In this document: positions 1 to 64,000 of the stretch, in pieces
How the letters are laid out: every line of letters begins with the position of its first letter
Position numbering within the stretch: the first letter of the stretch is position 1
Sequence record: PP355091.1
From: Escherichia phage 235Ecol030PP
Direction: 5' to 3' (one strand)
Length of the DNA: 64,000 nucleotides
Made by a program: the position numbers and the translations under genes
Notes under the pieces: generated by a model
What the model saw: the letters and a program-made list of their open reading frames with translations, nothing else
What the model was told of the DNA's origin: nothing
Database searches by the model: none

Positions 1-11
1 AATTTTCCTTA

Positions 12-2189
12 TTAGGCCGCAAGGGCCTTCATAGTTTTAGCGATTTGGGAAACTTCATCATCACTTAAAGAACTGCGATATCCGATGAAGTCGGAAACAA
101 TACGGAATTTCTTGGTAAACTCAGCAACCATTTTATCACTGTTTTTTGAAGCATTATTTGATAATACATCAAAAAGATTAGTTACTGTCCAGATGTCATG
201 ACCAATGGTATCTTTTCCACCATTAAAATATACACCGCGCAATGAACTAACTATATTAGCGAGTCGTGTATATTCTTCAGAAACTTCATCTGTACTGAAG
301 TACTTCATCATAAAATCTAGTTCAGGATACTTGATAATTTTATCAATATATCGTTGAGCTGAACTTGAATAACCTACATACTTATCATAATCTACATCAT
401 CAAAAGCATCTACATATAAATCACGCAAAGCTTCAAAAATACATTGGCACTGACCGAGTTCTTTTACCTTTTTCTGCAAAAGCGGACGAATAACATAAAA
501 TTCATTAATGCCAATAAGATTAGCCATACGAATCAAAATATTCATAGATGGATGACAAAGAGATGTAGTACCATCCATAGAGAAAATATCAGAACGATGC
601 ATATACGCTACATACCCAGTAATTTCATCTGCTTCTGATGTAAGCGTAAATAATTCCTCTTTTTCCCAGCGCCCGTCTTTAATTTCAAACTTAAATGCTG
701 TAGCAGCTTTAGGACGAGGAGCTTTACTTTTAACTACCTTTGGAATATAGCTTTTAACTAAAGCTTCAATTTCTGACAAATAATGAATGTTAACTTCATC
801 ACTTTCAAACATTGCCATAATATCAGGAAGCAAATCAATCTGCGATTCTACTTCTGGGTTAATAAACAGAAGACGCTCATTGTGATGAATATTCAAAGTG
901 TTATTAAATTCACTATCATCTAACGCATGTGCTAATCCACGGACAATATTAACACGATTTTTAATATTATCAATAACGATATTAATTTTTGTTGTATTAA
1001 TACCAAACAGACGATAACTTGATGCAACGGCTGAAGTTTCATGACTTTGCTTAATGCGCTTCAGTCGAGGGTCAAGATTTACTTCATACACAACCCCTGC
1101 ATTACATAACTTACTGTCAGGTTCAAACATGCTCTGCATCTTTTTATATGACAGATTTTTAGTCGTGAATTTGACTGAATTGCTAATCATATAATCTCGA
1201 GCAGAATACCCCATCTTCATCAATTCACGATATGTGTGACGAGGAGATGTAGATTCTTTAAATCGTTTTACATCTTCATTAAATGCTTTCTCACTAAGCT
1301 CTTTAACTCGTTCAATAATATTTTTACGAGTACGATCATCCAGTGAAAGAGCTTCACGTGATGGAGCAATATCAAGTGAACCCATTGGAAACTTAATGTA
1401 ATTCACTTCATTGCGAATGCTTAGCCAGTTACGGTCTCTAATAACACCATCGATAGGATAAACAATACCGCCGTAGATAGCATATAATCCGCCACGATCA
1501 GGCCAGTATCTTTCTGGATTTACACCATAATAATCATCAAAATCCGGAAAATAATCAATTTCGCGGTCAAGACCATTAATGATAGCCAAATCTTTGAACG
1601 GTCGCATGATATAAGAAACTTCATAAGCAAAGTTTCTAAAGTCTTTTTCTTCAACTGGAACTACGATTTCAATACCAGTTTTATCATCTGGACCCATTTC
1701 TTTTACGAATGTAGGTTTAATCTGTGGACCATCACCATCCATGTAAGCTACATAACCACGAATTTCACCTTTATGATACGAAGTAATACTAAACGTATCA
1801 GTATAACTAAACGGAGATTTAGAACCTAAACCAAATCCGCCAATGAAATCGTTAGATTCAGCCTTAGATGAACTGAAGTATGAATTATACAACCCAGGAG
1901 AATTATCATCACCCTGAATATCAAAATCACTCATACCCGGACCAAAATCTCGGCAAACAAATCGTGGATCTAAACGTCCAGGAACTTGTATGATAAATTT
2001 TTCAGGATTTCCATTGAGAGCATGGGCATCAATCATGTTGGTAATTAATTCACGGACTACTGCGCGAATCTTGTTTGTATACAAATCAGATGATAGAATT
2101 TTAAATACTTTAGGAGATGCTGTGATGCTAAATGCTTTTGATTTAGAACCATTACCAAGAATTGTTTCTTTTTCAGTGGTGATAATCAT
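12..2189 (-). CDS. rIIA: rIIA-like protein, 725 aa
   Basis: 725-aa ORF with GHKL/Bergerat-like N-terminal segment ([10 protein letters not shown]); size and position next to topoisomerase gene match T-even rIIA; recalled, not searched. Confidence 0.85.
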
Positions 2190-2199
2190 AATTTCCTCA

Positions 2200-2403
2200 T
2201 TAATTCATATTGCGTTTAATAACTTCAGCAACTTCTAGTAGTTCATCTTTAGTTGCGGTGTCGGATTGAATTTTATCTCTAATATCTTTAAAGCGGTTTT
2301 TAAATTCTTCGGCTTCTCCCATATCGAAAAAGCGTTGAATGATTCTATATTCTCGATGAACTGCTTTATCAAAAAGTTCTAAATTTACTTTATATGATTT
2401 CAT
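2200..2403 (-). CDS. hypothetical protein, 67 aa (positional equivalent of rIIA.1)
   Basis: compact ORF between topoisomerase gene and rIIA, downstream of an early promoter. Confidence 0.55.
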
Positions 2404-2428
2404 TTCAATATCCTCATTTGCCCAATTA

Positions 2429-2458
2429 ATTATACCACATCCTTGTGGTAAAGTAAAC
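2429..2458 (-). promoter_or_regulatory. T4-type early promoter (GTTTAC -35, TGnTATAAT -10)
   Basis: minus strand GTTTAC-18nt-TATAAT with TGG extension. Confidence 0.7.
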
Positions 2459-4278
2459 TACTGGCTCATCCATTCTTTACGAAGGTCAGCATTATCTCCC
2501 ATGAGCATTTCAAAAAGCTCTTTCCAGTTCTCAGGAAGTTTAACAACATCATATACTGGGTTTTGAATCATCTCACGATATTCAGATTTTTCCAAAGAGC
2601 CAAGTCCCTTAATATAACGGATGCTATGTTTAGGTAGAGTATCTTTGGCACTCTCATATTCAGCGACTGTATAAAACCATTCTTGTTTTTTACCGACCTG
2701 AGCGATGATTACAGGAGTTTTGACAAAGCGAATTCGTCCTTGCTCAAACAATTCTGGCCAATTACTAAAAAATCCGAGCAGAGAAGGATAAATGCTTCCT
2801 AGACCATCATGGTCAGCATCAGTCATAATAGCGATATTATGATAATTCAAGTTTTCAGCTTTTTCACCAAGAACTAGACCAGTTATTGCGCAAATATCAA
2901 ACAGTTCTTTGTTTTTAAGCATATCTGCATAAGACATACCCCAACTGTTGAGAACTTTACCACGTAATGGATAACCACCGTGAAGTTCTTTATCACGAAC
3001 ATCAATAAGATATCCGATAGCCGAATCACCCTCAGTCAAGAAAAGAGTAGTGTCAGCATCTTTACCACAAAGATTCGCTTTAATATGTTTATGAACCTTA
3101 GCTTTAGAAGCCTTTTTAGCCGCTTTAGTTTCTGCTGCTTTTTCTGCCGCCAATTTACGAGCTAATGCTGCTTCAATAATCGGCATTAAAATTGCTTCAT
3201 TATTTAGAATAGCACGTGAAATCTTTTTAGCATCAAGTTGAATATGACTACGGATTTCACCAAATGGAGAAGTCAAACGCTCTTTAGTTTGAGAATCAAA
3301 TCGCATGTTTTTCATATCACGAACAAACATAACGATAGTCAAACATTCTTTGACACGCGCTTTAGTTACATCAATTTTGAATTTACGTTTGATTTGTGGA
3401 ATAAGGTCTTCACAAATATCATCCATAACACAGTCAATGTGATGGCCACCATTCTTAGTGTGAATGTTATTCACATAAGTTAATTGACGAAAACCATCCG
3501 GTGAACGACCAACCGCAATAGAACAATTTTCTTGTTCTTGAACGATAGCATGTTCATCATACTGTCGTGCATATTTCTTAAAATTGCCCTGAACCTTTTT
3601 ACCATTAAAGGTAAATTGAATATCAGGATAAACTACTGCAAGTGTCTGGAGACGATCCAGTGTAATGTCAAGATAAACTTGGGACAGCTCATTAGTTTCA
3701 AATGACATAAAATCTGGAATGAAAGTAACACGAGTTCCTTTCCATTTTCCAGGAATAGTTTCCCAGGATTTATTTTCCATGCCATTTGAACAACGAACTA
3801 CAATATTATTTTGACCATCGCCAGTTTCACCAACAAACATCACAGAAAAAATGTTTGTCAAACTAGAACCAACACCATTCATACCGCCAGTGACGCGTTC
3901 TTTATCATCACCGAAGTTACCACCTGCTTTTGGAATAGTCCATGCAGCAACAGGACCAGGAATTTCTTCACCGGTAGGTGTTTTAACCATCGCCTGTGGA
4001 ATACCACGACCGTTATCTTCAACTGTTACTTGATTGTTTTTAATAGTAACATTAATTTTATTTGCGAATTTAAACTTAGTACGAATACCTTCATCTACTG
4101 AGTTATCGATAATTTCATCAATAAGCTTAACAAGACCAGGTACATACTGAACACTTTCCCATTTACCAAACAGAAAGCGCTCATGCATTTCATTAGCAGA
4201 AGAGCCAATGTACATGCCGCTACGCTTTTTGATATGTTCAATATCGCTCAGAATTTTAATTTCATTCTTAATCATCAC
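2458..4278 (-). CDS. 39: DNA topoisomerase II large subunit (GyrB-like ATPase + Toprim), unsplit 606 aa
   Basis: KRSGMYIGS ATPase N-terminus, GHKL motifs, Toprim LTEGDSA and DxD (TDADHDG); continuous ORF, no internal stop or bypass gap. Confidence 0.9.
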   Translation of the reverse strand: MMIKNEIKILSDIEHIKKRSGMYIGSSANEMHERFLFGKWESVQYVPGLVKLIDEIIDNSVDEGIRTKFKFANKINVTIKNNQVTVEDNGRGIPQAMVKTPTGEEIPGPVAAWTIPKAGGNFGDDKERVTGGMNGVGSSLTNIFSVMFVGETGDGQNNIVVRCSNGMENKSWETIPGKWKGTRVTFIPDFMSFETNELSQVYLDITLDRLQTLAVVYPDIQFTFNGKKVQGNFKKYARQYDEHAIVQEQENCSIAVGRSPDGFRQLTYVNNIHTKNGGHHIDCVMDDICEDLIPQIKRKFKIDVTKARVKECLTIVMFVRDMKNMRFDSQTKERLTSPFGEIRSHIQLDAKKISRAILNNEAILMPIIEAALARKLAAEKAAETKAAKKASKAKVHKHIKANLCGKDADTTLFLTEGDSAIGYLIDVRDKELHGGYPLRGKVLNSWGMSYADMLKNKELFDICAITGLVLGEKAENLNYHNIAIMTDADHDGLGSIYPSLLGFFSNWPELFEQGRIRFVKTPVIIAQVGKKQEWFYTVAEYESAKDTLPKHSIRYIKGLGSLEKSEYREMIQNPVYDVVKLPENWKELFEMLMGDNADLRKEWMSQ

Positions 4279-4330
4279 TTATCCTCGTTTGGTTTCGGGA
4301 ATATTATACTCCGGTAATCATAAAGTTAAA

Positions 4331-4342
4331 GGCCCGAAGGCC
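4331..4342 (-). other. UUCG-tetraloop hairpin upstream of the topoisomerase gene
   Basis: GGCC-UUCG-GGCC. Confidence 0.5.
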
Positions 4343-4344
4343 TT

Positions 4345-4605
4345 TTATTTAAAACGAATAGTTGAATCCTTAAAGAACAGCCCAGAACATACTGTTCCTT
4401 CTACTTTCTGCCCGGTAGGTCCAATAGCACGAAATCCAGTATGTTGGAAATCATTTTCAGAGCAACCGAGCCAGTTATATCCAGTGATTTCAATATTAGT
4501 AAAACCACTTGAAGACAAAACTTTGGTTGCATTATCAGCATCAGTACATCCTGCTAAAGACACTGCTAATACTAATGCTGCAATAGAACGATTAACATAT
4601 TTCAT
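4345..4605 (-). CDS. putative lipoprotein, 86 aa
   Basis: N-terminal signal peptide with lipobox (LAGC). Confidence 0.6.
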   Translation of the reverse strand: MKYVNRSIAALVLAVSLAGCTDADNATKVLSSSGFTNIEITGYNWLGCSENDFQHTGFRAIGPTGQKVEGTVCSGLFFKDSTIRFK

Positions 4606-4607
4606 AA

Positions 4608-4784
4608 TTACCCTTTAAGCAAGTCGTAAAATCCGCCATTCACATGCTTAGGAGCGGAAACTAACCGAATAGCAATCCGATGACAATCAGGACATACATC
4701 AGTATCCCTTTCAGAAATTTTCTTGATTTTTTCGTATTCTTTTGCGCAGTCTTTGGATTGGCATTTATAATCATAAAGCGGCAT
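4608..4784 (-). CDS. small zinc-ribbon protein (FmdB-like CxxC...CxxC), 58 aa
   Basis: ATG start 3 nt after upstream stop; two CxxC pairs (CQSKDC, CPDC); below ORF-track length cutoff, translated by hand. Confidence 0.45.
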   Translation of the reverse strand: MPLYDYKCQSKDCAKEYEKIKKISERDTDVCPDCHRIAIRLVSAPKHVNGGFYDLLKG

Positions 4785-4786
4785 AA

Positions 4787-5206
4787 TTATTCCTTAAAGT
4801 GAGCTTTCAACATCTGATACAAGGACCATGCTTGTTCATTATTTTCAATAGTAATTTTCATGACTGGGAATTCTGTGAAATCTTCTATTTGTTCTTGCTC
4901 TTCCTGCTCTTGTTCTTCAGCTGCCTGGTATGGATTTTCAACTTCATTAAAGAACTCGGCTTCGTTGCTAGAAAGCCAGATAAAGTTTTCGTCAATGACT
5001 GTACCTCGTGATGAATATCCAACTGTGCCAGTAGATGTCACAATTTTAGTAGGACGCCCGTAATAGTCAACATCTAAAATTTTAAAAGGTTCCATACCTA
5101 AACGCCGCGCATAGATTCCGTTATCAGTATGGTCTTTAATAAAATTTTCTTGAGCTTGTTTATTTTTAAATTGATACCATTTATTAACTTCAAATTTAAT
5201 AGCCAT
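4787..5206 (-). CDS. hypothetical protein with acidic EQ-repeat, 139 aa
   Basis: ORF with [10 protein letters not shown] low-complexity segment; coupled to downstream gene. Confidence 0.6.
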
Positions 5207-5421
5207 TAATAAATTTCCTTCCAGTAAGTTGTGCCATCTTCAGTAATTTCACGAAATACACCATAAATTGGCTGTTTATCGCCGACTTTCTCATACACAT
5301 AAACAGAAGTCAAGTGAGTAAACTTGCTAGTATGTTCCTTTTGAACTACTACCAAATCTGGATCGAATAATACATCTTCAAATTCGTCATTAGTGCAGTT
5401 CTGAACAATTTTACGTTTCAT
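5206..5421 (-). CDS. hypothetical protein, 71 aa (size and position resemble T4 cef)
   Basis: SD GAGGAAA before ATG; early promoter-like element upstream at ~5539-5568. Confidence 0.55.
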
Positions 5422-5592
5422 TACAATTTCCTCATTAATTGAACATTGGAGCGATGCGTTTCAGAAGAGTATCAGCACCTTTAGCGAATTTCCATTTTAT
5501 TCTCCAAGTTGTTTTCTATATCAGTAGTTGATATTGATATAGTACCATAATCAACTACTGATGTATATAGTTTTATGAAAAAATTTTAAACT

Positions 5593-6090
5593 TTATGCAC
5601 AGCGAGCTTTGCTATAGTGTTTAATCCAACTTTCAGGAATGACTTTGTATGTTCCTAAAAATACCGCGTTGTACAGCTTAACACCATCTTCTACCCACTG
5701 ATCGGTAATGTATGCGCACATAGCACGAGTACGGTGTTTTTGAACAACCCCTTCCTCATCTTCAGTAAATTCAAACTCATAAGGAGCAATGAACTTGATA
5801 GCTTGACCAAGTTTCCACTTAAAGTCTACACCTACATGCGAAGTATCAATCGTTTCAATTCCTTTAGCGGGAACAGCTTTCAAAAACGCAGATTCAAGAA
5901 ATTTCGCGCGAACATAACCAAACTGAGGTTTAGACTTTCCATCTTTAGGAATGATACGCACTTTTACTTCAGAATCTTCATCTTTAACGCCGTGTTTAAG
6001 CTGAATGCTTACAATTTCGACCAATTTTCCTGCTGCTTTAGAACGGGATTTATCAGATACACGAGCAATTTCACCAATATTAATAATCAT
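5593..6090 (-). CDS. hypothetical protein, 165 aa (paralog of 6167..6706)
   Basis: ORF; C-terminal block TDQWVEDGVKLYNAVF shared with neighbour. Confidence 0.65.
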   Translation of the reverse strand: MIINIGEIARVSDKSRSKAAGKLVEIVSIQLKHGVKDEDSEVKVRIIPKDGKSKPQFGYVRAKFLESAFLKAVPAKGIETIDTSHVGVDFKWKLGQAIKFIAPYEFEFTEDEEGVVQKHRTRAMCAYITDQWVEDGVKLYNAVFLGTYKVIPESWIKHYSKARCA

Positions 6091-6166
6091 AGTTATCTCT
6101 CACTTGTTAAAAAGATTTTATACTCCACGGGACCATTATACTCTGGTCCCAAGAGTTTGTAAACTA

Positions 6167-6706
6167 TTAATTCAAAATAGCTACCACTGCACTACGAGGT
6201 ACTACGCTAAAATCACCTGCATGAACAACGTTCAGAAGTTCAACACCATCTTCAATCCATTGGTCTGTTACCCAACCACAGACCGAAATAAATGGAGTCT
6301 TGATAGCTACCGCATGAGTTAGAAGGTCAGTAGGATCGCATTCTTGGAAGAGAATAAGCTCTGCTTCAAAGACTATAGTTTTAATTACTTCATCATTATC
6401 TAAGCGATGTGCTCGAATCACATAAGCTTTATTCTTATCATGCCAATTACTTTTTGAAAAACTTTTAACCACAAACTCGCCTTCACCAAAAACACTGGTC
6501 AATGCTTTATAACCCAAATTTAGTTCAGTAGTTTTAATTTCAGTTTCAACCAGTTTGTAGGTTTTGCCAATTTCAATAGCGGTAGTCATAGTAGGTTCCT
6601 TAATTTCCAGTGGTTTAACAGGGCATACATAAGTGCTTACAACATCAAAATCAATCAGTTTAGCTACCGGATTTGGTATGTATTCAGGATTATAATTAAA
6701 TTTCAT
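6167..6706 (-). CDS. hypothetical protein, 179 aa (paralog of 5593..6090)
   Basis: ORF; C-terminal block TDQWIEDGVELLNVVH shared with neighbour. Confidence 0.65.
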   Translation of the reverse strand: MKFNYNPEYIPNPVAKLIDFDVVSTYVCPVKPLEIKEPTMTTAIEIGKTYKLVETEIKTTELNLGYKALTSVFGEGEFVVKSFSKSNWHDKNKAYVIRAHRLDNDEVIKTIVFEAELILFQECDPTDLLTHAVAIKTPFISVCGWVTDQWIEDGVELLNVVHAGDFSVVPRSAVVAILN

Positions 6707-6708
6707 AA

Positions 6709-7209
6709 TTATCTCATTTCAATAAAATCTACGAGTTCAGCATGGGATTTACGGAACATTACTTGGTGCCCGCCAATGATAACTTCATCTTCAGGAACTT
6801 CGTATACAGCGAGATAAAATCCTTTAGAAGATAATTCTTCCCGCTCTTCTCGTGTGAACCATCTCATCATATCATATTCGCTAGCGAAAGCAAAATGATA
6901 AAGAGCTATAAACCATCCTGGAATATGATATTCTACTCCAACATAATCTTTCTTGAACTTAGTATTAATTACTATATTAGCGTTTTTAACTAATAGTTTA
7001 TCTTCGTGTGGTAAAGGAATTCTTTTATTATTATCGCTATGATGCATAAAATTAGGTCTGTCATAACCTACGTGTAATAACCACTCTTCACTCCATGAAT
7101 CTATTATACTTCTATATGGCGTTATTTGAACACAAAGATTTCGACGTATTGTTATAGCATCTTCATAATTAAGAATACTAAAAGATGATTCAACACGATA
7201 AATTTTCAT
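6709..7209 (-). CDS. hypothetical protein, ~166 aa
   Basis: start trimmed to ATG preceded by SD GAGGA; the longer track ORF runs into the upstream promoter. Confidence 0.55.
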   Translation of the reverse strand: MKIYRVESSFSILNYEDAITIRRNLCVQITPYRSIIDSWSEEWLLHVGYDRPNFMHHSDNNKRIPLPHEDKLLVKNANIVINTKFKKDYVGVEYHIPGWFIALYHFAFASEYDMMRWFTREEREELSSKGFYLAVYEVPEDEVIIGGHQVMFRKSHAELVDFIEMR

Positions 7210-7234
7210 TTTATTATCCTCAGTAGCTATGGTG

Positions 7235-7266
7235 TTATAATACCACAACTAACCGAGGAAGTAAAC
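7235..7266 (-). promoter_or_regulatory. T4-type early promoter
   Basis: GTTTAC then ~18 nt then TATTAT on minus strand. Confidence 0.55.
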
Positions 7267-7272
7267 AACTTT

Positions 7273-7956
7273 TTATCGTTTTGTTGGAAGAGACAGAGGA
7301 TCGCACTCTTCCTCTGACGGAGCATCTTCAAGACCCATAGCGTATCGCAAAGCATACTTCATCATCAGGATGTCTTTCGCACAGTCATGAATAGAATTAT
7401 GCGCAACGAATCCATCTAAAGTTCCTTTTGGAAGAGGACATGTGGTCATATCACGAACAAGCAGAAGTGCTTCAATTCTGGTACGAATATCACGCTGATT
7501 CCAAAATTTACAAGGTTCTAACTTAAATGTATCAAGCTCATTCTCAGAAACACCATTAAGACGTTGAATATCGCGAATGAGATCGACTAAAATTGGAAAA
7601 TCAAACGACATTCCACGGCACCAGCCTTGAGATTTCCAAGGATCGATATTATGCGCATTGATGTAATCATTAAATTTTACAATACCATCGATAGTGCTTA
7701 CATCTTCATCTGATGGTGCAATATTTTTTCGAGCTTCAGGAGATTGGTTCTTCCACCATTCAATAGTGCTTTTAGTAAAAAGACGATGTCCTTTTTGGCT
7801 TTTTAAATCAAATTTGATTTTAATGCCACGTGAAACTAATTCATCGAATGTTTCAACGACTTCTGGATTAGGGTCAAAAGCAATTACAGCCAAATCAATA
7901 ACAGCTGCTTTTTCGCCGCTTCCCATTGTTTCAAAATCTATAATAAAATCAAACAT
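7273..7956 (-). CDS. dexA: exonuclease A (DnaQ-like DEDDh 3'-5' exonuclease), 227 aa
   Basis: Exo I motif IDFET near N-terminus, Exo III H-x4-D (HNSIHD); size and position match T-even dexA. Confidence 0.8.
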   Translation of the reverse strand: MFDFIIDFETMGSGEKAAVIDLAVIAFDPNPEVVETFDELVSRGIKIKFDLKSQKGHRLFTKSTIEWWKNQSPEARKNIAPSDEDVSTIDGIVKFNDYINAHNIDPWKSQGWCRGMSFDFPILVDLIRDIQRLNGVSENELDTFKLEPCKFWNQRDIRTRIEALLLVRDMTTCPLPKGTLDGFVAHNSIHDCAKDILMMKYALRYAMGLEDAPSEEECDPLSLPTKR

Positions 7957-8159
7957 TAAATTTTCCTTGCTAAATCGCGAATTTGACCTACAGTATAGTC
8001 TTGAATATAAACTTTATTAATGGGCTCATCAATAAATTTTGCCACAGATTCAATGTCTTTTTGTATCTCTTCAAGACTGTATACTATCTTTGAAGCTTTT
8101 TCGCGAATAGTAATATTTTCAGGACCTGGATTTTCTTCAATGACATCTTTAACACTTGT
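7956..8159 (-). CDS. small hypothetical protein (paralog of 8191..8451); start uncertain
   Basis: shares LEEI..D and I.DY..G.I motifs with neighbour; start set at an internal Met to avoid overlap. Confidence 0.45.
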   Translation of the reverse strand, partial: TSVKDVIEENPGPENITIREKASKIVYSLEEIQKDIESVAKFIDEPINKVYIQDYTVGQIRDLARKI

Positions 8160-8190
8160 CATAAGAGATTTAAACTGCCACCAACTTAAT

Positions 8191-8451
8191 TCAATCATTA
8201 ATAACCGCCTTATAAAGATAGCTAATTTCACCTAAAATATAATCACTGATTGTAACAGTTTTTACTTCACCACAAAAGAATTCTAACGCAATCAAATCTC
8301 GTTCAATTTCTTCCAATTGAAGCATTAACTTGCCTGATTCAGTTTTCACATTTTTGCGATTTTTGCTATAAGCTATTTCATAAATTTCGCTTACTTTATC
8401 TTGAAGAAGATAAAACTGATCTTTAGTTATTTCCACGAATAGCTTCCTCAA
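8191..8451 (-). CDS. small hypothetical protein, 86 aa
   Basis: ORF immediately downstream of dda; paralogous to adjacent small ORF. Confidence 0.55.
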   Translation of the reverse strand: MRKLFVEITKDQFYLLQDKVSEIYEIAYSKNRKNVKTESGKLMLQLEEIERDLIALEFFCGEVKTVTISDYILGEISYLYKAVIND

Positions 8452-8457
8452 ATTTAA

Positions 8458-9777
8458 TCATACATAAAATACATCATAACGACCACGGGTAACACCAACA
8501 TAAAGAAGTTGTTGGGCCAATTCAGCATCTGCATAATGAATACAAGGCGTATAAATGAAAGCACGGTCTACAGACATACCCTGAGCTTTATGGAATGTTG
8601 ATGCAGGAAGTGCTTTCACTTTACTAAACTGTGATTTAGCATCCCAAAAATCACTCCATGGAGCTTTTCCGCCTTTGTTCCAATTTTTATAAGTTTCTGC
8701 CGTTTTACCTAAAAATAGGTTAAACTTATATAACTCTTCATCAGATGAAATTATTTTAATCTTTTCACGATAATATTCATCATCGCCATAAGTTTCTACT
8801 GTTAAATCCCAATGACGAATTAGATATTCTCCAGGAACACCACGAGCTTTAACAAATGTTGATGTATATTCTGCTTCTATAATACGAACTAATTGTCCGT
8901 TATTAAAAATAATTTCTGACACAGGCTTTCCATCAATTTTATATGTTTTAATTAATGGTTCCTGCATTACAATAATTTCACCGACAATAAAATCTTTATC
9001 AGTTTCAAAAATCTTTTTACGAATAATGCTATTTAACTTATCAACAGATTTATTCGTAAATGCCATTACGCGATTTTCAAACAAATCATCTAGAGATTTG
9101 ACGATTGAAAAATAATTTACCATAAAATCGCGTAAAGCGGTATCACCAGTAAATCCACGTACTCCATGCCCGTCAACAACTTTATCATAAATCCACTTAC
9201 CGCTACGAACGTCAGTAGCTACATCAATAATAGGAGCATTACTGCGTTTAACTTCAGTGAGTTCACACTGATAAAAATCTTTATGTGTAAAGAATGGACT
9301 GATATAAGCAGTATTTTCTCCTGGGTCAACAGGTCTAATTTGCTTATTATCACCTATTCCAATTATAGTACACCACGGCGGGATAGTTGAAAGCAGAATT
9401 TTAAATAGCTTTCTATCATACATTGACACTTCGTCGCAGATTAATACCCTGCATTTAGCTAAATCTGGTACTTCCTTCTGTTCAAAAAGAACATTTTCTT
9501 CATATGTTACTGGGTTAATTTTAAGAATACTATGAATAGTACTCGCTTCTTTCCCTGATAGTTTTGAAAGAATCTTTTTAGCTGCATGTGTAGGAGCTGC
9601 TAAAATAATACCAGTTTCACCCGTAGATATTAAAGCTTCAATGATGAATTTAGTAAGAGTAGTCTTACCAGTACCAGCAGGTCCATTAATAGTTACATGA
9701 TGTTTCTTTTCTTTAATAGCCCTCATAACGATGTTAAAGGCATTTTTCTGGCCTTCGGTCAAATCATCAAATGTCAT
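8458..9777 (-). CDS. dda: Dda-like SF1B DNA helicase, 439 aa
   Basis: Walker A GPAGTGKTT, Walker B LICDEVSM, SF1 helicase motifs; size matches T4 Dda. Confidence 0.9.
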   Translation of the reverse strand: MTFDDLTEGQKNAFNIVMRAIKEKKHHVTINGPAGTGKTTLTKFIIEALISTGETGIILAAPTHAAKKILSKLSGKEASTIHSILKINPVTYEENVLFEQKEVPDLAKCRVLICDEVSMYDRKLFKILLSTIPPWCTIIGIGDNKQIRPVDPGENTAYISPFFTHKDFYQCELTEVKRSNAPIIDVATDVRSGKWIYDKVVDGHGVRGFTGDTALRDFMVNYFSIVKSLDDLFENRVMAFTNKSVDKLNSIIRKKIFETDKDFIVGEIIVMQEPLIKTYKIDGKPVSEIIFNNGQLVRIIEAEYTSTFVKARGVPGEYLIRHWDLTVETYGDDEYYREKIKIISSDEELYKFNLFLGKTAETYKNWNKGGKAPWSDFWDAKSQFSKVKALPASTFHKAQGMSVDRAFIYTPCIHYADAELAQQLLYVGVTRGRYDVFYV

Positions 9778-10085
9778 CGTAAATTCCCTGCAATTGGTAT
9801 ACTAACAATACGCCCAGTATCTAAAATTCGCTGATATAATCTTTGTGTGTCTACGTCAGGCTTAACATGTTTAACTTCTATTTTATTAAACCAAAACTTG
9901 CGTGGAGTCTCAACTAATCTTGGAATTCCCTTGCCTAAAGCTAGTTGATACTGCTCTTTAAGAGTGGTAAATACTTTGTCAGCAATATTCCATTCAAAAA
10001 ATACAGCAGGACGATGTTCATCAAGTGGAACTGGCGCCGTAAATCCGTCTTTGTCTCGGTAAACTATCGCATACACATAAACCAT
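9774..10085 (-). CDS. hypothetical protein, 103 aa
   Basis: ORF coupled to dda start. Confidence 0.6.
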   Translation of the reverse strand: MVYVYAIVYRDKDGFTAPVPLDEHRPAVFFEWNIADKVFTTLKEQYQLALGKGIPRLVETPRKFWFNKIEVKHVKPDVDTQRLYQRILDTGRIVSIPIAGNLR

Positions 10086-10086
10086 A

Positions 10087-10833
10087 TTATCCTCGGATAA
10101 GTTTAAAAATTGAACAATTTAGCGGGTATCCTCTTTTCAGTTTAAGTTTATCAATAAAAGACAAGTTTTGATACCGCTCTACACCTTGAATAATTTTATC
10201 ACACATATCATATTGCATTTCTGCTTCTGACAACTTTTTCACAATTTTCCAATCCGAGCCTTTAAGAAGAACGTTCAATTTAACAACTTCAGCGCCTTCG
10301 GCTATGCGAGAACCATCAATACGTGCTTTAAGTGCTATAATCCTTAGCTTAATGTCAGAGGTCTGTTTTGATTTAGAAAGCTGAGAAATGTGTTCAATTC
10401 GGTTTTCACGTTTTTTCTGTATAGCTTTAATTTGATTATAAGTCTTTTTGATTTTAGCCCATTTCTTTTCATCTAAATTTAGTTTATGAACTTTTTTCGC
10501 AGATGAACGACCAATTCGCAAAGCAAATAAATCACGCTTTTCAATCAACTCTTCTAAAGTATAATCAGAACGAAATGTATTATACTTTTTCTTTACTGCA
10601 ATAACATTCCCTTTAATGTATCCAACGTTATTATCAAAACGTTCTAATGATAATTTCTCTCCTTCAATACGATTATCAAAAGGTTCTCCCGAGTAAGCAC
10701 AAACTTTCTGATCTAAAATGTTCTTAATGTAATTGAAGTCTAAGTTAAAATCTTTAGAACGTCTTTTTGCAGATGCCTGAGTATGCTCTAAACGACGTTT
10801 AATTTTACGAATTTGATTATTAGACAGCTTCAT
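10087..10833 (-). CDS. hypothetical basic protein, 248 aa (position of T4 srd)
   Basis: Lys/Arg-rich ORF downstream of modA; assignment by position only. Confidence 0.55.
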   Translation of the reverse strand: MKLSNNQIRKIKRRLEHTQASAKRRSKDFNLDFNYIKNILDQKVCAYSGEPFDNRIEGEKLSLERFDNNVGYIKGNVIAVKKKYNTFRSDYTLEELIEKRDLFALRIGRSSAKKVHKLNLDEKKWAKIKKTYNQIKAIQKKRENRIEHISQLSKSKQTSDIKLRIIALKARIDGSRIAEGAEVVKLNVLLKGSDWKIVKKLSEAEMQYDMCDKIIQGVERYQNLSFIDKLKLKRGYPLNCSIFKLIRG

Positions 10834-10914
10834 ATTTTTCTCACATCTTACGGTCGGTTAACTACTTATACTATAACATTTTTACCTTAACTTGTAAACA
10901 ACTTTATGTAAAAA

Positions 10915-10939
10915 TGCTTTAAAACTTTCATGGTATAAT
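10915..10939 (+). promoter_or_regulatory. plus-strand MotA-box middle promoter candidate, antisense to modA
   Basis: plus-strand TGCTTTA-12nt-TGGTATAAT. Confidence 0.35.
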
Positions 10940-10956
10940 GAATCTAAGTCCTTCCA

Positions 10957-11559
10957 TTATAGATTAAATCCTTCAAAATCAAGAGTATAGATAGTATATG
11001 TTGAATACTTTTTGTACTCATATCTATCTGCAATTCTAAATACACTTCCAGCTGGTATCATTACTTCTTGTTCATCTGAAACTAATTCCATATTACGATA
11101 ACGATGGCTATCCGGAAACTTAAAGTTTGGATTGTATTCTTTACAGCGTAGAGCTTTTATAGCATACTCCTGGAAATTGAATACCATAGGAGCTTTGAAT
11201 TCAAAAATAACTTGTGTGTTATACTCTAAACCAGAAGCAAAATGTAGAGCTATATTTTTATCATATGAAGCTGATACTACTTTATCAAATGTAATAATAT
11301 CAATTCCTTGATTTAACACTTGCTTAGTCTCGACTGGAACACCTCTCCAAAGAGGTTTATCGTTTGGTTCCAAACGAGATTTGATTATTTCATTTAACCA
11401 AGTATGGTCATCTGGTTTGTTGGTAATACAATGAATTAAAAGTTCAATTTCAGATAAATTAAACCCTTCAGAAAGTAATTCTTCACGAATAGAAGCACGC
11501 ACCGATGCATCCATTGATTTTATTTTAAAATCTTTTAGTTGCATTACTGAGTATTTCAT
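10957..11559 (-). CDS. modA: ADP-ribosyltransferase (R-S-ExE type), 200 aa
   Basis: ART triad: LWRG, SASYD, DEQEVMIP; size 200 aa matches ModA; which of the pair is modA vs modB is by size only. Confidence 0.6.
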   Translation of the reverse strand: MKYSVMQLKDFKIKSMDASVRASIREELLSEGFNLSEIELLIHCITNKPDDHTWLNEIIKSRLEPNDKPLWRGVPVETKQVLNQGIDIITFDKVVSASYDKNIALHFASGLEYNTQVIFEFKAPMVFNFQEYAIKALRCKEYNPNFKFPDSHRYRNMELVSDEQEVMIPAGSVFRIADRYEYKKYSTYTIYTLDFEGFNL

Positions 11560-12179
11560 TCAACTACCTCAATATCATAAACTTTAAATGTTCCAAATGA
11601 ATCGTGTAATTTTTCTTTTGAAATAGAAGTTATTTTATACTTTCCAATTGGAATCATCCATTCTTGTTCACGCACAATCATCATTAAGTTATCAGTACGC
11701 TCTGAATCTAGCCCATCAGTATCTTCATACGTGTACTTAAACTCAGTATTAGGAGAAGAAAGTATAATATCGCTGATATGGTCAGAATAATTAAAAGCTT
11801 TATCAGTTTTTAAGCGAAGTATTATTTTAGTAAAATATTCAGCGTAAGAAAAAGAACATGCTGTGAGCAAACTAGTAGTAAATGAATCTACTCTATTCGT
11901 TGAAAACACTTCTCCAACTTGTAAATCTTTAATAAGTTCTTCTGTTGATTTTGATATACCACGATATAACTGATAAGGTGATTTAGTTAAATGCTTTTTA
12001 ATGATTTTATTCAATTGCCGATGAAGAGCTTCATTCTTTTTGGCTTCCATACATTGCCAAAGAACAGACTGCTCAAAATCAGTAAATTTTTCACAGACCT
12101 TTTTATACATATCATATTGAAAATCAACGCTTTCAGCTTTTATAGATAACTGTTCAACATCTGCAAGATTAATAATCAT
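11556..12179 (-). CDS. modB: ADP-ribosyltransferase paralog, 207 aa
   Basis: ART triad: LYRG, FSTNR, REQEWMIP; paralog of the adjacent gene. Confidence 0.6.
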   Translation of the reverse strand: MIINLADVEQLSIKAESVDFQYDMYKKVCEKFTDFEQSVLWQCMEAKKNEALHRQLNKIIKKHLTKSPYQLYRGISKSTEELIKDLQVGEVFSTNRVDSFTTSLLTACSFSYAEYFTKIILRLKTDKAFNYSDHISDIILSSPNTEFKYTYEDTDGLDSERTDNLMMIVREQEWMIPIGKYKITSISKEKLHDSFGTFKVYDIEVVE

Positions 12180-12205
12180 GATAGCCTCCGTATACTTCAG
12201 AAGCT

Positions 12206-12235
12206 ATCATATCATCGTTAGGAAGGAAAGTAAAC
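12206..12235 (-). promoter_or_regulatory. T4-type early promoter
   Basis: GTTTAC...TATGAT. Confidence 0.5.
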
Positions 12236-12246
12236 AACTTTTTGAA

Positions 12247-12429
12247 TTATTTTGCCCAGGGAGCCCAAGGCGGAGGGTCAAGATGGTATGAAGCTAGTTC
12301 TTCTAGAAGAGCATCTGGGGCTTCAATTCCATAATTCTGTAATACTATACGGTACTCTTTCTTATAATCACTGGAATCATTCTGGATATTCGTAGAATGA
12401 TTATCTTCTAACATCTCAAATAAATCCAT
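12247..12429 (-). CDS. hypothetical protein, 60 aa
   Basis: ORF downstream of an early promoter. Confidence 0.45.
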   Translation of the reverse strand: MDLFEMLEDNHSTNIQNDSSDYKKEYRIVLQNYGIEAPDALLEELASYHLDPPPWAPWAK

Positions 12430-12437
12430 ATTAATTC

Positions 12438-12908
12438 CTAGCGATAAAAACCAAAATGACGATTAGCTTCAGCAATCTTTCTTTCTTCTTCGGACATTCT
12501 CCAGCGTAGTCCAACATCAAAATGAGCCCAGACCATCCTAACAAATGCATTTATATCTTTAATATCTTCAATAATGAATGTTTTACTTTTAGAAGGTTGA
12601 CTCGCTAATTTAACTTTATCGTCTTCAAACATGTCAAAAAGACCATATTCATGAGCTCTTTTATAGCCTTTAATAGTTAAAGCTTCAGAAGAAGAAAATG
12701 GTGAATCTGTATTCTGCAAAATATCTTCAGTATGCTTTATAATTAGAATAATATTTTCTGGATATTTTCTTTCTTTTATATCTTTAATTAAAAAATCCGG
12801 ATTTTCTGCTAAAGGAATAATTAACGAGCAATTTTTATCAAGTGTATTTACTGATTTACCTTCTTTAGACATAAATTCTATTGAATAATGTTTTGCTACT
12901 TCAATCAT
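12438..12908 (-). CDS. hypothetical protein, 156 aa
   Basis: ORF. Confidence 0.55.
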
Positions 12909-13061
12909 GGGATTTCCTTTTGCCTACTAATGGACCATCGGGAATTTTGTTTTCCTGGATATATTTCTCATTTTCTTCCATCATTTTACTGCCAATTTTA
13001 AGAAGCAAATCCATTGCTTCATTTGCTTTAGCCTTTGCCTCTTCTAACGTCATATCTTTGC

Positions 13062-13265
13062 TCATGATTTATCACCATAGATGTCTCTCATCAATTTAAG
13101 CGCTGAGCGTTCTAATTTCTTTTCTTTCTCAGCACTAATCATTGATTTCATCCATTCTTCCGATTCGTTCTGCATTTCTTTATTTGCTTGTTCAACCCAA
13201 CCATCATCAATGTACATTGAGTTTGGTCTATTGAACCATTCAAACATTTTCTTCAGAACTTTCAT
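13062..13265 (-). CDS. hypothetical protein, 67 aa
   Basis: ORF. Confidence 0.45.
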
Positions 13266-13725
13266 TTATTTTACCTAAAACAATAGTAGGAGCATCGTCA
13301 AATTCATGAATTTTTAGCAATTTTGGATTTAAATTATTCCATACATAATAAATGAAGTATGATAAAGCATCTTCACTCGCAATTATAAATTTATTTCCTT
13401 TATCTATTTTCCAGTCATATACTGAATCGTACGAATAAAAAGATAAAGGGTTATCATTATACTGTTCTGCGCTAACATTAATGTATTCGGATTTAGTAAA
13501 TGCTTCAATTGCTCTAAACGGACTATTTGGCACAGTTTCAATAATTCCGATCTTTTTAAGTTTTATTTCAACATCTTCTGGAACTGGCATTGAAACGAAA
13601 TTTTCTACGAGATACATAGGGTTACAATAACCCTTATCAATCACTACGGCTACAGTAATTGGAACATCTTTAGCAAACGACATGCTATTACTGCTAATAT
13701 ACATTTCAAATAAAATCGCTTCCAT
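13240..13725 (-). CDS. hypothetical protein, ~161 aa (start trimmed)
   Basis: ORF; internal Met chosen to remove overlap with upstream gene. Confidence 0.5.
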
Positions 13726-13733
13726 AATTTTCC

Positions 13734-14228
13734 TCAATCGCAAGATGTAGATGAACAACCAGAATCACAAGAACTTCCACATGAATCACCAGTCCAAGAA
13801 CTAACAGCCGTGGCTGTTATAATAGGAGCGGTATCGATATAGCTTTCTGAACGTCTTGAATCTAAATGTTCTTTTAACTTTTTAGAATTCAATGGAAGCG
13901 CACCTGCACCAACATTACCAGCTTTTTCTGGTTGACGAATAATTTCTTCCATCGTATCGTCGCTCGCATAAACATTAGTATCATATGAATCAGAACTAGA
14001 CTGTGTATTAGATGATGTAGTAGGTACTGACCAGCGCCAAGGATTTTTATAATATTCTTGGGCTTCTTCATAAGTCATAGTAACTGCTTCTACTGTTCCA
14101 TCTCCCATATAAACATACTCAACTACAGTTAAAGGAAGGTAGTCATTTGAAATAGGAACTACACCTTCTCCAGGAGTTGTAGAGAAAAAATCCGTAAAGA
14201 AACTTTTAAACCAATTAAAGATAAACAT
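13734..14228 (-). CDS. hypothetical protein with Cys/Ser-rich C-terminal tail, 164 aa
   Basis: C-terminus [22 protein letters not shown]. Confidence 0.55.
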
Positions 14229-14434
14229 TACAAAAAGCCTCTCTTGAATTCGACTTGCTTTTCACCATAATCATATCGAATCTCTGCATTAAATTCAACA
14301 GAACCATCTGCGTACATCATAAATGAATGCACAACAACTTCTGTAGACCATGGTTGTAGTTCATATTTCTTCATTACATGTCGTGAAATGATAATATCTA
14401 AATCTTCATTTGGTTTAATCCAGCGATTTAACAT
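14228..14434 (-). CDS. hypothetical protein, 68 aa
   Basis: ORF downstream of early promoter at 14461-14490. Confidence 0.5.
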   Translation of the reverse strand: MLNRWIKPNEDLDIIISRHVMKKYELQPWSTEVVVHSFMMYADGSVEFNAEIRYDYGEKQVEFKRGFL

Positions 14435-14460
14435 AGTGCTCTCCTCTATAAGATAATTCT

Positions 14461-14490
14461 ATTATACCATACTCATTTTGGAAAGTAAAC
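14461..14490 (-). promoter_or_regulatory. T4-type early promoter
   Basis: GTTTAC-18nt-TATAAT. Confidence 0.7.
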
Positions 14491-14500
14491 CATTTAAATG

Positions 14501-14525
14501 AAAAAAAGGACTCCCGAAGGAGTCC
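14501..14525 (-). terminator. rho-independent terminator after soc
   Basis: GGACUCC-UUCG-GGAGUCC hairpin followed by U7 on the minus-strand RNA. Confidence 0.7.
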
Positions 14526-14533
14526 TTGAATTA

Positions 14534-14770
14534 TTAACCACCTATTGATGTAGGCGTAAACATTGCAGCATTCTTAGTTTTCCAAGTTGCTGCATCGGAA
14601 ACTACATCAGAATATGCTGCCTTTTCAGAAGGAAAGGTCTGATAATGAGAATCTGCAATACGATGCTCGTTAGAATAGATTTCAAATGGAACAGAAACTT
14701 CCATACCTTTAACTTCTTTGCCTTCACCCGCTGGATGAGTAAAGGTCTTGATGTTAACGAAACCACCCAT
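14534..14770 (-). CDS. soc: small outer capsid protein Soc (RB69-like variant), 78 aa
   Basis: MGGFVNIKTF...HYQTFPSEKAAY matches Soc family; late promoter TATAAATA upstream; terminator downstream. Confidence 0.8.
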   Translation of the reverse strand: MGGFVNIKTFTHPAGEGKEVKGMEVSVPFEIYSNEHRIADSHYQTFPSEKAAYSDVVSDAATWKTKNAAMFTPTSIGG

Positions 14771-14801
14771 AATAAACTCCTTTATTGTTTAATTACAGGT
14801 G

Positions 14802-14809
14802 TATTTATA
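14802..14809 (-). promoter_or_regulatory. late promoter (TATAAATA) for soc
   Basis: exact TATAAATA on minus strand ~35 nt upstream of soc ATG. Confidence 0.65.
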
Positions 14810-14951
14810 ACTTACAATTTAGCGGCTTTCCAGAGTTGTTCAATAATCTCTTGGTCTATTTCTTTAGTTATTTCATTACGTAATAAAGCAGTAAGGGCTT
14901 TCGCCCTTTTCTTATTCAACTTTTTGAGTTGGCGTTTATTTAAACGGGACA

Positions 14952-15470
14952 TTAATAACCTCGGTCTTGACGTGCGAAATTTTCAGCATTTTTCAGATAA
15001 TAAAGTTTAAAGATTTCTTCTGCTGTAAGACCAAGACCCTGGAACATATTCAGAACGAAATGAAGAATATCAATCATTTCGAATTTAATTTCCAACTGGT
15101 CTTGTGGAGACAAATCAGTAATCAGAGTTTCACGTCGTTCACCATGTTGTGCCTTCCACGGCTTCCATACACTGCTGGCGGCTTTTTCACCATTGCTCAT
15201 ACCACCAAGTGAAGTCAGCAGTTCACGGAATTCATCATCAATATAATCTTTCTGATTACGCAGCCAATCAACAACATCACCAGCAGTGGCCAATTCATCA
15301 GGATGTTTGTTATGTTTAGGCTTGTCATTTGCCAGACGAACCTGTAGAGATTTCTGCATGTCAAGCATTACCTGCAGCGGGTCTTTTTCATCACCGAGAA
15401 TATCCCAATATTCATTTTGAGCTTTATCAGCGCCTTCGATCAGATGACTACATTCGTTGAAATGTGGCAT
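14952..15470 (-). CDS. 56: dCTP pyrophosphatase (MazG-like), 172 aa
   Basis: size and position between soc and primase region; MazG-like helical fold assumed; recalled T4 gp56 ~171 aa. Confidence 0.7.
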   Translation of the reverse strand: MPHFNECSHLIEGADKAQNEYWDILGDEKDPLQVMLDMQKSLQVRLANDKPKHNKHPDELATAGDVVDWLRNQKDYIDDEFRELLTSLGGMSNGEKAASSVWKPWKAQHGERRETLITDLSPQDQLEIKFEMIDILHFVLNMFQGLGLTAEEIFKLYYLKNAENFARQDRGY

Positions 15471-15471
15471 G

Positions 15472-16122
15472 TTATTTTTCCTTTCTTATGAAGTTTTCTA
15501 TCATATGTCTATAGCAGATATTAGGATAACCTGCCTTGACAGCTATTTTATTAAATTTTGTGCGCTTAGGTCTATTATTATAAACCCACAACTCGTAAAG
15601 CGAATCATACGAATTCCATATCTCACCACGTCTTGGATTCGGTAAACCATATCGAGGTGAATTTTTACCGCTAAATCTTCCTTTTCGGGCTTTACTCATA
15701 TTAGCCTTGGCTTCATCGGATATAATTTTACCTTTATGAGCTAGACGCATTTTAGCCTTAGTTTCTTCAGGTGTTTTTAACCCCTTTATCCACGATGGTT
15801 TTCCAAACCTTGGATTATTTTCACCCGAGAAAAGAGCAGAGTTTTGGATTTTAAGAGTTTCTATTAATCTACTTGTTAATTTAACACCTTTATTATATCG
15901 CATTAAATTTACAGCATAATGCAATCCTCTCACATCTGGATATATTTTAGTTAATAATCTATGAGCTATAAAATGCTCACGCGCAGTTAACTCAACAAGA
16001 TTGTTTTTGCCATCTTCTCCTCCCATACATCTAGGAATTATATGATGGCGTTCTTTATATCCGCCAAGATTCCGGCATTTAGCTTTTGTAATTAAAGCCG
16101 AGTAAATTTTTTGGTAATTCAC
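15472..16122 (-). CDS. HNH (His-Me finger) homing endonuclease with NUMOD3-like repeats, 216 aa, GTG start
   Basis: motif ERHHIIP...N...EHFIAH; basic GK/KG repeats; C-terminal helix-turn-helix-like tail also seen in the other endonuclease ORFs in this window. Confidence 0.7.
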   Translation of the reverse strand: MNYQKIYSALITKAKCRNLGGYKERHHIIPRCMGGEDGKNNLVELTAREHFIAHRLLTKIYPDVRGLHYAVNLMRYNKGVKLTSRLIETLKIQNSALFSGENNPRFGKPSWIKGLKTPEETKAKMRLAHKGKIISDEAKANMSKARKGRFSGKNSPRYGLPNPRRGEIWNSYDSLYELWVYNNRPKRTKFNKIAVKAGYPNICYRHMIENFIRKEK

Positions 16123-16155
16123 ATATATCCTTTCAATTCATGGGTTAGTAGATTA

Positions 16156-16179
16156 ATTATACAATAAATATATAAAGCA
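16156..16179 (-). promoter_or_regulatory. MotA-box middle promoter candidate (TGCTTTA-11nt-TATAAT) upstream of the HNH gene and gene 56
   Basis: minus-strand TGCTTTA followed 11 nt later by TATAAT. Confidence 0.5.
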
Positions 16180-16192
16180 ATAAGGAGGATAT

Positions 16193-16393
16193 ATGGTACA
16201 AAAATTAATGGCACTTGTTAATGCCATCAAAGGTAATAAAAAGCGTATAGCTTTTACTATTTCTGCTATGGTAGGAATTTTACTCTGGAACTTTATTTTA
16301 TCACCTGTTGCTATTGCTCATGGCGTTAGTATTCCAGTAGTTACTCTTGATACATTCGTAGATTTAGCATTTGCTTTAGTTGGGTTAATTTAA
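16193..16393 (+). CDS. plus-strand small hydrophobic protein, 66 aa (putative 2-TM membrane peptide)
   Basis: strong SD AAGGAGG 4 nt before ATG; hydrophobic segments; lone plus-strand ORF in a minus-strand region. Confidence 0.4.
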   Translation: MVQKLMALVNAIKGNKKRIAFTISAMVGILLWNFILSPVAIAHGVSIPVVTLDTFVDLAFALVGLI

Positions 16394-17418
16394 ATCTTAG
16401 CATATTTAGATAGCCGCATTTTAGCCATTAACCCCTGGGCAATATTATTTTTCATATATTCCATAATTTGTTCAGGGGTTGCACCTTCCTTTCTAATCAT
16501 ATCATTAACATCTTTTGATTTCCAGGGAGATTTATCCCAAAACATAACCCTTTCTCCTGCATCAACTAATTTAGTCATTCGCTTAATAGTGTCAGGATGA
16601 CGAGGTTCATTATCTAAAACCCACACTCGTCTATCTTTAAATGGAACAACTTCTAGGTCTAATTGACCACCCGTAATAGCTATACCATTTTCAATAAAAA
16701 GTGAATCTATAGGTCCTTCTAGAACATATACATCGCCATCTTTAACTCGTTCGACTCCATAGATTTTTGTTGCTTCAGGATAAGCTTTGATGGTGATATA
16801 TTTTTGAGGAGCATCTTTCTTTAATGCACGTCCTTGAAAAGACTCAGCTTTTCCATTAGCATTATAAATTGGAATAACAAGACGAGGCTCAGAAATTTCC
16901 TTTTTATATGTTCCCGGTGCTATGCTATTAACCAATTTAGGCCATTCGGTTGTAAACCAAAGATATTTCCATTTATCCTTTGGAATACAACGAGCTTTTA
17001 CGTATTTTATAATTGGATGGTCTTCCGCCAATTTATCTAATCTAACGCATGACGGAAGAGATTTAATTATTTTCTTTTCAGGTTGTTTAGGAAGTTCTTT
17101 AGGTTTTTCTACTGGACGACTTTTACCTTTTTCTTTTCTTATTTCAAAGATATACTCACGATATAAATCAGGTTCAAACTCCTTTAAATATATTCCGATT
17201 GGTGCATGATAATTACAGTTATAACAATGAATATTTCCTTCATTATTATCACCATAATACCATCCACGGGCTTTATTTTGGTCGGTTTTTGAATCTCCAC
17301 ACACTGGGCATCTAAACCGTAATTTAAAAGTTGAACTATTATTTACTTGTGTGAATTTAGGTAAATGAGCTAATGCACGGTATGCAAACTCATTATCAAT
17401 CCAAGGTATTGATGACAT
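16390..17418 (-). CDS. 61: DNA primase (zinc ribbon + Toprim), 342 aa
   Basis: CPVCGD...CYNC zinc ribbon, Toprim acidic motifs; size matches gp61. Confidence 0.9.
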   Translation of the reverse strand: MSSIPWIDNEFAYRALAHLPKFTQVNNSSTFKLRFRCPVCGDSKTDQNKARGWYYGDNNEGNIHCYNCNYHAPIGIYLKEFEPDLYREYIFEIRKEKGKSRPVEKPKELPKQPEKKIIKSLPSCVRLDKLAEDHPIIKYVKARCIPKDKWKYLWFTTEWPKLVNSIAPGTYKKEISEPRLVIPIYNANGKAESFQGRALKKDAPQKYITIKAYPEATKIYGVERVKDGDVYVLEGPIDSLFIENGIAITGGQLDLEVVPFKDRRVWVLDNEPRHPDTIKRMTKLVDAGERVMFWDKSPWKSKDVNDMIRKEGATPEQIMEYMKNNIAQGLMAKMRLSKYAKI

Positions 17419-17583
17419 TTTTACTCTTCTTTTTCTTTAGATTCCTCTTTTTTCTTTTTAGGAATCTGTTCAGGACCTTTATTTACTACAGCGCCTGATG
17501 TTGTTCCAGTAGAGATATTTTCAGGACTACCACCTGAATCTCCAGCGACCATATCTTCTTTGATAAATTCTTTATATGTTTTC
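17419..17583 (-). CDS. small acidic/basic protein, 54 aa (position of T4 61.1)
   Basis: hand-translated ORF MKTYKEFIKEDM...; below track cutoff. Confidence 0.4.
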
Positions 17584-17586
17584 ATA

Positions 17587-18213
17587 TTAACCTCTATTCA
17601 TAAAAGCATTAAAAATTTGGTCATCAATAGAAACATTTGCTTTAGACTGTTTTTCGGATGGTAATTCATATCCACATATTACAATTTTATGATCAATATC
17701 AAAATACACAGAAGCAATATGATTAATGCTGTTTTCAGTAAAGTCTAAATCAACATCAATATCTTTTTGACCACAGCCCAAAGGATAAATAATGCGAGTA
17801 ATTCGATTATCTTTAACAAAGATTCCACCGACATACTCTGTGCTGCGTTTAAAGTCTACACGCCGACGAAATGAAAAATATTCAGGCTCTTTATGAGCTC
17901 GGCTCATAGGGCATAACGAATAACTAGAATAAGAGATGTCAAATCCTACGCCTTCAATATGAACTAAATTGTCATGATTAAACCAATTATAATCATATGC
18001 CAAGTCCATTAGATTGTCATATGTGAAAGGCACCGGATTAACATCATTGGTCACAAGCATATAATTAGCAACTGCTATAATTTCATTATTTTTAACGAAT
18101 ACAAACCGTGATTGATGCGAATGGCCTGGACCTGCGTTTTCACGATTAATGATATAACACTGGGCACCTTTATATTTGTATGTATCTTTGCACTTGTGCA
18201 TTTGATAAAGCAT
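17587..18213 (-). CDS. hypothetical protein, 208 aa (position of T4 61.2)
   Basis: ORF; its first 39 codons and 5' leader are duplicated in tandem upstream. Confidence 0.7.
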   Translation of the reverse strand: MLYQMHKCKDTYKYKGAQCYIINRENAGPGHSHQSRFVFVKNNEIIAVANYMLVTNDVNPVPFTYDNLMDLAYDYNWFNHDNLVHIEGVGFDISYSSYSLCPMSRAHKEPEYFSFRRRVDFKRSTEYVGGIFVKDNRITRIIYPLGCGQKDIDVDLDFTENSINHIASVYFDIDHKIVICGYELPSEKQSKANVSIDDQIFNAFMNRG

Positions 18214-18377
18214 TATTCACCTACCACTTCAGCGATCGAATACAAACCGTGATTGATGCGAATGGCCTGGACCTGCGTTTTCACGATTAATGATATAACA
18301 CTGGGCACCTTTATATTTGTATGTATCTTTGCACTTGTGCATTTGATAAAGCATTATTCACCTACCACTTCAGCGAT
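18096..18377. repeat. perfect tandem direct repeat, 2 x 141 bp (18096-18236 and 18237-18377)
   Basis: the two copies are identical base-for-base on inspection. Confidence 0.95.
18238..18354 (-). pseudogene. truncated duplicate of the 5' end of the 208-aa gene (41-codon reading frame)
   Basis: inside repeat copy 2; ATG overlaps the stop of the spackle-like gene; frame closes after 41 codons at the repeat junction. Confidence 0.6.
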
Positions 18378-18647
18378 GATATTTTTATTATTAAAGTTTT
18401 TATCGCAATACAGAACATAATTATACTGCATTACACCACCAGACTTAAGCTGTTTTTGCACTTCAGCTTTCATTTCAGGACGATCACGCTTAACGATATT
18501 CATAATATCTGCTTCAATTTGAGTTTCAACCTCAGTCTGATCTGCAGTCATAGACCATTCGCACAAATCTTTATCATAACCTGCCATAGCAGGCTGAGCA
18601 GCACAAGAAGCTAAAGCAAAAATTGTAGCAAAGATAAATTTTTTCAT
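18354..18647 (-). CDS. sp: periplasmic protein with signal peptide, 97 aa (spackle-like, position of T4 61.3)
   Basis: signal peptide MKKFIFATIFALASCAAQPAMA; SD GAGGAG; size 97 aa matches spackle. Confidence 0.65.
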   Translation of the reverse strand: MKKFIFATIFALASCAAQPAMAGYDKDLCEWSMTADQTEVETQIEADIMNIVKRDRPEMKAEVQKQLKSGGVMQYNYVLYCDKNFNNKNIIAEVVGE

Positions 18648-18676
18648 GATTAATCTCCTCAGTAGTTTATGTTTAT

Positions 18677-18706
18677 ATAGTATCTCAATTTCCAATAAAA
18701 GTAAAC
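18677..18706 (-). promoter_or_regulatory. T4-type early promoter
   Basis: GTTTAC-18nt-TACTAT. Confidence 0.55.
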
Positions 18707-18708
18707 AG

Positions 18709-18966
18709 TTATTTTAAAACTTTTGCGTAATCACATGTTACAAACTGTTTCTCTAGCTTAACGATCTTACGAAAATACCTTTTACACTGACGAATCTGCC
18801 GCTTCGTAGGACGTACAACAAACTTAATAAATTCCACTCGACCAGATGGAGGACTTTCTTCTGGTGGAATATCTAGCACCAATTCCCACGTATCTGCAAT
18901 AAGTGCTTTGAATTGAGTATTTTTCCTGACGTTATACGGAGTAGGTTTAAATAAAACAATATGCAT
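18709..18966 (-). CDS. hypothetical basic protein, 85 aa (position of T4 61.4)
   Basis: ORF; positional assignment only. Confidence 0.55.
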   Translation of the reverse strand: MHIVLFKPTPYNVRKNTQFKALIADTWELVLDIPPEESPPSGRVEFIKFVVRPTKRQIRQCKRYFRKIVKLEKQFVTCDYAKVLK

Positions 18967-18967
18967 A

Positions 18968-19150
18968 TTATCCTCGGCAATCTACTTCACATACTTTCTT
19001 GTCATCAATGAAAGCTTTAACTAATGCTTTATTAACTTCAGCATACTGAGTAGTAGCCCATTGAACGTCATCTTTCATCATTGTGATTTCTTTAGTAAAC
19101 ATGCTTTCATTCTTAAACCACCCCATAAAAACTACCTTTACCAATTCCAT
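18968..19150 (-). CDS. dmd: small protein, 60 aa (position and size of T4 Dmd antitoxin)
   Basis: 60-aa ORF immediately downstream of an early promoter and upstream of the 61.x cluster. Confidence 0.55.
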   Translation of the reverse strand: MELVKVVFMGWFKNESMFTKEITMMKDDVQWATTQYAEVNKALVKAFIDDKKVCEVDCRG

Positions 19151-19178
19151 AACAATCTCCTATTTAACCAACAAGACT

Positions 19179-19208
19179 ACTATACCATAGTCTTGTCAGC
19201 TTGTAAAC
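19179..19208 (-). promoter_or_regulatory. T4-type early promoter upstream of the 60-aa dmd-position gene
   Basis: GTTTAC-18nt-TATAGT with TGG. Confidence 0.65.
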
Positions 19209-20635
19209 TAAAATTTTAATTCATTTGCCAAAGCATCTAACTGAGCTCGAGTCGATTCATTTCTTTGATAGCGATTCTGTTCAGCTTGTATCTGTTGTGA
19301 ACCTGCTACTTCATTCACTTCAGTTGGAGTAGAATCTTGTTCAATTTCTACCCATTTCTGATTTCCTTTTTGAACACCCATCAAAAACTTATTCCACTTA
19401 TTCTTATCACCATATCGTGATTTGATTTGCTTAATGAGTTGTTGTTCAGCAGCTGCTAGCTCCTCGGTTTCAATGACCGCAAGCATAAAATCAGCTGTTG
19501 CTGGAAGACCAGCAGATTCTGCAATATCGCTCATGTTAACATCGGAAGAGTCCCAAGCTTGTTTACCAACCTGTGCTGCAGTCCAAAGAACAGTTTCGGT
19601 TTCAACAGCCAGAGCACGCAATTCCTCTGCAATAGCTTTAACAGTTGTGTAACTATTTTCTGAATAAACTCTAATGCGGCAAGATTTACAAATACCTAGA
19701 TAGTCGACAATAATGATTGTTGGAACAAAATTCTTCTTGAGCTTCAATTCGTTTAAAAGTGATCGAAATGTATTAGCGTCTGCTCCACCAGTAGGATACT
19801 GTTTAACGATTAAACGACCAAGAGTAGATTTCTCACGCCATTTTTCCATTTTTCCTTTATACTCAGCGTAAGAAATATGCCCATCATCAATGTCATCAAG
19901 AGAAACATCAAGCATATTAGCATCAATACGCTTAGCGCAAACTTCTTCAGCCATTTCCATGGAAATGTAAAGAACATTATGTCCGAGCTGTAAATAATCT
20001 GCTGCCAATGAACACAATCCTAATGACTTACCAACGTTAACACCAGCCATTAAAACGTTCAGTGTTCCAGTCTCAGCTCCGCCTTTAGTAATTTTGTTCA
20101 GAATTCTGAGTTTAAATGGAACCTTACGAGCTTTATTCATATAAGATAACCAACGTGCTTCGTAGTCATCCATCCAATCATGACCAACATAGCTATCAAA
20201 TGAAATTGATAATGCCTGGCGCATGATGTCAGGAATAGCACCAACATCCGGCATTTTCTTATTTCGTTTTTCCGGAGGAAGTTCAGCATTGGTTTGAATT
20301 TCGATTATTTTAGACGTAGCATTAAACATCGCCCTTTGCTGAACATATTTTTCTGTTTCTTTTATTAACCAGCTGTGGTCTTCCGGAGAATCAGCTAGTT
20401 TTGAAATAAGTGTTTTTACACCAGAATATTCTGTTTCAGTAAATGAACTATTTTCTAATGCAACATTTAACGCATTAATAGATGGAACGCTATGATACTC
20501 ATTAACATGAGATTTAATTAATTTGAATGTATTTTTAGCTGGACCACTTTCAAAATATTCTGAATCCATATATGGCCAAACTTTTGAAAAATAAGCTTGA
20601 TCAAATATGAGATGAGAAAGAATAATTTCTACCAC
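19208..20635 (-). CDS. 41: replicative DNA helicase (DnaB-like), 475 aa
   Basis: Walker A GVNVGKS, RecA-like core; size matches gp41. Confidence 0.9.
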   Translation of the reverse strand: MVEIILSHLIFDQAYFSKVWPYMDSEYFESGPAKNTFKLIKSHVNEYHSVPSINALNVALENSSFTETEYSGVKTLISKLADSPEDHSWLIKETEKYVQQRAMFNATSKIIEIQTNAELPPEKRNKKMPDVGAIPDIMRQALSISFDSYVGHDWMDDYEARWLSYMNKARKVPFKLRILNKITKGGAETGTLNVLMAGVNVGKSLGLCSLAADYLQLGHNVLYISMEMAEEVCAKRIDANMLDVSLDDIDDGHISYAEYKGKMEKWREKSTLGRLIVKQYPTGGADANTFRSLLNELKLKKNFVPTIIIVDYLGICKSCRIRVYSENSYTTVKAIAEELRALAVETETVLWTAAQVGKQAWDSSDVNMSDIAESAGLPATADFMLAVIETEELAAAEQQLIKQIKSRYGDKNKWNKFLMGVQKGNQKWVEIEQDSTPTEVNEVAGSQQIQAEQNRYQRNESTRAQLDALANELKF

Positions 20636-20644
20636 ACTTACTCC

Positions 20645-21007
20645 TTAAAAGAATTTAAATTTTTTCTTTGACCTTTTATTAAATGCATCTTGTAGTTGCA
20701 TTGTAATACATTTTTCTACATGAGGAGCTAACTCAGCTTTTCTTTCTTGGTCAAGAACAGCAAAGTCCATTACAACCTTTCCATCAACCCAATCCAGTTT
20801 TGTTACATACACTATATGTGTAGAACCATCTTCTAGTTTAATGACAATCTCCTGGATAACATTTTCCATAGCAGATTTAATTATCTTAAGAGACTCATTA
20901 AAAAGACGTTCTTTTCTTTCTTCTTCCCCCTCCGAAGAGGGGGATTCGTCGATAATTTCTAGATCTAAATCTAAATCATCTTTATTCATTAAATTCTTCC
21001 ATATCAC
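20645..21007 (-). CDS. hypothetical acidic protein, 120 aa (position of T4 gene 40)
   Basis: ORF overlapping the uvsX 3' end; contains a GC hairpin in its 5' region. Confidence 0.5.
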   Translation of the reverse strand: MIWKNLMNKDDLDLDLEIIDESPSSEGEEERKERLFNESLKIIKSAMENVIQEIVIKLEDGSTHIVYVTKLDWVDGKVVMDFAVLDQERKAELAPHVEKCITMQLQDAFNKRSKKKFKFF

Positions 21008-22157
21008 TTAACTGTTCTAGGTCAGTTTCTAAATCAGCTGCTGATTTACTTTTACTTTCTGGAGATTTAAATTTTTCAACCTTTGAGTTAATCAATTCAT
21101 CAACTTCAGCTTCAACAATTTCATTACTATCAATAGCACCTAACTGATAAGCACGTTTAATAGCATCTCGGAATGGTTGATGCTTAAATAAAGGACCCCA
21201 GAATGTAGTACAGTTGGTATCTTTTGCACGCCAAGATTTTTCTTCGCGAATCATCTCGCCGGTTTCTTCATCAAGAAATTCACGAGCATACCAGCCATTT
21301 TTAGGTTTTACTACAAATCCTAATTCTAGCGCCATATCTAACAATCCAGAATAAGGATCGATACCACCGTCAAATTTAACATCAATAAAGAATTTACTTT
21401 TTTCTTTAACGGTACGAGATTTTTCTACATTTAGAACAAATTGATACCCCTGAAGATCAGAACCATCTTTAATTTGACGTTTACCGATAATGAATACAGT
21501 ATCAGCCGAATACATCGGTCCAGTACCACCTCCCATAACTGTTTTACTAAACATTTCTTGTGTTTCGTATGTATGGTTAATAGCAATACATGGAATATTT
21601 TTAGTACTAAAATAGGGAGTTACGATACGAAATAAGCTTTTCATTGTTTTAGCTCTAGTCATATCACTAACAACTTTTTCATTTAAAGCATCTTCAGTTT
21701 CTTTCTTAGAAGCTAAGTTACCAAGTGAATCGATAAAAACGACTACCTTTTCGCCGCGTTCAATTGCATCCAATTGATTAACCATGTCAATACGTAATTG
21801 CTCAAGTGATTGAACCGGAGTATGAATTACTCGTTCTGGATCGACTCCCATAGACCGCAAATAAGCAGGAGTAATACCAAATTCACTATCATAAAACAAA
21901 CATACTGCATCAGGATATTGACGCATGTAAGATGACACCATTGTTAATCCAAAGTTTGATTTAAATGATTTTGATGGACCTGCCAAAATTAACAGACCAG
22001 ATTGCATACCACCAGTAATTTCACCAGAAAGTGCAATATTCATCATAGGAATTTTTGTTCGAACTACATCTTTTTCATTAAAGAATTTAGATGCTGTTAA
22101 TTCTGCAGTCAATTTAGAAGTAGAAGCTTTAATCAAACGAGATTTTAAATCAGACAT
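20982..22157 (-). CDS. uvsX: RecA-like recombinase UvsX, 391 aa
   Basis: RecA fold with Walker A GPSKSFKS; size matches UvsX. Confidence 0.9.
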   Translation of the reverse strand: MSDLKSRLIKASTSKLTAELTASKFFNEKDVVRTKIPMMNIALSGEITGGMQSGLLILAGPSKSFKSNFGLTMVSSYMRQYPDAVCLFYDSEFGITPAYLRSMGVDPERVIHTPVQSLEQLRIDMVNQLDAIERGEKVVVFIDSLGNLASKKETEDALNEKVVSDMTRAKTMKSLFRIVTPYFSTKNIPCIAINHTYETQEMFSKTVMGGGTGPMYSADTVFIIGKRQIKDGSDLQGYQFVLNVEKSRTVKEKSKFFIDVKFDGGIDPYSGLLDMALELGFVVKPKNGWYAREFLDEETGEMIREEKSWRAKDTNCTTFWGPLFKHQPFRDAIKRAYQLGAIDSNEIVEAEVDELINSKVEKFKSPESKSKSAADLETDLEQLSDMEEFNE

Positions 22158-22165
22158 ATAATACC

Positions 22166-22843
22166 TTATAGTAGTGTTCTTGTTCCACGAAATACTTCGA
22201 GCATTCTTGCATAAGATTTATTTGGAAATCCAGCTTCAATTGCTAATTTTTTAAGCTTAATAGCACCGGGTTTTCCAGAGTTTTCCCATATTTCTTTAAT
22301 CTTTTCAATGTTATCCCACATTATTGGGTCACGTTTATGTGATGGTTTATTTCTATTATAACCATATGGATTATTAAGCAAAGCTTCTTTTCGTTTTGCT
22401 TTAGTTTCTTCTGACTGCTTTTTGCCTAGCTGGGCTTTCCGGCAAACATCACTAAATCCAAGATGTTTTGGTTTTCCTTTTTGAGCTTTTGAAATTTTTT
22501 CTTTGGTTTCTGATGAAACTCTATAACCAATTCTTCTACCACCCTCTCCACCAATTTTTAAATTATAAGTCATAGGATCATTTACCACATCTATTGTTAC
22601 TAATTCTCTTTCAGCATCACGGGCTGATTTAAAATCTTTATAAAACCCAAGAATGCTTAAATTAAAATTTTTCTTACCATACTTTTTCTTGGCTTGTGCT
22701 AATAAAGTTCCTGACCCCATATAACCATCATTTAAATCATCGGTTGAATGAGTTCCATAGTAAATTTTATTATTAACTAAATTAGTTATAACATAAGTAT
22801 AATTATATTTCTTTTCTTTATGTCTTTTCATGTCATTAATCAA
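22166..22843 (-). CDS. GIY-YIG homing endonuclease (Seg-like), 225 aa
   Basis: N-terminal YVITN...KIYYGTH (GIY-YIG), basic NUMOD-like repeats, C-terminal DNA-binding tail. Confidence 0.75.
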   Translation of the reverse strand: MINDMKRHKEKKYNYTYVITNLVNNKIYYGTHSTDDLNDGYMGSGTLLAQAKKKYGKKNFNLSILGFYKDFKSARDAERELVTIDVVNDPMTYNLKIGGEGGRRIGYRVSSETKEKISKAQKGKPKHLGFSDVCRKAQLGKKQSEETKAKRKEALLNNPYGYNRNKPSHKRDPIMWDNIEKIKEIWENSGKPGAIKLKKLAIEAGFPNKSYARMLEVFRGTRTLL

Positions 22844-23684
22844 CTGCTATTGGATGAATAGCATTAAACTTATGAAATGCTTCTGATTTTTCTTTACGCG
22901 AAACGCACATGCGAAGAACCTTTAGTGGTTCATCTTCTTCACCCAACGATTTTCGTTTTTCAATATTAGAAGTTTTCCAACGAGCTTGCTCTGGAAACTC
23001 TCTATTGATTTGTTCAAGCGCTCTATTATGTTTAGAATTACTACGAATTGAACTACACCCACCGGGAGCGTGTGATTTTCCAGATACAACCAGATATTTG
23101 AACAAAGCCAAATGTGGATAACCTTGATTAATTAAATTGAGAAATGCATACATATCTTCACATAAATCAATTTTTCCATACCCAATTTGTTCTGTCGTAA
23201 GTTTTCCGAGGTCATACCATGTATTCGTGAATCCATATGAATTTTCACGATAATTACCCCAAGATGAAGTAATTTTAAAAATAGGTAGACGAGCATGACC
23301 GTGATAATACCCGCAATCCATGGCATCTTCAACATATTGAATCAATTCATAGAACTGTTCACGAGTTAATTGATTAATTTTATCTACGCGCCGTTTATCG
23401 TCTCTCTTTCGTATTGAACTCATACGAATAGTAGTATCATCATCAATCATCCATATTCGTTGACCTGCATACATATCAGTAATTGCTTTACGAGTACCGG
23501 AAATTCCATTAACATCATCAGGAATAGTTACAATTTTAGCTCTAGACCCATAGGCATCATAATAAGCTTTTTCTTCATGTTCACGCACTACAATATGGGG
23601 TTCATAATCAATCGGAAACATATCAAGGGCAGAAACTGCCCCTACACGTTGATAGCTCGGAATTACGAATTGAATCATTTCCAC
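22836..23684 (-). CDS. GT-A-fold glycosyltransferase, 282 aa (at the beta-gt locus)
   Basis: N-terminal VIPSYQR and DxD-like IWMIDDD; does not match my recollection of T4 beta-gt (351 aa). Confidence 0.5.
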   Translation of the reverse strand: MEMIQFVIPSYQRVGAVSALDMFPIDYEPHIVVREHEEKAYYDAYGSRAKIVTIPDDVNGISGTRKAITDMYAGQRIWMIDDDTTIRMSSIRKRDDKRRVDKINQLTREQFYELIQYVEDAMDCGYYHGHARLPIFKITSSWGNYRENSYGFTNTWYDLGKLTTEQIGYGKIDLCEDMYAFLNLINQGYPHLALFKYLVVSGKSHAPGGCSSIRSNSKHNRALEQINREFPEQARWKTSNIEKRKSLGEEDEPLKVLRMCVSRKEKSEAFHKFNAIHPIAVD

Positions 23685-24415
23685 TCACCTTTATAGTCTT
23701 TTTTCACAATATGAGTTTCGCCAGTATTCCACCAATGATCAACCAAGTAAAAATGACGAGAATATACATGAAGACTTCCAACATTCCATATAATAGAACC
23801 TACTTTATACTGACGAGTTGAATCGCCTGCATTCAAATCAGATACTAATTTATCTAATACGTATTTTTGCCATGCATAATCATTACGGAATCCGAAGACC
23901 ACGTCATTTGAGCGCATGCTTACTACTGCATTGACTTTCTTATCACGAATCAGGTACTGTACTGTATTCGTACACATGAAATCTGACATACCATCTTTAT
24001 TGTAGTCAAATTGCATGGATGGACGAGTATAAATCATGATACCACGTCGAGAATCAGGATTTTGACCAAGTTCAGCTAAACACATGTCATATTGAGCATA
24101 GTTATCTTCTGACCAGATAGCCCAACCATAATTCGAGTTAATTTCACCTTTAGAAGATGCTACTTGTTGCCAAATCTTTGGTGTTTCACCCGGAATATCT
24201 TTAACGAACAAGCTCTTAGATTTATACCATTCAAGTTCACGCTGAATGTATTCATCATTAAGAGCGCCAAAAATAAACGGTTCATCTGCTACAAATGATG
24301 CGCCAATAATTTCAATAGTTTTAACACCAGTTTTATCAATTACGAAATCTTTTTCCTTTAATGCAATTCCCAAATGAAGACGGATTTCTTCAACTGTCAA
24401 AGAGTCATTAATCAT
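23675..24415 (-). CDS. 42: dCMP hydroxymethylase (thymidylate synthase fold), 246 aa
   Basis: size 246 aa; position upstream of the glycosyltransferase. Confidence 0.8.
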   Translation of the reverse strand: MINDSLTVEEIRLHLGIALKEKDFVIDKTGVKTIEIIGASFVADEPFIFGALNDEYIQRELEWYKSKSLFVKDIPGETPKIWQQVASSKGEINSNYGWAIWSEDNYAQYDMCLAELGQNPDSRRGIMIYTRPSMQFDYNKDGMSDFMCTNTVQYLIRDKKVNAVVSMRSNDVVFGFRNDYAWQKYVLDKLVSDLNAGDSTRQYKVGSIIWNVGSLHVYSRHFYLVDHWWNTGETHIVKKDYKGEWK

Positions 24416-24568
24416 TTAAACCTCAATTGATACATTCATATTTAACTTGTAACAGTAATAAACCCCAACCTAAAATAATAGTTGGAATCATAAGAGGAAC
24501 CGTTACACTATAGTATATACTTATTATAACCATCAAGATTAAAAGCAATGCTGTTATAATTTTGCTTT

Positions 24569-24820
24569 TCATTCCTTCTCTCTGATGATAATTACCTGAT
24601 TTGGCTGCGCAGACTTTTTAGTTTCACCTGCAATTGACCAAATAAATGTAATAAACCAACCAATAATTGACCAGTTAAACAGTAAAGACGTGAAAAAGAT
24701 TCCTACTGTCGATTTTGACCCACGCATCAAGGCGATAAACCATGGAAGCATGTATATAATAATAGCCAACACGCCTGAAACTAAAACCATAAAAATTGAA
24801 CCTGCTACTAAAGTTTCCAT
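24569..24820 (-). CDS. imm: small membrane protein, 83 aa (Imm-like superinfection immunity)
   Basis: two hydrophobic helices; size and position match T4 imm. Confidence 0.7.
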   Translation of the reverse strand: METLVAGSIFMVLVSGVLAIIIYMLPWFIALMRGSKSTVGIFFTSLLFNWSIIGWFITFIWSIAGETKKSAQPNQVIIIREKE

Positions 24821-24827
24821 GTTTTCC

Positions 24828-25208
24828 TCACTTAGTCAAATTTTTTACACATGAATTATAAGAATTCACTACATACTCCATCGGAGCATTTTTACCTGTA
24901 CGCCATTGGTAATTATTAGCCCAATTTGCCCAAAGTTCTGCGCAGTAGTTTTCAATTTTTTCTTCGCGTGTAATTACATCAGAATTACGATATGCTTGAG
25001 CAGATTCATCTGGACGAATAGCTTCGTCAAAATTCGCCTGCATTTGTTCTACTGTTTGCTTTGGAGCTTCTTTATAACACTTGACATTAGGATTATAAAA
25101 TTTGTTTGAACAGTTTACAATTTTTCCTACATCAGACTGATTTACTACCGGTCCTTGAGCTACACAACCAGTAAGACCTAATGCAATAACCAAAATAGCG
25201 ATTTTCAT
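24828..25208 (-). CDS. putative lipoprotein, 126 aa
   Basis: signal peptide with lipobox LTGC. Confidence 0.6.
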   Translation of the reverse strand: MKIAILVIALGLTGCVAQGPVVNQSDVGKIVNCSNKFYNPNVKCYKEAPKQTVEQMQANFDEAIRPDESAQAYRNSDVITREEKIENYCAELWANWANNYQWRTGKNAPMEYVVNSYNSCVKNLTK

Positions 25209-25218
25209 AATAATTTCC

Positions 25219-25467
25219 TCAAATGCAAGTAGTAATTACTCCAGTAGTGCTTATGCAGGTATTACCCATTTGCACACCTAAAGATCCATTTGTATTCACA
25301 TGAAGATTATCATCAATTTTAACTGATATTTTACCATTAGTGTGAATAACGGTGCTAGATTTAATCACAGGTTGAGTATCATTTTCAACACTAACAAATG
25401 GAACTGCTGCTAATGCAACTAAACACACTGCTAAGCAACCATAAACAATTTTCATTTCATTCTCCAA
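25219..25467 (-). CDS. secreted/membrane-anchored small protein, 82 aa
   Basis: N-terminal signal-like hydrophobic segment; early promoter and conserved leader upstream. Confidence 0.55.
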   Translation of the reverse strand: MENEMKIVYGCLAVCLVALAAVPFVSVENDTQPVIKSSTVIHTNGKISVKIDDNLHVNTNGSLGVQMGNTCISTTGVITTCI

Positions 25468-25492
25468 ATCCGTATCAGTAGTTGATAGTTGT

Positions 25493-25522
25493 ATAGTACC
25501 ATAGAAGAACAGGGATGTAAAC
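25493..25522 (-). promoter_or_regulatory. T4-type early promoter with conserved leader
   Basis: GTTTAC-18nt-TGGTACTAT, followed by ACAACTATCAACTAC leader. Confidence 0.7.
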
Positions 25523-25595
25523 AGTTTTGTGAAAAAATTTTTAGGGAATCCAAAGGGTCCAGAATCATCTCTTTTTCATAAGTATAGATTTATAT

Positions 25596-25616
25596 TACTT
25601 GTATGAAAAAGGGACC
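25596..25616 (-). terminator. rho-independent terminator after gene 43
   Basis: GGGACCUCCAGGUCCC hairpin followed by U5. Confidence 0.65.
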
Positions 25617-25639
25617 TGGAGGTCCCTAGATTTATTCTA

Positions 25640-28336
25640 TCAGCCAAACAGGAAGTCTAACGAAGCTTTTTCTTCATAGTCCATGCCAGCCGATTCACAC
25701 ATACCCGCAAGCGGTTTAACAAACGATTTTTGGAACAAAGTTGAGTGGTCAATCCAAGATAGCACATCAGAACGAATTTCTTTTGGAAGTTCTGTACCCG
25801 ATGGCCAAGCAATGCACTTGTCACCAAATGGATTTCCTTCACGTAATGGAAGAACCATTACTTTATTTCCATCCAAAATTGGAGCTACACCCAGACCACT
25901 AACAGCTCGACGATAAGTTAGCACACCACGAATATGGAACGGACATTTAAATCCTGGCCAACCTTTATCATCATATTTCGCTATATCGTTCGCAGTTTTT
26001 ACTTCAGCAATAACTTTATAGTCAAGTTGACGATATTCTTTCTCGAAGTTCTTGTAATATTCTTGGACAGACTCTTCACCTTCCTGAAGAATACGACGAA
26101 TACTTTCTTCGAGAGCTTCTTGTACTGCTTTTGGTGTTGAACTCTGCTGAGTTTCCATACCCATGATTTTTAGATGCGGTTCAGCAAATCGCTTATCTTC
26201 CATATCATAAACGTTCAGAGCATAACGCTTTTTCGCTTTCCAAAATCCGCCAATGCCCTTTGAACCAAGTGGAGGGCAAGAAATAGCTTCACGGTCCATA
26301 TGCATCAGATGCTCGCGGTTATTCATATAATCACATAACTCACGATATGCAACATCAATCATAGGTTCCATCTTTTTCTTACCGAACTGATTCATAAATT
26401 CAACCAAATCGTTCTGCTCTTTGAATCGGTCAAGACCAACTTTTTCAATAACTTTATCTACACAAACATATACCGAATCAGTATCACCTGCTGCAATGAA
26501 ATCTTCGCCATTAGTTCCGCATACTTTATTCAGATATTCATTAATTTTACGAGCAATCCACTGAATACCAACTTGGCCGAAAATTGTGATAGCAGTAGCA
26601 TTTCGCAAATCATAGTAACGAAAATGAATATTACCAAGAGCACCGTAAAGACTGTTAATAAGAATTTTACGGTTCAGCTGATTTGTGTTAGCAAGTGTAG
26701 CTGCTTTTTCACATTCCTCAATCAGACTATTGAGAACAGATTCAGTATAATTCGATAGTTCATTTAAGAAATCATCACTGAACTTAACATATCGTTCAAC
26801 TTCTGGTTTAGTTGAACAAGACCCTGCGCCTTTCATAATAATCTTTTTAATAGCTTCGGCATTCATTTCTTCAGCGAACATTTTCTTTTTCCAATCTTTA
26901 CGTTGGAAAAATACTTTAGCGATTTCCTTTGGAATGATACCTTCTTGATGCTTATCATACATCCATCCATTCGGAGAACAAGAATATTCTTCACTTGGCT
27001 TAGGAGCTGTTCCTGCGATATATTCATGGATTGGATGAACTTTAAATTGTCCACGAATAGTCTCAGGACTAATGTTAACCTGACGAATAATGCTCGGATA
27101 CAGAGACGTCAAGTCAAAACTCATAATATATCGACGAGCAATTGGTTTAGGTTCAAACACAAATGCACCCGGAAAACTTTGTTTAACGTGCGAACCTTGT
27201 TGAGGAATAACCTTATGTTCACCTTTCAATGAGTTAAAAATAATAGCATCCCAAGTTTTAATAGGACTCATTACACCGGAAAAAGGCATTTTAGCGTAAT
27301 AAGACATACTTAAAACTAGATCGATAAACCCGCGAATTTTATCAATTGCTTGAACTGATTCTACGTCAATGATGTTATAACTAATGTATCGTTGATGATT
27401 AGTCTCACGAAGTTTATTAATAGGACCGTCGTATGGTAATTTACCTTTTTTGGTTTCATGCTGAGCAACTGATTCCAAAGAGAATGACGGCAAATTAGTA
27501 AATGCGAATTTCTTATACAAATCTAAATAATCAAGAATAGATACGCCATCAATAGAATAAATTTCTTTGCTACCGTACACATTTTGAATTAGTTTAGATT
27601 TTACTCGACCGATTGGAGAGAAGCGTTTCATACTGCGTTCACCGAGAACCATTTTAACGCGATTCATGATATATGGAACGTCAAACCCCTCAATATTCCA
27701 ACCAGTAAAAATAGCAGGTCGTTTCTGTTCCCAGAGATTGATATATTCCATGAGCATATCGCGCTCATTGTCGAATGGCATATAAATTACTCGGTCAAGA
27801 ATTTCTTGAGGAACTTCATCGCCACCTTCACAGTCAAGCTTAGCAGCTAACTTTGCATCCCATTTTGATACTGAACCATACATTGAATTCAAAAGGTCGA
27901 AAACATAAAAACGATCATCAATTGAATCATAATGAGTGATAGCATCAATTTCATATTCAGCTTTCATTGGGTCAGGAAATTTATCACCAGTAACCTCAAT
28001 GTCACAGTTAGCTATACGAACAAATTTTCGGTCATAAACAATTTCTGAACCATATGTATCACTGATATAAGCGAGTTTAAAATCGTTCATACCGAGAGCT
28101 TCGAGACCGATGTCTTCCATTCGTTTCATCCAATCTCGAGCATCTTTCATTGATGGAAATTTTTGAGGAGCGCAGTTTTTACCATAGATGTCTTTGTACT
28201 TTGACTCTTCCTTACAATGCCTAAACATAGTTGGAAGATATTCTACTTCACGAGTACGTTCCTTTCCGTTTTCATCAATATAACGTTCAACAATGTTATT
28301 TCCGACTGTTTCAATAGAGATATAAAATTCTTTCAT
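25640..28336 (-). CDS. 43: family B DNA polymerase, 898 aa
   Basis: exonuclease and polymerase motifs incl. YGDTDS; size matches gp43. Confidence 0.95.
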   Translation of the reverse strand: MKEFYISIETVGNNIVERYIDENGKERTREVEYLPTMFRHCKEESKYKDIYGKNCAPQKFPSMKDARDWMKRMEDIGLEALGMNDFKLAYISDTYGSEIVYDRKFVRIANCDIEVTGDKFPDPMKAEYEIDAITHYDSIDDRFYVFDLLNSMYGSVSKWDAKLAAKLDCEGGDEVPQEILDRVIYMPFDNERDMLMEYINLWEQKRPAIFTGWNIEGFDVPYIMNRVKMVLGERSMKRFSPIGRVKSKLIQNVYGSKEIYSIDGVSILDYLDLYKKFAFTNLPSFSLESVAQHETKKGKLPYDGPINKLRETNHQRYISYNIIDVESVQAIDKIRGFIDLVLSMSYYAKMPFSGVMSPIKTWDAIIFNSLKGEHKVIPQQGSHVKQSFPGAFVFEPKPIARRYIMSFDLTSLYPSIIRQVNISPETIRGQFKVHPIHEYIAGTAPKPSEEYSCSPNGWMYDKHQEGIIPKEIAKVFFQRKDWKKKMFAEEMNAEAIKKIIMKGAGSCSTKPEVERYVKFSDDFLNELSNYTESVLNSLIEECEKAATLANTNQLNRKILINSLYGALGNIHFRYYDLRNATAITIFGQVGIQWIARKINEYLNKVCGTNGEDFIAAGDTDSVYVCVDKVIEKVGLDRFKEQNDLVEFMNQFGKKKMEPMIDVAYRELCDYMNNREHLMHMDREAISCPPLGSKGIGGFWKAKKRYALNVYDMEDKRFAEPHLKIMGMETQQSSTPKAVQEALEESIRRILQEGEESVQEYYKNFEKEYRQLDYKVIAEVKTANDIAKYDDKGWPGFKCPFHIRGVLTYRRAVSGLGVAPILDGNKVMVLPLREGNPFGDKCIAWPSGTELPKEIRSDVLSWIDHSTLFQKSFVKPLAGMCESAGMDYEEKASLDFLFG

Positions 28337-28394
28337 AGATATTCCTTAGTTTATAGCCCGAGTTATTAGGCTCTTGATATATTATACTCCAAAT

Positions 28395-28412
28395 AAGGGG
28401 TCGAAGCCCCTT
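28395..28412 (-). other. GC hairpin in the gene 43 upstream region (possible operator/terminator)
   Basis: AAGGGG-loop-CCCCUU. Confidence 0.45.
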
Positions 28413-28414
28413 GC

Positions 28415-28636
28415 TTAAATTAGTACTATTTGCCGGGTGAAAATTGTCAATCCATCTGCATTAATTGACTTAACGACTGCAGTAAAATGTTTTTGTTCTG
28501 GGTGAACTAATTTTTGAAATTCTACCTGAAATTTTAGTTGGAGGTTTTCTGGTAAATCAAAAAGTGTTTCTGTTGCAGAAAGATTATATTTTTCTTTAAG
28601 AGACGCCATGTATTCTTGCGGGGTTATAGCAGTCAT
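28415..28636 (-). CDS. hypothetical protein, ~73 aa (start trimmed)
   Basis: ORF between regA and gene 43; internal Met removes overlap with regA. Confidence 0.4.
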   Translation of the reverse strand: MTAITPQEYMASLKEKYNLSATETLFDLPENLQLKFQVEFQKLVHPEQKHFTAVVKSINADGLTIFTRQIVLI

Positions 28637-28637
28637 A

Positions 28638-29006
28638 TTAATTACCAATCGTATATTTAGGAACGAGTTTCCATTCATGTTTTTGTTTAAAAGAAATAAC
28701 TCGGAAGTTATTAGTTAAATCTTTCATAAAAGTTCTTTGACCAGGAACGATTTCAATCAGTCCCCAATCTTCTAACAGCCATGCAATCGAATCACGACGA
28801 ACTTCATCTTCTTCTGTCATTTCAACTTGACGGCCATCCATACGAAGCATTTCTTTAAAATGAACGATATAGTATAGTCCTTTTTTCTGAAGAATATGAC
28901 AGGACTGATACAGAACTTTATCTTTATTATTAGCAATTCCCATACGAGTCAAAGTTTCTTTTACTTTCAGAAAATCTTCAGGTTTTTTAAGAGTAATTTC
29001 AATCAT
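28638..29006 (-). CDS. regA: translational repressor RegA, 122 aa
   Basis: size 122 aa and position between 62 and 43. Confidence 0.85.
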   Translation of the reverse strand: MIEITLKKPEDFLKVKETLTRMGIANNKDKVLYQSCHILQKKGLYYIVHFKEMLRMDGRQVEMTEEDEVRRDSIAWLLEDWGLIEIVPGQRTFMKDLTNNFRVISFKQKHEWKLVPKYTIGN

Positions 29007-29007
29007 T

Positions 29008-29571
29008 TTACCATTCCAATGCTAGTTTTTTGAGTTGTTTCTGTTCTTTTACGTTCTTAGTCACTTCTTTCAAAAAATCATCCGTGACTAAACCTTTTAG
29101 TTCTTTTAATACTAAAGGAAGTTTTCCATTTTTAGTAAGAATTGATTTATAGTTAATTGCATCATTTGTATTAACTTGATACCGCTTAGCAAGTAACTTA
29201 ATAATCAATACTTCGGTGGAATCTTCAACTAGTTTTGCCCATTTACCATATCTTTTACCACGAGGAACTGCAGCCATTAGATAATTAAAATGGGCTTCAT
29301 CACTTAAGCCTGATCCAATTAAATTCATAGCATATACAGCTGGCATGCATTCAGGAAATTGTGATAATGCATTCTCAACCATGTATTTTGAATAATCTTT
29401 TTGAACAATAGAGCATTTAGTTTTATTATTAATAGCTCCAATTATTTCAAAAAACTCATTTTCAGCTTTTTCTTTAAAAGAATCAGCAGCGGATTGGACA
29501 GCTGTCCAATCTTTTGAATACCAAGCAACTTGATGCTCGTTTAATTGAATATCATCTTCAAATAAGCTCAT
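29008..29571 (-). CDS. 62: clamp loader small subunit, ~187 aa
   Basis: start set at MSLFEDD; position between 44 and regA. Confidence 0.8.
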
Positions 29572-29572
29572 A

Positions 29573-30532
29573 TCACTTCCACTGCATTTCACATGCCAAT
29601 TGAATGAAAAGATATGCTAAATGTAATTCAGTATTAGCCGCAATTCCATGATACTGGTTATTTTCACCAACAATTTCATACATACGAATAATACTTTGCG
29701 GAGTTACGCGTGTATAGATTTCTTCGGCAAGTTTACCCACGAACCACGAATAATCAGCCGCGTATTTTGGTGCTAAAGCTCTGAGTTGTTTAACATCTTT
29801 ATTTTTGAGAGACTCAAGAACATCATCAATAGCACCACGATCGTTAGTAACCAGTGATAAAATACCAGCATCCAAAACACCTTTAGATGAATAACTATCG
29901 AGCTCGCCAATAGTTTTACGAAAATCAGGAAAATTCTTTTTAACCAAAGCTGCTACAACTTTCATATCAGCTATAGCAATTCCTTCACGCTTGCAGATTT
30001 CAGTCAATCGACGAATCATCTGCTTCATCATTTCAATTTTATCTTCATCGGTCGGTTGACCGAATGTAATAACTCGGCAGCGTGACTGAAGCGGTTTAAT
30101 AATACCATCAATATTGTTAGCAGTAATAATAATACTACAGTTTGAGCTATAAGCTTCCATAAAGGAACGAAGATGTCGCTGAGACTCTGCTAACCCTGAG
30201 CGGTCAAATTCATCAATAACGATTACTTTTTGACGACCATCAAATGAAGCGGCGCTGGCAAAATTAGTCAAAGGACCACGAACGAAATCAATTTTACAGT
30301 CTGATCCATTTACAAACATCATATCAGCATTTACATCATGACACAATGCTTTTGCTACAGTTGTTTTACCTGTTCCTGGAGAAGGAGAATGAAGAATAAT
30401 ATGTGGAATCTTACCTTTACTTGTAATAGATTTAAAGGTTTCTTTATCAAAGGCGGGAAGAATACATTCATCGATAGTAGATGGACGATATTTCTGTTCA
30501 AGAATGTGTTCTTTTTCATTTACGGTAATCAT
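29573..30532 (-). CDS. 44: clamp loader large subunit (AAA+), ~319 aa
   Basis: Walker [13 protein letters not shown] box, SRC motif. Confidence 0.9.
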
Positions 30533-30565
30533 AATTTCCTCATTCAAGTTTTAGTGTAAATTATA

Positions 30566-30583
30566 AAGGGCCGAAGCCCTTTA
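30566..30583 (-). other. intercistronic UUCG-tetraloop hairpin between genes 45 and 44
   Basis: AAAGGGC-UUCG-GCCCUUU on minus-strand RNA. Confidence 0.6.
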
Positions 30584-31270
30584 TTAAAAATCGTGGGTAG
30601 AATCAGCTTCAAGAGCTACCACATAATTCGCGTGTTCACCTTCAAATTTAGCAGCACCTTGTTTACCTTTTGCCCAGAGCAGAAGTTTATAATTTCCTGG
30701 TTGCATTTTCATATTTGCCATATTGATAATGAAATTAAATGTATTTTCACCATCATAATCACCAAGAGTCAAAGAATATTTAACACGGGTCAGAGCAGAA
30801 TCTTCTACTTTATTAAAACCGTTAATTACGATTTTACCTTCTTTTACCGTGATAGCAATTGTATCAATTTGCAGACCACGAGATACACGCAACAGTTGTT
30901 GAAGGTCTTCAGCTTTAATTTCAGTAACAACAGATGCTACCGGGAATGGAATTGGTTTATTAGGAGCAACTACTGTACTCGGATCGGCTGCTGGCCAAAA
31001 AATTGTTGAGCGGGCATCAGCAATTTTAATATTTCCATCTTCTGACTGGGAAATTTCTGCATCATCATTAACTAGCGACAGAATACCGAGAAAACCGTTC
31101 AAATCGTAAATTGCTACATCAAAATCAATAACGTCAGAAATATTTGCTTCCGCATAAGTTGTACCATTAACTGCGCGAGTCATAATAAATTGACCGGATT
31201 TAAGCATAATACCAGAGTTAATAGTAGCGAAATTTTTCAAAATATTCAGTGTATCTTTAGACAGTTTCAT
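30584..31270 (-). CDS. 45: sliding clamp, 228 aa
   Basis: size 228 aa, position upstream of 44. Confidence 0.85.
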   Translation of the reverse strand: MKLSKDTLNILKNFATINSGIMLKSGQFIMTRAVNGTTYAEANISDVIDFDVAIYDLNGFLGILSLVNDDAEISQSEDGNIKIADARSTIFWPAADPSTVVAPNKPIPFPVASVVTEIKAEDLQQLLRVSRGLQIDTIAITVKEGKIVINGFNKVEDSALTRVKYSLTLGDYDGENTFNFIINMANMKMQPGNYKLLLWAKGKQGAAKFEGEHANYVVALEADSTHDF

Positions 31271-31325
31271 GTAATTTCCTTCAATTCAAATGAGATTTAA
31301 TTTTATAACTAATTTAATAAAGCAA

Positions 31326-31715
31326 TTAACGATTAAAATCAGCTGCGATTGTTTCGGCAACAATTTGAGCAGCAACAATCAGACGTTCATCTGCATTACC
31401 GCAATAATCATCTTCAAGACGTTCACCACATGAAGTCATAATAAATTTAGCACCGGCGTTTAGGGATTCTGTAGTATGTTTGCGCATTAGTTCAATCCAT
31501 TTATTACTTACTTCACGATCGATAGCTTCATAATACGCATGACGAGCAGGTGCAGATTTAATTTTGTTCTGAATAACTTCCATTGCGTTATCAGAAAGAG
31601 ACAAAACCCATGCTCGACGAATTTTATTTTGGTTTTGTGGATTTGATTCAGAACGCACGTGTTTTGGCTGAATATCTTTTACGTCAACAGTATAATTCAC
31701 AGTAATTTTAGTCAT
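31326..31715 (-). CDS. rpbA: hypothetical protein, 129 aa (size and position of RpbA)
   Basis: positional; 129 aa between 46 and 45. Confidence 0.55.
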
Positions 31716-31724
31716 AATACACCT

Positions 31725-31925
31725 TTAGTCATAATAATCAGTAACAGTCCAAGCTTCATTTCTATTGGACATTATTTTTGTATATTCTGATTTAAATGCA
31801 TTCCTAAGCATAGATTCAGTAACTATATGCTCTTCATTAGAAAAATTATTTCTCAGAATATATCGTTTTATTTCAGGAAAAGTTAATAGATGCTGTCCAG
31901 TTGAATATTCCATTTTTTCCTCCAT
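31725..31925 (-). CDS. hypothetical protein, 66 aa
   Basis: ORF. Confidence 0.45.
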   Translation of the reverse strand: MEEKMEYSTGQHLLTFPEIKRYILRNNFSNEEHIVTESMLRNAFKSEYTKIMSNRNEAWTVTDYYD

Positions 31926-31967
31926 AGAGATTATACTCTAATAAATTAAAGCATAATCTCTTATAAA

Positions 31968-33650
31968 TTAAACCATTACAGTAAATCGACCGACTTTCTT
32001 CATTTGAAGATGCTGACCATATTCTTGCGGGTCATGGTCTTTATGCGAAATTATAAAGACATTAGTGTTTTTCATTGAATTTATAATATTAGCTACACCT
32101 TTAATACCTTCGGCATCAAATGACCCATCAAACACTTCATCGAGTATTAATGTACTAATACTAACACCAGATACGATAGAAGCAATATCACGCCAAGTAA
32201 ATAAAAGAGCAATATCGATTCGTGCCTTTTCACCTTCACTAAATGAAGCATAACTAAAATCTTCACGACCACGGGATTTAATTGTCTCATTAAATTCTTC
32301 ATCTAATGTAAACACATAATCCGCTTCCATTATTTTAAGATAATGGTTAATCTGCTTATTAAATAATGGAATGTACTTTTTAATAATAGCACCTTTAATA
32401 CCAGAATCTTTGAGCATATCAGTCAAAATTCCTCGGTGGTATTTTTCCATTACTAAATTAGTTTTTGTCTTAACAATTTTATCAAGTTCTTCTTGAAGCA
32501 GTGCTATTTCATCAGCATGGTCAATAAACTCAGAAGATGCTTTTTCTATAGCCGCTTTAACCTTTTTGGCTTTATCTACCGTCGTGATTAGAGATTGCTT
32601 TTTATTGCGAATATCATTTGCCAACGACTGCTGGGTTTTAATATTATCTCGGTATTCATCAACAAGAACTTTTAAATTATCACGATGTGTTGAAAGCTGT
32701 TCAAACGAATGCGTGCATTCAGAAACTTTATCTTTAATTTTAGAAACAACTTTATCACCGGAACTTAATTGTGACAAACAGGTTGGACATAATCCACCTT
32801 CGTGATACATATTAATGACTTTATTATACGAGTCAATTTTTGATTTAATTAAAACTGCTTCTTGACCGATTTTATTAAATGCATCAGTCGGGTCTTCATC
32901 TAAAACAATATTAACTAATCTTTCATTAGCTTCTTCTATTTCCGATTTTAGCGTTCTAGCTTCTTTTGCCAAATCATCATACATATTTTGAAGACGAGTA
33001 AGGTTGTCACCCGTTAATTTTTTCTGGCGTTCAACGTTATCATTATATATTTTAATTTGTTGGATAATACTATCTTTTTTAACATCAAGCACTTGGTTTT
33101 GTGAATTTAATTCACGTATTAGTGCTTTATTAAGCTTATCCATTTCAGCTAATGTTCCTACCTCAAGCAGGTCTTCCACAAGCTTTCTTCGCGCAGGGGT
33201 CGACAACCCCATGAAAGGGGTATACCCTGCTGTACCAAGGACAACAATCTGCTTGAAACTGGCATATGACATTCCGATAAGCTGTTCAAATTCTGCTTGG
33301 AAATCTTTACTGCTGGCAGATTCATTAAGACGTGTACCGTTAACGGTGATTTCAAAAACGTTCGGTTTTTGTCCTCTTTTGATATAGTACTTTTTCTCAT
33401 CATATTCCATCCACAGTTCAACTAAAAGTTCTTTCTTATTTGTGCTGTTTATTAATTGACCTTTCTTTACATCACGAAATGGCTTGCCAAAAAGCCCAAA
33501 TGTGATGGCTTCTAGCATAGTAGACTTACCACCGCCATTTCGTCCAGTAATAAGAGTTTTTTGAACCTTATCTAATTGAATGTCAACCCCATTTTGACCA
33601 ACTGACATTATATTTTTATATTTTACTCTATTAAGTTTAAAATTCTTCAC
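31968..33650 (-). CDS. 46: recombination nuclease ATPase subunit (Rad50/SbcC-like), 560 aa
   Basis: Walker A GRNGGGKST, central coiled coil with CPTC zinc hook, C-terminal ABC signature/D-loop. Confidence 0.9.
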   Translation of the reverse strand: MKNFKLNRVKYKNIMSVGQNGVDIQLDKVQKTLITGRNGGGKSTMLEAITFGLFGKPFRDVKKGQLINSTNKKELLVELWMEYDEKKYYIKRGQKPNVFEITVNGTRLNESASSKDFQAEFEQLIGMSYASFKQIVVLGTAGYTPFMGLSTPARRKLVEDLLEVGTLAEMDKLNKALIRELNSQNQVLDVKKDSIIQQIKIYNDNVERQKKLTGDNLTRLQNMYDDLAKEARTLKSEIEEANERLVNIVLDEDPTDAFNKIGQEAVLIKSKIDSYNKVINMYHEGGLCPTCLSQLSSGDKVVSKIKDKVSECTHSFEQLSTHRDNLKVLVDEYRDNIKTQQSLANDIRNKKQSLITTVDKAKKVKAAIEKASSEFIDHADEIALLQEELDKIVKTKTNLVMEKYHRGILTDMLKDSGIKGAIIKKYIPLFNKQINHYLKIMEADYVFTLDEEFNETIKSRGREDFSYASFSEGEKARIDIALLFTWRDIASIVSGVSISTLILDEVFDGSFDAEGIKGVANIINSMKNTNVFIISHKDHDPQEYGQHLQMKKVGRFTVMV

Positions 33651-33862
33651 AAAAGATTCCTTTTAATGTATCTTTTAGACCATTCTATCATATCATCATA
33701 ATCTAAAAAGTATTCATCAAATTCAGCCATGCAAACAACACCTTGTGCTGCTTTTGATGTGATATAAATTATTCCAACATATCTAGAATCTTCTTCGGTG
33801 TAATCAATATTTGCTATGAATTCATCGTTAATGTCAAATGTCGAAAACTTCACAGTATGCAT
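33647..33862 (-). CDS. hypothetical protein (start uncertain)
   Basis: ORF coupled to gene 46 start. Confidence 0.4.
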   Translation of the reverse strand: MHTVKFSTFDINDEFIANIDYTEEDSRYVGIIYITSKAAQGVVCMAEFDEYFLDYDDMIEWSKRYIKRNLL

Positions 33863-34097
33863 CCTTAATACAAGATACAGCCATATCTTGTAATGATTTA
33901 GGTGTGTCATTATCTAAAATGTTGAAGTTAAAAGATACGGCCCAATCAGTGCAGACAGTAACCTTTTTAATACAATTATCTTCAACCTCTAGTGGTTCAA
34001 ACCAATATTCAATAATTTCTTTATGCCCAATATCATCTTTTACTTCGCATTCAAAATGCTGACTCATCATAACATTTTTAAATTCATCAAAAGTCAT
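33834..34097 (-). CDS. hypothetical protein, 87 aa
   Basis: ORF coupled to gene 47 stop. Confidence 0.45.
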   Translation of the reverse strand: MTFDEFKNVMMSQHFECEVKDDIGHKEIIEYWFEPLEVEDNCIKKVTVCTDWAVSFNFNILDNDTPKSLQDMAVSCIKDAYCEVFDI

Positions 34098-35113
34098 TGT
34101 GTTGCCTCTACATATAACTGATTTGCATATTGAATAAGTGCTTCACGGTCAGAATCAGTGATGTCTGGAATTGCATTAATGTATTCTTCCATCAATGTCT
34201 GAAGCGATTGAACTTCAACTTCTTCACTGTCATCTGACTCAACAGAGTTATCAATCTTTGACACAACTCGTAATGAATGCACAACTTTCTCTAGTTCAGA
34301 TTCGAACTTCGTTAGATTTTTGTCTACTTCAGTTACTATAACACGTACTGATAGATTTGTAAAATCTTTATAGTCAATTTTTCCTTTAAATGGATAATGA
34401 ATTCTACGATGCCAGGTAGTGTTGTTTGGAATAAATTCCATTCGTTCTGTTTCTGTATCAAACATCCAGAACCCACGAGGGTCATTCTCGTCACCTGCAG
34501 TTAGTGTCCATGGTGTCCCAATATATCTGACGTTAGCAGCCTCAGAGATAGTATGGAAGTGACCAGACCACACTTCTTTATAAGTCTTAAGGAAATCAGG
34601 TTCAAGACCGTGAGATTTCATTCCTTTATAAAAATAAAATCCATTCAGCTCCCAGTGACCAACACAAAAAGAAGCAGATGAAGTTTTGATGTGCTCAAGA
34701 ATTTCACCAGTATTTTCTTCGCACATCCAAGGAATCAAATCAATCAAACATCCGTCAAAATCTACTGTAGTAGGCTTATCATATACTTTAACATTAGGAT
34801 ATTTAGCCAAAAGCTCAGTAGAAGCATTTGGATGCATTACATTTTTGTAGTGGAGATCGTGATTTCCTACAATAGTATGTAATGTGATTCCAGCACCATC
34901 AAGCATTTGAACTATTTCACGGGCAAACTCCATAGTTTTATGTGTGATTGCTTTTCGCACATCAAAAATATCACCATATTGAATCCATACAGTAATTCCA
35001 TTTTTCTTAGAATATTCTATCGCTTGCTTAATTCCATCAATTTGAATACCGCGAATCCACTCATCATCAGCTTTAACGCCTAAATGCCAATCACCTAAAT
35101 TTAAAATTTTCAT
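34094..35113 (-). CDS. 47: recombination nuclease (Mre11/SbcD-like phosphoesterase), 339 aa
   Basis: calcineurin-like motifs GDWHLG, GDIFD, GNHD, GHWE. Confidence 0.9.
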   Translation of the reverse strand: MKILNLGDWHLGVKADDEWIRGIQIDGIKQAIEYSKKNGITVWIQYGDIFDVRKAITHKTMEFAREIVQMLDGAGITLHTIVGNHDLHYKNVMHPNASTELLAKYPNVKVYDKPTTVDFDGCLIDLIPWMCEENTGEILEHIKTSSASFCVGHWELNGFYFYKGMKSHGLEPDFLKTYKEVWSGHFHTISEAANVRYIGTPWTLTAGDENDPRGFWMFDTETERMEFIPNNTTWHRRIHYPFKGKIDYKDFTNLSVRVIVTEVDKNLTKFESELEKVVHSLRVVSKIDNSVESDDSEEVEVQSLQTLMEEYINAIPDITDSDREALIQYANQLYVEATQ

Positions 35114-35265
35114 ATATCAAGAACCGTCATTGAAATGCAAAATAAAATTATTGAAATAAATCCATCTGGAGTGCTAAAGAACCCAATCCAACATGCTCTA
35201 GCAAATAGATAGAATGCAAGAAAAAGTATCACATATCCAAGAAATATCATTATATCAAACTCCAT
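35110..35265 (-). CDS. small hydrophobic membrane protein, 51 aa
   Basis: hand-translated; stop overlaps gene 47 start (ATGA); two hydrophobic segments. Confidence 0.4.
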   Translation of the reverse strand: MEFDIMIFLGYVILFLAFYLFARACWIGFFSTPDGFISIILFCISMTVLDI

Positions 35266-35274
35266 ATAAAGCTA

Positions 35275-35292
35275 AAGGGCCGAAGCCCTTTA
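35275..35292 (-). other. UUCG-tetraloop hairpin overlapping the a-gt stop
   Basis: same AAAGGGCUUCGGCCCUUU element as at 30566. Confidence 0.6.
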
Positions 35293-36492
35293 TTTTGTAA
35301 TAATGTCAAACTGTTCTTTAAAGCAGAAGCTTGAATCTTGATGCTGATACAAAAATTCATATGCTTTTTCTCGCTCACGGTCATAAAGAGCTCGGTCAGA
35401 TGACAGTTCTTTAATACGCTCGAATGTTGATTCCATATCATTTTCATCAAACCAAATGATACCGCTATCATGTGAGGTCAAAGGAGTATTATCAACACGG
35501 AATTTTAAATTTTCGCCAGTAGATTTCCAAAATACCGGAATTGTTCCACATGCACCAAGCTCGAGATGAGTATATTCTAAAGAACGTTGTAAGTATTTCT
35601 GGTTAAGTTTACTCAACTGATATCCAAAGCCAGATTTACTCATTCGTTCAAGCATTTCACTATTAATATAACAATCTAGGATTTGTGCCGGTTGATTCGG
35701 CGTGAGATTCATTTTATCAATCTCACGATTACCATAATATTCATACGGAATACCTTTTTCCTTAATTGCAATAAAAGCAGGGGAACGTTCAAGACCTTCC
35801 ATTACAGTGGATTTACCAGCAGGTTTTAAGAATTTTTCGTGAAAATCAAACATCTGATAAAAACCTTTCCATGTAGTCGTACGACCAATCCAACGGTTGA
35901 TGTTCATGTTAATTTCAGAAACATCTTTCCAGTAGGTTGATCGAACCTTCGCAATATCCATAGGAGGCTGAAAGTTATATACTGCCGGCGCTTCTTCAAT
36001 ATCATCAAACAAAGAAACTGTTTCAGGATACCATTCTTTCATCAGAACTTTATTAAAATCGCCATTATCAGAATGACTAAAAATAACATCAGCTCGACGA
36101 ACAGTTTCTTCTAATCCCAAATTTCGACGCAAAGAAAGAACAGAATGATCATGCTGATAAACTACAACACGAATAGAAGGTTTAATATTATCTAAAAGTT
36201 TTTTATAGTTATTAATCGTGGCTTCTTGAACGGAAGTAGCAGGAACAGAATTAATAATTAGAATATCACAATCATTTACCAGCTTAAGTGCTTTATCGTA
36301 TTCTTTAGCTAAAATAACTGGAATTGAAAATGATTTGTGGTCATGAGAACTTGTACGAGTAAATGATTTATCTTTAGCATAAACCAAAGTTACTTCATGA
36401 CCATTTTTAATAAACCAATCACGTTGCTCAAGAGAAAATTTAGTTACACCGCAACCTTCAAGACCTCGAGCCAGAAAAATGCATACTTTCAT
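35290..36492 (-). CDS. a-gt: DNA alpha-glucosyltransferase, 400 aa
   Basis: size 400 aa and sequence recalled as T4 alpha-gt; putative middle promoter upstream. Confidence 0.8.
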   Translation of the reverse strand: MKVCIFLARGLEGCGVTKFSLEQRDWFIKNGHEVTLVYAKDKSFTRTSSHDHKSFSIPVILAKEYDKALKLVNDCDILIINSVPATSVQEATINNYKKLLDNIKPSIRVVVYQHDHSVLSLRRNLGLEETVRRADVIFSHSDNGDFNKVLMKEWYPETVSLFDDIEEAPAVYNFQPPMDIAKVRSTYWKDVSEINMNINRWIGRTTTWKGFYQMFDFHEKFLKPAGKSTVMEGLERSPAFIAIKEKGIPYEYYGNREIDKMNLTPNQPAQILDCYINSEMLERMSKSGFGYQLSKLNQKYLQRSLEYTHLELGACGTIPVFWKSTGENLKFRVDNTPLTSHDSGIIWFDENDMESTFERIKELSSDRALYDREREKAYEFLYQHQDSSFCFKEQFDIITK

Positions 36493-36516
36493 TTAATATC
36501 CTCATTGTTTTGGTTT

Positions 36517-36542
36517 ATTTTACCAAAAAAATTTATAAAGCA
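36517..36542 (-). promoter_or_regulatory. MotA-box middle promoter candidate upstream of a-gt
   Basis: minus-strand TGCTTTA-13nt-TAAAAT. Confidence 0.4.
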
Positions 36543-36737
36543 ATATAGGAGCCGAAGCTCCTATCCACATAATACGTCATACAGAGGCTCGTTAGAACTT
36601 TTAAATTTTATGCGCTTATATGTTATAGTTCCTTCTGCTTTAGCTTTATCGTGAGCCTCTTTAAAGCGTCTCATCATTTCCTCTTTAGAGGAACGAATTT
36701 TATTATAATCTATTTCAGAAGTCTGGGTGTTCATCTT

Positions 36738-36944
36738 TCATAACTGCCACCATTTTTTGACTTGATAAGAATCAACCCACACTTTCATATTAGGGTCTGC
36801 TCTTACAATAGGAGGATTAACTTCTTTAATTGAACTATCATGGTATTCTTTTTCAGAAATTTTCACACAAAGATGACCATTCAAAGATTCAGTAAATCCT
36901 GCATTAATTTTAAGACGCTTGAATTTTACGTGTGTAAGCATCAA
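36738..36944 (-). CDS. hypothetical protein, 68 aa
   Basis: ORF. Confidence 0.4.
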   Translation of the reverse strand: MMLTHVKFKRLKINAGFTESLNGHLCVKISEKEYHDSSIKEVNPPIVRADPNMKVWVDSYQVKKWWQL

Positions 36945-37227
36945 TCATATCCTCAATCTGCGATCTAGTAGTCTTCCAAAGAATACTGATGAGTTCATCG
37001 TTATATGGCTGTTTTAGAATATCCCGACTTTTCTTGATAGCATATTCGTATTGAGCAAAATTATTATTTTCAGCTGCAATCTGAGCGTGCTTATAAAGAC
37101 GATTCAGTTCACGTTTGTTTTTAGACAATAACTTATTTGCTTTTCTTTCTGCTTCAAGACGGTTCTTTTCTTCAATAGAAGAAATAAGCTTTTCCACTTC
37201 ATCATTGATTTCGGGTTTATCAGTCAT
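36910..37227 (-). CDS. hypothetical helical protein, 105 aa
   Basis: ORF. Confidence 0.5.
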   Translation of the reverse strand: MTDKPEINDEVEKLISSIEEKNRLEAERKANKLLSKNKRELNRLYKHAQIAAENNNFAQYEYAIKKSRDILKQPYNDELISILWKTTRSQIEDMIDAYTRKIQAS

Positions 37228-37228
37228 A

Positions 37229-37447
37229 TTATTTCTCTAATATAAAATAAAAATCATCATCTGTTAAATGATACCGATAGTTTAATTCTACACCATTAGA
37301 TTTAAAAGCGGTATCATACGGATTTTCTGGATCAATATCAATGTCAAGAGCTAAAACTTCCCTGAGATACATTTTAAGTAAATAGGGAATAGCTTCAACT
37401 TCAGGTATTTCTTCCAAGAATCCGGAGAGGTTAATCGTTAGCCTCAT
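37229..37447 (-). CDS. hypothetical protein, 72 aa
   Basis: ORF coupled to gp55 gene. Confidence 0.5.
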
Positions 37448-37994
37448 ATAAAAAATCCAAACTAGGAGAATCGTCTACAACACTTTTCTTTTCAGCCCCC
37501 GGTGTTCTATAGGTTGATTCTTCGTAATGCGTCATTTTATCGTAGATGTCTTGAATAAAAGTTTCATCTACTAACGCAACCATATCGTCGTCACGGCTGT
37601 CATAGACATTGTGAACGAAGTAACTATATTTCTTTGCAACTTCCTTACGTTCTTTTTTAATACGTTGGACGAATGCATTAAAACAAGCTTGAGTTATATA
37701 CGCATGTGGGTTTTTATATTTCGTTTCATCAAAATTATGAAGCCCCTTAATAGAAGCTTCTATACCATCTGCAATCATTTCTTGTTTCCAAGACTGGGTG
37801 TATCCTGAAAAGTTGAAACGTTTAGATAAGCCTTCTGCAATAAGCATAATGGCTAATCCGATAGTATCATTCTGACGAACTACTTTATTTGGGTCTTTAT
37901 TATTTGCTAATTCTGTTTTCCAATCAATAATAGCTTGTAAAAGCTCTTTATTGTTTACGTAATTATATTTAGGCTTAGTTTCTGACATTTTCAC
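37431..37994 (-). CDS. 55: late-transcription sigma factor gp55, 187 aa
   Basis: size and position; recalled N-terminus of T4 gp55. Confidence 0.8.
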
Positions 37995-38066
37995 CTCTTA
38001 GCTCAATTCATAGATCTATTATATCATAACATTTGAAGATCTATCTTAAAGCATAGAGGATATCAG

Positions 38067-38336
38067 TTATCTAAGTAAGCAGTATGCTTGGAATACTTTC
38101 TCCATCATCTTTTTAAATTCATGAATATCTATATAATGACTAGTTAGATCAGCATGATATAAAAAGTCTAAAAACTTTTCATGTGTGCTAACATATTCGC
38201 TTTCATTTAATTCAGAAACATGGCTTTCCCAATATCCAACACCAGTCTTATTTGGGAAAAATGAAATTTTCATATATTGGTCAACATAGAAAATACCAAA
38301 ATTTTCAATAGCAATAGAAATATTAATAAATTTCAT
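38067..38336 (-). CDS. hypothetical protein, 89 aa
   Basis: ORF. Confidence 0.45.
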   Translation of the reverse strand: MKFINISIAIENFGIFYVDQYMKISFFPNKTGVGYWESHVSELNESEYVSTHEKFLDFLYHADLTSHYIDIHEFKKMMEKVFQAYCLLR

Positions 38337-38548
38337 ACATTCATCAACTTAGCCGCTTCAAGAGCTGCATCTAGTGAATCAAATTGGTCAACGTATTCAA
38401 TCAATTCGCCATAATTAGCGTATAACCACCATTGGCTAAATTCATACTCAAGGATGAATCCATTTCCTTCAATTTGAGTTAAACCAATGCCATTTGTATT
38501 TACTTCGTATCCGGCAAGACGCAAATCATTGATAAGAGATTCATTCAT
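38333..38548 (-). CDS. hypothetical protein, 71 aa
   Basis: ORF. Confidence 0.45.
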   Translation of the reverse strand: MNESLINDLRLAGYEVNTNGIGLTQIEGNGFILEYEFSQWWLYANYGELIEYVDQFDSLDAALEAAKLMNV

Positions 38549-38550
38549 AA

Positions 38551-38877
38551 TTATGCCTTAGTAATTTTCAGATCAGCAAATTTTTTCTTGCGTTGATTTT
38601 TCATACGACGAATAGTTTTATCGGAAATTTCATGTTTTTGATAAGCTTTAGATTCTACACCAAAAGCTTTAACATCAAATTCTGACAAGATATATTGAAC
38701 CAACAATTCACGGACAGTATTGCGTCCAATCTTCTGATCATTCTGTTTCATCATCTGATGAAGCTCTTTTTCCCATTTATCCAAAATTTGAGGAGTTACA
38801 ATATCGTCTTTTTCTAGCAAAGAAACTACTTTATCATATGCGTAAGAATTAATGACGTTTTTAATTTGAATAGTCAT
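38551..38877 (-). CDS. hypothetical protein, 108 aa
   Basis: ORF. Confidence 0.5.
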   Translation of the reverse strand: MTIQIKNVINSYAYDKVVSLLEKDDIVTPQILDKWEKELHQMMKQNDQKIGRNTVRELLVQYILSEFDVKAFGVESKAYQKHEISDKTIRRMKNQRKKKFADLKITKA

Positions 38878-38929
38878 ATATTATCCTCAATTACGTTAAA
38901 ATTTTATTATCCAAAAAGGGCCGAAGCCC

Positions 38930-39130
38930 TTAGCTAAACTTTTTGGCACCCTTCCAGCCTTCATACATCATTGCGGCTGATATTAATATTGCTCCTGAGC
39001 AACTTGAATATTTGTGATTCCAAAACCAGTTCAGAAAAACTTCGTCATCAATACCTTGGGCTATCATATTTTCAAAGAACTGACGACGAGCTTCAGCAAT
39101 TCGCTGCGATAATTTAGATTCAGGATTCAT
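38930..39130 (-). CDS. hypothetical protein, 66 aa
   Basis: ORF following UUCG hairpin. Confidence 0.45.
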   Translation of the reverse strand: MNPESKLSQRIAEARRQFFENMIAQGIDDEVFLNWFWNHKYSSCSGAILISAAMMYEGWKGAKKFS

Positions 39131-39272
39131 TTAAATTTCCCACCAATTGCCATTTTCATCAATAAATTCAATCCAGTCATTTACTGACCACTTAGTTGTA
39201 TCGCCTTTTGGAGTAACATTTAAAGTGTATAATCCTTGTTTAAAAAGCATTCGTTTGATATTCATATTTTCC

Positions 39273-39566
39273 TCAGCTATAACGATAGCACTCGTTTGAT
39301 TTACGCTTAGCAACTCGTTGAGAAGTATTGTAATCAAAATCATCGTCAATGTAAACTGATTTTTTCAACTTTCTTACTTCACCGCGTAATTGACGATTTA
39401 GCTCATCTTTAACTTCTGAATCAATGCCTTTCATTCTACGCCATTTATCTGAGCGAAAAATGTTTTCAACCATATCTTTATGACTTACCCCATCAGGAGC
39501 TTTACGCTTTCCGAAATAGTCATAATCACGCACTTTTAAGTCTTTACGACGATACGTTTTACCCAT
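39273..39566 (-). CDS. hypothetical basic protein, ~97 aa (start trimmed)
   Basis: ORF. Confidence 0.4.
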   Translation of the reverse strand: MGKTYRRKDLKVRDYDYFGKRKAPDGVSHKDMVENIFRSDKWRRMKGIDSEVKDELNRQLRGEVRKLKKSVYIDDDFDYNTSQRVAKRKSNECYRYS

Positions 39567-39741
39567 GGAGTTTAATTTCCTTAGCAACTGAACTAAATAC
39601 AGCACGGTCACAAATCATGTGTTTATGTAACTTAAGTATAAGATAATAAACATCATAACCATTTACGTAAGTAACGCGAACAGCATTACCATTAATAAGA
39701 TAATACTGTCCCTTTTTAATTTCTTTATCAACCACAACCAT
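39559..39741 (-). CDS. hypothetical protein, 60 aa
   Basis: ORF downstream of early promoter 39772-39801. Confidence 0.45.
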   Translation of the reverse strand: MVVVDKEIKKGQYYLINGNAVRVTYVNGYDVYYLILKLHKHMICDRAVFSSVAKEIKLHG

Positions 39742-39771
39742 ATCAAATCCTCAAAGGCAATTCATATGTTA

Positions 39772-39801
39772 ATAATACCACGGTTTGAACTTGTTGTAAA
39801 C
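39772..39801 (-). promoter_or_regulatory. T4-type early promoter
   Basis: GTTTAC-18nt-TGGTATTAT. Confidence 0.6.
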
Positions 39802-39899
39802 AACTTTGTGAAAATTATTTTAGGGAATGATAAGAAGGGAACGATAGCTTAGAATGGTAATATACAGAATGTAAGAAAGAAAGGCCCAGAGGGCCCATC

Positions 39900-40223
39900 T
39901 TAGTCTTCTATGATATCTCTATCATATCCAAGTGAAATGAGAGTTTCTTTGAAGTGTTTAATGTTCTTTTGTCTAGAACCATTGATGAAAATGACTGGAT
40001 AACGAATGTTAAGAGATGTGAATCCAGCACGTTTAGCAAGAGATACAATCAGTGGACGATCATACTCAATCTTACCGTTATTTGTAAGAACTTTATAGAA
40101 AGTAAAAGGAGCATTGAGCTCCTTTAGAAGTTTTGTAACTGATTGACATCCAGGACAACGACCTACTTCTTCGGGGATGCCATAGATTTCAATCTTATTC
40201 TTTAAGTTCGAGTTTTGTTCCAC
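39900..40223 (-). CDS. nrdH: glutaredoxin/NrdH-like thioredoxin-fold protein; start codon uncertain (GTG shown, no in-frame ATG nearby)
   Basis: KIEIYGIPEE...CPGC redox motif; upstream in-frame extension looks like non-coding translation. Confidence 0.6.
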   Translation of the reverse strand: MEQNSNLKNKIEIYGIPEEVGRCPGCQSVTKLLKELNAPFTFYKVLTNNGKIEYDRPLIVSLAKRAGFTSLNIRYPVIFINGSRQKNIKHFKETLISLGYDRDIIED

Positions 40224-40506
40224 GAGAAATAATTCCTTGATAAGCCCAGTATGGCGGGTTAACAGAATCCTCACCAGAGTTTTCTTCAGGAAAATAAACC
40301 TGGATAACAAATCCAGATGCATCAAAGGTAAAATAAACCGTAGGCAGTTCACCTAACAATTCGGCACGAGCATTAATTTCTTCGAGATCTCGTTCACGTC
40401 CAGCCCAAAAACTAGGATTTAGACTACATTCGTAAAAATAATAGTCATTACCGAACATATCAAAACCATTCCAACTCTCTACTACATACCGCTCAAAACT
40501 AATCAT
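40195..40506 (-). CDS. hypothetical protein, 103 aa
   Basis: ORF whose stop lies 1 nt before the conserved start of the glutaredoxin fold. Confidence 0.55.
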   Translation of the reverse strand: MISFERYVVESWNGFDMFGNDYYFYECSLNPSFWAGRERDLEEINARAELLGELPTVYFTFDASGFVIQVYFPEENSGEDSVNPPYWAYQGIISRGTKLELKE

Positions 40507-40508
40507 AA

Positions 40509-40724
40509 TTAAGCCTTTTTATCAAGAACAGCATTCAGCTTGTTAGTAATTTTATCCAGACGCTCATTAAACTCACTAGAAGATAAACCCTTTTCTGGAG
40601 AAATCAAACTAATCACGAAAAATATAGCAATAAAAGGAATAAGGAAAATAGCTCCAACTGCCATAAACAGAAAGAATGTTACAGTTGTAAGAAAATCAGC
40701 TAAACCTTTACGAAATTTATACAT
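40509..40724 (-). CDS. small membrane protein, 71 aa
   Basis: long hydrophobic stretch TVTFFLFMAVGAIFLIPFIAIFFVISLI. Confidence 0.55.
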   Translation of the reverse strand: MYKFRKGLADFLTTVTFFLFMAVGAIFLIPFIAIFFVISLISPEKGLSSSEFNERLDKITNKLNAVLDKKA

Positions 40725-40839
40725 ATTTTACCCTTAATTAATTAACCAAGCATTGATAAGCACTAAACTATACTGCGAATAAAATTCTGGACCAAAATGA
40801 AAAATCATATCATTTATAGTATCCATAATATAATTCAAT

Positions 40840-41310
40840 TTAATCATGTTTCCACACCCCATCGGTATTTGACCAAAGTCGCTGATTATCTGATCCTCGC
40901 CACAGCTTTTTAGTCGGAAGATTTTTCTCATACTTCCCATCAATAATAACATCAACATATTTAAGCATTTCTAGTTGTTTAATATCTTCAAACTTATATC
41001 CTGTCCACAACCAAATGCTTTTATTTGGATAAAGATTTTTTACTGTTTGAACAATGCAATGAATAACATCTCGATTATCAGGATAGAGAGGGTCACCTCC
41101 GGTTATAGTCAATCCTTCTATATAATCATTATTCAAACATTCAATTAATTGTTCTAGTGTTTCACCAGTGAATGGAATACCATTTCTAGCATTCCATGTT
41201 GATTTATTATAACACCCTTCGCATTTATGCAAACAACCTGTAACGAAAAGAACTGTCCTGCATCCAGGGCCATTCACAAAGCAGCACGGGTATATTCTGT
41301 CATAATTCAT
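40840..41310 (-). CDS. nrdG: anaerobic RNR activating protein (radical SAM), 156 aa
   Basis: CxxxCxxC cluster (CLHKCEGCYN), size 156 aa. Confidence 0.85.
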   Translation of the reverse strand: MNYDRIYPCCFVNGPGCRTVLFVTGCLHKCEGCYNKSTWNARNGIPFTGETLEQLIECLNNDYIEGLTITGGDPLYPDNRDVIHCIVQTVKNLYPNKSIWLWTGYKFEDIKQLEMLKYVDVIIDGKYEKNLPTKKLWRGSDNQRLWSNTDGVWKHD

Positions 41311-42139
41311 TTATATATTTCCAATTATAGCCTTCAACACTTTTACGTTCGCCATTTAAACATTTTAAAATATTTCCTTTGCTAGAAATATTAAAATATT
41401 TTGCTGCGTCTGGTATATAATTAAATGTTTTTAAAAGAACACCATCTTTATATGCGCCAAATAAATTAAGAGTATATTTTTCTCGAAGACGTTGATGTTT
41501 CCTTTTCATAACCTCAGGATTTGCATACGCCAACCTCAATGAATTTCTATGTTTTTCTTTTACTTCAGGTTTTTGCATTGCTAACTTAGTTAGCCTGGAA
41601 ATTTTATTTCTAACTTCGTCAGTTTTCATTGCATTTGACAAATTTAATAAAGTTTTATTTCTAACTTCAGGTTTTTGCATTGCTAACTTAGTTAGTTCTC
41701 TATGTCTTTTTCTAAAATCGTCATCCTTCCATATATTTTTCGATAATTTTGACATAGAGCGGTGAAATAATTCCTTTTCACCGGAATACAATTTAAGAAT
41801 TTCATCCAATTCATCTGTATTAAATCTATCGGTATTCGAGTTTATCATTCTATGAAAGGCATAACACATTTTACTATTACTTGTTTTAGCTAAATAGTAA
41901 TGAGCTAACGCGTGGTCATAATATGACAAATTAACAATATTCCATTTATCTGTTTTATATTCAGGAAATATAGATTTGGGAAGCACGTGATGTGCTTCCG
42001 TTTTTCCTTTTATTTTAGGATTATTATAATTTTTTGTTATCAAATCAACATATGACAATAGTAAATCATTATTTTCTTCAAATATTAAAGATAATTTATC
42101 ATTCACAAAATCGCAAGGATAAAATCTATCATAATTCAT
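41300..42139 (-). CDS. HNH homing endonuclease (Mob-like), 279 aa, with NUMOD3 repeats
   Basis: AHHVLP...N...DHALAH HNH motif; duplicated LTKLAMQKPEV units; first 13 codons mimic the nrdG N-terminus. Confidence 0.75.
   Translation of the reverse strand: MNYDRFYPCDFVNDKLSLIFEENNDLLLSYVDLITKNYNNPKIKGKTEAHHVLPKSIFPEYKTDKWNIVNLSYYDHALAHYYLAKTSNSKMCYAFHRMINSNTDRFNTDELDEILKLYSGEKELFHRSMSKLSKNIWKDDDFRKRHRELTKLAMQKPEVRNKTLLNLSNAMKTDEVRNKISRLTKLAMQKPEVKEKHRNSLRLAYANPEVMKRKHQRLREKYTLNLFGAYKDGVLLKTFNYIPDAAKYFNISSKGNILKCLNGERKSVEGYNWKYINEL
41566..41700. repeat. direct repeat of ~27 nt within the HNH gene (NUMOD3 repeat units)
   Basis: aggtttttgcattgctaacttagttag occurs twice about 103 nt apart. Confidence 0.8.
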
Positions 42140-43441
42140 TGGTGTTTAACCCTATGCATGATTTCTTTATTTTTACCGAGATTAAATCCGCGTTCGTTCG
42201 GGTTTCCAAGATATCCGCATGTTCTTCTTATGGTGTTCATCTTTTTAGGATCAGTTTCTCCACAAATAGAACAAACAAATCCGTTTTCAGTAGGAGTCAT
42301 TTCATGGGTACTTCCACATGTAAAACATTTATCTACTGGCATATTAACACCAAAATAATCTAAATGCTGTGCAGCATAATCCCATACGGCCTCAAGACCT
42401 TTTAGGTTATTTTTCATATCAGGAAGTTCAACATAAGAAATGTGACCACCTGTCGCAATGAAATGATATGGGGCTTCGCGAGAAATCTTTTCAAACGGAG
42501 TAATATTTTCTTCTACTGAAACATGGAAACTGTTAGTGTACCAGCCTTTATCAGTAACATCTTTTACACTTCCATATTTTTCTGTATCAAGTTTACAGAA
42601 GCGATAACAAAGGTTTTCAGCAGGAGTCGAATACAAACTAAAAGCAAACCCAGTTCTTTCAGTCCACTGTTTAAGACGAGCATTCATTTTAGTTAAAATT
42701 TCTTGTCCAATATCACGACCGACAAGAATATTCAATTCATGAATACCAATGTATCCTAAAGACACTGAACTTCTGCCATTTTTAAATAACTCAATTATAT
42801 CGTCATCAGGTTTAAGACGAACCCCGAATGCACCTTCTTGGTAAAGAATAGGAGCAACAGTCGCTTTAACTCCTTTTAAGGAACTAATTCTACACATCAA
42901 TGCTTCAAAACATAAATCCATTCGTTCATTGAACAATTCAACAAATTTCTGTTCATTGAACTGTGTTCCAATATAAGAATCTAACGCAATACGAGGAAGA
43001 TTCAATGTTACAACGCCAAGATTATTACGTCCATCAAGAATTTCATTACCAGTCGAATCTTTCCATACGCTCAAGAAACTACGGCAACCCATTGGAGAAA
43101 CAGGAATAGATGAACCGGTGATAGCTTTATTGTTCTTAGCTGAAATAATATCAGGATACATTCTTTTGCTTGCACACTTTAGAGCAAGCTGCTTAATATC
43201 ATAGTTCGGATCGTCTTTGTAAAGATTAACGCCTTCTTCGACGAACATAACAAGCTTAGGGAAAATAGGAGTTATCCCATCACGACCAAGACCTTTAATA
43301 CGATTTTTCAGAATTGCTTTCTGAATCATTCGTTCAGTCCAGTCAGTTCCCGTACCAAATGTAATTGTTACAAAAGGAGTCTGTCCGTTTGAACTGAAAA
43401 GTGTATTTACTTCATCATTATATTCAGCATGAGTCGCAAAT
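42136..43441 (-). CDS. nrdD: anaerobic ribonucleotide reductase NrdD, exon 2 (boundary approximate)
   Basis: C-terminal glycyl radical motif RRTCGYLG and CxxC zinc ribbon; 5' limit set by the upstream endonuclease stop. Confidence 0.8.
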
Positions 43442-44470
43442 TCATGCTCGTTTATATGAAACAACAAAATTTGGATAGTCCATAGATATGCAACGTTCTT
43501 TTATAGTGCTAGGATGAAAATTTAGCGCTTTAGCTGCTTCTATATAAGACGTATACTTAATACCGTCAACAACCACATATTCAGGAACTTTATGAATAGT
43601 AGTCTTAATACTCAAAACAAGAGGATGAGTTTCGACTTCACTTTCAGTGCAATTTAAATATTCCGCTGCTTTTTTAAAACTTCTAAAAGTTTTATTTTTA
43701 AGCTTTATCGATACTTGTTTTTTACTTTTTCGACTATTGATATTATTTTGCACATGTTCCTTAGATCTTCCGTTTTTAGCATAATATTCAGCTACAGAAG
43801 ATTTTATATTGTTTTTATGAGATTCGGATAACACTTTACCCTTATGAGCATCTCTTAATTTTTGAATATGTTCTTCAGTATCCGGATGCTTATAAAACTT
43901 TTTACCGCCTATGGATTTATTTAAACATTTTTTGCTATAAAAATATTTACGTATGACCTCTTCTTCATGTTTTAATGCATCTTTATAACTATCAAATGTT
44001 TTTAAAATTATCCATTTAGTAGGTGTATCAGTTTTTAAGCGTTCATTTATATACTTAGATGACGTTGTGTAAGTTTTCCAGTTTGTGGGCTTGTTTTTAA
44101 TTGTTCTAAATTTTTTATAACCGATATAAATGTCGCCATTAGAAAACTTAACTAAGTATGTAAATGCGTCTTTATCTTTTATTTTAGTACAACGTCTTTT
44201 TATCCATTTCATTGTTTCACCTCGTATTCATAAGATAATCTTATTTATACAAGATGACTGCTGCATGTCGCCATGCAGATTAGACTATATCTTCATCTTT
44301 CGATGCCGGCCGTTTCGAATAGCATTAGCTTCTATTCTACACCGCTACATTCATCACGGTTAGTCGTTAGGCATTTAGTTCAAAAGAACATTTAGCACGG
44401 GATTGTCTACTAGAGAGGTTCCCCGTTTAGACCGGTTTTACATGAGCCTGAATTAAATTAACTCATACGC
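43431..44470 (-). mobile_element. group I intron in nrdD carrying a GIY-YIG endonuclease ORF (boundaries approximate)
   Basis: nrdD frame interrupted; conserved group I core strings (AAGATATAGTC S-element-like, AAACGGGGAAC) at 44213-44452. Confidence 0.75.
43442..44212 (-). CDS. intron-encoded GIY-YIG homing endonuclease (I-TevII-like), 256 aa
   Basis: GDIYIGYKK GIY-YIG motif; located inside the nrdD intron. Confidence 0.75.
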   Translation of the reverse strand: MKWIKRRCTKIKDKDAFTYLVKFSNGDIYIGYKKFRTIKNKPTNWKTYTTSSKYINERLKTDTPTKWIILKTFDSYKDALKHEEEVIRKYFYSKKCLNKSIGGKKFYKHPDTEEHIQKLRDAHKGKVLSESHKNNIKSSVAEYYAKNGRSKEHVQNNINSRKSKKQVSIKLKNKTFRSFKKAAEYLNCTESEVETHPLVLSIKTTIHKVPEYVVVDGIKYTSYIEAAKALNFHPSTIKERCISMDYPNFVVSYKRA

Positions 44471-44998
44471 CTGAAACGCGTCATAGACATCTTTTTCTGT
44501 TTTAGATTGAGCATAATTCAACGCATCAGCGATTTGCCATTTTTCTGCATCCTCAATATGTTTTGCATAGGTGCGTTTAACATAAGGAGAAAGTACTTTA
44601 TCTACATTCGCAAAAGTCGTTCCGCCATATTGATGGGAAGCAACCTGTGCAGTAATTTGTGCCATAATTGCAGTAGCAACGCCAATTGATTTAGGAGTTT
44701 CAATCTGTGCATTACCGAGCTTAAATCCGTTCTCAAGCATTCCTTTTAAATCTACTAAACAGCAATTAGTAAATGGAAGAGCAGGGGAATAATCAATATC
44801 GTGCACGTGAATAATTCCGCTTTCATGCGCTTTCATAATAAAAGACGGGACCATATTTTTGGCAATGTGTTTAGACACAATACCAGCCATAAGGTCCCGT
44901 TGAGTTGGAAAAACACGAGAATCTTTATTAGCATTCTCGTTTAAAAGGTCTTTATTAGTTTTATGAATCAATCCTTCAATTTCTTTTTCAATTGTCAT
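44456..44998 (-). CDS. nrdD: NrdD exon 1 (3' limit approximate; in-frame stop at 44453-44455 lies inside the intron)
   Basis: N-terminal region of class III RNR; frame runs into intron sequence. Confidence 0.75.
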
Positions 44999-45468
44999 TT
45001 TAAACTCTTTCTAAGCTGCTTCTTAAATGAAGCTATTAACTGTGTTTTGGTGTCAGATTCATTATATTCAAATCCTCTTTGAAGCATCTCGGCCATCATT
45101 TCCTCTTTTCCTAAACGAGAAAATTCCTTTGATTTATCTCCAACAAAGTTAGGGTGAATATTATTTTGGGTGTAATCGGATTTTAAATAAGTAAGTAAAT
45201 TTTCTAACCATTCAAGATAATCAACACCTTGTCCCTTTAAGCCAGAACGATTAAATTTATGCTTCATTTGACCTTCTGCGGCATTGCAGAGATTACAAAG
45301 CAATCCACGCACCTTTCCTGCTTTTGGTCCATTTAATTCATGGTCATGGTCGAGGTGATTAGCTTGAACATCAGGATTTAGTTCTCGTTGGCAAATTAAG
45401 CATTTACCGTTTTGTGCATTATAAAATTTCTGTTTTTCTTCTTTATATAATTTGCCAGTCAATAACAT
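44995..45468 (-). CDS. 49: endonuclease VII (Holliday junction resolvase), 157 aa
   Basis: CxxC...HLDHDH...CNLCN zinc/His-Me motifs; size 157 aa. Confidence 0.85.
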   Translation of the reverse strand: MLLTGKLYKEEKQKFYNAQNGKCLICQRELNPDVQANHLDHDHELNGPKAGKVRGLLCNLCNAAEGQMKHKFNRSGLKGQGVDYLEWLENLLTYLKSDYTQNNIHPNFVGDKSKEFSRLGKEEMMAEMLQRGFEYNESDTKTQLIASFKKQLRKSLK

Positions 45469-45507
45469 AATAAAACCCTTACCTTAAATAGATAAGGGTA
45501 TTTATTA

Positions 45508-45684
45508 TTTTCAAGTATTGTAAAACATTCGATGCAATCGTTTATACTGTCGAATCATCTTTTTAGTAGGACGAGAATAGGTTCCTACGCAAGTGGTCAT
45601 ATGAGGGTCCGTAGAATGTCCTTTAATAAAAAGTTTCCAAACCTTACCGCCATTTAACTTTTCAGTATAAACCAATTCGGTTTT
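45508..45684 (-). CDS. small protein, 58 aa, sharing its C-terminal 15 residues with the upstream gene
   Basis: hand-translated; ends ...IRQYKRLHRMFYNT. Confidence 0.4.
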
Positions 45685-45723
45685 CATTAAAATGCCTTGT
45701 CAGAAAAAGAATTTTGAGTTTTT

Positions 45724-46227
45724 TCAAGTATTGTAAAACATTTGATGCAATCGCTTATATTGCCGAATCTTTTGGTCAGAAAAAGAAATTTGATTTTCAA
45801 GCCATTCAATGTATTCTGCGGCAGCTTGCATCAGGTTACCTTCATAGCCATCGTTATTTTCTTGTGCAGCTAATTTAGCTAATGCGTATGAAATACGTTC
45901 ACCTTGAAAATCGGCTTTAGGCTTCTGAACAACTTGATTAGTTTGCTCTACAACTTCTTCAATTTCGCCATTTTCTACTGATTCAGTATTCCACAAACAC
46001 CAATACGTAATTGGCTTATCGTAGATGTTAATAATCTTTCCATCAGAAAGTTCAATTTCAATAATTCCAGTATCAGGTTCTATATCATCTTCACATTCTT
46101 TTGCAAGTTCACGAACTTTAAAGACAGTACCTGCACTAAGTTCCGGCCAGTAATTACATAGCCCTGTATCAGCACGATTAATTCTAAACCACTTATCTAC
46201 TGTAATCATGTCCCATCTCCATATCAA
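45724..46227 (-). CDS. hypothetical protein, 167 aa
   Basis: ORF; C-terminus ...IRQYKRLHQMFYNT. Confidence 0.55.
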   Translation of the reverse strand: MIWRWDMITVDKWFRINRADTGLCNYWPELSAGTVFKVRELAKECEDDIEPDTGIIEIELSDGKIINIYDKPITYWCLWNTESVENGEIEEVVEQTNQVVQKPKADFQGERISYALAKLAAQENNDGYEGNLMQAAAEYIEWLENQISFSDQKIRQYKRLHQMFYNT

Positions 46228-46504
46228 TTAAGTCATTTATCATTGGTTCATTATACACCGTTTCTTCATCAGTGTAAACCGGTTCTTCCGGCTCTGGCTC
46301 TACAGTTTCCCATCTAGCCGCCCACCAAGGTTTAACCCCGAAGCTTATTAAGTTCTTCATAATCAATCCAGGATTCTAATCCTGATGGCAAATCAGATTC
46401 AATTTCCCAAAGAAGCTCTTCAATTTTCTGAAGACGATCTAGTTCTTCGGCTGGAATAGTAACCATTGATGGAGTTCTTGATACACTAATATCGTAAATC
46501 ATAT

Positions 46505-46720
46505 TTACCCCAGTTTGACCATACAATCGCCGTATTTCCACTTAGAAATAGACTTTTCACCGTTAGAATAATAAACTTCGAGTTTAGCACGATTATTTTT
46601 AATTTGAATAACCTTGGCTGTCATCAAAGTTCCATACCCGTAATAAACTGCAACTTCATCACCTACATATACCGCGCTTCCGCGGTAATCATGGATATAA
46701 TCAGTTCCTTCGAGAATCAT
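46505..46720 (-). CDS. hypothetical protein, 71 aa
   Basis: ORF coupled to nrdC. Confidence 0.5.
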   Translation of the reverse strand: MILEGTDYIHDYRGSAVYVGDEVAVYYGYGTLMTAKVIQIKNNRAKLEVYYSNGEKSISKWKYGDCMVKLG

Positions 46721-46980
46721 TTAAAGTATTCCCGCAATTGGTCAAATCCACCAATATGACTTCCATCAGGAGCAAATACCTGAGGCATCGTCAATCCGAT
46801 TTGAGTATCACGACCTAGTTTAGTCAGAAGCTCAGCAATTTTCTCATCATCAAAAACACCTTTTTCCGGCATAATGTTGATAAATTCAAACGGCTGTTTC
46901 TTCACAGTCAAAAGACGTTTTGCATTATCACAATACACACATTTATGAATGTTGCTATCATAACCATATACTTTAAACAT
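46717..46980 (-). CDS. nrdC: thioredoxin/glutaredoxin NrdC, 87 aa
   Basis: CVYC active site, size 87 aa. Confidence 0.85.
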   Translation of the reverse strand: MFKVYGYDSNIHKCVYCDNAKRLLTVKKQPFEFINIMPEKGVFDDEKIAELLTKLGRDTQIGLTMPQVFAPDGSHIGGFDQLREYFK

Positions 46981-47210
46981 ATTATTCCTTAATTCCTAGT
47001 ACTTGTTTAAAAGTCTCGTCGTAATCAAGACTTTGGCCCGTTTGTTCTTTATGTTTGTATATAATATCACTTACTTCTGATAGCATATTTTTATATGAAC
47101 GAGTTAAAGCAGATTTAAGCACGCTGTATCTATCAGGAAATTTACCATGTTCATTATAATAAGCTATTGCTAATTCACGGACTGCCTTTTCAGCAGTCTC
47201 CATATATTCT

Positions 47211-47525
47211 TTACGCTTGGTCATTTTCTTCTCGGTCAAATCGGTGTTTACAATGGCGACATTTATAACGAAGATTACTAGTCTGCCAATGGACCAATTG
47301 CACCTGTTCAGTTCCACATTCAGGGCAATTAGGAACGTTTTTAGAAGCACGTTCGCGACGTTCAACCATGACCATTACAGAATCCCAATTAACAGGAGGG
47401 CTATAATCATCACAACCATGAATCTTTCCACGCATTTCCAGATCGTCTTCTTCACCAGCCATAATAATTTTAATTAGACTGGAATTACTAGAAGCTGCAA
47501 TATCTTCTAATAGACGCTTTTTCAT
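47211..47525 (-). CDS. zinc-ribbon protein, 104 aa
   Basis: CPECG...CRHC. Confidence 0.5.
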
Positions 47526-48448
47526 TTCAATACCTCAATAGCATTACGTAAACCATTTGCTTTGGCGGTTAAAGCCTTAAGAACTTTAGTATGCTCTTCA
47601 ATTTGTTTTTCAACTTCAATCAAACGGGCACTGAGATATTCACGTTCTTCGCTCAAGTTATCAACCTTTTCTACTTTAGGTTCTTTTACAACTGGCTTAT
47701 ACGTATTAGGGTTCTTCAGTTTAATTAGAATGCGTGAACTGTATAACATTGAACCATTATCTTCGGTTTCATCATACATTTCCACTACGTCCATGATTTT
47801 TAACATCATGCGGAGTTTATAAGACAACGAACGAATAGTTTTGTTGTGCTTATTAATTTCTTTAGCTGTCATGGTGCCGAGATTACGTGAGTAATAATAA
47901 GGAACCTGGATATTAATTAATACTGATGAACCACCTGGCTTGTGTGTTACTTCATCAGCAATAACCCAGTCCTTAACATGAACTGTATTTGTACGGTCAT
48001 CGCCTGCGGTAAATAGTTTACGAGCATGCTTAAAAAGCATATTCACTTGGTCATTGAATTGACAAGCAAATTTATCAGCAAATTTAGTTTCAGGAATGGT
48101 AGATAACCAATCAGCCAAATGGGTCTTTTTAACATCGTTAACAATAGTAAATTCAACCAAATCGGTTATAGATGTCTCAGATTTAATGAAGCTCGGCTTC
48201 ATAAAATTTTTAATGTTATCGCGAGCTACAGTAGAAGATAACATACGAGAACGTTTAAACCATTCAAGCAAATTGCCCAACGAATGAGAATAAGCGTTTT
48301 GAGTATCTTTACAGATATGATTTTCCTGGCCAACATATTGAAGGAAATCACGAAGAATATTATTAATTACTGCTCTGTGTCCGATCTGATAATTGCGGTG
48401 TTTAGTAATAAGACTGTCAAAATAATCAATATAATGTTTACGAGTCAT
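47522..48448 (-). CDS. hypothetical protein with C-terminal coiled coil, ~308 aa
   Basis: start trimmed to ATG after SD GAGGAG; amphipathic heptad-like C-terminus. Confidence 0.65.
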   Translation of the reverse strand: MTRKHYIDYFDSLITKHRNYQIGHRAVINNILRDFLQYVGQENHICKDTQNAYSHSLGNLLEWFKRSRMLSSTVARDNIKNFMKPSFIKSETSITDLVEFTIVNDVKKTHLADWLSTIPETKFADKFACQFNDQVNMLFKHARKLFTAGDDRTNTVHVKDWVIADEVTHKPGGSSVLINIQVPYYYSRNLGTMTAKEINKHNKTIRSLSYKLRMMLKIMDVVEMYDETEDNGSMLYSSRILIKLKNPNTYKPVVKEPKVEKVDNLSEEREYLSARLIEVEKQIEEHTKVLKALTAKANGLRNAIEVLK

Positions 48449-48477
48449 ATTAATCTCCTCAGTAGAAAGTAAGAACA

Positions 48478-48506
48478 TTATACCACATCCTTGTGGCAAA
48501 GTAAAC
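48478..48506 (-). promoter_or_regulatory. T4-type early promoter
   Basis: GTTTAC...TGGTATAAT. Confidence 0.7.
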
Positions 48507-49525
48507 TAGTTCAGTGCATTTAGTGCATTGTTCAGTTTAGAACGTTGCTTTGTCAGATTTTGAACCCTTGACTGAGCTTGTTCTAACGCCTTTTCAGCTT
48601 CTAACACTTCATTGGTCGCTTTAACGAGTTCATCATCTACTGCCTTAAGAGACTTCTCAATCGCATCCGCGTGCCATTTTTCAACAGGTTTAAGACTCGG
48701 ATTTTCAATAGGAAGAAAATTCACTTTATTGAATTTCCATGCATCTTTATTACTTGAACTATACATCCAAAATTTAGGATCGTTTGATGAGTAATTAGAT
48801 AAATTTAAGTTATCTTGCACTTCTTGCTTTTTCTCTTGCGGGACTTCGTCCTTTCTCAAAAAATCGTATTTAAATGAAACGATCATATCAAGTTCATATG
48901 TTGTTGTATGTTCCCAATTTCGTTCAAAACGAGGTAAAATCTTAGATTGAACAGCAGCAACAACATCCATATACTTAAATGCTTCTGTCAACTGTGATTT
49001 AAGGCATTCACAAATTGAAAGAGAATTTTTAGTATTAGGCTTAAAGCTAATTCGTGCAGTTCTATTATTTTCTTTTAACGGTCTTACTTCCATCCGAAGA
49101 GTATAACCATCAAATTTCAGATTCTTTAAGTTAATATCAGAACCTTTTAATCGACTAGCCGTCGACAAAATTTGCTTTAATTGTTTACGGAACAGAGCAA
49201 TAAATCTCCATTCAAGACGATAATGATTTGGATTAAAAAATCCTGTTGATAAATCGACCTTACTTTGACCAACGCCTTGAACAAATAGAGGATTTTTATA
49301 ATCAATAGTTTTACAGAAATCGGTGAGCTGCTCACGAGCAGTCATTTGAGTAATATACCCTGCTTTACTAAAATTACGCACCCATTCACTGCTATTCATA
49401 TACTTAAAGTGAATGGAACTATTAACTCTATCAGGGTCTAAATTATTTTGGCACAAAAATGTCATAACATTACGAGTATAGCTGGCATTACGAACCATAT
49501 CTTCAATTTGAGAACGAGTTTTCAT
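48506..49525 (-). CDS. hypothetical protein with C-terminal coiled coil, 339 aa
   Basis: ORF; C-terminal LEAEKALEQAQSRVQNL... Confidence 0.65.
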   Translation of the reverse strand: MKTRSQIEDMVRNASYTRNVMTFLCQNNLDPDRVNSSIHFKYMNSSEWVRNFSKAGYITQMTAREQLTDFCKTIDYKNPLFVQGVGQSKVDLSTGFFNPNHYRLEWRFIALFRKQLKQILSTASRLKGSDINLKNLKFDGYTLRMEVRPLKENNRTARISFKPNTKNSLSICECLKSQLTEAFKYMDVVAAVQSKILPRFERNWEHTTTYELDMIVSFKYDFLRKDEVPQEKKQEVQDNLNLSNYSSNDPKFWMYSSSNKDAWKFNKVNFLPIENPSLKPVEKWHADAIEKSLKAVDDELVKATNEVLEAEKALEQAQSRVQNLTKQRSKLNNALNALN

Positions 49526-49533
49526 GGTGTTCC

Positions 49534-50442
49534 TTAAGATTTAAGTAAATCAACAATTTTAATTAATTTTTCACGTTCAGATTTAGCTTTACTACTCAAT
49601 CCAGATAGTCTGAAAATTTCATCATCATATTGCTGAATAGAAATATTTAGCTCTTCAATCTGCTTATTAAAATAAGCAATTTGTTCAGAATGTTTTTCAT
49701 TACTGCGAACTGGTACAGGTTTTGTAGGTAATTTAGATGAACTGGATTCATCCGGGCGATAAATTAAAATACAATTTGAACCAATCGGACATTTAGCACC
49801 AGACACATATTCTAATGTTCCGGCTTCTTTTAAAACTTCAAAAGCTAAACAGAGATGATGCCCCATATTAACATAATCTGTAGAGCGAGCTCTGATGTAA
49901 TAATCATCTCCACGAGTACTAAATTTAAAGCATTTAAGGTCTTCTGTATTATTAGTTTTAAAAATCATTTGTTTATCTAGACCTTTAGCTAATCGAGCGC
50001 CTAATGCTAATAATCGTCGTTGATTTTCCCACAAATCCGCAATCATTTGGTCAAATGATAATTTCGGCATTAGTCGACCATAAAGGTCGTATCCTTTATT
50101 ATAATTGCGAAGGATTTCACTCGCGTTAATGCGAGACAACGCTCCAATTTTATTAAGGGCTTTCATGATGCGATTAGATAAACCCATTCCAGACCCGTTT
50201 GTTCGTTGTAAATGTTTATCTAATCCAAACCCAATATCAACTTTAAATTTATCTAAAATTTCAGCATGAACATCTCTGTCAATAACATTCAAATCCAAAG
50301 TTGGGTTAAATCTATGAAAAAATTTATCTGGCTCTCCACGACGAAGTACAGTCCATTCATTCAATTTTTTATTAACTAAAGATTTAATTACTGCATTGAC
50401 ATTATTAATTACTACTGACATATTTTCCTCACTCAATTTCAA
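49534..50442 (-). CDS. hypothetical protein with C-terminal coiled coil, 302 aa
   Basis: ORF; C-terminal QIEELNISIQQYDDEIFRL... Confidence 0.65.
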   Translation of the reverse strand: MKLSEENMSVVINNVNAVIKSLVNKKLNEWTVLRRGEPDKFFHRFNPTLDLNVIDRDVHAEILDKFKVDIGFGLDKHLQRTNGSGMGLSNRIMKALNKIGALSRINASEILRNYNKGYDLYGRLMPKLSFDQMIADLWENQRRLLALGARLAKGLDKQMIFKTNNTEDLKCFKFSTRGDDYYIRARSTDYVNMGHHLCLAFEVLKEAGTLEYVSGAKCPIGSNCILIYRPDESSSSKLPTKPVPVRSNEKHSEQIAYFNKQIEELNISIQQYDDEIFRLSGLSSKAKSEREKLIKIVDLLKS

Positions 50443-50836
50443 TTTTACTAAATATACAGAATAAGATGGAACAGACTATATAAGCACCACACACAGATTG
50501 AACTAATACCATTCCAAAGAACCAAACAATATTATCAAACAATGTCTGTTTTACGTCGAAAGGACGTAAACTTACAGTAATATTATCGTCTTTTTCTATT
50601 GAAGAATACATCTCTGGGGAAATATATTCACTAAATCTATAACCGTCTTTGAGTTCATATACGGCAATAAACGATAAACTAGACCCCTTTCCTTGAGTTC
50701 CTGTAAGGGTATTAACTACAGTAACATCATAATCTTTATAATGCATATAATCATTAATTGCGTAATAACCATATGCAACTACTACACATAAACAACATAT
50801 CAATAAATTCAATCTTTTAATTATCAACTGTTTCAT
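50429..50836 (-). CDS. membrane protein, 135 aa
   Basis: N- and C-terminal hydrophobic helices. Confidence 0.55.
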   Translation of the reverse strand: MKQLIIKRLNLLICCLCVVVAYGYYAINDYMHYKDYDVTVVNTLTGTQGKGSSLSFIAVYELKDGYRFSEYISPEMYSSIEKDDNITVSLRPFDVKQTLFDNIVWFFGMVLVQSVCGAYIVCSILFCIFSKIEIE

Positions 50837-50891
50837 AATAATCTCAATTAAAAGGGCTTAGAACCATTATACCATCCTTGGTATAAAGCGG

Positions 50892-51419
50892 TTATGCGAG
50901 TACCGTCTTTAACCGTTCTTCAAACTTCCGAAGAGTATTTTGGCGTTCAGCTCTTTGCTTTTTGTAAGTTTCAATACGCTCTGAAATGAGAGTGTATCGT
51001 TCATTTACTGATTCTTTCATAAAATCAGGAATTTCACGAGAAGCTTTAATCTCGTCAAATTTATCAATAACAGCTTGCTCTTCAGCAATTAAGTTATCAT
51101 ACATCAAAATATCTTTCTTGATGAACTCAATATCTTCTTGAGTTACACGAGATAATTTAGATGCTTTATCCTTTTTGTACTGTTCGTTAGTATCACGAGA
51201 CCAGTGTAATGTACGATTTTTATTCGTATTCTTGTAAATTTCTACAATACCAATCTCATCAATAATAACGATCCAATTCCAACGGGATTTGTAAATTTGT
51301 CCTCCATCAACCGTGATTTCACCTCCGATTGAGATGTCATTAAAGAACTTGCTTTGTGCTTCAGATTTAAATTTACCATCGTTGTAATTTACCAGGTTGA
51401 AAATATCTTTAGCGTTCAT
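50892..51419 (-). CDS. hypothetical protein, ~175 aa (start trimmed)
   Basis: SD GGAGGAA before ATG; upstream track extension is a translated promoter. Confidence 0.6.
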   Translation of the reverse strand: MNAKDIFNLVNYNDGKFKSEAQSKFFNDISIGGEITVDGGQIYKSRWNWIVIIDEIGIVEIYKNTNKNRTLHWSRDTNEQYKKDKASKLSRVTQEDIEFIKKDILMYDNLIAEEQAVIDKFDEIKASREIPDFMKESVNERYTLISERIETYKKQRAERQNTLRKFEERLKTVLA

Positions 51420-51447
51420 TTTGTGTTCCTCCGTAGTTGATAGTTGT

Positions 51448-51477
51448 ATAGTACCACAGAGGAACGGTCTTGTAAAC
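51448..51477 (-). promoter_or_regulatory. T4-type early promoter with conserved leader
   Basis: GTTTAC-18nt-TGGTACTAT. Confidence 0.7.
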
Positions 51478-51479
51478 AA

Positions 51480-51794
51480 CTAAAAGAAACTTCTTTCACA
51501 ATTTTTTCCACTGAACCACGCACTCACTGCTTTCTTAGTCTCAGGAGCAGTGTTATCCATAAACCATTCAAAGGCAGCCTTTTTATGATTCTGGAGGGCT
51601 TCTCGGGCTTTAATCTGCTCACGGTCTATTAACACTAACATATGAGCCTTTCTTGTCACCAGGGGCTTCTTATGATTTTTTGAATACTCCCAATCATTTG
51701 TCCATCGCATCGTTGTTGCGAACTGAAATACTGCTTCTTTAATTTTAGTTTCGTAAATTTCACGAGCCTTTGAGTATAACATCATTACCTCCAT
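51480..51794 (-). CDS. hypothetical protein, 104 aa
   Basis: ORF. Confidence 0.5.
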   Translation of the reverse strand: MEVMMLYSKAREIYETKIKEAVFQFATTMRWTNDWEYSKNHKKPLVTRKAHMLVLIDREQIKAREALQNHKKAAFEWFMDNTAPETKKAVSAWFSGKNCERSFF

Positions 51795-51884
51795 TTACCA
51801 GTTTAATTCTAGTCATCTTTTTGATGGCAGTCCATATAATCTATTTCTGAACTGCCTTTTTGTCTTAGAAGGCCTCTTATGAAT

Positions 51885-52871
51885 TTATTTCAGAAGAGTA
51901 ACCTCAGCGATTTCTTGCCAACCGTTTTTGTCGGTCATAATAAAGTCAGCAAGATAAAGAGCAGTACGCAGTGAAACATTGCGTAAACGATTAACATTAA
52001 CTTTCATCCATGATAATGCTTTATAAGTTTCTTCATCAGAAAGACCGCGCTTTTGCATCATGTCGGTTGAAAGAATAACATCTTCAACCCTGACCATAAT
52101 TTCTTCATTAGTGTGAACACCCAAATCTAAATAAACTGAGCGGGACACTAATGCTTGTAAATGTGGAGCAAGTTTAGTACCACGGTCTAATTCGCGGTCA
52201 ATGTCAACGTTTGTGATAAAAACAATCGTTCCTTTAAATTCAAACTCACGCTCAATGCCTTTTTCTTCTAAGTAAGAAGATGCAGTGCTCCAGCAGACTT
52301 TACGGGTCTCTCCAGTGTCCAGAGCAGCTTTCAGAAGATTAAGAATGTCCATATCAGAGAAAACATCCACATCATCAATCAAAAGGACAGAATTCTCTTC
52401 ACGATTATTCCAAAGCTGTTCATAAAGACCGATACCAGAGATTTTACCATTAATGCTTTTATACTCAATGTATCCAATATCATTTGCTTTATTTAAAGCT
52501 TTATCTAAAGAATACGTTTTACCAATACCTGCTGCTCCCGAGATAATTAATGAACGAATGTTTCCGTTAATAATACCATTCGTCATCATTCCCATAACAT
52601 TAAATCTTTTATTAATGCGGGTTTTCATATCTTCATATGATTCTTTAACTTCTTCAACTTTTACACCATCATATGAAATGTCTGATTTGTAAACCCAAAC
52701 ACCGCGACGTTTACCGTCAATTTCAACAAAAACTTTACCATCTCCTTGTGCATCTACCGGAGCATTATCTGGGAACCATTCGCCTAAGAGCTCAAAAGTT
52801 CCAGAGATTTCTTTACCGAAGTAGATACCCTTATTGATAGTTACAGTTTTCATTTTATTCTCCAATTTCAC
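51885..52871 (-). CDS. AAA-like P-loop ATPase, 328 aa
   Basis: Walker A GAAGIGKT, Walker B VLLIDDVD. Confidence 0.7.
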   Translation of the reverse strand: MKLENKMKTVTINKGIYFGKEISGTFELLGEWFPDNAPVDAQGDGKVFVEIDGKRRGVWVYKSDISYDGVKVEEVKESYEDMKTRINKRFNVMGMMTNGIINGNIRSLIISGAAGIGKTYSLDKALNKANDIGYIEYKSINGKISGIGLYEQLWNNREENSVLLIDDVDVFSDMDILNLLKAALDTGETRKVCWSTASSYLEEKGIEREFEFKGTIVFITNVDIDRELDRGTKLAPHLQALVSRSVYLDLGVHTNEEIMVRVEDVILSTDMMQKRGLSDEETYKALSWMKVNVNRLRNVSLRTALYLADFIMTDKNGWQEIAEVTLLK

Positions 52872-52889
52872 ATTTGTTTTGATAGGGTA

Positions 52890-52919
52890 ATAGTATCACA
52901 CTACTACCCTTCTGTAAAC
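52890..52919 (-). promoter_or_regulatory. T4-type early promoter
   Basis: GTTTAC-18nt-TACTAT. Confidence 0.6.
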
Positions 52920-52922
52920 AAT

Positions 52923-53186
52923 TTATTTTAACATTCGCCAAATTTTTACTGCTTCGCGACGAGATACTTCTACAGCTCCAAGTTCTACAGCTTTTTGGCG
53001 TCGCCGAGCGTGTAAGTCATAATGTTTAATGCGTTTATCTTGAAACCAAGAACGTTTCATTCCTATTGCTTCTGCCATTTCATGAAGCTCTTCAATATCT
53101 CCATCAGTGAACATATGACAATTTTTAGTTGGATGACCGCGAAGTTTCCATCCATGATTCATTAAAACATCTACGTAAACTGTCAT
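52923..53186 (-). CDS. hypothetical protein, 87 aa
   Basis: ORF. Confidence 0.5.
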   Translation of the reverse strand: MTVYVDVLMNHGWKLRGHPTKNCHMFTDGDIEELHEMAEAIGMKRSWFQDKRIKHYDLHARRRQKAVELGAVEVSRREAVKIWRMLK

Positions 53187-53332
53187 TGATTCTTCTCCAA
53201 ATAAGTTTCGATAATTTTCTGGGCGAGATAAACCGCGTTATCTTCAGTTGCGTCTTCTAAGAAACTTTCAAAACACTCTGAAATTTCTTCTGTGTCAATC
53301 AATTTTTTTACTTCAATTGGTGTAATTTTCAT
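53183..53332 (-). CDS. small acidic protein, ~50 aa (start trimmed)
   Basis: ATG downstream of early promoter 53370-53399. Confidence 0.4.
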   Translation of the reverse strand: MKITPIEVKKLIDTEEISECFESFLEDATEDNAVYLAQKIIETYLEKNQ

Positions 53333-53369
53333 TTTGTTTTTCCGTTTAAGTGTTTGTTTTGATAGTTGT

Positions 53370-53399
53370 ATAGTACCATAAAGCTTTATGCTTGTAAAC
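53370..53399 (-). promoter_or_regulatory. T4-type early promoter with conserved leader
   Basis: GTTTAC-18nt-TGGTACTAT. Confidence 0.7.
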
Positions 53400-53420
53400 C
53401 ACTTTGTGAAAAAATTTTTG

Positions 53421-53448
53421 AAATAAAAAAGGGAGCCCGAAGGCTCCC
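53421..53448 (-). terminator. terminator after the nucleotidyltransferase-fold gene
   Basis: GGGAGCC-UUCG-GGCUCCC hairpin followed by U-rich tract. Confidence 0.65.
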
Positions 53449-53450
53449 TA

Positions 53451-54464
53451 TCATTTATAATAACTTCGGTGGTTTTCAAGATAGACCTTCTCAAGGAAGT
53501 CATCCCAAAAACTCATGTCTACTGTTTTAGGCATACCGTTCTTAGAAGCTTCAGTAGATGCTGCTTCTACTTGATCGACCACATCTTCCAAAAACTCTTG
53601 AACTGTTTTAAATGGATGTTTACCCAACTTCACGTCGAGAATAAATGGAGCATCTTGAAGTGGATAGACTAAGTCACCAGTTTTGTAAATTTCCAATAGT
53701 TGGAGTCCACCACGGCAAGCATGACTCAGAGCTTTCCAGTCAATGCCTTCATTGGCTTCGGCCTTACGAGCACGTTCACCGTATTCAGCATCTAATTTGT
53801 TCAGTGACTGCTTAAGCTCAATAAGAGAAAGCGTTGTCTGATATTTACGACCCAACACAGTGTAGAACATTTGTGGGCCTGTTTTCTCATGATTATGGAA
53901 CACCCATTCACAGAACTCGTTTTCAGGGAGTCTGTGTTTGATATCTTCTACCTTAGTACGACGAAGTCTATCAGGGATTCCTTCTTGATAATCAACCCAC
54001 TGATCGGGGATTTGATTAACTACTTTCAATACATCACGCAATGCGGCCAAACGAGAGCCCTTAACACCATATTTAGAAGCTTGCTTGCGAACATATCCTA
54101 AATAGGATTTCATGTTAGTTGTATAAAACCGTGAACGATTGTCTTGAATAAACTTCCATACATCAGGCAAATCAGATTTAACTACCAGTTCAGGTGGAGT
54201 ATGGAGCATATCCAATGCCACAGTTTCACCATCTGCTGCTAATTTAAAGAAATATTTAAGACTGTATAGTTCATGGTCAATATCATCTTTAGTGTTTTTA
54301 GATGATGTGTTGTTAGTGTTTTTACTCATATGCTCTTTAACATTTCCGATAAGAATATCGCGAGCAGGAGGAACAAAGATTTCTTTAAAATCTACATCAG
54401 ATTCTGGAGTAGAAGTTCCATAAAGATGACTACCAAAATAACTTTTCATTACTGTTTTCATCAT
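53451..54464 (-). CDS. nucleotidyltransferase-fold protein (Pol-beta-like GS...DxD at N-terminus), 337 aa
   Basis: YFGSHLYGTSTPESDVDF; terminator hairpin immediately downstream. Confidence 0.6.
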   Translation of the reverse strand: MMKTVMKSYFGSHLYGTSTPESDVDFKEIFVPPARDILIGNVKEHMSKNTNNTSSKNTKDDIDHELYSLKYFFKLAADGETVALDMLHTPPELVVKSDLPDVWKFIQDNRSRFYTTNMKSYLGYVRKQASKYGVKGSRLAALRDVLKVVNQIPDQWVDYQEGIPDRLRRTKVEDIKHRLPENEFCEWVFHNHEKTGPQMFYTVLGRKYQTTLSLIELKQSLNKLDAEYGERARKAEANEGIDWKALSHACRGGLQLLEIYKTGDLVYPLQDAPFILDVKLGKHPFKTVQEFLEDVVDQVEAASTEASKNGMPKTVDMSFWDDFLEKVYLENHRSYYK

Positions 54465-54946
54465 TCAGCCTTATATTCAATAACAGGACATACTTTAGCT
54501 TTACGAGCTTTTAAAAATTCAACGATAATCGATTTCTTGGGTTGAATAGGCTCAAGTCCATTTTTGATTCGTTCTTCGTTTTGTACAATGAGCTCAATTT
54601 CTTTATTGAGCTTTCGGTCGTTATATTTGTCTAACAACCAGGAAGGACCAATTACCGCCCCAACAGCAATAAGAACCATAACCGATAATGCTAAAATGCC
54701 TATACCAATTGAAGCCGGAACTAATGTCCATAGACTACTAAAGACAAAGAATTTAATTAAAATTTCTTGGCCAATTATTGCGGCACCTGCTAAAGTTGCA
54801 AATCCAACAATTGAAACAGCTAATACCGGGAGAAACGTTTTCCAAAAATAAGCACATAACGTTTTTGGACGATTCCATGTGCTATTAAATGCCGAGTAAA
54901 TTTTATAGTGCCAAGAGTTTTCATTAATAATCATAATTATAATCAT
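54461..54946 (-). CDS. membrane protein, 161 aa
   Basis: 2-3 predicted transmembrane helices. Confidence 0.55.
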   Translation of the reverse strand: MIIIMIINENSWHYKIYSAFNSTWNRPKTLCAYFWKTFLPVLAVSIVGFATLAGAAIIGQEILIKFFVFSSLWTLVPASIGIGILALSVMVLIAVGAVIGPSWLLDKYNDRKLNKEIELIVQNEERIKNGLEPIQPKKSIIVEFLKARKAKVCPVIEYKAE

Positions 54947-55464
54947 CCTTTCATTGAAGGTGTAACAGTTGTTAAATACTTAATCATAGCTTCAGCTTCT
55001 GATTTTGATAATGAAATTTCTCCATTGTTTTGACGAATAGAAATAAAATCCGGATGACGGTCACCACCAGCTTTTAAAACACACATATAAGTATCAGTTT
55101 CGCCTTCAATATTTGAAATGATTGAAGCAGTTCCACATGAATGCGGTTTTTGATAAATCAATACAGCTTTTCTTCCACCGTTTGACTGTTCATAGGCTTT
55201 TAATACATCAAGCAAATCAGTTCTTTTATCAATAGCTAAGATGTTATTTTCATCTTCAATATTAAATCCTTCGGATACTTCATAAAGAGTTACCCATAAA
55301 TCACCGATGTCAATAACAGCATTTACTTTTCCACGGCTTTCAAGAGTATGACAAATTTTCTTGATTTCATCATAACTCATTTTAATAATATCATCTCCTT
55401 GAATAAGGAAGATGTCATTTTTAAATTCAACGCGAATTAAACCACTTCCACTTGAAATAAACAT
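54943..55464 (-). CDS. hypothetical protein, 173 aa (paralog of 55471..56034)
   Basis: shared GFNIE and KSEAEAMIKYLTTVTPSM-type C-terminus. Confidence 0.6.
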   Translation of the reverse strand: MFISSGSGLIRVEFKNDIFLIQGDDIIKMSYDEIKKICHTLESRGKVNAVIDIGDLWVTLYEVSEGFNIEDENNILAIDKRTDLLDVLKAYEQSNGGRKAVLIYQKPHSCGTASIISNIEGETDTYMCVLKAGGDRHPDFISIRQNNGEISLSKSEAEAMIKYLTTVTPSMKG

Positions 55465-55470
55465 ATTTCC

Positions 55471-56034
55471 TCACTTTGAAATCATAGTTGGAATGACAGA
55501 ATCAAGATAAGTCTTTAGTGCAATAGCTTCGTCTTTGGTAAATGTGACAATATGTGCTCGAGAATCATCAATTTGACGAATAGTTAAGACATCTCCTTCT
55601 TCATAGCATTTTGATACATTTAAAACAGTTTCATCATTCTGATCGCACTGATCGCAAGCGTTAGTAATAATAGCATTGCAATTTTTAAGCCATTTTAAAC
55701 TGTGTTTTCTTTCATTAGAATAATAAAAATATTTAATGTAAGTTATAAAATTATCCCAATTATTAATTGATAAGCATATTGACTCGCTTTCAATGTTAAA
55801 TCCTGGGCATAAAGAATAGAAATGAATTTTATGCTCATCATTAATGCTTACAATTTTATCAGTGTAAGGTTTTTCAATTTGGGTTAAATGAATAATTTCG
55901 CTAGGCGTAAAATATAGCATATCGTCTTCTTGCGTCAAACGATACATATTATTTACTTTTTCTATAGCCAATTCACCAAAAAGTGAACTAACTTCTAATA
56001 CTAATCGTTTCATATTAATCCTTTTTATTGGCAC
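55471..56034 (-). CDS. hypothetical protein, 187 aa (paralog of 54943..55464)
   Basis: shared motifs with neighbour. Confidence 0.6.
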   Translation of the reverse strand: MPIKRINMKRLVLEVSSLFGELAIEKVNNMYRLTQEDDMLYFTPSEIIHLTQIEKPYTDKIVSINDEHKIHFYSLCPGFNIESESICLSINNWDNFITYIKYFYYSNERKHSLKWLKNCNAIITNACDQCDQNDETVLNVSKCYEEGDVLTIRQIDDSRAHIVTFTKDEAIALKTYLDSVIPTMISK

Positions 56035-56293
56035 GAATTTGTTCTAAAATTTTAGAATATTCCTTTGTATCAGATTTACGTACAATTGATACACTATAAG
56101 GCATACTATCGGTGTCTTTTATAAAGCGTTCCAAATGACACTCTAACAAAATTTCTGGATTATAAATCGTGTACATCAAATTACCTGTTGCTCCACGATA
56201 TTGGCAGATTTCTACTGATTGAACACCATTCCATAATTTTGTTAAAACTAAATCACCTACTTCTAATTTAGGAAAGCCCATGTTATTCACCAA
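56015..56293 (-). CDS. hypothetical protein, 92 aa
   Basis: ORF. Confidence 0.5.
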   Translation of the reverse strand: MVNNMGFPKLEVGDLVLTKLWNGVQSVEICQYRGATGNLMYTIYNPEILLECHLERFIKDTDSMPYSVSIVRKSDTKEYSKILEQIRANKKD

Positions 56294-56468
56294 TTAAAGT
56301 TTCAATATAAGAATCAAGATTTACTTTAGCTTCTTCCATAAGAGTTTTGTATTTAATCTTGTTAGCATGTCCGGAGAAAGCTGATTCATCAATAATTGTT
56401 GATGTATGAACAGCTTTACTATACGTCTCAATTAATTCTCTTAATTTAAAAGCCTGCTCACTTGTCAT
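56283..56468 (-). CDS. small helical protein, 61 aa (family member)
   Basis: N-terminal M.SEQ..KL..LI pattern shared with four other small ORFs. Confidence 0.5.
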   Translation of the reverse strand: MTSEQAFKLRELIETYSKAVHTSTIIDESAFSGHANKIKYKTLMEEAKVNLDSYIETLIGE

Positions 56469-56600
56469 TACATACTCCTTTGAATAATATCAATAATGTT
56501 GTTCACCAGATTATAAGTAAACATTGGGTAATTATATTGAATCATCACATACACAACAAACAAAACTTTCATTCTCTTCTCCTTGGCAGTTGACAAGATT

Positions 56601-56630
56601 ACTATACCATAACCTTGCCAACTTGTAAAC
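56601..56630 (-). promoter_or_regulatory. T4-type early promoter
   Basis: GTTTAC-18nt-TGGTATAGT. Confidence 0.65.
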
Positions 56631-56795
56631 CGTTAAATGTTGTTTTCAATAAAATTTTGAAGCTTTGTGTGAGCATCAACCATGATTTTCATTTCTTCTT
56701 TTGCGAAAGCTGTACCTCTTTCCCGAGCAGAATACTCATAGTCAGAAACTGCATTAGCATATTCTTCAATTAGCTTCATTAAAAACATCTGCTTT

Positions 56796-56990
56796 TCAGT
56801 TTTCATTATTCCACCTAATCATTTCAAGATATTGAACTAACTTAGCTTTAGATTTATCCAAATCCTTTTTAGCTGCTTCTATACCGTCGTATGAATATCC
56901 TTCACAATGCTCAACTGCTAATTGATATGAATCTATTTCAATATCACGTGCTAATTTAATGATTTTTTCAAACTGTTCGCGTGTTAGCAT
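56796..56990 (-). CDS. small helical protein, 64 aa (family member)
   Basis: MLTREQFEKIIKL... pattern. Confidence 0.5.
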   Translation of the reverse strand: MLTREQFEKIIKLARDIEIDSYQLAVEHCEGYSYDGIEAAKKDLDKSKAKLVQYLEMIRWNNEN

Positions 56991-56992
56991 AC

Positions 56993-57175
56993 TTAAACTC
57001 TCGTATTATGATCGATAATTTCATCAAGAAACATATCTAACGCTTCTACAGCATTATCAACTTTAGCTTCAAGTTCTTCAATACCTGATAAGGCAAAGTT
57101 AATGCGTTCCTCATCTGCTTTACGAATTAAAGATACCAATTCCTTAATTTTATCCGCTTGTTCGATACTAATCAT
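56993..57175 (-). CDS. small helical protein, ~60 aa (family member; start trimmed)
   Basis: [17 protein letters not shown]... pattern. Confidence 0.45.
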   Translation of the reverse strand: MISIEQADKIKELVSLIRKADEERINFALSGIEELEAKVDNAVEALDMFLDEIIDHNTRV

Positions 57176-57363
57176 TATTCCACCACATATGAAAGAGAGA
57201 ATATTGCACACGCCATGTGAGTTGCAACTTCATCACACATATTATAACGTTTCTTAAGAAGTTCTACAAGTTCTTCACTAGTAACTTCATCCATGTCGAC
57301 GAAAAAATCACCATTAATGATGACGTAGATATTTCCTTCTTGATTGAGTGCTTCAATTTTCAT
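57175..57363 (-). CDS. small protein, ~62 aa (start trimmed)
   Basis: SD GAGGAG before ATG; early promoter upstream. Confidence 0.5.
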
Positions 57364-57391
57364 GATGTTCTCCTCTTTATCCGATAGTTGT

Positions 57392-57421
57392 ATAGTACCA
57401 CAGCTCAAACGGAAAGTAAAC
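57392..57421 (-). promoter_or_regulatory. T4-type early promoter with conserved leader
   Basis: GTTTAC-18nt-TGGTACTAT. Confidence 0.7.
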
Positions 57422-57432
57422 CGGTAAAATGA

Positions 57433-57454
57433 AAAAAGTCTCCCGAAGGAGACT
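57433..57454 (-). terminator. terminator hairpin
   Basis: AGUCUCC-UUCG-GGAGACU followed by U5. Confidence 0.6.
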
Positions 57455-57458
57455 AATG

Positions 57459-57845
57459 TTATTCGAGGGAAAGAAGATACTTACTCTGGTAAAACATTCC
57501 AGTAATATCATCTATCGTGCTTTGGATGGCTGGAGGCATTTCTTTATAAATGCTGTTAGATTGGTCTAGTATGCGATCAATCATTTTAATTGTGTCGGTA
57601 GGAAGTTTACTGGCATCTGGAATTGAAGGTGTGTATTTTCTACCAGAATACCCCAAATATTGCTCACCAAATTTATCAATCAAATCTGGCAACTCGGAGA
57701 AAATAAAATCGTATGCTTTGTGTCTAGCATAACTTTTAGTTTCAAAATGTGCAGAATGAAAATAAGCTTGTGCAGCCATTAATAAACCTAAGTATTCATC
57801 TGCCTTTGAAGGTTTTCCACTTTGTGAAAAGTCACTGAATTTCAT
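57459..57845 (-). CDS. hypothetical protein, 128 aa
   Basis: ORF followed by terminator hairpin. Confidence 0.55.
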
Positions 57846-58135
57846 TCAGTCTCCAATTTAATGTTCATAATTCTAGCGTATGATTGTGCCATCTCCGCGC
57901 CTCGCTCTATACATTCAAAATCAGAAGAGCACGGGTCATTTTTATAGGTCGTTCTCATAAAACTATAGAATTGTTCAGACGATTCTACGCTTTTATTTTC
58001 AAAAAGCATATAAACATGCCTAATACCAGATTCCATAAATTTATCAAAATGAGGATCAACATTCGCTTCAATCGATGGAGATAAAACAAATGACAATCCT
58101 AGCATGGCAAATAGTGCCGTTGCTTTTAAGGCCAT
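57842..58135 (-). CDS. rI: lysis inhibition regulator rI (signal-anchor protein), 97 aa
   Basis: N-terminal signal-anchor MALKATALFAMLGLSFVLS; size 97 aa. Confidence 0.75.
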   Translation of the reverse strand: MALKATALFAMLGLSFVLSPSIEANVDPHFDKFMESGIRHVYMLFENKSVESSEQFYSFMRTTYKNDPCSSDFECIERGAEMAQSYARIMNIKLETE

Positions 58136-58147
58136 AAAGGCCTCCTA

Positions 58148-58360
58148 TCATTTTTGTCCTGTATTTACTTTATGCCGATGCACGGCCTTAACTTTATCAA
58201 GGTATTTTTCAAAATTTCGCAATCTAGTATAGTCTGCCGGAGATTGGTTGAGTGATACTTCTCGACGCAAAGCTGAAATGATATTTCCAACTTCCCTACG
58301 AATTTCATCTAATTGAAGCACAGTAAGATTGCGAAGTTGCTTTTCAGTTAATTGTAGCAT
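58148..58360 (-). CDS. hypothetical protein, 70 aa
   Basis: ORF. Confidence 0.45.
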
Positions 58361-58402
58361 ATATACCCCTTTAGTTAGATAAACCTATTTATAACTTTTG
58401 CA

Positions 58403-58984
58403 CTAACCGAGCTTTTTAGTTAATTCATTCCAATGTTTTCTACACAAAGAAACATAAATTTCATCACCAATACAGATTTGATTACCTTCTTTAACTGGTG
58501 TTCCATCTTCCATTAATCGAGCTGTCATAATCGCTTTTTTACCGCAATGACAAACTGCCTTTAGTTCAATAAGTTTATCTGCAATCGCTAAAAGTTCTTT
58601 AGAACCTTCAAATAATTTTCCAGCGAAATCAGTCCTTAATCCATAAGCCATAACAGGAACATTATATGTATCAACAATTCGACTTAATTGATGCACTTGT
58701 TCAGTTTTTAAAAATTGGGCTTCATCTACAAATACACAATGAATATCTTTTTGTGCTTCAGCCCATTTATAGAACTCGAAAATATCCATATCATCTGTAA
58801 TAATATTCGCTTCCTGCTTAATTCCAATGCGAGAAACGACTTCACAGACAGAATCGCGAGTATCAATAGCAGGCTTAAGAACTAATACACTCATTCCACG
58901 TTCTTTATAATTATGTGCAGCAGTCAAAAGAGAAGCAGATTTTCCAGCATTCATTGCTGCATAAGTAAAAATTAAACTCGCCAT
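58403..58984 (-). CDS. tk: thymidine kinase, 193 aa
   Basis: P-loop MNAGKSASLL, zinc-binding CHCGK...C motif; size 193 aa. Confidence 0.85.
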   Translation of the reverse strand: MASLIFTYAAMNAGKSASLLTAAHNYKERGMSVLVLKPAIDTRDSVCEVVSRIGIKQEANIITDDMDIFEFYKWAEAQKDIHCVFVDEAQFLKTEQVHQLSRIVDTYNVPVMAYGLRTDFAGKLFEGSKELLAIADKLIELKAVCHCGKKAIMTARLMEDGTPVKEGNQICIGDEIYVSLCRKHWNELTKKLG

Positions 58985-58985
58985 T

Positions 58986-59174
58986 TTAGTCCTTAGTTAA
59001 ATTTTCTAAATATGTTTCTAAATCATTTTCAGCTTTATCGATAGATTTTACTAATTCGTAATATGTTTCGGCATCTCCATATTCAGAAGATATTTCAAAA
59101 GACAAATCCTTTTCTAAACTAATAATTTCACCAACTAAAAATAATATTTCGTTCTTTTGTTCGCGAGTAATCAT
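58986..59174 (-). CDS. small helical protein, 62 aa (family member)
   Basis: MITREQKNEILFLVGEI... pattern. Confidence 0.5.
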   Translation of the reverse strand: MITREQKNEILFLVGEIISLEKDLSFEISSEYGDAETYYELVKSIDKAENDLETYLENLTKD

Positions 59175-59356
59175 AAGGAATTTATATAATCAATGAGTTC
59201 TTGTTCTTTATTATCAAATTCTTTGGAAAGTTCTTCATATTCATTTGCGCTAAAAGGACCGCATTCATTACAAACTTTTTCCAATTCACTATTTTTATCC
59301 ATAATTTCGTGGATAAGAGAAAAGAGTTTGTCTTTTTGTTCTTTGCTTAGGCTCAT
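59171..59356 (-). CDS. small helical protein, 61 aa (family member)
   Basis: MSLSKEQKDKLFSLIHEI... pattern. Confidence 0.5.
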   Translation of the reverse strand: MSLSKEQKDKLFSLIHEIMDKNSELEKVCNECGPFSANEYEELSKEFDNKEQELIDYINSL

Positions 59357-59522
59357 ATATTAATTTCCAGAAGTTTTAAAATAATTCGCTTTTGCTTAAA
59401 TATTTCCACAGTTAAATGATCAGTATCTTTTTGACCAATTCCAATGGCAAAACCTTTATTAACAGCGAGTTCAATTAAATTATCAAGTTCACGTAACACT
59501 TCATATTGTAACTCAGAACTAT

Positions 59523-59735
59523 TCATTTTGGTTTACCTTCTTTAACGAAATCAGGATAAGGATAAAATCCTGAATAAAATCCTTCACCTTTATGATTGAT
59601 GCATCCTTTATTAGAACAATAGCACCAATAATCGAAATCACAAGCCATTTCATCGTTGCATAAAGCAAAAACAACCGGCCACTTACACTTTTCACAGTGG
59701 GCATTTTTAAGAATACTAGTTTGGCTCATAACCAT
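59523..59735 (-). CDS. Cys-rich small protein, 70 aa
   Basis: multiple CxxC-like pairs. Confidence 0.45.
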   Translation of the reverse strand: MVMSQTSILKNAHCEKCKWPVVFALCNDEMACDFDYWCYCSNKGCINHKGEGFYSGFYPYPDFVKEGKPK

Positions 59736-59953
59736 GTCACCTTTAAGCAGTATTCTTCTACATGTTGTTTACGACCTTTCTTATCAATAAAGGTATATTC
59801 AACGAATGTTCCAATGTAGTCTTTATCTACATCATGTGGACTATTAATTGGACATTTAGTACGGCAAATGCGTTCCCATTGACGAATAATTACTGCTTTG
59901 TTTTTAGGATCAAACGGATGTGGATAATGTATATTCATAATAATGGTTCCCAA
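59726..59953 (-). CDS. hypothetical protein, 75 aa
   Basis: ORF. Confidence 0.45.
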   Translation of the reverse strand: MGTIIMNIHYPHPFDPKNKAVIIRQWERICRTKCPINSPHDVDKDYIGTFVEYTFIDKKGRKQHVEEYCLKVTWL

Positions 59954-60402
59954 TCAACAATCACAATTTCTAATTTAGAGGAATATGCATCTAAAATCCC
60001 CTCAATAATATCCCAGTTCCCTTTACCTATGCCTGCACCAATCCTAGGCATATAGATTGTAGGTTTAATTAGTTTATTTTCACCAAACTCATTTAATTCT
60101 AACATACAATTCATTAAAGCGGAATACTCAAAATTTGGCCCTGGCTGAAATTGAGTATAAAGGTTGAAGCAATACGCTTTATGAGTCCTAAAGTATTTTT
60201 CATAAACTGAGTAAGAACCGAGTTTAGTTACATCACCCCATTCAGTCTGTAATTTATCAGCTTCCAAAATTTTAGGGAAAGCTTTGGTTAATTGACCCGC
60301 TACGCCTGAACCCATAGTATGAAAACAATTGCATCCATGCGCAATATTTTTACCTTCAGCGAAAAGGGCGACAATATCGCCCTTGATATATTTTACAATC
60401 AT
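59935..60402 (-). CDS. macro-domain protein (ADP-ribose binding/hydrolase-like), 155 aa
   Basis: N..H...GSGVAG and GAGIGKG glycine-rich loops typical of macro domains. Confidence 0.55.
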   Translation of the reverse strand: MIVKYIKGDIVALFAEGKNIAHGCNCFHTMGSGVAGQLTKAFPKILEADKLQTEWGDVTKLGSYSVYEKYFRTHKAYCFNLYTQFQPGPNFEYSALMNCMLELNEFGENKLIKPTIYMPRIGAGIGKGNWDIIEGILDAYSSKLEIVIVDWEPLL

Positions 60403-60746
60403 CTAGTACTCAATCCTCGATTATAAGAATCTACCAAACGGTCAACCATTGAATGACAAGCGGCTTTATCTTTCTCCTCCGCAACTGAACATTCTAAAGT
60501 ATTCCACTTTTTAGCATATCGTTTTAACAATGTATAGTTTTTGTATCTGCTTGATTTATCCCTTTCTCCGTCTTTATATGCATATATTAATTTCTGTGCA
60601 AATTCAGCTTGGCATGCTTTATTTTTCCCACAATAATCTGCCGCAGTGCGGTTTACATATTCTCTAATTTCAGTATATGATGTATCTGCTGACGCAGAAG
60701 CAGAAAATGAAATTAATCCTATACATAAAACTAAAATTTTAGTCAT
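60399..60746 (-). CDS. secreted protein with signal peptide, 115 aa
   Basis: signal peptide MTKILVLCIGLISFSASASA. Confidence 0.55.
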   Translation of the reverse strand: MTKILVLCIGLISFSASASADTSYTEIREYVNRTAADYCGKNKACQAEFAQKLIYAYKDGERDKSSRYKNYTLLKRYAKKWNTLECSVAEEKDKAACHSMVDRLVDSYNRGLSTR

Positions 60747-61284
60747 TTACTATTTCCAAAAGTTTATTATTTTTAAGGTAATTAGCCTTTTCTAGGACTT
60801 CAGAAGCATATTTAGAACCAGCTTTAACATTCCATCCCGAATTATAAGAGGATATTGCTTTTCTTATATCGCCCTTATGTATATTTAACCAATAAGAAAG
60901 TTCAATGTACGCCCAGGAAGCTGAATTGGATCGTTTATTCAACATTCTTTTTATTTCAGCATCGGTCATATTATAACCAAGTTCCTTAACTCTTGCTCGC
61001 ATAGTAGGCAAATAATTTTGGAACATTCCGTAGGCGTGATGCTTTGGTTTAGATTTTAAATTAACTCCGCCAGAGCTTTCTTGCCATAAAATGGCTGCCA
61101 TTATATGACCTAATCCGCTCTTGTGGATATTTTTGTGTGTTTTATATTTTCCATCCTTAGAAAATTGTTCCCCGAATTGATACGCGTAACGCATGTTATC
61201 GAGTTGGACATTACTGAAAGTATGCTCGGAGCTATGTGCCATCATTGAAATGGCCAATAGACCAGCGAGTAGTGCTTTTCTCAT
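60739..61284 (-). CDS. secreted lytic transglycosylase-like protein, 181 aa
   Basis: signal peptide; SLT-like ...WQESSGG... and YNSG motifs. Confidence 0.55.
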   Translation of the reverse strand: MRKALLAGLLAISMMAHSSEHTFSNVQLDNMRYAYQFGEQFSKDGKYKTHKNIHKSGLGHIMAAILWQESSGGVNLKSKPKHHAYGMFQNYLPTMRARVKELGYNMTDAEIKRMLNKRSNSASWAYIELSYWLNIHKGDIRKAISSYNSGWNVKAGSKYASEVLEKANYLKNNKLLEIVND

Positions 61285-61291
61285 GCTTACC

Positions 61292-61753
61292 TCATTGAGT
61301 TTTAATTACTGCTTTAGAAGCCTTTCCTGGTAAACGACGACTGTTGATAATTGCCATCCTACATTGAAGTGACGGGTCTTTGAATTTCGCATTAGGTTTA
61401 CAAACTGTAAATCCAAGCCAAAGATTTCCATCTGTGATTTCTAAACGTCCAGGACGATATTCAACCCCATCAATAAAATCCTCGTCAATGTCAGGACGCG
61501 GAGGCATACTCAGGAATTCATTAACTTCTAAAACATGGTCTTTTATTTTATGGAATAATTCAAAAACATATGTCTCATCAATCTCCCGTTGAATTGCGCG
61601 ATCAAGAAGATGCTGAGAATATTTTAGATGAAACGATGAGACCCCTGCTGCTTTTGATGCCTCACGAATCTCATTGTTAATTTGACGAAACTCCGACTCA
61701 AAGTGACGACGAAGCTTATTTCGACGGATAAAAACTTCTGTATTGATAGTCAT
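61292..61753 (-). CDS. regB: endoribonuclease RegB, 153 aa
   Basis: size 153 aa; sequence recalled as RegB; early promoter upstream. Confidence 0.75.
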   Translation of the reverse strand: MTINTEVFIRRNKLRRHFESEFRQINNEIREASKAAGVSSFHLKYSQHLLDRAIQREIDETYVFELFHKIKDHVLEVNEFLSMPPRPDIDEDFIDGVEYRPGRLEITDGNLWLGFTVCKPNAKFKDPSLQCRMAIINSRRLPGKASKAVIKTQ

Positions 61754-61780
61754 GTTATTCTCCTCTTAACTGATAGAAAA

Positions 61781-61810
61781 ATTATACCACAGTCAAGAGG
61801 AAAAGTAAAC
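61781..61810 (-). promoter_or_regulatory. T4-type early promoter upstream of regB
   Basis: GTTTAC-18nt-TGGTATAAT. Confidence 0.7.
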
Positions 61811-61812
61811 AG

Positions 61813-62091
61813 TTATTCTTTAAATCTAATCAATTTATTCATAGACTTTGAAACTTCGGCACGAACCTCATGTAGATTTTTGAGCTGTTCAAGACGCTGC
61901 GTATAGTAAGCAATTTCATCTTCTTCGAGACAGTCCTGCGAATCTTCTTTAAGATAACGTGCATAGTCCTGGAAAGCGTTACGGACTACTTCCTGGAAGT
62001 CATCAAGACTTTGAATTTTCTTAGGAGCAACAGATACACGACGAGGGGCAGTATAATACTCATAACCAAACCCTGCGCTTAATTGAGCCAT
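61813..62091 (-). CDS. hypothetical protein (start trimmed)
   Basis: ORF. Confidence 0.4.
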
Positions 62092-62357
62092 TAGTATTTT
62101 TCCTCTGGTTGGAACACTGCACGACAAGCCCACATACTGGCTTCTTTGAGTTTCGTTTTAGCAATAGTTAACTGATCGAGGCTTTCAGCATAATTCTTCG
62201 CGAATTCACAGTCTTCACAATTATCTAGTGCTTCCCAGAATTCATCGTATAAAGCGTCAAAGATAAGTCCTAAACGAACTTCAGCGTCTTTGATAGCATT
62301 CACTTTACCGATTTTCTCTTCAGTATGTGGCTTATAACCCTTAATATCTTCAATCAT
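62091..62357 (-). CDS. hypothetical protein (start trimmed)
   Basis: ORF. Confidence 0.4.
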
Positions 62358-62571
62358 ATTTGACTTCCTCACCAGTACATAAATCATATTCAACTAAACG
62401 AATGGGTTCATGAATGCCATATCCCTGAACAGAAATTTCTGTCGTAGGATAAATTCCATCAATATCACCCATATTCCACGCTTCATTAAATTGCTGTTCG
62501 CCTGAATTACTAAACCACTCGGCGAAAGCATTTAGCACATCTTCAGAACCTTCAATAATTATCTTTGCCAT
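62350..62571 (-). CDS. hypothetical acidic protein, 73 aa
   Basis: ORF. Confidence 0.45.
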   Translation of the reverse strand: MAKIIIEGSEDVLNAFAEWFSNSGEQQFNEAWNMGDIDGIYPTTEISVQGYGIHEPIRLVEYDLCTGEEVKYD

Positions 62572-62933
62572 TACAAACTTTCGGTGAAGGTACGAGCGAT
62601 AACGTCGCGCTGCTGTTCCGGAGTCAGAGAGTTAAAGCGAACTGCATAACCGGATACACGGATGGTCAGCTGCGGATATTTTTCCGGATGCTTAACTGCA
62701 TCTTCCAGAGTTTCACGACGCAGAACGTTAACGTTCAGGTGTTGACCACCTTCAATTTTAACTGTAGGCTGTTGCTCAATTTCAATTTCACGGGCATGCA
62801 AACCATAGAAAATTTCTGGGTCTACAAAAGAGTCCTCTTTAAAGGTTTTAGAAACGATAATTCGTGCTTGAATACCATCTTCAAAATAAATAGTACCTTT
62901 GTGTGTGCCTTCAAGAATTTGATATGCTTTCAT
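62571..62933 (-). CDS. autonomous glycyl radical cofactor (GrcA/YfiD-like), 120 aa
   Basis: C-terminal half matches the PFL/GrcA glycyl radical region incl. RVSGYAV. Confidence 0.85.
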
Positions 62934-62940
62934 ATAAACC

Positions 62941-63270
62941 TCAATTAGAAAATAAATTTATCCAAGATTGTTCTTTAATTAAAAATGGCTCAGAATCATA
63001 TGCCATTAAACTCTGTGTGATTAGTCCTTTAAAAGGCCCATCAATAAATTCCATGGTAAAATATGGAATTTTATTCATTAGCCGTGCATTAGGAGCCGTG
63101 CACAAAACTCTGCATCCTTTGAATACGCCTTTTTGTAATTTGTATTGCTTAGGATAAAATTCGCTCAAAATGTTATTTTTTGCCAAAATTTCAAAATGAT
63201 TCACCAATTTATTTTTAATAGTTTTTGGTGAAAAATAAAGATATTCGAAAAGCTGAGTGTCTGTCATCAT
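62941..63270 (-). CDS. hypothetical protein, ~110 aa (start trimmed to MMTDTQ)
   Basis: ORF coupled to the upstream gene stop. Confidence 0.45.
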
Positions 63271-63806
63271 TGCATTCCGATTACGAAAAACTGTGGACGA
63301 GTAATACCACCAATGCAACATTTAATATTACAGCAGCAGTGTACAGTGTCAATATGGACACTATAAATCTTATCCATATCAGGAGATTTGACAGGCTCAT
63401 CAATTATATATAAAATTCGCGAAAGCTTTAAACCTCTGAACTTGCTTCCTTTATTACCGATAAAACTGCGCACAGAATCAGTAAATAAACGAAAACGTAT
63501 ATCATCATTAGAATAACGCGAAAATTCCTTTTTAATGTTATTTGCAGAAATTTTAGCGTAAGCTGAAGTATTAGAAAGAACAATAACTGTTCCGCCATCA
63601 TACAACCAATTAGCAGCAAAGTTAGTCACAGCAATTGATTTACCGGATTGACGCCCACCATCTAGTCGAAGTGTGCAATACTGTTTAAGTAAGTCTTCAA
63701 ATGGCGGGATATATTCGTTTTTACAAATTTCTTCTACTCTAGCATCAGAATGGTGTGTAAAAGCATTCATCAGGGATAGATAAGGACCAGTTAAAAATGT
63801 TCTCAT
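63267..63806 (-). CDS. P-loop NTPase-like protein with Cys-rich C-terminus, 179 aa
   Basis: Walker A-like DGGRQSGKS, Walker B-like ILYIIDEP. Confidence 0.55.
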   Translation of the reverse strand: MRTFLTGPYLSLMNAFTHHSDARVEEICKNEYIPPFEDLLKQYCTLRLDGGRQSGKSIAVTNFAANWLYDGGTVIVLSNTSAYAKISANNIKKEFSRYSNDDIRFRLFTDSVRSFIGNKGSKFRGLKLSRILYIIDEPVKSPDMDKIYSVHIDTVHCCCNIKCCIGGITRPQFFVIGMQ

Positions 63807-64000
63807 TTCTTCTCTCTAAATTTGGGCCATTCCGTGGCGCATGAATTGTCCATTTCTGTATTTACCCATTACCGCACTTGGGCTCGACCTTATTACAGGT
63901 TGGCGGGAATCCCTCACAGAATCATGAGGTCCAGCTTGTTCCCATTTTATTTGAATGTAAATAGATCTGAGTTAGGAATTACGGGCTGCATTAGCAACGG

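Follow-up and report, generated by a model that had tools for sequence, protein, structure and literature searches.

The homing endonuclease gene segA and a linked half of uvsX in a T-even phage with a T2/T6-type glucosyltransferase gene

Between the recombinase gene uvsX and a glycosyltransferase gene of Escherichia phage 235Ecol030PP (PP355091.1) lies an open reading frame for which an earlier note, made from the letters of the DNA, had proposed a free-standing Seg-like GIY-YIG homing endonuclease. The same note regarded the position as a likely site of intronless homing and the endonuclease as a possible driver of the different glycosyltransferase cassette beside it. These proposals raise the question of which gene this is, whether its occurrence among related phages bears the mark of homing, and on which side of the gene, towards uvsX or towards the transferase gene, any sequence has been carried along with it. 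The 64,000-nt stretch of the phage genome that was analyzed is referred to below as the window.

The gene and its setting

The window comes from a T-even (Tequatrovirus) phage that is collinear with T4 from rIIA onward; it is ~96% identical to T4 and to many relatives and identical to none of them. Read along the minus strand, gene 42 (23675-24415) is followed by the glycosyltransferase gene (22836-23678), segA, uvsX (20982-22157), and genes 40 and 41; the transferase gene, which had been described as downstream of the endonuclease gene, is therefore its upstream neighbor on the coding strand. Matches to PHROG 842 (E = 1.4e-86) and to the Pfam family TAGT identify this neighbor as a beta-glucosyl-HMC-alpha-glucosyltransferase gene (beta-alpha-gt) of the T2/T6 type, an assignment supported by the annotations in SG1, PD112, and 215Ecol030PP, and its reading frame is listed as 22836-23678/23684 (280-282 aa). 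The window gene and the sequence at the same position in T4, beta-gt, share ~51% identity, that is, they are unrelated. On the other side, downstream of segA, uvsX encodes a RecA-like recombinase of 391 aa (Pfam T4_UVSX_C, E = 5.7e-39, and RecA), and the UvsX protein of the window is identical to that of T4.

The reading frame itself was listed on the minus strand at 22166-22843, with 225 aa counted from a TTG codon. This interval is indeed an intact open reading frame, although its upstream end has to be moved. The ATG at 22829-22831 is almost certainly the start used in vivo, since the resulting protein, at 221 aa, is exactly as long as T4 SegA and as the product annotated in five relatives, whereas the form beginning at TTG overlaps the transferase stop codon (22836-22838). 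The segA CDS thus extends over 22166-22831 on the minus strand, from the ATG at 22831-22829 to the TAA stop codon at 22168-22166, and the annotations of T4, 215Ecol030PP, ESh36, LH2, Manna, and PD112 contain this 666-nt CDS as well. The upstream extension to TTG (22832-22843, minus strand), which holds the 4-nt spacer and the transferase stop, is probably untranslated, as the annotations of T4 and other phages use the ATG. The tight packing noticed at first sight was confirmed: 4 nt (22832-22835) separate the transferase stop from the segA ATG, and 8 nt (22158-22165) separate the segA stop from the uvsX ATG, the latter layout being the same in T4. segA is a separate reading frame between the two genes, outside any intron or intein, and an Rfam scan of 20000-46000 found no family.

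Judged from its sequence, the reading frame is segA of T4, a free-standing GIY-YIG homing endonuclease gene, and both the gene and its class are already known; segA is said to have been known since 1992, and its protein was reportedly characterised in 1994. The window protein and T4 SegA (NP_049657) are identical at 220 of 221 residues and their genes at 664 of 666 nt. The sole residue change is S188P, and Pro188 is the usual form, found in the window and most carriers (including FL12, ESh36, and LH2, whose SegA proteins are identical to that of the window), with Ser188 of the T4 reference being the outlier. The proposal of a free-standing Seg-type GIY-YIG endonuclease was therefore right, and the identification with segA means that the finding as such is not new, the enzyme having already been purified and characterised. 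In T4, segA is inserted with beta-gt on one side and uvsX, its target gene, on the other (PMC2988022). T4 SegA is active and site-specific, and its Mg2+-dependent cleavage leaves in uvsX a double-strand break that has a 2-nt 3' extension (PMC2988022, which cites Sharma and Hinton 1994). The window gene shares with T4 segA its position and orientation directly upstream of uvsX, the uvsX promoter embedded in it, and 23-27 nt upstream of the start codon.

The GIY-YIG catalytic domain occupies residues 10-90 (22562-22804, minus strand), where the Pfam profile PF01541 is matched over positions 2-78 of 78 with an E value of 3.3e-9 to 3.4e-9 and 37.4 bits, the gathering cut-off being 22.6. The GIY-YIG motifs pointed out earlier are real, YTYVITN...KIYYGTH corresponding to residues 11-28 of the 221-aa form. 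In an alignment to I-TevI of the T4 td intron, the sequence of which was verified against PDB 1MK0 (comparison structures 1MK0 and 1LN0), Y13, Y24, G26, E74-R75-E76 (ERE), and N90 of SegA align with Y6, Y17, G19, E73-R74-E75, and N90. The two proteins therefore have in common the GIY-YIG core with its Tyr/Tyr/Gly/Glu/Asn positions, and both are modular, with an N-terminal nuclease and a C-terminal DNA-binding region. I-TevI cuts at a fixed distance from the sequence that it binds, as SegA would also do. Unlike I-TevI, SegA is encoded outside an intron, has a different C-terminal module, and lacks an aligned counterpart of Arg27; in a MAFFT alignment, the I-TevI segment with R27 faces a gap in SegA, SegF, and other Seg-like proteins, which does not imply inactivity because T4 SegA has the same sequence there and is nevertheless active. 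A NUMOD3 motif at residues 102-123 (22463-22528, minus strand; Pfam PF07460, E = 1.3e-6, in two stretches) forms part of the linker or DNA-binding region. Residues ~131-214 (22190-22441, minus strand) form a C-terminal module that is presumed to serve in DNA binding or target recognition; it is 33% identical over 87 aa (E = 2e-10) to the C-terminus of an HNH-like reading frame at 15472-16122 of the same window. The whole protein matches PHROG 314, "homing endonuclease" (E = 1.7e-43), and a phmmer search of SegA against PDB sequences gave no match at E ≤ 0.1.

Expression signals of uvsX are contained in segA. A middle promoter of uvsX, consisting of a MotA box TTTGCTTAA, 12 nt, and TATAAT, lies inside segA at 22355-22382 on the minus strand, as indicated by a pattern match and by the -35/-10 annotation of X03099, and is identical in T4. 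The uvsX ribosome-binding site AAGGT (22163-22167, minus strand) shares nucleotides with the segA stop codon; it was read from the sequence and from the annotation of X03099, which was carried over by offset. X03099 is an old GenBank record of T4 uvsX, in which segA is frameshifted by sequencing errors, and it was used solely for the promoter and ribosome-binding-site annotation. Embedded promoters for a downstream gene have been argued to favor retention of the endonuclease gene, for segA, segG, and others (PMC2988022). Upstream of segA in the window, a pattern search found neither a late (TATAAATA) nor a MotA-type promoter, and a sigma-70 scan for a segA promoter gave the shuffled expectation; segA is here likely transcribed by read-through from gene 42 and the transferase gene. 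T4 differs in this respect, as its upstream gene, beta-gt, is followed by a 164-nt spacer holding a relaxed MotA-like match as a candidate promoter, which has no counterpart in the window with its beta-alpha-gt and 4-nt spacer. A hairpin pairing the segA start-codon region was no better than in shuffles (z = -1.6), and no RNA structure was found at the segA/uvsX junction (z = +0.8).

Distribution of segA and the linked part of uvsX

The uvsX-gene 42 interval is found in 556 phage records, 503 of which match it at 90% identity or more. segA is present in 26 records, namely T4 isolates, RB55, RB59, FL12, and eight records with beta-alpha-gt, which beyond the window represent seven phages (ESh36, LH2, 215Ecol030PP, Manna, CJY920, CE1, and PD112, the last deposited twice), and ~95% of the close relatives are without it. 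The empty site is precise: in SG1, FL23, ZCEC14, PhiZZ30, SA20RB, 101112UKE3-1, and B1.1, a 77-nt spacer stands in place of segA, uvsX of the segA-less phages is two codons longer (MSIADLKS versus MSDLKS), and homology of the transferase gene restarts at 22834, right past the segA start codon. Loss of the motifs or disruption of the reading frame in relatives, which the earlier note had named as evidence against its reading, was not seen, the frame being intact, with 0-4 substitutions each, in all seven non-T4 carriers examined. Other Seg-like matches were all below 60% identity and mostly confined to the N-terminal domain, with no close full-length relative outside the segA records, and among the viral contigs of IMG/VR no close SegA relative was found (best match 43% identity, N-terminal domain only). 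The comparison thus fits an intronless-homing site, for it combines a presence/absence polymorphism and a precise empty site with near-zero divergence and a linked flank.

This linked flank lies on the uvsX side. Over the 1360 nt of 21499-22858, only 3 mismatches separate the window from T4, where the overall divergence of 4.2% would lead one to expect ~57 (Poisson P ~6e-21), so that divergence at segA and the adjoining uvsX block is ~20-fold under the background; the longest mismatch-free run in the whole window against T4, 771 nt, falls in this region. An alignment of 16 phages delimits a block comprising uvsX codons 1-214 (21516-22157, minus strand) as a divergent "T4-type" allele and putative obligatory co-conversion tract. 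The block is 99.5-100% identical in seven of the eight carriers compared and 96% identical in PD112. In six phages without segA, its identity drops to 77-78%, with 37 amino-acid changes, and the flanks that border it are 94-98% identical in all 16 phages aligned. When the whole collection is considered, 28 records contain the T4-type block at 95% identity or more: all 26 with segA and, in addition, SG1 (deposited twice). No sequence in the collection fell between 96% and ~79% over the full block, and the next best level, ~79%, is no closer than that of phages of other genera.

The linkage between segA and the uvsX block is near-complete, not absolute. SG1 has the T4-type block together with the segA-less uvsX start and spacer, the crossover lying within 22123-22139, and PD112 has short patches of the common allele within the block. 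Six SNPs in segA and a few in the block are common to CJY920 and PD112, which thus represent a slightly diverged second sub-lineage of the same cassette; CE1, which was outside the 16-phage alignment and was compared from the collection search, resembles PD112 in identity (segA 97.7%, block 96.1%). A shifted left boundary of the block in CJY920 and PD112 was considered and rejected, as the differences at 21525-21540 are partly private and the six segA SNPs are also shared.

The cut site and a possible route of transfer

The SegA site was mapped on T4 DNA; SegA is reportedly listed in REBASE and by Belfort and Roberts 1997 as F-TevI, with a 24-nt recognition sequence, GAAACACAAGAAATGTTTAGTAAA, and a cut 14 nt beyond it. 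This putative SegA site has one exact match in the 64 kb, at 21543-21566 on the minus strand, which is the uvsX coding strand, and 0 matches in 100 shuffles. The presumed cut would fall at ~21528/21529, ~640 nt from segA and ~13 nt inside the distal block edge at 21516, so that the block would span the distance from segA to the cut site of SegA. Among the loci fetched, the 24-mer is exact in every one with the T4-type block, SG1 included, and in none of the segA-less loci of the common type, where the common-type allele (context GAAACAATTGAAATGTTTAGTAAA), the presumed recipient, has 3 mismatches in the 24-mer (21/24) and 4 in the 14-nt spacer. This speaks against the homing account: as the exact 24-mer is kept in carriers, these would be without the usual immunity that arises from destruction of the site. 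We infer that the block arose through homing from the putative site and that SegA can cleave uvsX of the common type. The putative F-TevII/SegE site gave no match in the window, which would follow from absence of its locus.

The position of the 24-mer inside uvsX agrees with uvsX as the SegA target (PMC2988022), and the extent of the block is what double-strand-break repair would predict for an endonuclease that cuts at a distance. Free-standing endonucleases cut away from their own gene, and resection must reach the homology that flanks that gene (PMC2988022). Because resection must pass the endonuclease gene, the stretch between the cut and the gene would always be co-converted.

Based on the distribution of segA, the linked block, and the position of the presumed cut, a route of transfer is proposed in which segA, found here in a Tequatrovirus phage with a T2/T6-type transferase gene, has spread together with the 5' half of uvsX by homing, a reading to which we assign a probability of about 85%. 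When a carrier and a phage without segA infect the same cell, SegA would make a double-strand break in the recipient uvsX, ~640 nt from the position of segA. The break would then be resected and repaired by the phage recombination machinery with the segA-carrying genome as the template, and the sequence from the break to segA would be copied into the recipient. The transferred unit would be a cassette of ~1.3 kb (21516-22833) made up of the first 214 uvsX codons and segA, which would replace the recipient's uvsX 5' half and the 77-nt spacer between uvsX and the transferase gene. Since the arrival of segA removed this spacer, the middle promoter of uvsX and part of its ribosome-binding site now lie within segA, and with these signals captured, a simple deletion of segA would be costly.

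A more specific version of this proposal, towards which the evidence tilts somewhat, holds that segA and uvsX codons 1-214 are themselves the mobile unit, with the segA insertion point and the SegA cut site as its edges, and that this unit may have brought a foreign uvsX half (~22% nucleotide divergence, 37 amino-acid changes) into Tequatrovirus and kept it linked to segA by repeated homing. If so, SG1 would have arisen in nature either because conversion was incomplete or because segA was lost. No description of such a cassette of segA and half of uvsX was found in the literature searched, nor was a published cross found that demonstrates homing of segA specifically; super-Mendelian inheritance has been stated in general for the seg genes in T4 x T2 infections (PMC2988022). 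The evidence for co-conversion with segA given here is accordingly a population footprint, not a cross.

Alternatives, parallels, and meaning

The block could also be an ordinary mosaic segment that was acquired by homologous recombination among co-infecting T-even phages, with segA as a passive passenger. T-even genomes are mosaic and identity is patchy throughout the window, the uvsX block of SG1 stands without segA, and the common-allele patches of PD112 lie inside the block, all of which such an origin would accommodate; it is nonetheless unlikely, because 26 of the 28 block records carry segA, the edges of the block are segA itself and a point ~13 nt from the presumed cut site, and divergence is ~20-fold below background. 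In addition, endonuclease activity directed at uvsX is known for the T4 protein (PMC2988022). It is also conceivable that segA is no longer mobile, or only weakly so, and is retained through the uvsX middle promoter and ribosome-binding site that it has captured. The MotA-type promoter at 22355-22382 within segA, the overlap of the uvsX Shine-Dalgarno sequence with the segA stop, and the fact that carriers keep the site presumably preferred in vitro in their own uvsX fit this reading, for which a case has been made for segA, segG, and others (PMC2988022). Such retention is compatible with transfer by homing and does not exclude it; as an account that dispenses with present mobility, it is quite improbable, as it leaves unexplained both why the cassette is almost the same in phages with 3-6% divergence in the rest of their sequence and why the block ends at the cut site.

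The suggestion that SegA-induced breaks caused the replacement of the transferase cassette has in its favor the adjacency of segA to the transferase gene and one further observation. T4 retains, directly upstream of segA, ~23 nt that resemble the 3' end of beta-alpha-gt, so that cassettes have recombined right beside segA. Within this remnant, CATTAATCAACT is common to the window and GCTATTCGATGAA is common to the segA-less beta-gt phages, so that the two transferase cassettes have been joined by recombination within a very short stretch of shared sequence. The segA-less beta-gt phages, however, already have the GCTATTCGATGAA remnant, and all four combinations of segA and transferase type occur: segA with beta-gt in T4, RB55, RB59, and FL12; segA with beta-alpha-gt in the window and the eight records (seven phages) named above; beta-gt without segA, together with the common uvsX allele, in HMD-9, Pu-Krd-SF1-7, PTE-Eco15, and 236Ecol005PP; and beta-alpha-gt without segA in hundreds of records, beta-alpha-gt being the majority state. 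Moreover, the carriers share no conversion tract on the transferase side of segA, and both the established target and the presumed cut are in uvsX, across segA from the transferase gene. A role of segA as the driver of the cassette swap is therefore not upheld, and we give it hardly any credence. Very improbable, too, is the view that SegA chiefly serves the phage, through exclusion of competitor markers or amplification of nearby genes, and is not purely selfish. It can appeal to T6 SegB, which drives segmental amplification of anti-defence loci (PMC13096335), and to marker exclusion by T4 endonucleases, which is established; against it, the window has no sign of amplification or of defence cargo beside segA, and ~95% of the close relatives manage without the gene.

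The spread of segA by homing together with part of its target gene has its closest parallels in SegG with gene 32 and SegF with gene 56 of T4, for which intronless homing with co-conversion and localised marker exclusion has been described (PMC2988022). In these cases, as with segA, a free-standing GIY-YIG gene adjoins a conserved essential gene, its product breaks that neighbor some distance away from the endonuclease gene, and the flank is co-converted (PMC2988022). The segA case differs in that its evidence is a footprint in natural populations, not a cross, and in that the co-inherited tract amounts to half of uvsX (214 codons, 37 amino-acid differences). A converse case is present elsewhere in the window, which is without segF and the gene 56 of which is only 76% identical to that of T4.

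segA in this phage is a known gene in a less common, already sequenced context. The sole addition made here is the natural linkage of segA with one divergent half of uvsX, which extends as far as the presumed cut site, and it illustrates a known mechanism. It provides a natural case of a principle shown mainly in laboratory crosses, namely that an endonuclease cutting away from its own gene takes along the part of the target gene that lies in between, which here would have given rise, inside one phage genus, to two strongly diverged alleles of half of an essential recombinase gene. The differences within the block offer ready natural markers for a segA homing experiment. For annotators and phylogeneticists, it means that the 5' half of uvsX in T4 and its segA-carrying relatives has a history unlike that of the rest of the genome.

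Neighbors of segA in related phages

The T4-type 5' block of uvsX occurs without segA in a sole phage of the collection, Salmonella phage SG1 (2244-2941 of its locus). The block of SG1 includes the exact 24-nt SegA site, and the changeover to the segA-less sequence falls within a 17-nt interval equivalent to window 22123-22139. SG1 could be either an incomplete conversion product or the outcome of segA loss.

On the other side of segA, the 164-nt spacer that separates it from beta-gt in T4 (3533-3696 of the T4 locus) holds a short remnant of the 3' end of beta-alpha-gt. By eye, an unannotated hydrophobic ORF of 24 codons (MLGPLLLIIGLGLFAFWDFFCYID) was also found in this spacer, and in FL12 a hypothetical CDS of 132 nt is annotated at the spacer position between beta-gt and segA.

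In 215Ecol030PP, a second Seg-like endonuclease gene, encoding 213 aa (4376-5017 of its locus), separates gene 42 from the transferase gene; it matches PHROG 314 (E=8e-30) and carries only a hypothetical annotation. This gene is not present in the window and was also found in phages Manna and B1.1; because B1.1 carries it without segA, the two genes are independent of each other. Beyond gene 42, on the side of imm, lies a strongly hydrophobic 49-aa ORF (window 24423-24572, minus strand). The T4 reference has no annotation for it, whereas ESh36, FL12, FL23, and other phages list it as a hypothetical gene; it gave no family match.

Gene 56 and the absence of segF

T4 segF is absent from the window (14540-15485 region), and the gene 56 of the window shows only 76% identity to the T4 gene, in comparison with 96-98% for the adjacent DNA. 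Gene 56 is the target gene of SegF in T2. With segF missing and gene 56 diverged relative to T4, this arrangement mirrors, in reverse, what is seen at segA and uvsX.

Endonuclease-like ORFs elsewhere in the window

In the nrdD region (42136-44998, minus strand), a 256-aa GIY-YIG/NUMOD1 ORF (43442-44212) that resembles I-TevII divides nrdD, leaving one ORF at 44453-44998 and another at 42136-43467. The interruption is presumably the nrdD group I intron; scanning of 20000-46000 against Rfam gave no intron family match at the gathering threshold. Beside nrdG, the position of T4 mobC is occupied by a larger ORF of 279 aa (41300-42139, minus strand), which has histidines in an HNH-like arrangement and, toward its C-terminus, motifs that resemble NUMOD. 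The 13 residues with which this ORF begins (MNYDRFYPCDFVN) are almost the same as those at the start of the neighboring nrdG product (MNYDRIYPCCFVN), which suggests that a gene start was duplicated at the insertion junction.

A 216-aa ORF (15472-16122, minus strand), at a position where T4 has no gene, combines an HNH-like N-terminus (ERHHIIP...EHFIAH) with a NUMOD3 motif. Gene 56 (14952-15470) lies directly downstream. The C-terminal 87 aa of this ORF show 33% identity to the C-terminal half of SegA (E=2e-10), and the same presumed DNA-binding module is thus joined to two different nuclease types within one genome.

Follow-up and report, generated by a model that had tools for sequence, protein, structure and literature searches.

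Organization of the βα-gt locus

The window, by which we mean the whole 64-kb stretch of DNA analysed (Escherichia phage 235Ecol030PP, record PP355091.1), has a T4-like gene order: a 725-aa ORF at 12..2189, which is probably rIIA by its size and position only, followed by gp41, gp40, uvsX, segA, βα-gt, 42, imm and 43. The gene studied here, βα-gt (also called ggt or g-gt), lies immediately downstream of gene 42, in the slot that is occupied by β-gt in T4. The gene segA, which encodes a GIY-YIG homing endonuclease and is a neighbour outside the DNA-modification pathway, is the next gene downstream, separated from the stop codon of βα-gt by 4 nt. An earlier annotation made from the letters alone (the sequence-only reading) had placed the gene next to a GIY-YIG gene on one side and to dCMP hydroxymethylase on the other, and both neighbours are indeed present at these positions (Table 1).

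In the ORF listing of the window, the minus-strand ORF 22836..23684 is uninterrupted and comprises 282 codons counted from a GTG, a length that reflects the convention of the listing, which opens each frame at the earliest start codon following a stop. The sequence-only reading had reported a protein of this length. The frame is real and contains no internal stop codons, but the length does not hold: translation almost certainly begins at the ATG 23676..23678, so that the protein has 280 aa. This codon and the stop codon of gene 42 overlap (ATGA), an AGGTGA lies about 8 nt upstream of the ATG, the same ATG is annotated as the βα-gt start in the e11/2, T2, Geo and CP records, and the published length of T2 ba-gt is also 280 aa (PMC6024577, Table 1 therein).

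Table 1. Coordinates of the βα-gt gene, its motifs, its neighbours and the pathway genes in the window.
Feature	Position	Strand	Remarks
βα-gt (ggt/TAGT) CDS	22836..23678	-	280 aa + TAA stop (22836..22838); likely start ATG 23676..23678
Two extra in-frame codons, GTG GAA	23679..23684	-	Source of the mechanical 282-aa ORF; probably untranslated
I6-P7-S8-Y9-Q10-R11, N-terminal β1 motif	23646..23663	-	Typical of GT-A/GT2 nucleotide-sugar binding
D79-D80-D81, DXD-type metal/UDP-binding motif (predicted)	23436..23444	-	Letters GATGATGAT
E174-D175 'ED' motif, candidate catalytic base	23154..23159	-	Inferred by analogy with GT2 enzymes
Last 7 codons and stop of βα-gt, with 4-nt spacer before segA	22832..22858	-	27 nt also in T4
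segA, GIY-YIG homing endonuclease	22166..22831	-	99.5% identical to T4 SegA; Pfam GIY-YIG, NUMOD3
Gene 42, dCMP hydroxymethylase, makes hm-dCMP	23675..24415	-	Pfam Thymidylat_synt; synteny with T4, T6, T2
a-gt, α-glucosyltransferase	35290..36492	-	98.5% identity to T4 α-gt over 400 aa (tblastn); PF11440 AGT, E = 2e-258
Gene 56, dCTPase/dUTPase, 172 aa	14952..15470	-	Pfam dUTPase_2; size and position as T6 gp56

We did not find a dedicated βα-gt promoter, the number of promoter-like sites being 16 versus 16.9 expected in shuffled sequence. A 9-bp G+C-rich hairpin (23624..23644, minus strand, core GGGGCAG-UUU-CUGCCCU) spans codons 12-19 and is kept in T2 and T6, and the 96-nt hairpin region folds just slightly better than its shuffled versions (z = -2.0). 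The hairpin was rejected as a terminator or regulatory element because it lies inside the coding region, has a poor T-tail and folds only marginally; it may affect translation, or have no effect. On the opposite strand, βα-gt contains two ORFs (70 and 78 aa), which are unsupported and were treated as spurious.

Two other ORFs of the window were observed on the minus strand. The first (216 aa, 15472-16122) is located between gene 56 and gene 61, at a position where T6 has dam.1; it harbors a NUMOD3 motif, resembles SegA in its C-terminal half (32% similarity to that half of SegA) and probably encodes another Seg-type homing endonuclease. The second is a small hydrophobic ORF of 49 aa (24423-24572) that separates gene 42 from imm; e11/2, Geo and CP list it as a hypothetical or phage protein, while the T4 and T6 annotations lack it and leave a 150-nt gap there.

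Identity of the gene

When we compared the 280-aa protein with its relatives by direct alignment, we found 96% identity to T2 ggt over 280 aa and 98% identity to the e11/2 protein; the identity to T6 ggt is about 95% over the same length (95.4% by tblastn). The Geo protein is closer still, with 99.3% amino acid identity and only two differences (I23 and S60 are T and A in Geo). PHROG 842, 'beta-glucosyl-HMC-alpha-glucosyltransferase', matches residues 2-277 (E = 4.7e-87), and the sole Pfam match is PF20691 TAGT (TET-associated glycosyltransferase), where residues 6-209 align with profile positions 3-205 of 205 at 38.1 bits, the gathering threshold being 27.5 bits.

The gene is also widespread. 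Megablast retrieved it from 478 phage records; the nucleotide identity is ≥90% in 474, and most are Escherichia, Shigella and Yersinia Tequatrovirus phages. The 688 records matched by tblastn include a second tier at about 64% identity (Klebsiella, Enterobacter, Salmonella and Citrobacter phages) and Serratia phages at about 47%. In a large protein collection only 11 clusters matched, with the same Pfam domain wherever one was recorded.

Could the gene instead be a diverged or truncated homologue of the T4 β-glucosyltransferase, adding a single β-glucose onto hmC? This would be suggested only by the shared slot between gene 42 and segA/uvsX. The comparison with T4 β-gt, a longer enzyme of 351 aa, gave no significant similarity (best BLASTP E = 4.1), no homologue of it was found anywhere in the 64-kb window (best tblastn E = 1.5), and the structural neighbours of our model, described below, are GT-A. 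The probability of this explanation is virtually nil, and the sequence-only reading was right to find the protein unlike T4 β-gt. Judged by sequence comparison, the gene is an intact, ordinary β-glucosyl-HMC-α-glucosyltransferase gene of the T2/T6 type (Pfam TAGT). The same reading had guessed at a T2/T6 enzyme and proposed a homology search against it; the full-length identity of 95-96%, PHROG 842, PF20691 and the exclusively GT-A/GT2 structural neighbours all agree with this guess.

Motifs, fold and candidate active site

To the alignment of the protein with its family (alignment A1) 10 sequences contributed, down to a 28%-identical relative. All the invariant columns of A1 are present in βα-gt, including P7, S8, Y9, R11, D79-D81, D175, G206, G207 and R212, and E174 is nearly invariant. 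The sequence-only reading had pointed to IPSYQR and DDD as GT-A hallmarks; they correspond to residues 6-11 and 79-81.

A PDB sequence search returned chance matches only (E > 1), and thus no solved structure of the family can be found by sequence comparison. We built an AlphaFold2 model of the 280-aa protein from A1 (mean pLDDT 69.9, pTM 0.73), in which the prediction is good for the first 120 residues, while segments 126-141, 196-211 and 260-280 have a pLDDT below 50. The model is a single Rossmann-like α/β/α domain that is most similar to solved GT-A structures, and its structural neighbours are GT-A/GT2 only. Strand 2-6 lies at IPSYQR, the DDD follows the central strand 74-79 and a helix begins at residue 174. 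According to this model, βα-gt belongs to the GT-A fold, GT2-like glycosyltransferases, which reproduces a published conclusion drawn from AF3 modelling of the T6 enzyme: TAGT is GT-A and sister to GT2, while α-GT and β-GT are GT-B (PMC13216743).

The positions of the family-invariant residues in the model agree with a GT2-like active site, in which, to judge from other GT2 enzymes, E174/D175 would probably act as the catalytic base. The closest structures are mostly inverting enzymes, in line with the known chemistry, in which an α-linked UDP-glucose donor gives a β-1,6 product. From these analogies we infer the roles of the residues, and a mechanism that is probably inverting, from an α-linked donor to a β-linked product.

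Proposed modification of the phage DNA

The enzymes for making the acceptor of βα-gt, namely gp42, gp56 and α-gt, are all encoded in the window, so that α-glucosyl-hmC is expected to be formed. In the pathway that we propose, gp56 and gp42 would swap the dCTP pool for hydroxymethyl-dCTP, so that only hm-dCTP would be incorporated and 5-hmC would consequently be present in the phage DNA. The α-glucosyltransferase would then attach glucose in α linkage to most of the hmC, and βα-gt would join a further glucose to the 6-OH of the first one through a β-1,6 linkage, resulting in gentiobiosyl-hmC. The donor in this step would most likely be UDP-glucose, held by the IPSYQR strand and the predicted D79-D80-D81 metal site. 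The disaccharide would finally shield the DNA from enzymes acting on mono-α-glucosyl-hmC.

Published work already covers the βα-gt gene and its fold, as well as its distribution and its part in defence evasion. T2 and T6 DNAs carry β-1,6-glucosyl-α-glucosyl (gentiobiosyl) hmC, the product of ba-gt, and α-gt and ba-gt are both present in twelve of the sequenced RB phages (PMC6024577, which gives UniProt Q06717 and Q06718 as the T2/T6 enzyme entries). A T6 Δba-gt mutant has α-glucosyl-hmC only and shows heightened sensitivity to the Brig1 glycosylase, to which gentiobiosyl-hmC is resistant in vitro (PMC11078745), and DNA of T6 Δg-gt is a substrate of the glucose-removing BapA while wild-type T6 DNA is not (bioRxiv 10.64898/2026.02.25.707755). 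GmrSD still targets gentiobiosyl-hmC (PMC13216743). In the Durham phages, which have a TAGT at the β-gt position, HPLC/MS detected 5-hmdC and its α-glucosyl and α-gentiobiosyl derivatives, the β-glucosyl form being absent; the ratio of hmC to α-glucosyl to gentiobiosyl is about 1:2:2 in Geo, EL and BGP, while CP and others have about one-third hmC and two-thirds gentiobiosyl (PMC13390438). Since homology, LC-MS and defence-sensitivity work has been published for proteins that are 95-99% identical to the present one, the experiments put forward in the sequence-only reading have already been done on those.

We consider it highly probable that the gene is a functional βα-gt making gentiobiosyl-hmC in this phage. 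Our analysis contributes the orthology, the fold class, the conserved motifs and the presence of all upstream pathway genes, while in orthologues of 95-99% identity both the chemistry of the product and its dependence on the gene have been shown (PMC11078745, PMC13390438). The sequence-only reading had also considered another sugar, a possibility that gains no support: Geo and EL, whose proteins are nearly identical to this one (99.3% aa and 97.4% nt), carry α-5-gentiobiosylmethyl-dC by HPLC/MS (PMC13390438).

A broader version of this alternative is a TAGT of other specificity, using another donor sugar or acting directly on bare hmC, in which case the modification would not be gentiobiosyl-hmC. 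The family is indeed broad: most GT-encoding phages have an α-GT or a β-GT plus a TAGT, members pair with either, and solitary TAGT homologues occur in 288 of 753 phage genomes (PMC13216743), which argues that specificity varies across the family. I23 and S60 are also unique among the close relatives compared. However, these two positions are unconserved in the family, the protein is 95-99% identical to enzymes of phages with gentiobiosyl-hmC (PMC13390438; PMC11078745), and an α-gt 98.5% identical to that of T4 is present to make the acceptor. A changed specificity of βα-gt is very unlikely.

There is likewise only a slim chance that the orthologue is weak or inactive here, leaving the DNA essentially mono-α-glucosylated. 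The T2 enzyme, which is 96-98% identical, yields very little disaccharide, only about 5% of T2 hmC being gentiobiosylated (PMC6024577), and the S202/H203 allele is common to this phage and Geo, a partial gentiobiosylator with the ratio of about 1:2:2 (PMC13390438). In contrast, the ORF is intact, R11 and P251 are unchanged (T2 has R11H and P251S), and Geo, whose protein differs at two residues, has about 40% gentiobiosyl-hmC (PMC13390438). For a functional βα-gt, then, the residual doubt concerns the extent of modification, as the near-identical T2 enzyme shows that yields can differ greatly. As in Geo, from which the protein differs at only two residues, hmC, α-glucosyl and gentiobiosyl residues may occur at about 1:2:2 in this phage.

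The second glucose alters which host defences can attack the phage. With a DNA chemistry that is T2/T6-like and not T4-like, the phage is now easier to place when its host range in the face of type IV restriction and glycosylase defences is to be predicted. The gene is nevertheless ordinary for a Tequatrovirus phage, and in itself adds nothing new to what is already known in the field.

The segA junction and a possible history of the T4 locus

The βα-gt/segA junction (window 22166-22843) was found in only 8 of the 488 phage records matching either gene. In T2, T6, Geo, CP and e11/2, as in most βα-gt phages, βα-gt is followed directly by uvsX. T4, although it lacks βα-gt, bears TTCATCgAATAGCAGTTGATTAATGAC directly upstream of segA (at about 4237-4263 of NC_000866), and 25 of its 27 bases are identical to the end of βα-gt with the spacer (alignment A3; Table 1). 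In a megablast search with the junction as query, the match of the T4 records ends at query position 159, equivalent to window 22858 and 27 nt past the segA ATG. On the other side of the segment, the homology between T4 and the window is lost within the final ~6 codons of gene 42 and picks up again 27 nt ahead of segA. T4's few relatives having both α- and β-GT, a pair that is rare (6 of 753 genomes; PMC13216743), also carry the 27-nt copy directly upstream of segA. T2, which lacks segA, diverges from the window right after TAATG (alignment A3), which places the segA insertion point there.

The simplest reading of these data suggests an ancestral order of βα-gt then segA, with a later β-gt replacement in the T4 lineage. 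In this scenario, which we hold to be somewhat better than an even bet, the T4 ancestor had βα-gt then segA, an arrangement that the window may have kept, and β-gt took the place of a segment that starts in the final ~6 codons of gene 42 and stops close to the end of βα-gt. If true, the two-stereoisomer glucosylation of T4 would be the result of a recent cassette swap, with its breakpoints defined. The NAR 2026 paper makes no mention of segA or of a βα-gt remnant.

Comparison with known systems

The gene resembles T2 and T6 βα-gt in its 280-aa length, its 95-96% full-length identity, the ATGA overlap of its start with gene 42, its partner α-gt and its conserved motifs. It differs from them by 11 to 13 substitutions and by the presence of segA directly after it, which T2 and T6 lack there. 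Two differences concern the N-terminal motif: residue 11 is R here and H in T2, and codon 10 is not amber here, in contrast to the T6 record MH550421. In that record, positions 16028-16030 form a TAG amber at codon 10 (IPSY*R) and the CDS is annotated from Met20, with 261 aa, which would lose the conserved N-terminal strand; the amber could reflect either a mutation of the phage stock or an error in sequencing. In T2 (MH751506, 4286-5128), R11H and P251S affect invariant or nearly invariant positions of the family and might be related to the low gentiobiosylation of T2.

The Durham phages Geo, EL and BGP (OZ034685 and others) have the same locus, and their DNA has been characterised by LC-MS. 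Geo shares S202/H203 with the window but has no segA between βα-gt and uvsX. At codons 202-203 (23070-23075), CP, T2, T6 and e11/2 have A202/Q203, and among the Durham phages compared the S202/H203 allele tracks partial gentiobiosylation (Geo partial, CP high), which is a correlation only. S60 (codon at 23499-23501) and I23 are found in the window only, among the sequences compared.

The inverting GT2-family GT-A enzymes TarS, TarP, AvpGT, WrtF and BcsA are 6-16% identical to βα-gt. Unlike theirs, its acceptor is a sugar on duplex DNA, and for the last 70 residues of βα-gt the cellular GT2 enzymes offer no confident structural counterpart. T4 β-gt shares with it the slot between gene 42 and segA and an action on hmC DNA, and by analogy βα-gt is expected, like the T4 enzyme, to use UDP-glucose and to form a β-linkage. 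However, T4 β-gt is a GT-B enzyme of 351 aa, while βα-gt is GT-A with no sequence similarity to it, and their acceptors are different: the hydroxymethyl group of hmC for T4 β-gt, and the 6-OH of α-glucosyl-hmC for βα-gt.

Follow-up and report, generated by a model that had tools for sequence, protein, structure and literature searches.

The glutaredoxin-like nrdH gene of a T4-like Escherichia phage is very probably translated from a GTG inside its upstream neighbour

The closest described counterpart of the gene studied here is nrdH of phage T4 (ORF 55.7, NP_049686), the core of which is about 97% identical to that of the NrdH encoded in the window, that is, the whole 64,000-nucleotide stretch of Escherichia phage 235Ecol030PP (PP355091.1) that we analysed. 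T4 nrdH was deposited as a 309-nt gene starting at GTG (VKQNKIEVYG...) in NC_000866 as well as in the older record Y00122, and the T4 record notes that its product 'has glutaredoxin activity'. The GTG start of nrdH is thus already known, having been annotated for T4 since the 1980s; among the 22 coding sequences checked in the 10-kb T4 neighbourhood, GTG starts are annotated for two. A literature search retrieved no experimental N-terminus or initiation-site map for T4 NrdH. The two phages share the CPGC motif, the GTG start, an AAGGA Shine-Dalgarno sequence and the location of the gene, which has 55.8 on one side and, on the other, the terminator and early promoter ahead of 55.6. Judged by its high core identity and identical genomic position, the predicted window protein is an orthologue of T4 NrdH (gp55.7). 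The junctions ahead of the two genes differ, however. T4 lacks the 103-aa gene that precedes nrdH in the window, and its GTG is intergenic, 2 nt past the 55.8 stop, with TAAGGA followed by a 6-nt spacer; moreover, its N-terminal tail is five residues shorter (VKQN-KIEV versus VEQNSNLKN-KIEI). The window-type junction is the commoner of the two (418 versus 212 records).

Two further systems are informative for the protein itself. The closest solved structure is that of the T4 glutaredoxin/thioredoxin NrdC (1ABA, 1AAZ; E = 1.5e-3), a distant paralogue of NrdH (phmmer 21.9 bits, residues 12-81) in which, as in NrdH, the thioredoxin fold runs from strand beta-1 ('KVYG' in NrdC) and a CxxC motif stands at the equivalent place. 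NrdC nevertheless carries CVYC rather than CPGC, and its ATG directly precedes beta-1, leaving no N-terminal tail. Since residue 3 of 1ABA aligned to residue 12 of NrdH, the fold of the latter is expected to start at about residue 10-11. Bacterial NrdH-redoxin, the electron donor of class Ib ribonucleotide reductase (E. coli NrdH), has the same gene name and a general glutaredoxin-like fold, but it is characterized by a CVQC motif and an nrdIEF context, whereas phage NrdH has CPGC and is encoded next to nrdD and nrdG of the class III reductase. The NCBIfam NrdH-redoxin model did not match phage NrdH, the sole NCBIfam match being to the YruB family, at 15 bits versus a cut-off of 88.6. By model, motif and gene context alike, phage NrdH falls outside the bacterial NrdH-redoxin family, and its name is a historical label only. 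The protein scored above the gathering threshold of the Pfam Glutaredoxin family (PF00462; 25.1 bits versus a cut-off of 22.9, residues 22-82) and matched phrog_22 'thioredoxin domain' (9.7e-16). The CxxC motif that follows beta-1 reads C23-P-G-C26, and both cysteines are invariant in an alignment of 14 genera. A single-sequence AlphaFold2 model of NrdH was too poor to use (mean pLDDT 44).

A preliminary description of this locus had pointed out that nrdH has no in-frame ATG near the core of its thioredoxin fold, and had proposed initiation either at a GTG or, through coupled reinitiation, at a non-AUG codon. The elements of the junction, all on the minus strand, are as follows.

39900..40223, minus strand: nrdH coding sequence, 107 codons plus TAA; T4-type NrdH, glutaredoxin-like, with a GTG start
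40221..40223, minus strand: GTG initiation codon of nrdH, the sole canonical start from the fold core back to 40274
40234..40238, minus strand: Shine-Dalgarno sequence AAGGA, followed by the 10-nt spacer ATTATTTCTC and then GTG
40195..40506, minus strand: upstream 103-aa gene (phrog_2749, RB69 ORF082c-like), identified as an open reading frame, by its PHROG match (3.8e-49) and by its annotation in relatives
40195..40223, minus strand: 29-nt overlap in which the upstream gene ends (RGTKLELKE*) and the N-terminal extension of NrdH is encoded (VEQNSNLKNK)
40191..40193, minus strand: ATT (Ile11), the alternative start of the preliminary description, judged to be an ordinary internal isoleucine codon
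40320..40322, minus strand: closest in-frame ATG, with a weak Shine-Dalgarno sequence, judged not to be a start
40146..40157, minus strand: CPGC active-site motif, Cys23 to Cys26, from the translation
39882..39896, minus strand: intrinsic terminator, hairpin GGGCCCTCTGGGCC plus T-run, 3 nt past the nrdH stop; annotated in phages e11/2 and WFL6982

Read on the minus strand, the lysine codon AAG of KIEIYG occupies 40196-40194 and ATT-GAA-ATC runs from 40193, and the translation (...KIEIYGIPEEVGRCPGCQ...DIIED*) ends at 39900. The minus-strand coordinates bear out that an in-frame ATG is missing near the core. The TAA of the 103-aa gene (40197-40195) is indeed separated from ATT-GAA-ATC by a single base (G, 40194), and the GTG lies exactly 30 nt upstream of ATT, as had been described. 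The frame is open back to 40352, and the only in-frame ATG in this stretch, at 40322, is 99 nt upstream of the GTG, 126 nt upstream of the lysine codon and 129 nt upstream of ATT; the ATG is therefore as distant as had been claimed, although the 110 nt quoted was approximate. The sequence leading to it, which had been described as overlapping the preceding gene, is indeed the 103-aa gene read in an alternative frame. The same 324-nt nrdH coding sequence is annotated in the window-type relatives whose records we inspected.

The window is Tequatrovirus (T4-like) DNA; over this region it shares 97-98% identity with many phages of that genus, and the gene order is nrdD, homing endonuclease, nrdG, 55.8, 103-aa gene, nrdH, terminator, 55.6. 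The terminator after nrdH closes a transcription unit comprising nrdD, nrdG, 55.8, the 103-aa gene and nrdH. The 103-aa gene occurs in about two thirds of the Tequatrovirus and Mosigvirus records, is absent from T4-type genomes and, where present, always directly precedes and overlaps nrdH; a search of Pfam and NCBIfam with its protein gave no match. About 80 nt past this strong terminator hairpin, at 39772-39800 (minus strand), lies a sigma-70-like promoter (TTTACA, 17-nt spacer, TATTAT, with an upstream TG) that matches the T4 'early promoter P2' ahead of 55.6. Between nrdD and nrdG, a 279-aa endonuclease-like reading frame (41300-42139, minus strand) had NUMOD-like matches below threshold; it is annotated as SegH-like in phage e11/2 and occupies the same place as T4 mobC. 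Its start, MNYDRFYPCDFVN, copies the N-terminus of NrdG, MNYDRIYPCCFVN (nrdG 40840-41310, minus strand), and the first ~40 nt of the two genes are about 80% identical from AATGAATTATGA. The sequences suggest that the 5' end of nrdG was duplicated at the site where the homing endonuclease inserted.

Every in-frame NTG and ATN codon was scored for pairing between its upstream region and the 3' end of 16S rRNA. The GTG at 40223 is preceded by AAGGA (40238-40234) with a pairing energy of -5.4 kcal/mol and a spacer of 10 nt, which is close to the upper limit of common spacer lengths. ATT 40193 has essentially no Shine-Dalgarno sequence (-0.9 kcal/mol) and that of ATG 40322 is weak (-2.4 kcal/mol). 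CTG 40265 was the only in-frame candidate to score above the GTG (-5.8 kcal/mol), but its Shine-Dalgarno sequence is just 3 nt away, and CTG is not a normal start codon. Folding of the RNA around the nrdH start gave no structure beyond that of shuffled controls (z = 0.04), and no structure that would sequester the start was predicted. The gene thus has what is expected of GUG initiation, namely an in-frame GTG with a Shine-Dalgarno sequence at a workable distance, and we consider it very probable that nrdH is a conventional protein-coding gene whose translation begins with the GUG at 40223.

Whether the GTG is shared by relatives was assessed on about 60 loci from phage and IMG/VR collections, anchored on the codons for KIEIYG. 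At the homologous position, the GTG is present at six kinds of junction, namely those of the window (found in Tequatrovirus and Mosigvirus), of T4-type genomes, of Gaprivervirus (VR20), of JS98-type Dhakavirus, of Kanagawavirus (CIP9, KLB31) and of Mosugukvirus PM2. A Shine-Dalgarno sequence (AAGGA, AAGGAG or GAAGGTGG) precedes it in all six at 6-10 nt, the spacers of the lineages other than the window type being 6-9 nt. Across the lineages with an overlap, CAAGGA is invariant except in Kanagawavirus, which has GAAGGTGG. In the frame of the upstream gene, the codon that includes the first two bases of the GTG is CGT (Arg), TGT (Cys) or AGT (Ser), with NGT-G retained throughout; that NGT-G is kept while the upstream amino acid varies supports the GTG as the start of nrdH. 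Part of the conservation of the GTG and its Shine-Dalgarno sequence could also stem from the overlapping upstream protein (YQGIISRG). Furthermore, in-frame stops are found 4-5 codons upstream of the GTG in T4-type genomes (TAG TAA GGA ATA GTT GTG), two codons upstream in Gaprivervirus (TGA or TAA) and ten codons upstream in some Dhakavirus. Given how close these stops are, the GTG is the first canonical start in the T4-type and Gaprivervirus genomes; the start is thus conserved, and in these two groups an earlier one is impossible, as expected of a GUG-initiated gene.

The tail between the GTG and the core was also compared. In the T4-type genomes, where it is not overlapped, the only variants are CAA/CAG and AAT/AAC (L010, L058), which are synonymous in nrdH. 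In Mosigvirus (L017, L057) a change of AAT to AAC is silent in nrdH and turns the TAA of the upstream gene into CAA, so that the latter reads on to a TGA inside ATTGAA, the same TGA at which the upstream gene of Kanagawavirus stops. As supporting evidence, such silent-only changes from the GTG to the core would fit a translated tail, although the numbers are small and not decisive. One locus with ATG at the GTG position, that of phage vB_EcoM_005 (MK295203, L028 about 5984-6200), was considered as a case of GTG/ATG interchange and set aside as uninformative: the active site is deleted, and the nearest intact relatives have GTG. Its nrdH has lost 99 nt in frame, and with them RCPGC and about 33 residues (MDQKLTKIEIYGIPETVM-DDKPLIV...), and the genome is only 155 kb. 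Judging from these sequences, vB_EcoM_005 probably derives from a Dhakavirus that has undergone many deletions, and its NrdH is probably non-functional.

The recurrence of the junction also bears on the quality of the sequence. An artefact creating the apparent lack of an ATG had been named as one finding that would overturn the preliminary description. The 71-nt window-type junction is present in 418 independent phage records (at least 90% identity), and the second type, which has GTG as well, in T4 and 211 other records (212 in all). The same junction in hundreds of independent records excludes a sequencing artefact.

Initiation at ATT 40193, either de novo or by reinitiation after the upstream TAA, would give a protein beginning M-E-I-Y-G. 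E. coli infC is a known case of AUU initiation, which has also been reported for T4 gene 26*, and some features speak for ATT: a single nucleotide separates it from the upstream stop in the window, in Mosigvirus and Kanagawavirus it shares bases with the TGA of the upstream gene (ATTGA), and homologues that start with ATG do so at about its position. The proximity of stop and ATT is not a fixed trait, however, since the upstream gene ends with TAA in some lineages and with the TGA 6 nt further downstream in Mosigvirus and Kanagawavirus. In T4-type genomes no upstream gene ends at ATT at all; the 55.8 stop lies 14 nt upstream, and the GTG with its Shine-Dalgarno sequence at a 6-nt spacing is kept. 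Nor is the codon itself preserved as an AUU start with ribosome-binding determinants of its own would be: it is devoid of a Shine-Dalgarno sequence, as its pairing energy indicates, it has become ATC in three Dhakavirus-type loci that keep the GTG or its equivalent (L028, L040, L043), and genera with an ATG start have ATA or GTG at this position. The codons between the GTG and ATT, moreover, change only synonymously in the nrdH frame. Of the two starts put forward in the preliminary description, the GTG is thus favoured by its Shine-Dalgarno sequence, its conservation, the upstream stops of relatives and the T4 deposit, and reinitiation at ATT is very improbable.

A start further upstream, at ATG 40322 or another codon, would yield a protein of ~140 aa with a long N-terminal extension, and the nrdH frame of the window is indeed open to 40352. 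Yet the ATG has only its weak Shine-Dalgarno sequence, no depositor has annotated a start there, and all T4-type genomes, Gaprivervirus and some Dhakavirus have stops that close the frame 2-10 codons ahead of the GTG. These in-frame stops rule out the far-upstream ATG for the family, and for the window we give such a start practically no credence. There is also scarcely any likelihood that NrdH is made in part as a fusion to the 103-aa protein, through frameshifting or transcriptional slippage. The idea draws on Pectobacterium phage PM2 (NC_028940; L048/L053, 316-915), in which one 199-aa reading frame, annotated 'glutaredoxin', covers both genes. PM2 is a single genome, though, and an A7 run puts it one base off the conserved geometry, with a GTG-to-lysine spacing of 17 instead of 18 nt; with one more A in the run, the upstream gene would again end at its TAA and the GTG would be back in frame. 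With a one-base difference in a homopolymer, the simplest reading of the PM2 frame is a sequencing error or a recent indel, and from the sequence it is probably one or the other. The overlap in the window (GGAACAAAACTCGAACTTAAAGAATAAG) contains no slippery run, and T4 does without an upstream gene altogether. We likewise considered and rejected a +1 frameshift of the prfB kind out of the 103-aa gene, as no slippery codon precedes the TAA and T4 is without that gene.

For initiation at the GUG, we envisage that the 30S subunit would bind AAGGA at 40238-40234 and that the GUG lying 10 nt downstream would be read as fMet. This would yield a glutaredoxin-like protein of 107 aa, whose first 9-10 residues, (M)EQNSNLKN(K), would form a short variable tail before strand beta-1 (IEIY). 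More speculatively, ribosomes finishing the 103-aa gene, whose stop is 26 nt downstream of the GUG within the 29-nt overlap, may keep the site open or reinitiate; T4 manages without the upstream gene. A bolder proposal is that the buried GTG, the 29-nt overlap and the long spacer together form a coupling device tying NrdH to the 103-aa protein, with a joint role of the two in anaerobic deoxynucleotide synthesis. We regard this as unlikely, but if it were true, the single PM2 reading frame would be a 'Rosetta-stone' hint of a physical partnership between NrdH and the 103-aa protein.

The preliminary description implied that the start of nrdH is unusual, which our analysis does not support: nrdH behaves as a normal GUG-initiated gene. 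A GUG start with a Shine-Dalgarno sequence is routine and, in this neighbourhood, uncommon but unremarkable; the main value of the result lies in annotation quality. As nrdH has no ATG at its start, several deposited T4-like genomes misannotate it. In VR20 (NC_028894, L018 752-1000) it is annotated from an internal methionine after the CxxC motif (82 aa), and in JS98 (EF469154, L019 734-1000) from MRCPGC (88 aa), without beta-1. The record of ECp13 (PP274704, L058) has no nrdH coding sequence, and that of EcWhh-1 (MH791409, L067) gives nrdH only as a misc_feature, with no coding sequence.

Outside the lineages that use the GTG, nrdH has an ATG 0-3 codons before beta-1 in Jiaodavirus, Moonvirus, Gelderlandvirus, Tegunavirus, Krischvirus, Slopekvirus, Lazarusvirus and Bragavirus, and these homologues begin M(K)IEIYG. 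Seven of these genera (Jiaodavirus, Krischvirus, Tegunavirus, Bragavirus, Slopekvirus, Moonvirus and Gelderlandvirus) carry orthologues with 37-59% identity in which nrdH often also abuts a small upstream gene, with an ATGA overlap of stop and start in Jiaodavirus, Tegunavirus, Krischvirus and Bragavirus. Unlike in the window, however, the start in these seven is never a GTG set 29 nt deep within the upstream neighbour. At the N-terminus, ATG-ENSQLR-AKIYG of Karamvirus corresponds to GTG-ENQSLK-IEVYG of Kanagawavirus. The Karamvirus upstream gene has no detectable homology to the 103-aa gene of the window (E = 1.9), and its ATG can therefore be compared only via the N-terminal tail of NrdH. 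This tail varies in length; counted from the GTG up to KIE, it comprises 4 residues in T4 and 9 in the window, while several genera have 6. From this distribution we infer that the T-even clade may have lost an ancestral ATG and that its nrdH now starts instead at a GTG within the 3' end of its neighbour. The junction would thus provide a small worked example of a start codon migrating into the upstream gene.

Follow-up and report, generated by a model that had tools for sequence, protein, structure and literature searches.

An apparent start-capturing insertion of a MobD-like HNH endonuclease gene in nrdG of a T4-like Escherichia phage

In published descriptions the free-standing homing endonucleases of phages are encoded between genes and cleave away from their own location, the characterised enzymes usually hundreds of bp from their own gene (PMC2988022). 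Left open by this intergenic, distant-cutting model are the avoidance of self-cleavage and the expression of the endonuclease without disturbance of its neighbours. Endonucleases of introns and inteins (e.g. I-TevI, I-TevII) lie inside conserved coding sequence, which their insertion disrupts, and host function is kept by splicing of RNA or protein. Free-standing HNH genes in coding regions are represented by Aeh1 mobE in nrdA and by T4 mobA with the gene 60/39 bypass cassette; cassette-borne sequences preserve host function in both (PMC2988022; bioRxiv 10.1101/2022.08.31.505936), the host protein being split or ribosomal bypassing being needed. An rps3 fusion is mentioned in PMC7902536. In T4 the nrdD/nrdG junction is occupied by mobC, a putative HNH endonuclease gene. 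SegH of T6 and RB3 is reportedly a GIY-YIG free-standing homing endonuclease and is said to cleave carrier DNA as well. Mitochondrial endonuclease genes of Allomyces (atp6) and Ophiostoma (rps3) are likewise said to be fused in frame to host genes, with the gene end duplicated. A literature search that did not extend to Sandegren et al. 2005 (segH/mobC) returned no description of a duplicated nrdG start, or of an insertion of the design reported here, for phage free-standing homing endonucleases.

The window analysed here (64,000 nt of Escherichia phage 235Ecol030PP, PP355091.1) is from a Tequatrovirus (T4-like) genome; all features below are on its minus strand. An ORF of 279 codons for a MobD-like HNH homing endonuclease (41300–42139; start, MNYDRFYPCDFVN) lies at the locus where T4 has mobC. 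Its upstream neighbour is the 3' exon of nrdD (42136–43467; Pfam NRDD, E=6.6e-123; nrdD-B in the annotation of phage PST, where a gene of the window type is annotated as 'homing endonuclease/mobC'). Downstream lies an intact nrdG (40840–41310; 471 nt, 156 aa; Pfam Fer4_12, E=4.6e-48, and Radical_SAM) for the anaerobic ribonucleotide reductase activase, which begins MNYDRIYPCCFVN and is 96–97% identical to nrdG of sites empty of the ORF. The nrdD stop and the endonuclease start overlap in ATGA (42136–42139); the same junction is found in empty sites, where the ATG is that of nrdG, so that it represents the original nrdD-nrdG coupling junction. At the other end the ORF and nrdG overlap by 11 nt (ATGAATTATGA; 41300–41310), with the endonuclease stop (TGA) inside nrdG codons 3–4 and the nrdG ATG 8 nt ahead of that stop; no Shine-Dalgarno-like sequence is present close upstream of this ATG. 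A promoter and terminator scan gave nothing above shuffled expectation, and an Rfam search of 40700–45100 gave no RNA family or intron model, a weak negative given that the nrdD intron was missed too.

The initial annotation held that the first 13 codons of the ORF copy the nrdG start at about 80% over about 40 nt, and this is borne out: the two starts are identical at 32/40 nt in register (binomial P ~1e-11), the highest score when all ORF starts of the window are paired (17,766 combinations; runner-up, 27/40; mean, 13.0/40 matches; sd, 2.9). A repeat search likewise returned 41 nt at 80% identity (41271–41311 and 42100–42140; spacing, 829). Which copy is the native one can be read from phages without the ORF, whose nrdG begins with exactly the first 40 nt of the ORF and then goes on as nrdG. 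The empty sites of KAW1E185 and of IMG/VR loci L015, L016 and L022 read ...CACCAATGAATTATGATAGATTTTATCCTTGCGATTTTGTGAATG|GCCCTGG; the window is identical up to the junction, including the nrdD flank, and continues |ATAAATTATC beyond it. Because ORF-free phages begin nrdG with these 40 nt, alignment identifies the upstream copy (A copy; endonuclease start codon and codons 1–13, 42100–42139) as the resident nrdG 5' end, and the downstream copy (B copy; codons 1–13 of the functional nrdG, 41271–41310) as a rewritten version travelling with the insert.

The insert itself is a cassette of 829 bp (41271–42099), equal to the repeat spacing, that is missing from empty sites with boundaries exact to the nucleotide. 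It comprises endonuclease codons 14–279 and the replacement nrdG 5' end, has no start codon of its own and joins the nrdG reading frame directly behind nt 40 (codon 14). At its left end the endonuclease body is fused to the resident nrdG ATG, overlapping the nrdD stop, and its 13 codons; at its right end the replacement 5' end rebuilds an intact nrdG. The duplication of a gene start by insertion of an endonuclease at the nrdG 5' end, as proposed in the initial annotation, thus agrees with the empty-site relatives, and the ORF, which sits on the resident nrdG region coupled to the nrdD stop, appears to borrow the nrdG initiation region as was also proposed. Free-standing T-even endonuclease genes are expected in intergenic locations; this insert lies in frame inside nrdG, the start of which is duplicated. 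Its presence at the locus is patchy (about 31 of 836–890 related phage records carrying the locus), and about 800 of 836 megablast records align to only about 51% of the query. No full ORF ortholog was found in IMG/VR, only empty sites and one distant relative, and a large protein database gave only 7 clusters for the ORF.

A second lineage of carriers is formed by Klebsiella phages with the same insert. In these the ORF opens with the nrdG variant of the Klebsiella phages themselves (MNFDRIYPSDFVN), and nrdG downstream again with MNYDRIYPCCFVN; the Klebsiella-phage empty sites L032 and L041 have nrdG beginning ATGAATTTCGACAGAATCTACCCTTCTGACTTTGTGAATG|GCCC, and the endonucleases of Roth04, Mexia and ValerieMcCarty03 begin exactly ATGAATTTCGACAGAATCTACCCTTCTGACTTTGTGAATG, followed by |ATAAGCTATC. 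The UTI-K1 endonuclease start is one synonymous base off the other Klebsiella carriers (GAT at codon 10). Judged from these nucleotide comparisons, endonuclease codons 1–13 match the local nrdG allele, whether it is of the E. coli-phage or the Klebsiella-phage type. The similarity of the two starts is present at the nucleotide level in every carrier examined, which removes one objection to the duplication, and a start further downstream is countered by the Roth04 ortholog: it offers no alternative ATG, GTG or TTG between codons 12 and 51, i.e. before the catalytic histidines, so translation must begin inside the captured segment. Between the two lineages a dN/dS of 0.07 (dS, 0.98; dN, 0.07) indicates that the ORF is under strong purifying selection. 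Flanking nrdG and nrdD are more diverged (dS, 1.6; dN, 0.17–0.25), and the lower divergence of the endonuclease points to its transfer between lineages. The ORF is intact in 12 of 13 copies examined; the exception, in the close relative BF15, is frameshifted in a viable phage.

The rewriting of the B copy is confined to a short patch. It differs from A-type nrdG by 8 substitutions in 19 nt (nt 12, 16, 18, 21, 24 and 28–30), which change Phe6 to Ile and, by all three bases of the codon (GAT to TGC), Asp10 to Cys; the remainder of the 471-nt gene is nearly identical to A-type nrdG (~1–2% divergence) except at nt 55–57, which vary among A-type alleles too. Codon 10 (41281–41283; TGC in place of GAT/GAC), 10 nt 5' of the insertion point, is a candidate immunity determinant. 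Asp10 upstream and Cys10 downstream are found in all carriers examined (8 E. coli-type, 5 Klebsiella-type), the downstream signature MNYDRIYPCCFVN being kept in 13/13, and Asp10 is present in T4 and in 28/28 IMG/VR nrdG starts read, none of which has this endonuclease ahead of it. The B allele also follows the unrelated GIY-YIG gene segH in T6, RB3 and PP01, and the sequences U5 and ESh24 have it with no endonuclease at the site; the allele could have arisen as a SegH escape allele or be a hitch-hiking donor allele. The change of Asp10 to Cys may also be harmless drift, since position 10 is not conserved across the activase superfamily at large, PFL-AE having Gly there. Two further ideas were considered and rejected. 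A target-site duplication made at each homing event, with position 36 agreeing between the copies, is contradicted by discordance in BF15, Ozark, Ec_MI-02, TB004 and SA20RB; a between-lineage co-conversion of the first 110 nt of nrdG is not required, as the Klebsiella-type empty site L041 is equally similar and the stretch simply conserved.

For the protein, the earlier designation as an HNH endonuclease holds by motif and by homology to T4 MobC and MobD, but the ORF reaches no Pfam HNH model. The HNH (beta-beta-alpha-metal) motif (residues 47–84, EAHHVLPKS...NIVNL...HALAH; 41888–42001) has H50, H51, N67, H76 and H80 of the catalytic motif, and also P54, invariant in an alignment with T4 MobC, T4 MobD and paralogs; BLASTP over the motif against T4 MobC gives E=2e-7. 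The AF2 model places strands at 47–51 and 68–72 and a helix at 73–84 (pLDDT >85). Profile matches are to PHROG 655 ('homing endonuclease', E=3.8e-36) and PHROG 12434 ('HNH endonuclease', E=1.9e-15), the latter being the sole HNH profile match; among curated Pfam HNH profiles there was none at E<=0.01 with the whole ORF and none at E<=10 with residues 37–106, while T4 MobC itself passes PF01844 (27.6 bits; cutoff, 21.4). Fold searches with the ORF retrieved no HNH structure, and a PDB sequence search with it gave no match. Residues 125–226 form six tandem helical modules of 17 residues (51 nt; 41462–41767), presumed to be a DNA-tracking linker. The internal direct repeat noted earlier is real, at 42 nt with 90% identity, of which 32 nt are exact (41562–41593 and 41664–41695; 102 nt apart), both units encoding LTKLAMQKPEV; the natural variant P0003 is without the 34 residues between the repeats. 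Residues 228–278 (41306–41458) are a putative C-terminal NUMOD/I-HmuI-like helix-turn-helix DNA-binding domain, scoring below curated cutoffs (PF22083, 21.1 bits, cutoff 27; NUMOD1, 17.3 bits, cutoff 22.8) and matching PHROG 7140 ('intron encoded nuclease', E=4.5e-6); its GYxWKY end is common to T4 MobC and P0007. These motif and profile matches place the ORF, which lies at the T4 mobC/segH hotspot, among the MobD-like HNH homing endonucleases.

With T4 mobC the ORF shares locus, orientation and the 11-nt overlap with the nrdG start, as well as an HNH domain, a linker and the putative C-terminal GYxWKY helix-turn-helix. MobC differs in its length (210 aa against 279 aa), in having no 17-residue repeat array and in being 38% identical (23/60) in the HNH motif only, and T4 nrdG downstream of mobC retains Asp10, unlike nrdG of the window. 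Orthology of the two was rejected: identities amount to only 23/60, the best T4 match is MobD (32%), and MobC orthologs (at least 95% identity) form a separate set of 32 records. Nor was T4 mobC accepted as a second case of start capture, as its MNYDRIY start fits the generic MobC/D/E pattern MNYxx(I/V)YxNL and its homologs elsewhere align from residue 1. SegH shares the nrdD/nrdG hotspot and the rewritten (Cys10) nrdG allele downstream, but belongs to another nuclease family, has its own start codons (MHRYYIIYK), leaves the nrdG start unduplicated and goes with an nrdD whose 3' end is divergent. The fungal mitochondrial fusions resemble the cassette in that a mobile endonuclease ORF is inserted in frame together with a substitute for the end of the target gene that it displaces; they concern the 3' end of host genes, GIY-YIG or LAGLIDADG enzymes and organelles, whereas here the 5' end with its initiation region is captured by an HNH gene in a phage. 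Compared with Aeh1 mobE and T4 mobA, nrdG stays whole, and just 13 codons exist twice, one set of them serving the endonuclease. Compared with intron and intein endonucleases, the cassette duplicates and rewrites the displaced gene start and would restart translation in place of splicing.

The closest sequence relatives of the ORF are T4 MobD and the MobD-like HNH gene of the KIT03/T2 type at 46.1/46 (32–36% over ~180–220 residues; KTEAHHVLPKSIFPEY motif in common). T4 MobD and the Mosigvirus member G2469, unlike the ORF, are intergenic and start with codons of their own. The KIT03 paralog (35% identical) shows the design of the nrdG cassette, start capture and a rewritten target, with gene 46 as the target: its start GTGAAGAATTTTAAACTT equals the first 6 codons of native gene 46, for which the window's own empty gene 46 site served as reference, and the downstream gene 46 is rewritten to ATGAAATCATTTAAACTT, with a triple change in codon 3, 9 nt 5' of the junction. 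The rewritten gene 46 start is found in 69 records, T2 and RB51 included, both with degenerate copies of the paralog. From this comparison, gene 46 is an independent parallel to the nrdG insertion.

We suggest that the protein acts, or acted until recently, as an HNH homing endonuclease, which would nick or cut the 5' end of endonuclease-free nrdG near the insertion point, recombinational repair then copying the cassette in. The predicted recognition site runs from about codon 10 of nrdG past codon 14 (to ~17), and escape would be by the change of Asp10 to Cys. Carriers would be doubly immune: the upstream copy has lost the right half-site, now endonuclease body, and the left half-site of the downstream copy is mutated (GAT to TGC). 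Coupled to nrdD, translation of the endonuclease would begin at the nrdG initiation region that it has taken over, giving a peptide start of MNYDRFYPCDFVNDK with or without the initiator Met; nrdG would be translated by re-initiation at the 11-nt stop/start overlap, which would tie nrdG expression to read-through of the selfish gene. We give this explanation as a whole (in-frame start-capturing cassette, homing at the insertion point, immunity by the rewritten patch, coupled translation) a probability of roughly 65%; within it, cleavage at the insertion point and immunity by the patch are read from sequence comparison and stay predictions.

The architecture could be real and the patch nonetheless an older allele, selected by SegH or derived from the original donor, that hitch-hikes by co-conversion, the HNH enzyme cutting at a distance like other free-standing T-even endonucleases. 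The occurrence of the B allele in segH phages and in two empty sites fits such an origin, as does the excess of B-type records (67) over E. coli-type HNH carriers (21), and seg/mob enzymes as a rule cleave at a distance (PMC2988022). We nevertheless regard it as rather unlikely: the gene 46 paralog has a similarly tight patch 9–10 nt from its junction with no segH-type gene among the gene 46 loci examined, 8 changes in 19 nt stand against ~1–2% divergence elsewhere in nrdG, and Cys10 is kept in both cassette lineages despite diverged neighbouring synonymous sites.

That the ORF is an inert relic, a dead endonuclease joined to a duplicated nrdG start by some ancient illegitimate recombination and merely retained since, is improbable in the face of a dN/dS of 0.07 over a dS of ~1, of the intact copies in 12 of the 13 carriers, and of an ORF less diverged between two lineages than its flanking genes; the upstream copy moreover tracks the local nrdG allele in both lineages, which requires repeated recombination into naive genomes. 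The frameshift in BF15, the deletion variant P0003 and the T4 mobC gene at the same locus, which is without demonstrated activity (PMC2988022), would suit a relic. Hardest to credit is a resemblance of the N-terminus by family trait or convergence, or a true start downstream of the copy. T4 MobC and MobD do both begin MNY..(I/V)Y.NL, and the alignment of MobC with homologs at unrelated loci starts from residue 1; the window ORF, however, belongs to a different subfamily, in which the paralogs G2469, Kha5h and P0004 begin MTKTDYE, MDINFK and MKDLLK, its 40 nt and their flank are identical to empty-site nrdG, the copy varies with the host lineage, and Roth04 has no start available before the catalytic histidines.

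Under the start-capturing explanation, the element points to a further solution, a third after introns and inteins: insertion in a conserved target, donation of the target's start to the endonuclease, and rebuilding of the host gene from a rewritten duplicate. Start capture explains annotation errors at the locus, where the endonuclease is named NrdG activase and nrdG is annotated from internal starts. The nrdD/nrdG junction appears as a hotspot for which three endonuclease genes unrelated to one another compete (mobC, segH and the HNH ORF) and at which one presumably resistant nrdG allele is shared, and a precise, testable prediction of the recognition site follows. More tentatively, and with somewhat less than even confidence, a subfamily of the MobD-like HNH endonuclease genes may consist of cassettes without a start that home into conserved genes (nrdG, gene 46) at their first codons, seize the start and the initiation region and supply a rewritten, cleavage-resistant replacement start. 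The insertion site would then be the recognition site, so that self-immunity of the intron or intein kind would be gained without splicing, and translation of the host gene would require the selfish gene to be translated to its end, a built-in retention device.

The ORF at 41300-42139 (minus strand, 279 codons) begins MNYDRFYPCDFVN, and nrdG (40840-41310, minus strand, Pfam), directly 3' of it, begins MNYDRIYPCCFVN. The two starts are identical, in register, at 32 of their first 40 nt, in line with the initial annotation, which had noted about 80% similarity to the nrdG start over some 40 nt in the first 13 codons; the pair ranks highest among 17,766 ORF-start pairs in the window (mean 13.0, sd 2.9, runner-up 27; binomial P ~1e-11), and a repeat search gives 41 nt at 80% identity with a spacing of 829. 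The ATG of the ORF overlaps the nrdD stop as ATGA, and its own TGA stop lies within nrdG codons 3-4 (ATGAATTATGA).

The phage is T4-like (Tequatrovirus), and the region is its gp55-nrdH-nrdG-nrdD-gp49 block, every gene of which is on the minus strand. Two nrdD pieces (42136-43467 and 44453-44998, minus strand, Pfam) flank a GIY-YIG ORF, and phage PST is annotated with the same layout (nrdG, 'mobC', nrdD-B, I-TevII, nrdD-A, gp49). The GIY-YIG ORF (43442-44212, minus strand), labeled I-TevII in PST, lies inside the ~985 bp interrupting nrdD and is only 56% identical to T4 I-TevII; an Rfam search of 40700-45100 at the gathering threshold returned no group I intron model.

Megablast with 40800-42400 matched 836 phage records (best, phage BF15, 98.6%), about 800 of which align to just half of the query, the ORF being missing from most relatives. 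At such empty sites (phage KAW1E185; IMG/VR loci L015, L016, and L022), the sequence runs from nrdD into CACCAATGAATTATGATAGATTTTATCCTTGCGATTTTGTGAATG and, past the junction, into GCCCTGGATGC. The window matches them up to nt 40 of the ORF, after which it reads ATAAATTATC and the empty sites read nrdG; because empty-site nrdG starts with the first 40 nt of the ORF, the upstream copy is the resident nrdG start. The inserted segment (41271-42099, 829 bp) comprises endonuclease codons 14-279 and a second nrdG 5' end, with substitutions relative to the resident version at nt 12, 16, 18, 21, 24, and 28-30 (8 changes in 19 nt, including Phe6 to Ile and Asp10 to Cys, GAT to TGC); the remaining 430 nt of nrdG are near-identical to empty-site alleles. 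Read from these alignments, the architecture is one of a resident start donated to the endonuclease and a replacement start carried in the insert. The proposed duplication of the gene start by insertion at the nrdG 5' end is thus supported, with boundaries placed to the nucleotide, and sharpened: the upstream copy is resident and captured by the inserted endonuclease, the downstream copy rewritten and part of the insert.

An ortholog with ~87% amino-acid identity occurs in 10 Klebsiella (Jiaodavirus-like) phages. At Klebsiella-type empty sites (L032, L041), nrdG starts ATGAATTTCGACAGAATCTACCCTTCTGACTTTGTGAATG (MNFDRIYPSDFVN) and is preceded by a 77-codon ORF absent from E. coli phages. The endonuclease start in Roth04, Mexia, and ValerieMcCarty03 is exactly this nrdG start and that in UTI-K1 is one synonymous base off; in 4/4, the downstream nrdG encodes MNYDRIYPCCFVN. 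The first 13 codons are thus the occupied genome's own, and the rewritten copy moves with the endonuclease. Asp10 upstream and Cys10 downstream are kept in 13/13 carriers examined. Convergence, with the similarity missing from related carriers, is countered by its presence at the nucleotide level in each of those examined, and an ORF starting further downstream by Roth04, which has no ATG, GTG, or TTG between codons 12 and 51, so that translation must begin within the captured segment. Divergence between the two lineages is lower for the endonuclease (dS 0.98, dN 0.07) than for nrdG/nrdD (dS ~1.6, dN 0.17-0.25), which, with strong purifying selection (dN/dS 0.07), argues for transfer between lineages and a working protein. 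Decay of the gene would fit BF15, where a 1-nt insertion ends the ORF after 38 codons, and the metagenomic variant P0003, which lacks 34 residues between two 32-nt direct repeats. The duplication of the start has caused annotation errors: UTI-K1 has its endonuclease labeled a class III RNR activating protein, and in Mexia and Ozark nrdG is annotated 78 nt too short, from a start within the gene.

The assignment as HNH endonuclease holds by PHROGs labels (homing endonuclease, HNH endonuclease) and by H50, H51, N67, H76, and H80, invariant in alignment with T4 MobC and MobD, but finds no match in Pfam HNH models. A structure model places a beta-hairpin and helix over the motif with high confidence there; fold searches did not recover an HNH structure and were uninformative. 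The C-terminus resembles the I-HmuI/NUMOD helix-turn-helix, at a score below threshold. The PST label notwithstanding, the ORF is no T4 mobC ortholog on comparison with T4 MobC and its homologs. T4 MobC was itself not counted as a start capture, since its MNYDRIY start is the generic Mob N-terminus; the T4 review (PMC2988022) enters it as 'activity not determined, target unknown'. The internal direct repeat of the initial annotation is present (32 nt exact, 42 nt at 90%, 102 nt apart), as part of six tandem 17-residue modules (residues 125-226). Its LTKLAMQKPEV copies (41562-41593, 41664-41695) both read TTA...AAA in the window and CTA...AAG in Roth04, PST being mixed; such common lineage-specific synonymous bases suggest gene conversion between the repeats. 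Exactly over the catalytic TEAHHVLP codons (41979-41999) lies a perfect stem of 8 bp with a loop of 5 nt (sense GGAAGCAC ATCAC GTGCTTCC); on the antisense strand, it precedes a T-run and has a terminator-like score. The stem may be due to chance or, as has been reported for mobE, might restrain expression.

For what lies beyond the architecture (cleavage, homing, immunity, coupling), we infer the following as most likely. Recognition by the enzyme would span the insertion point in a naive nrdG 5' end, with nicking or cutting nearby, and repair would copy in the cassette, left homology being provided by the nrdD end plus the nrdG start and right homology by nrdG. Neither copy should be a good substrate in carriers, since the right half-site would be missing upstream and codon 10 is altered downstream. 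T-even free-standing endonuclease genes are described as intergenic with distant cleavage sites, the enzymes usually cutting far from their own genes, which counts against nearby cleavage here (PMC2988022). The endonuclease would take over the nrdD-coupled initiation site, nrdG re-initiating at the stop/start overlap, and early-stop mutations in the endonuclease would be polar on nrdG. Use of the nrdG translation initiation region, as initially proposed, agrees with the architecture and with the Roth04 start; the captured site of the Klebsiella lineage has a good TAAGG Shine-Dalgarno, and nrdG has none nearby.

The main weakness of this mechanism is that the Cys10 allele is not exclusive to HNH carriers. 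Depending on the phage, the nrdD/nrdG junction is occupied by one of three unrelated endonuclease genes: T4-type mobC (32 records), segH (T6, RB3, PP01), and the window-type HNH gene (31 records); replacement of MobC by segH at this site has been described (bioRxiv 10.1101/2022.08.31.505936). Cys10 is found in 67 records, following the HNH gene, segH or, in two sequences, no endonuclease gene, and because it is common to segH phages, its origin and protective role are ambiguous. Asp10 is present in 28/28 IMG/VR nrdG starts read, with a window-type endonuclease upstream of none. The endonuclease-free junctions with Cys10, U5 and ESh24, could reflect precise endonuclease loss via the 11-12 nt ATGAATTATGA homology, or co-conversion without the gene. 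In T6 (L044, 1440-1520), segH opens with ATGCATAGG; these 9 nt also occur in native nrdD, as its Met-His-Arg codons 21 nt ahead of the stop. The T6 nrdD end is divergent (KEMVKRVKHA vs KEIMHRVKHQ), and the match may be chance or point to a comparable capture at the 3' end of nrdD.

In T6, KIT03, and other phages, gene 46 is preceded by the closest paralogs (35% identity). The KIT03 paralog starts GTGAAGAATTTTAAACTT followed by GAC; this KIT03/T2-type paralog is missing from the window, whose empty site at ~33641 (about 33620-33660, minus strand) has gene 46 starting GTGAAGAATTTTAAACTT followed by AATAGAG. Downstream of the KIT03 paralog, gene 46 is rewritten to ATGAAATCATTTAAACTT followed by AATAGAG, with one codon wholly substituted (AAT to TCA) 9 nt 5' of the junction, vs 10 nt for nrdG codon 10. 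By this comparison, gene 46 is an independent parallel, its resident start donated to the endonuclease as at nrdG. Records with the rewritten gene 46 start number 69, T2 and RB51 among them, both with degenerate paralog copies. The design is not subfamily-wide, the Mosigvirus G2469 paralog at the gene 46 site having its own start. An unannotated full-length HNH paralog (MDINFKSALKEKF...KTEAHHILPK...) was also found in Kha5h (L048, ~1990-2790), between gene 56 and soc, the segF position in T4.

The nearest conceptual analogues are fungal mitochondrial endonuclease cassettes, which lie in frame at a gene's 3' end with a replacement gene end. In the literature searched, the duplicated start of nrdG is nowhere mentioned; the 2005 segH/mobC paper lay outside that search and may contain a prior description. 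Start capture combined with a replacement start would be a clean, testable design principle in a well-studied class of selfish elements.
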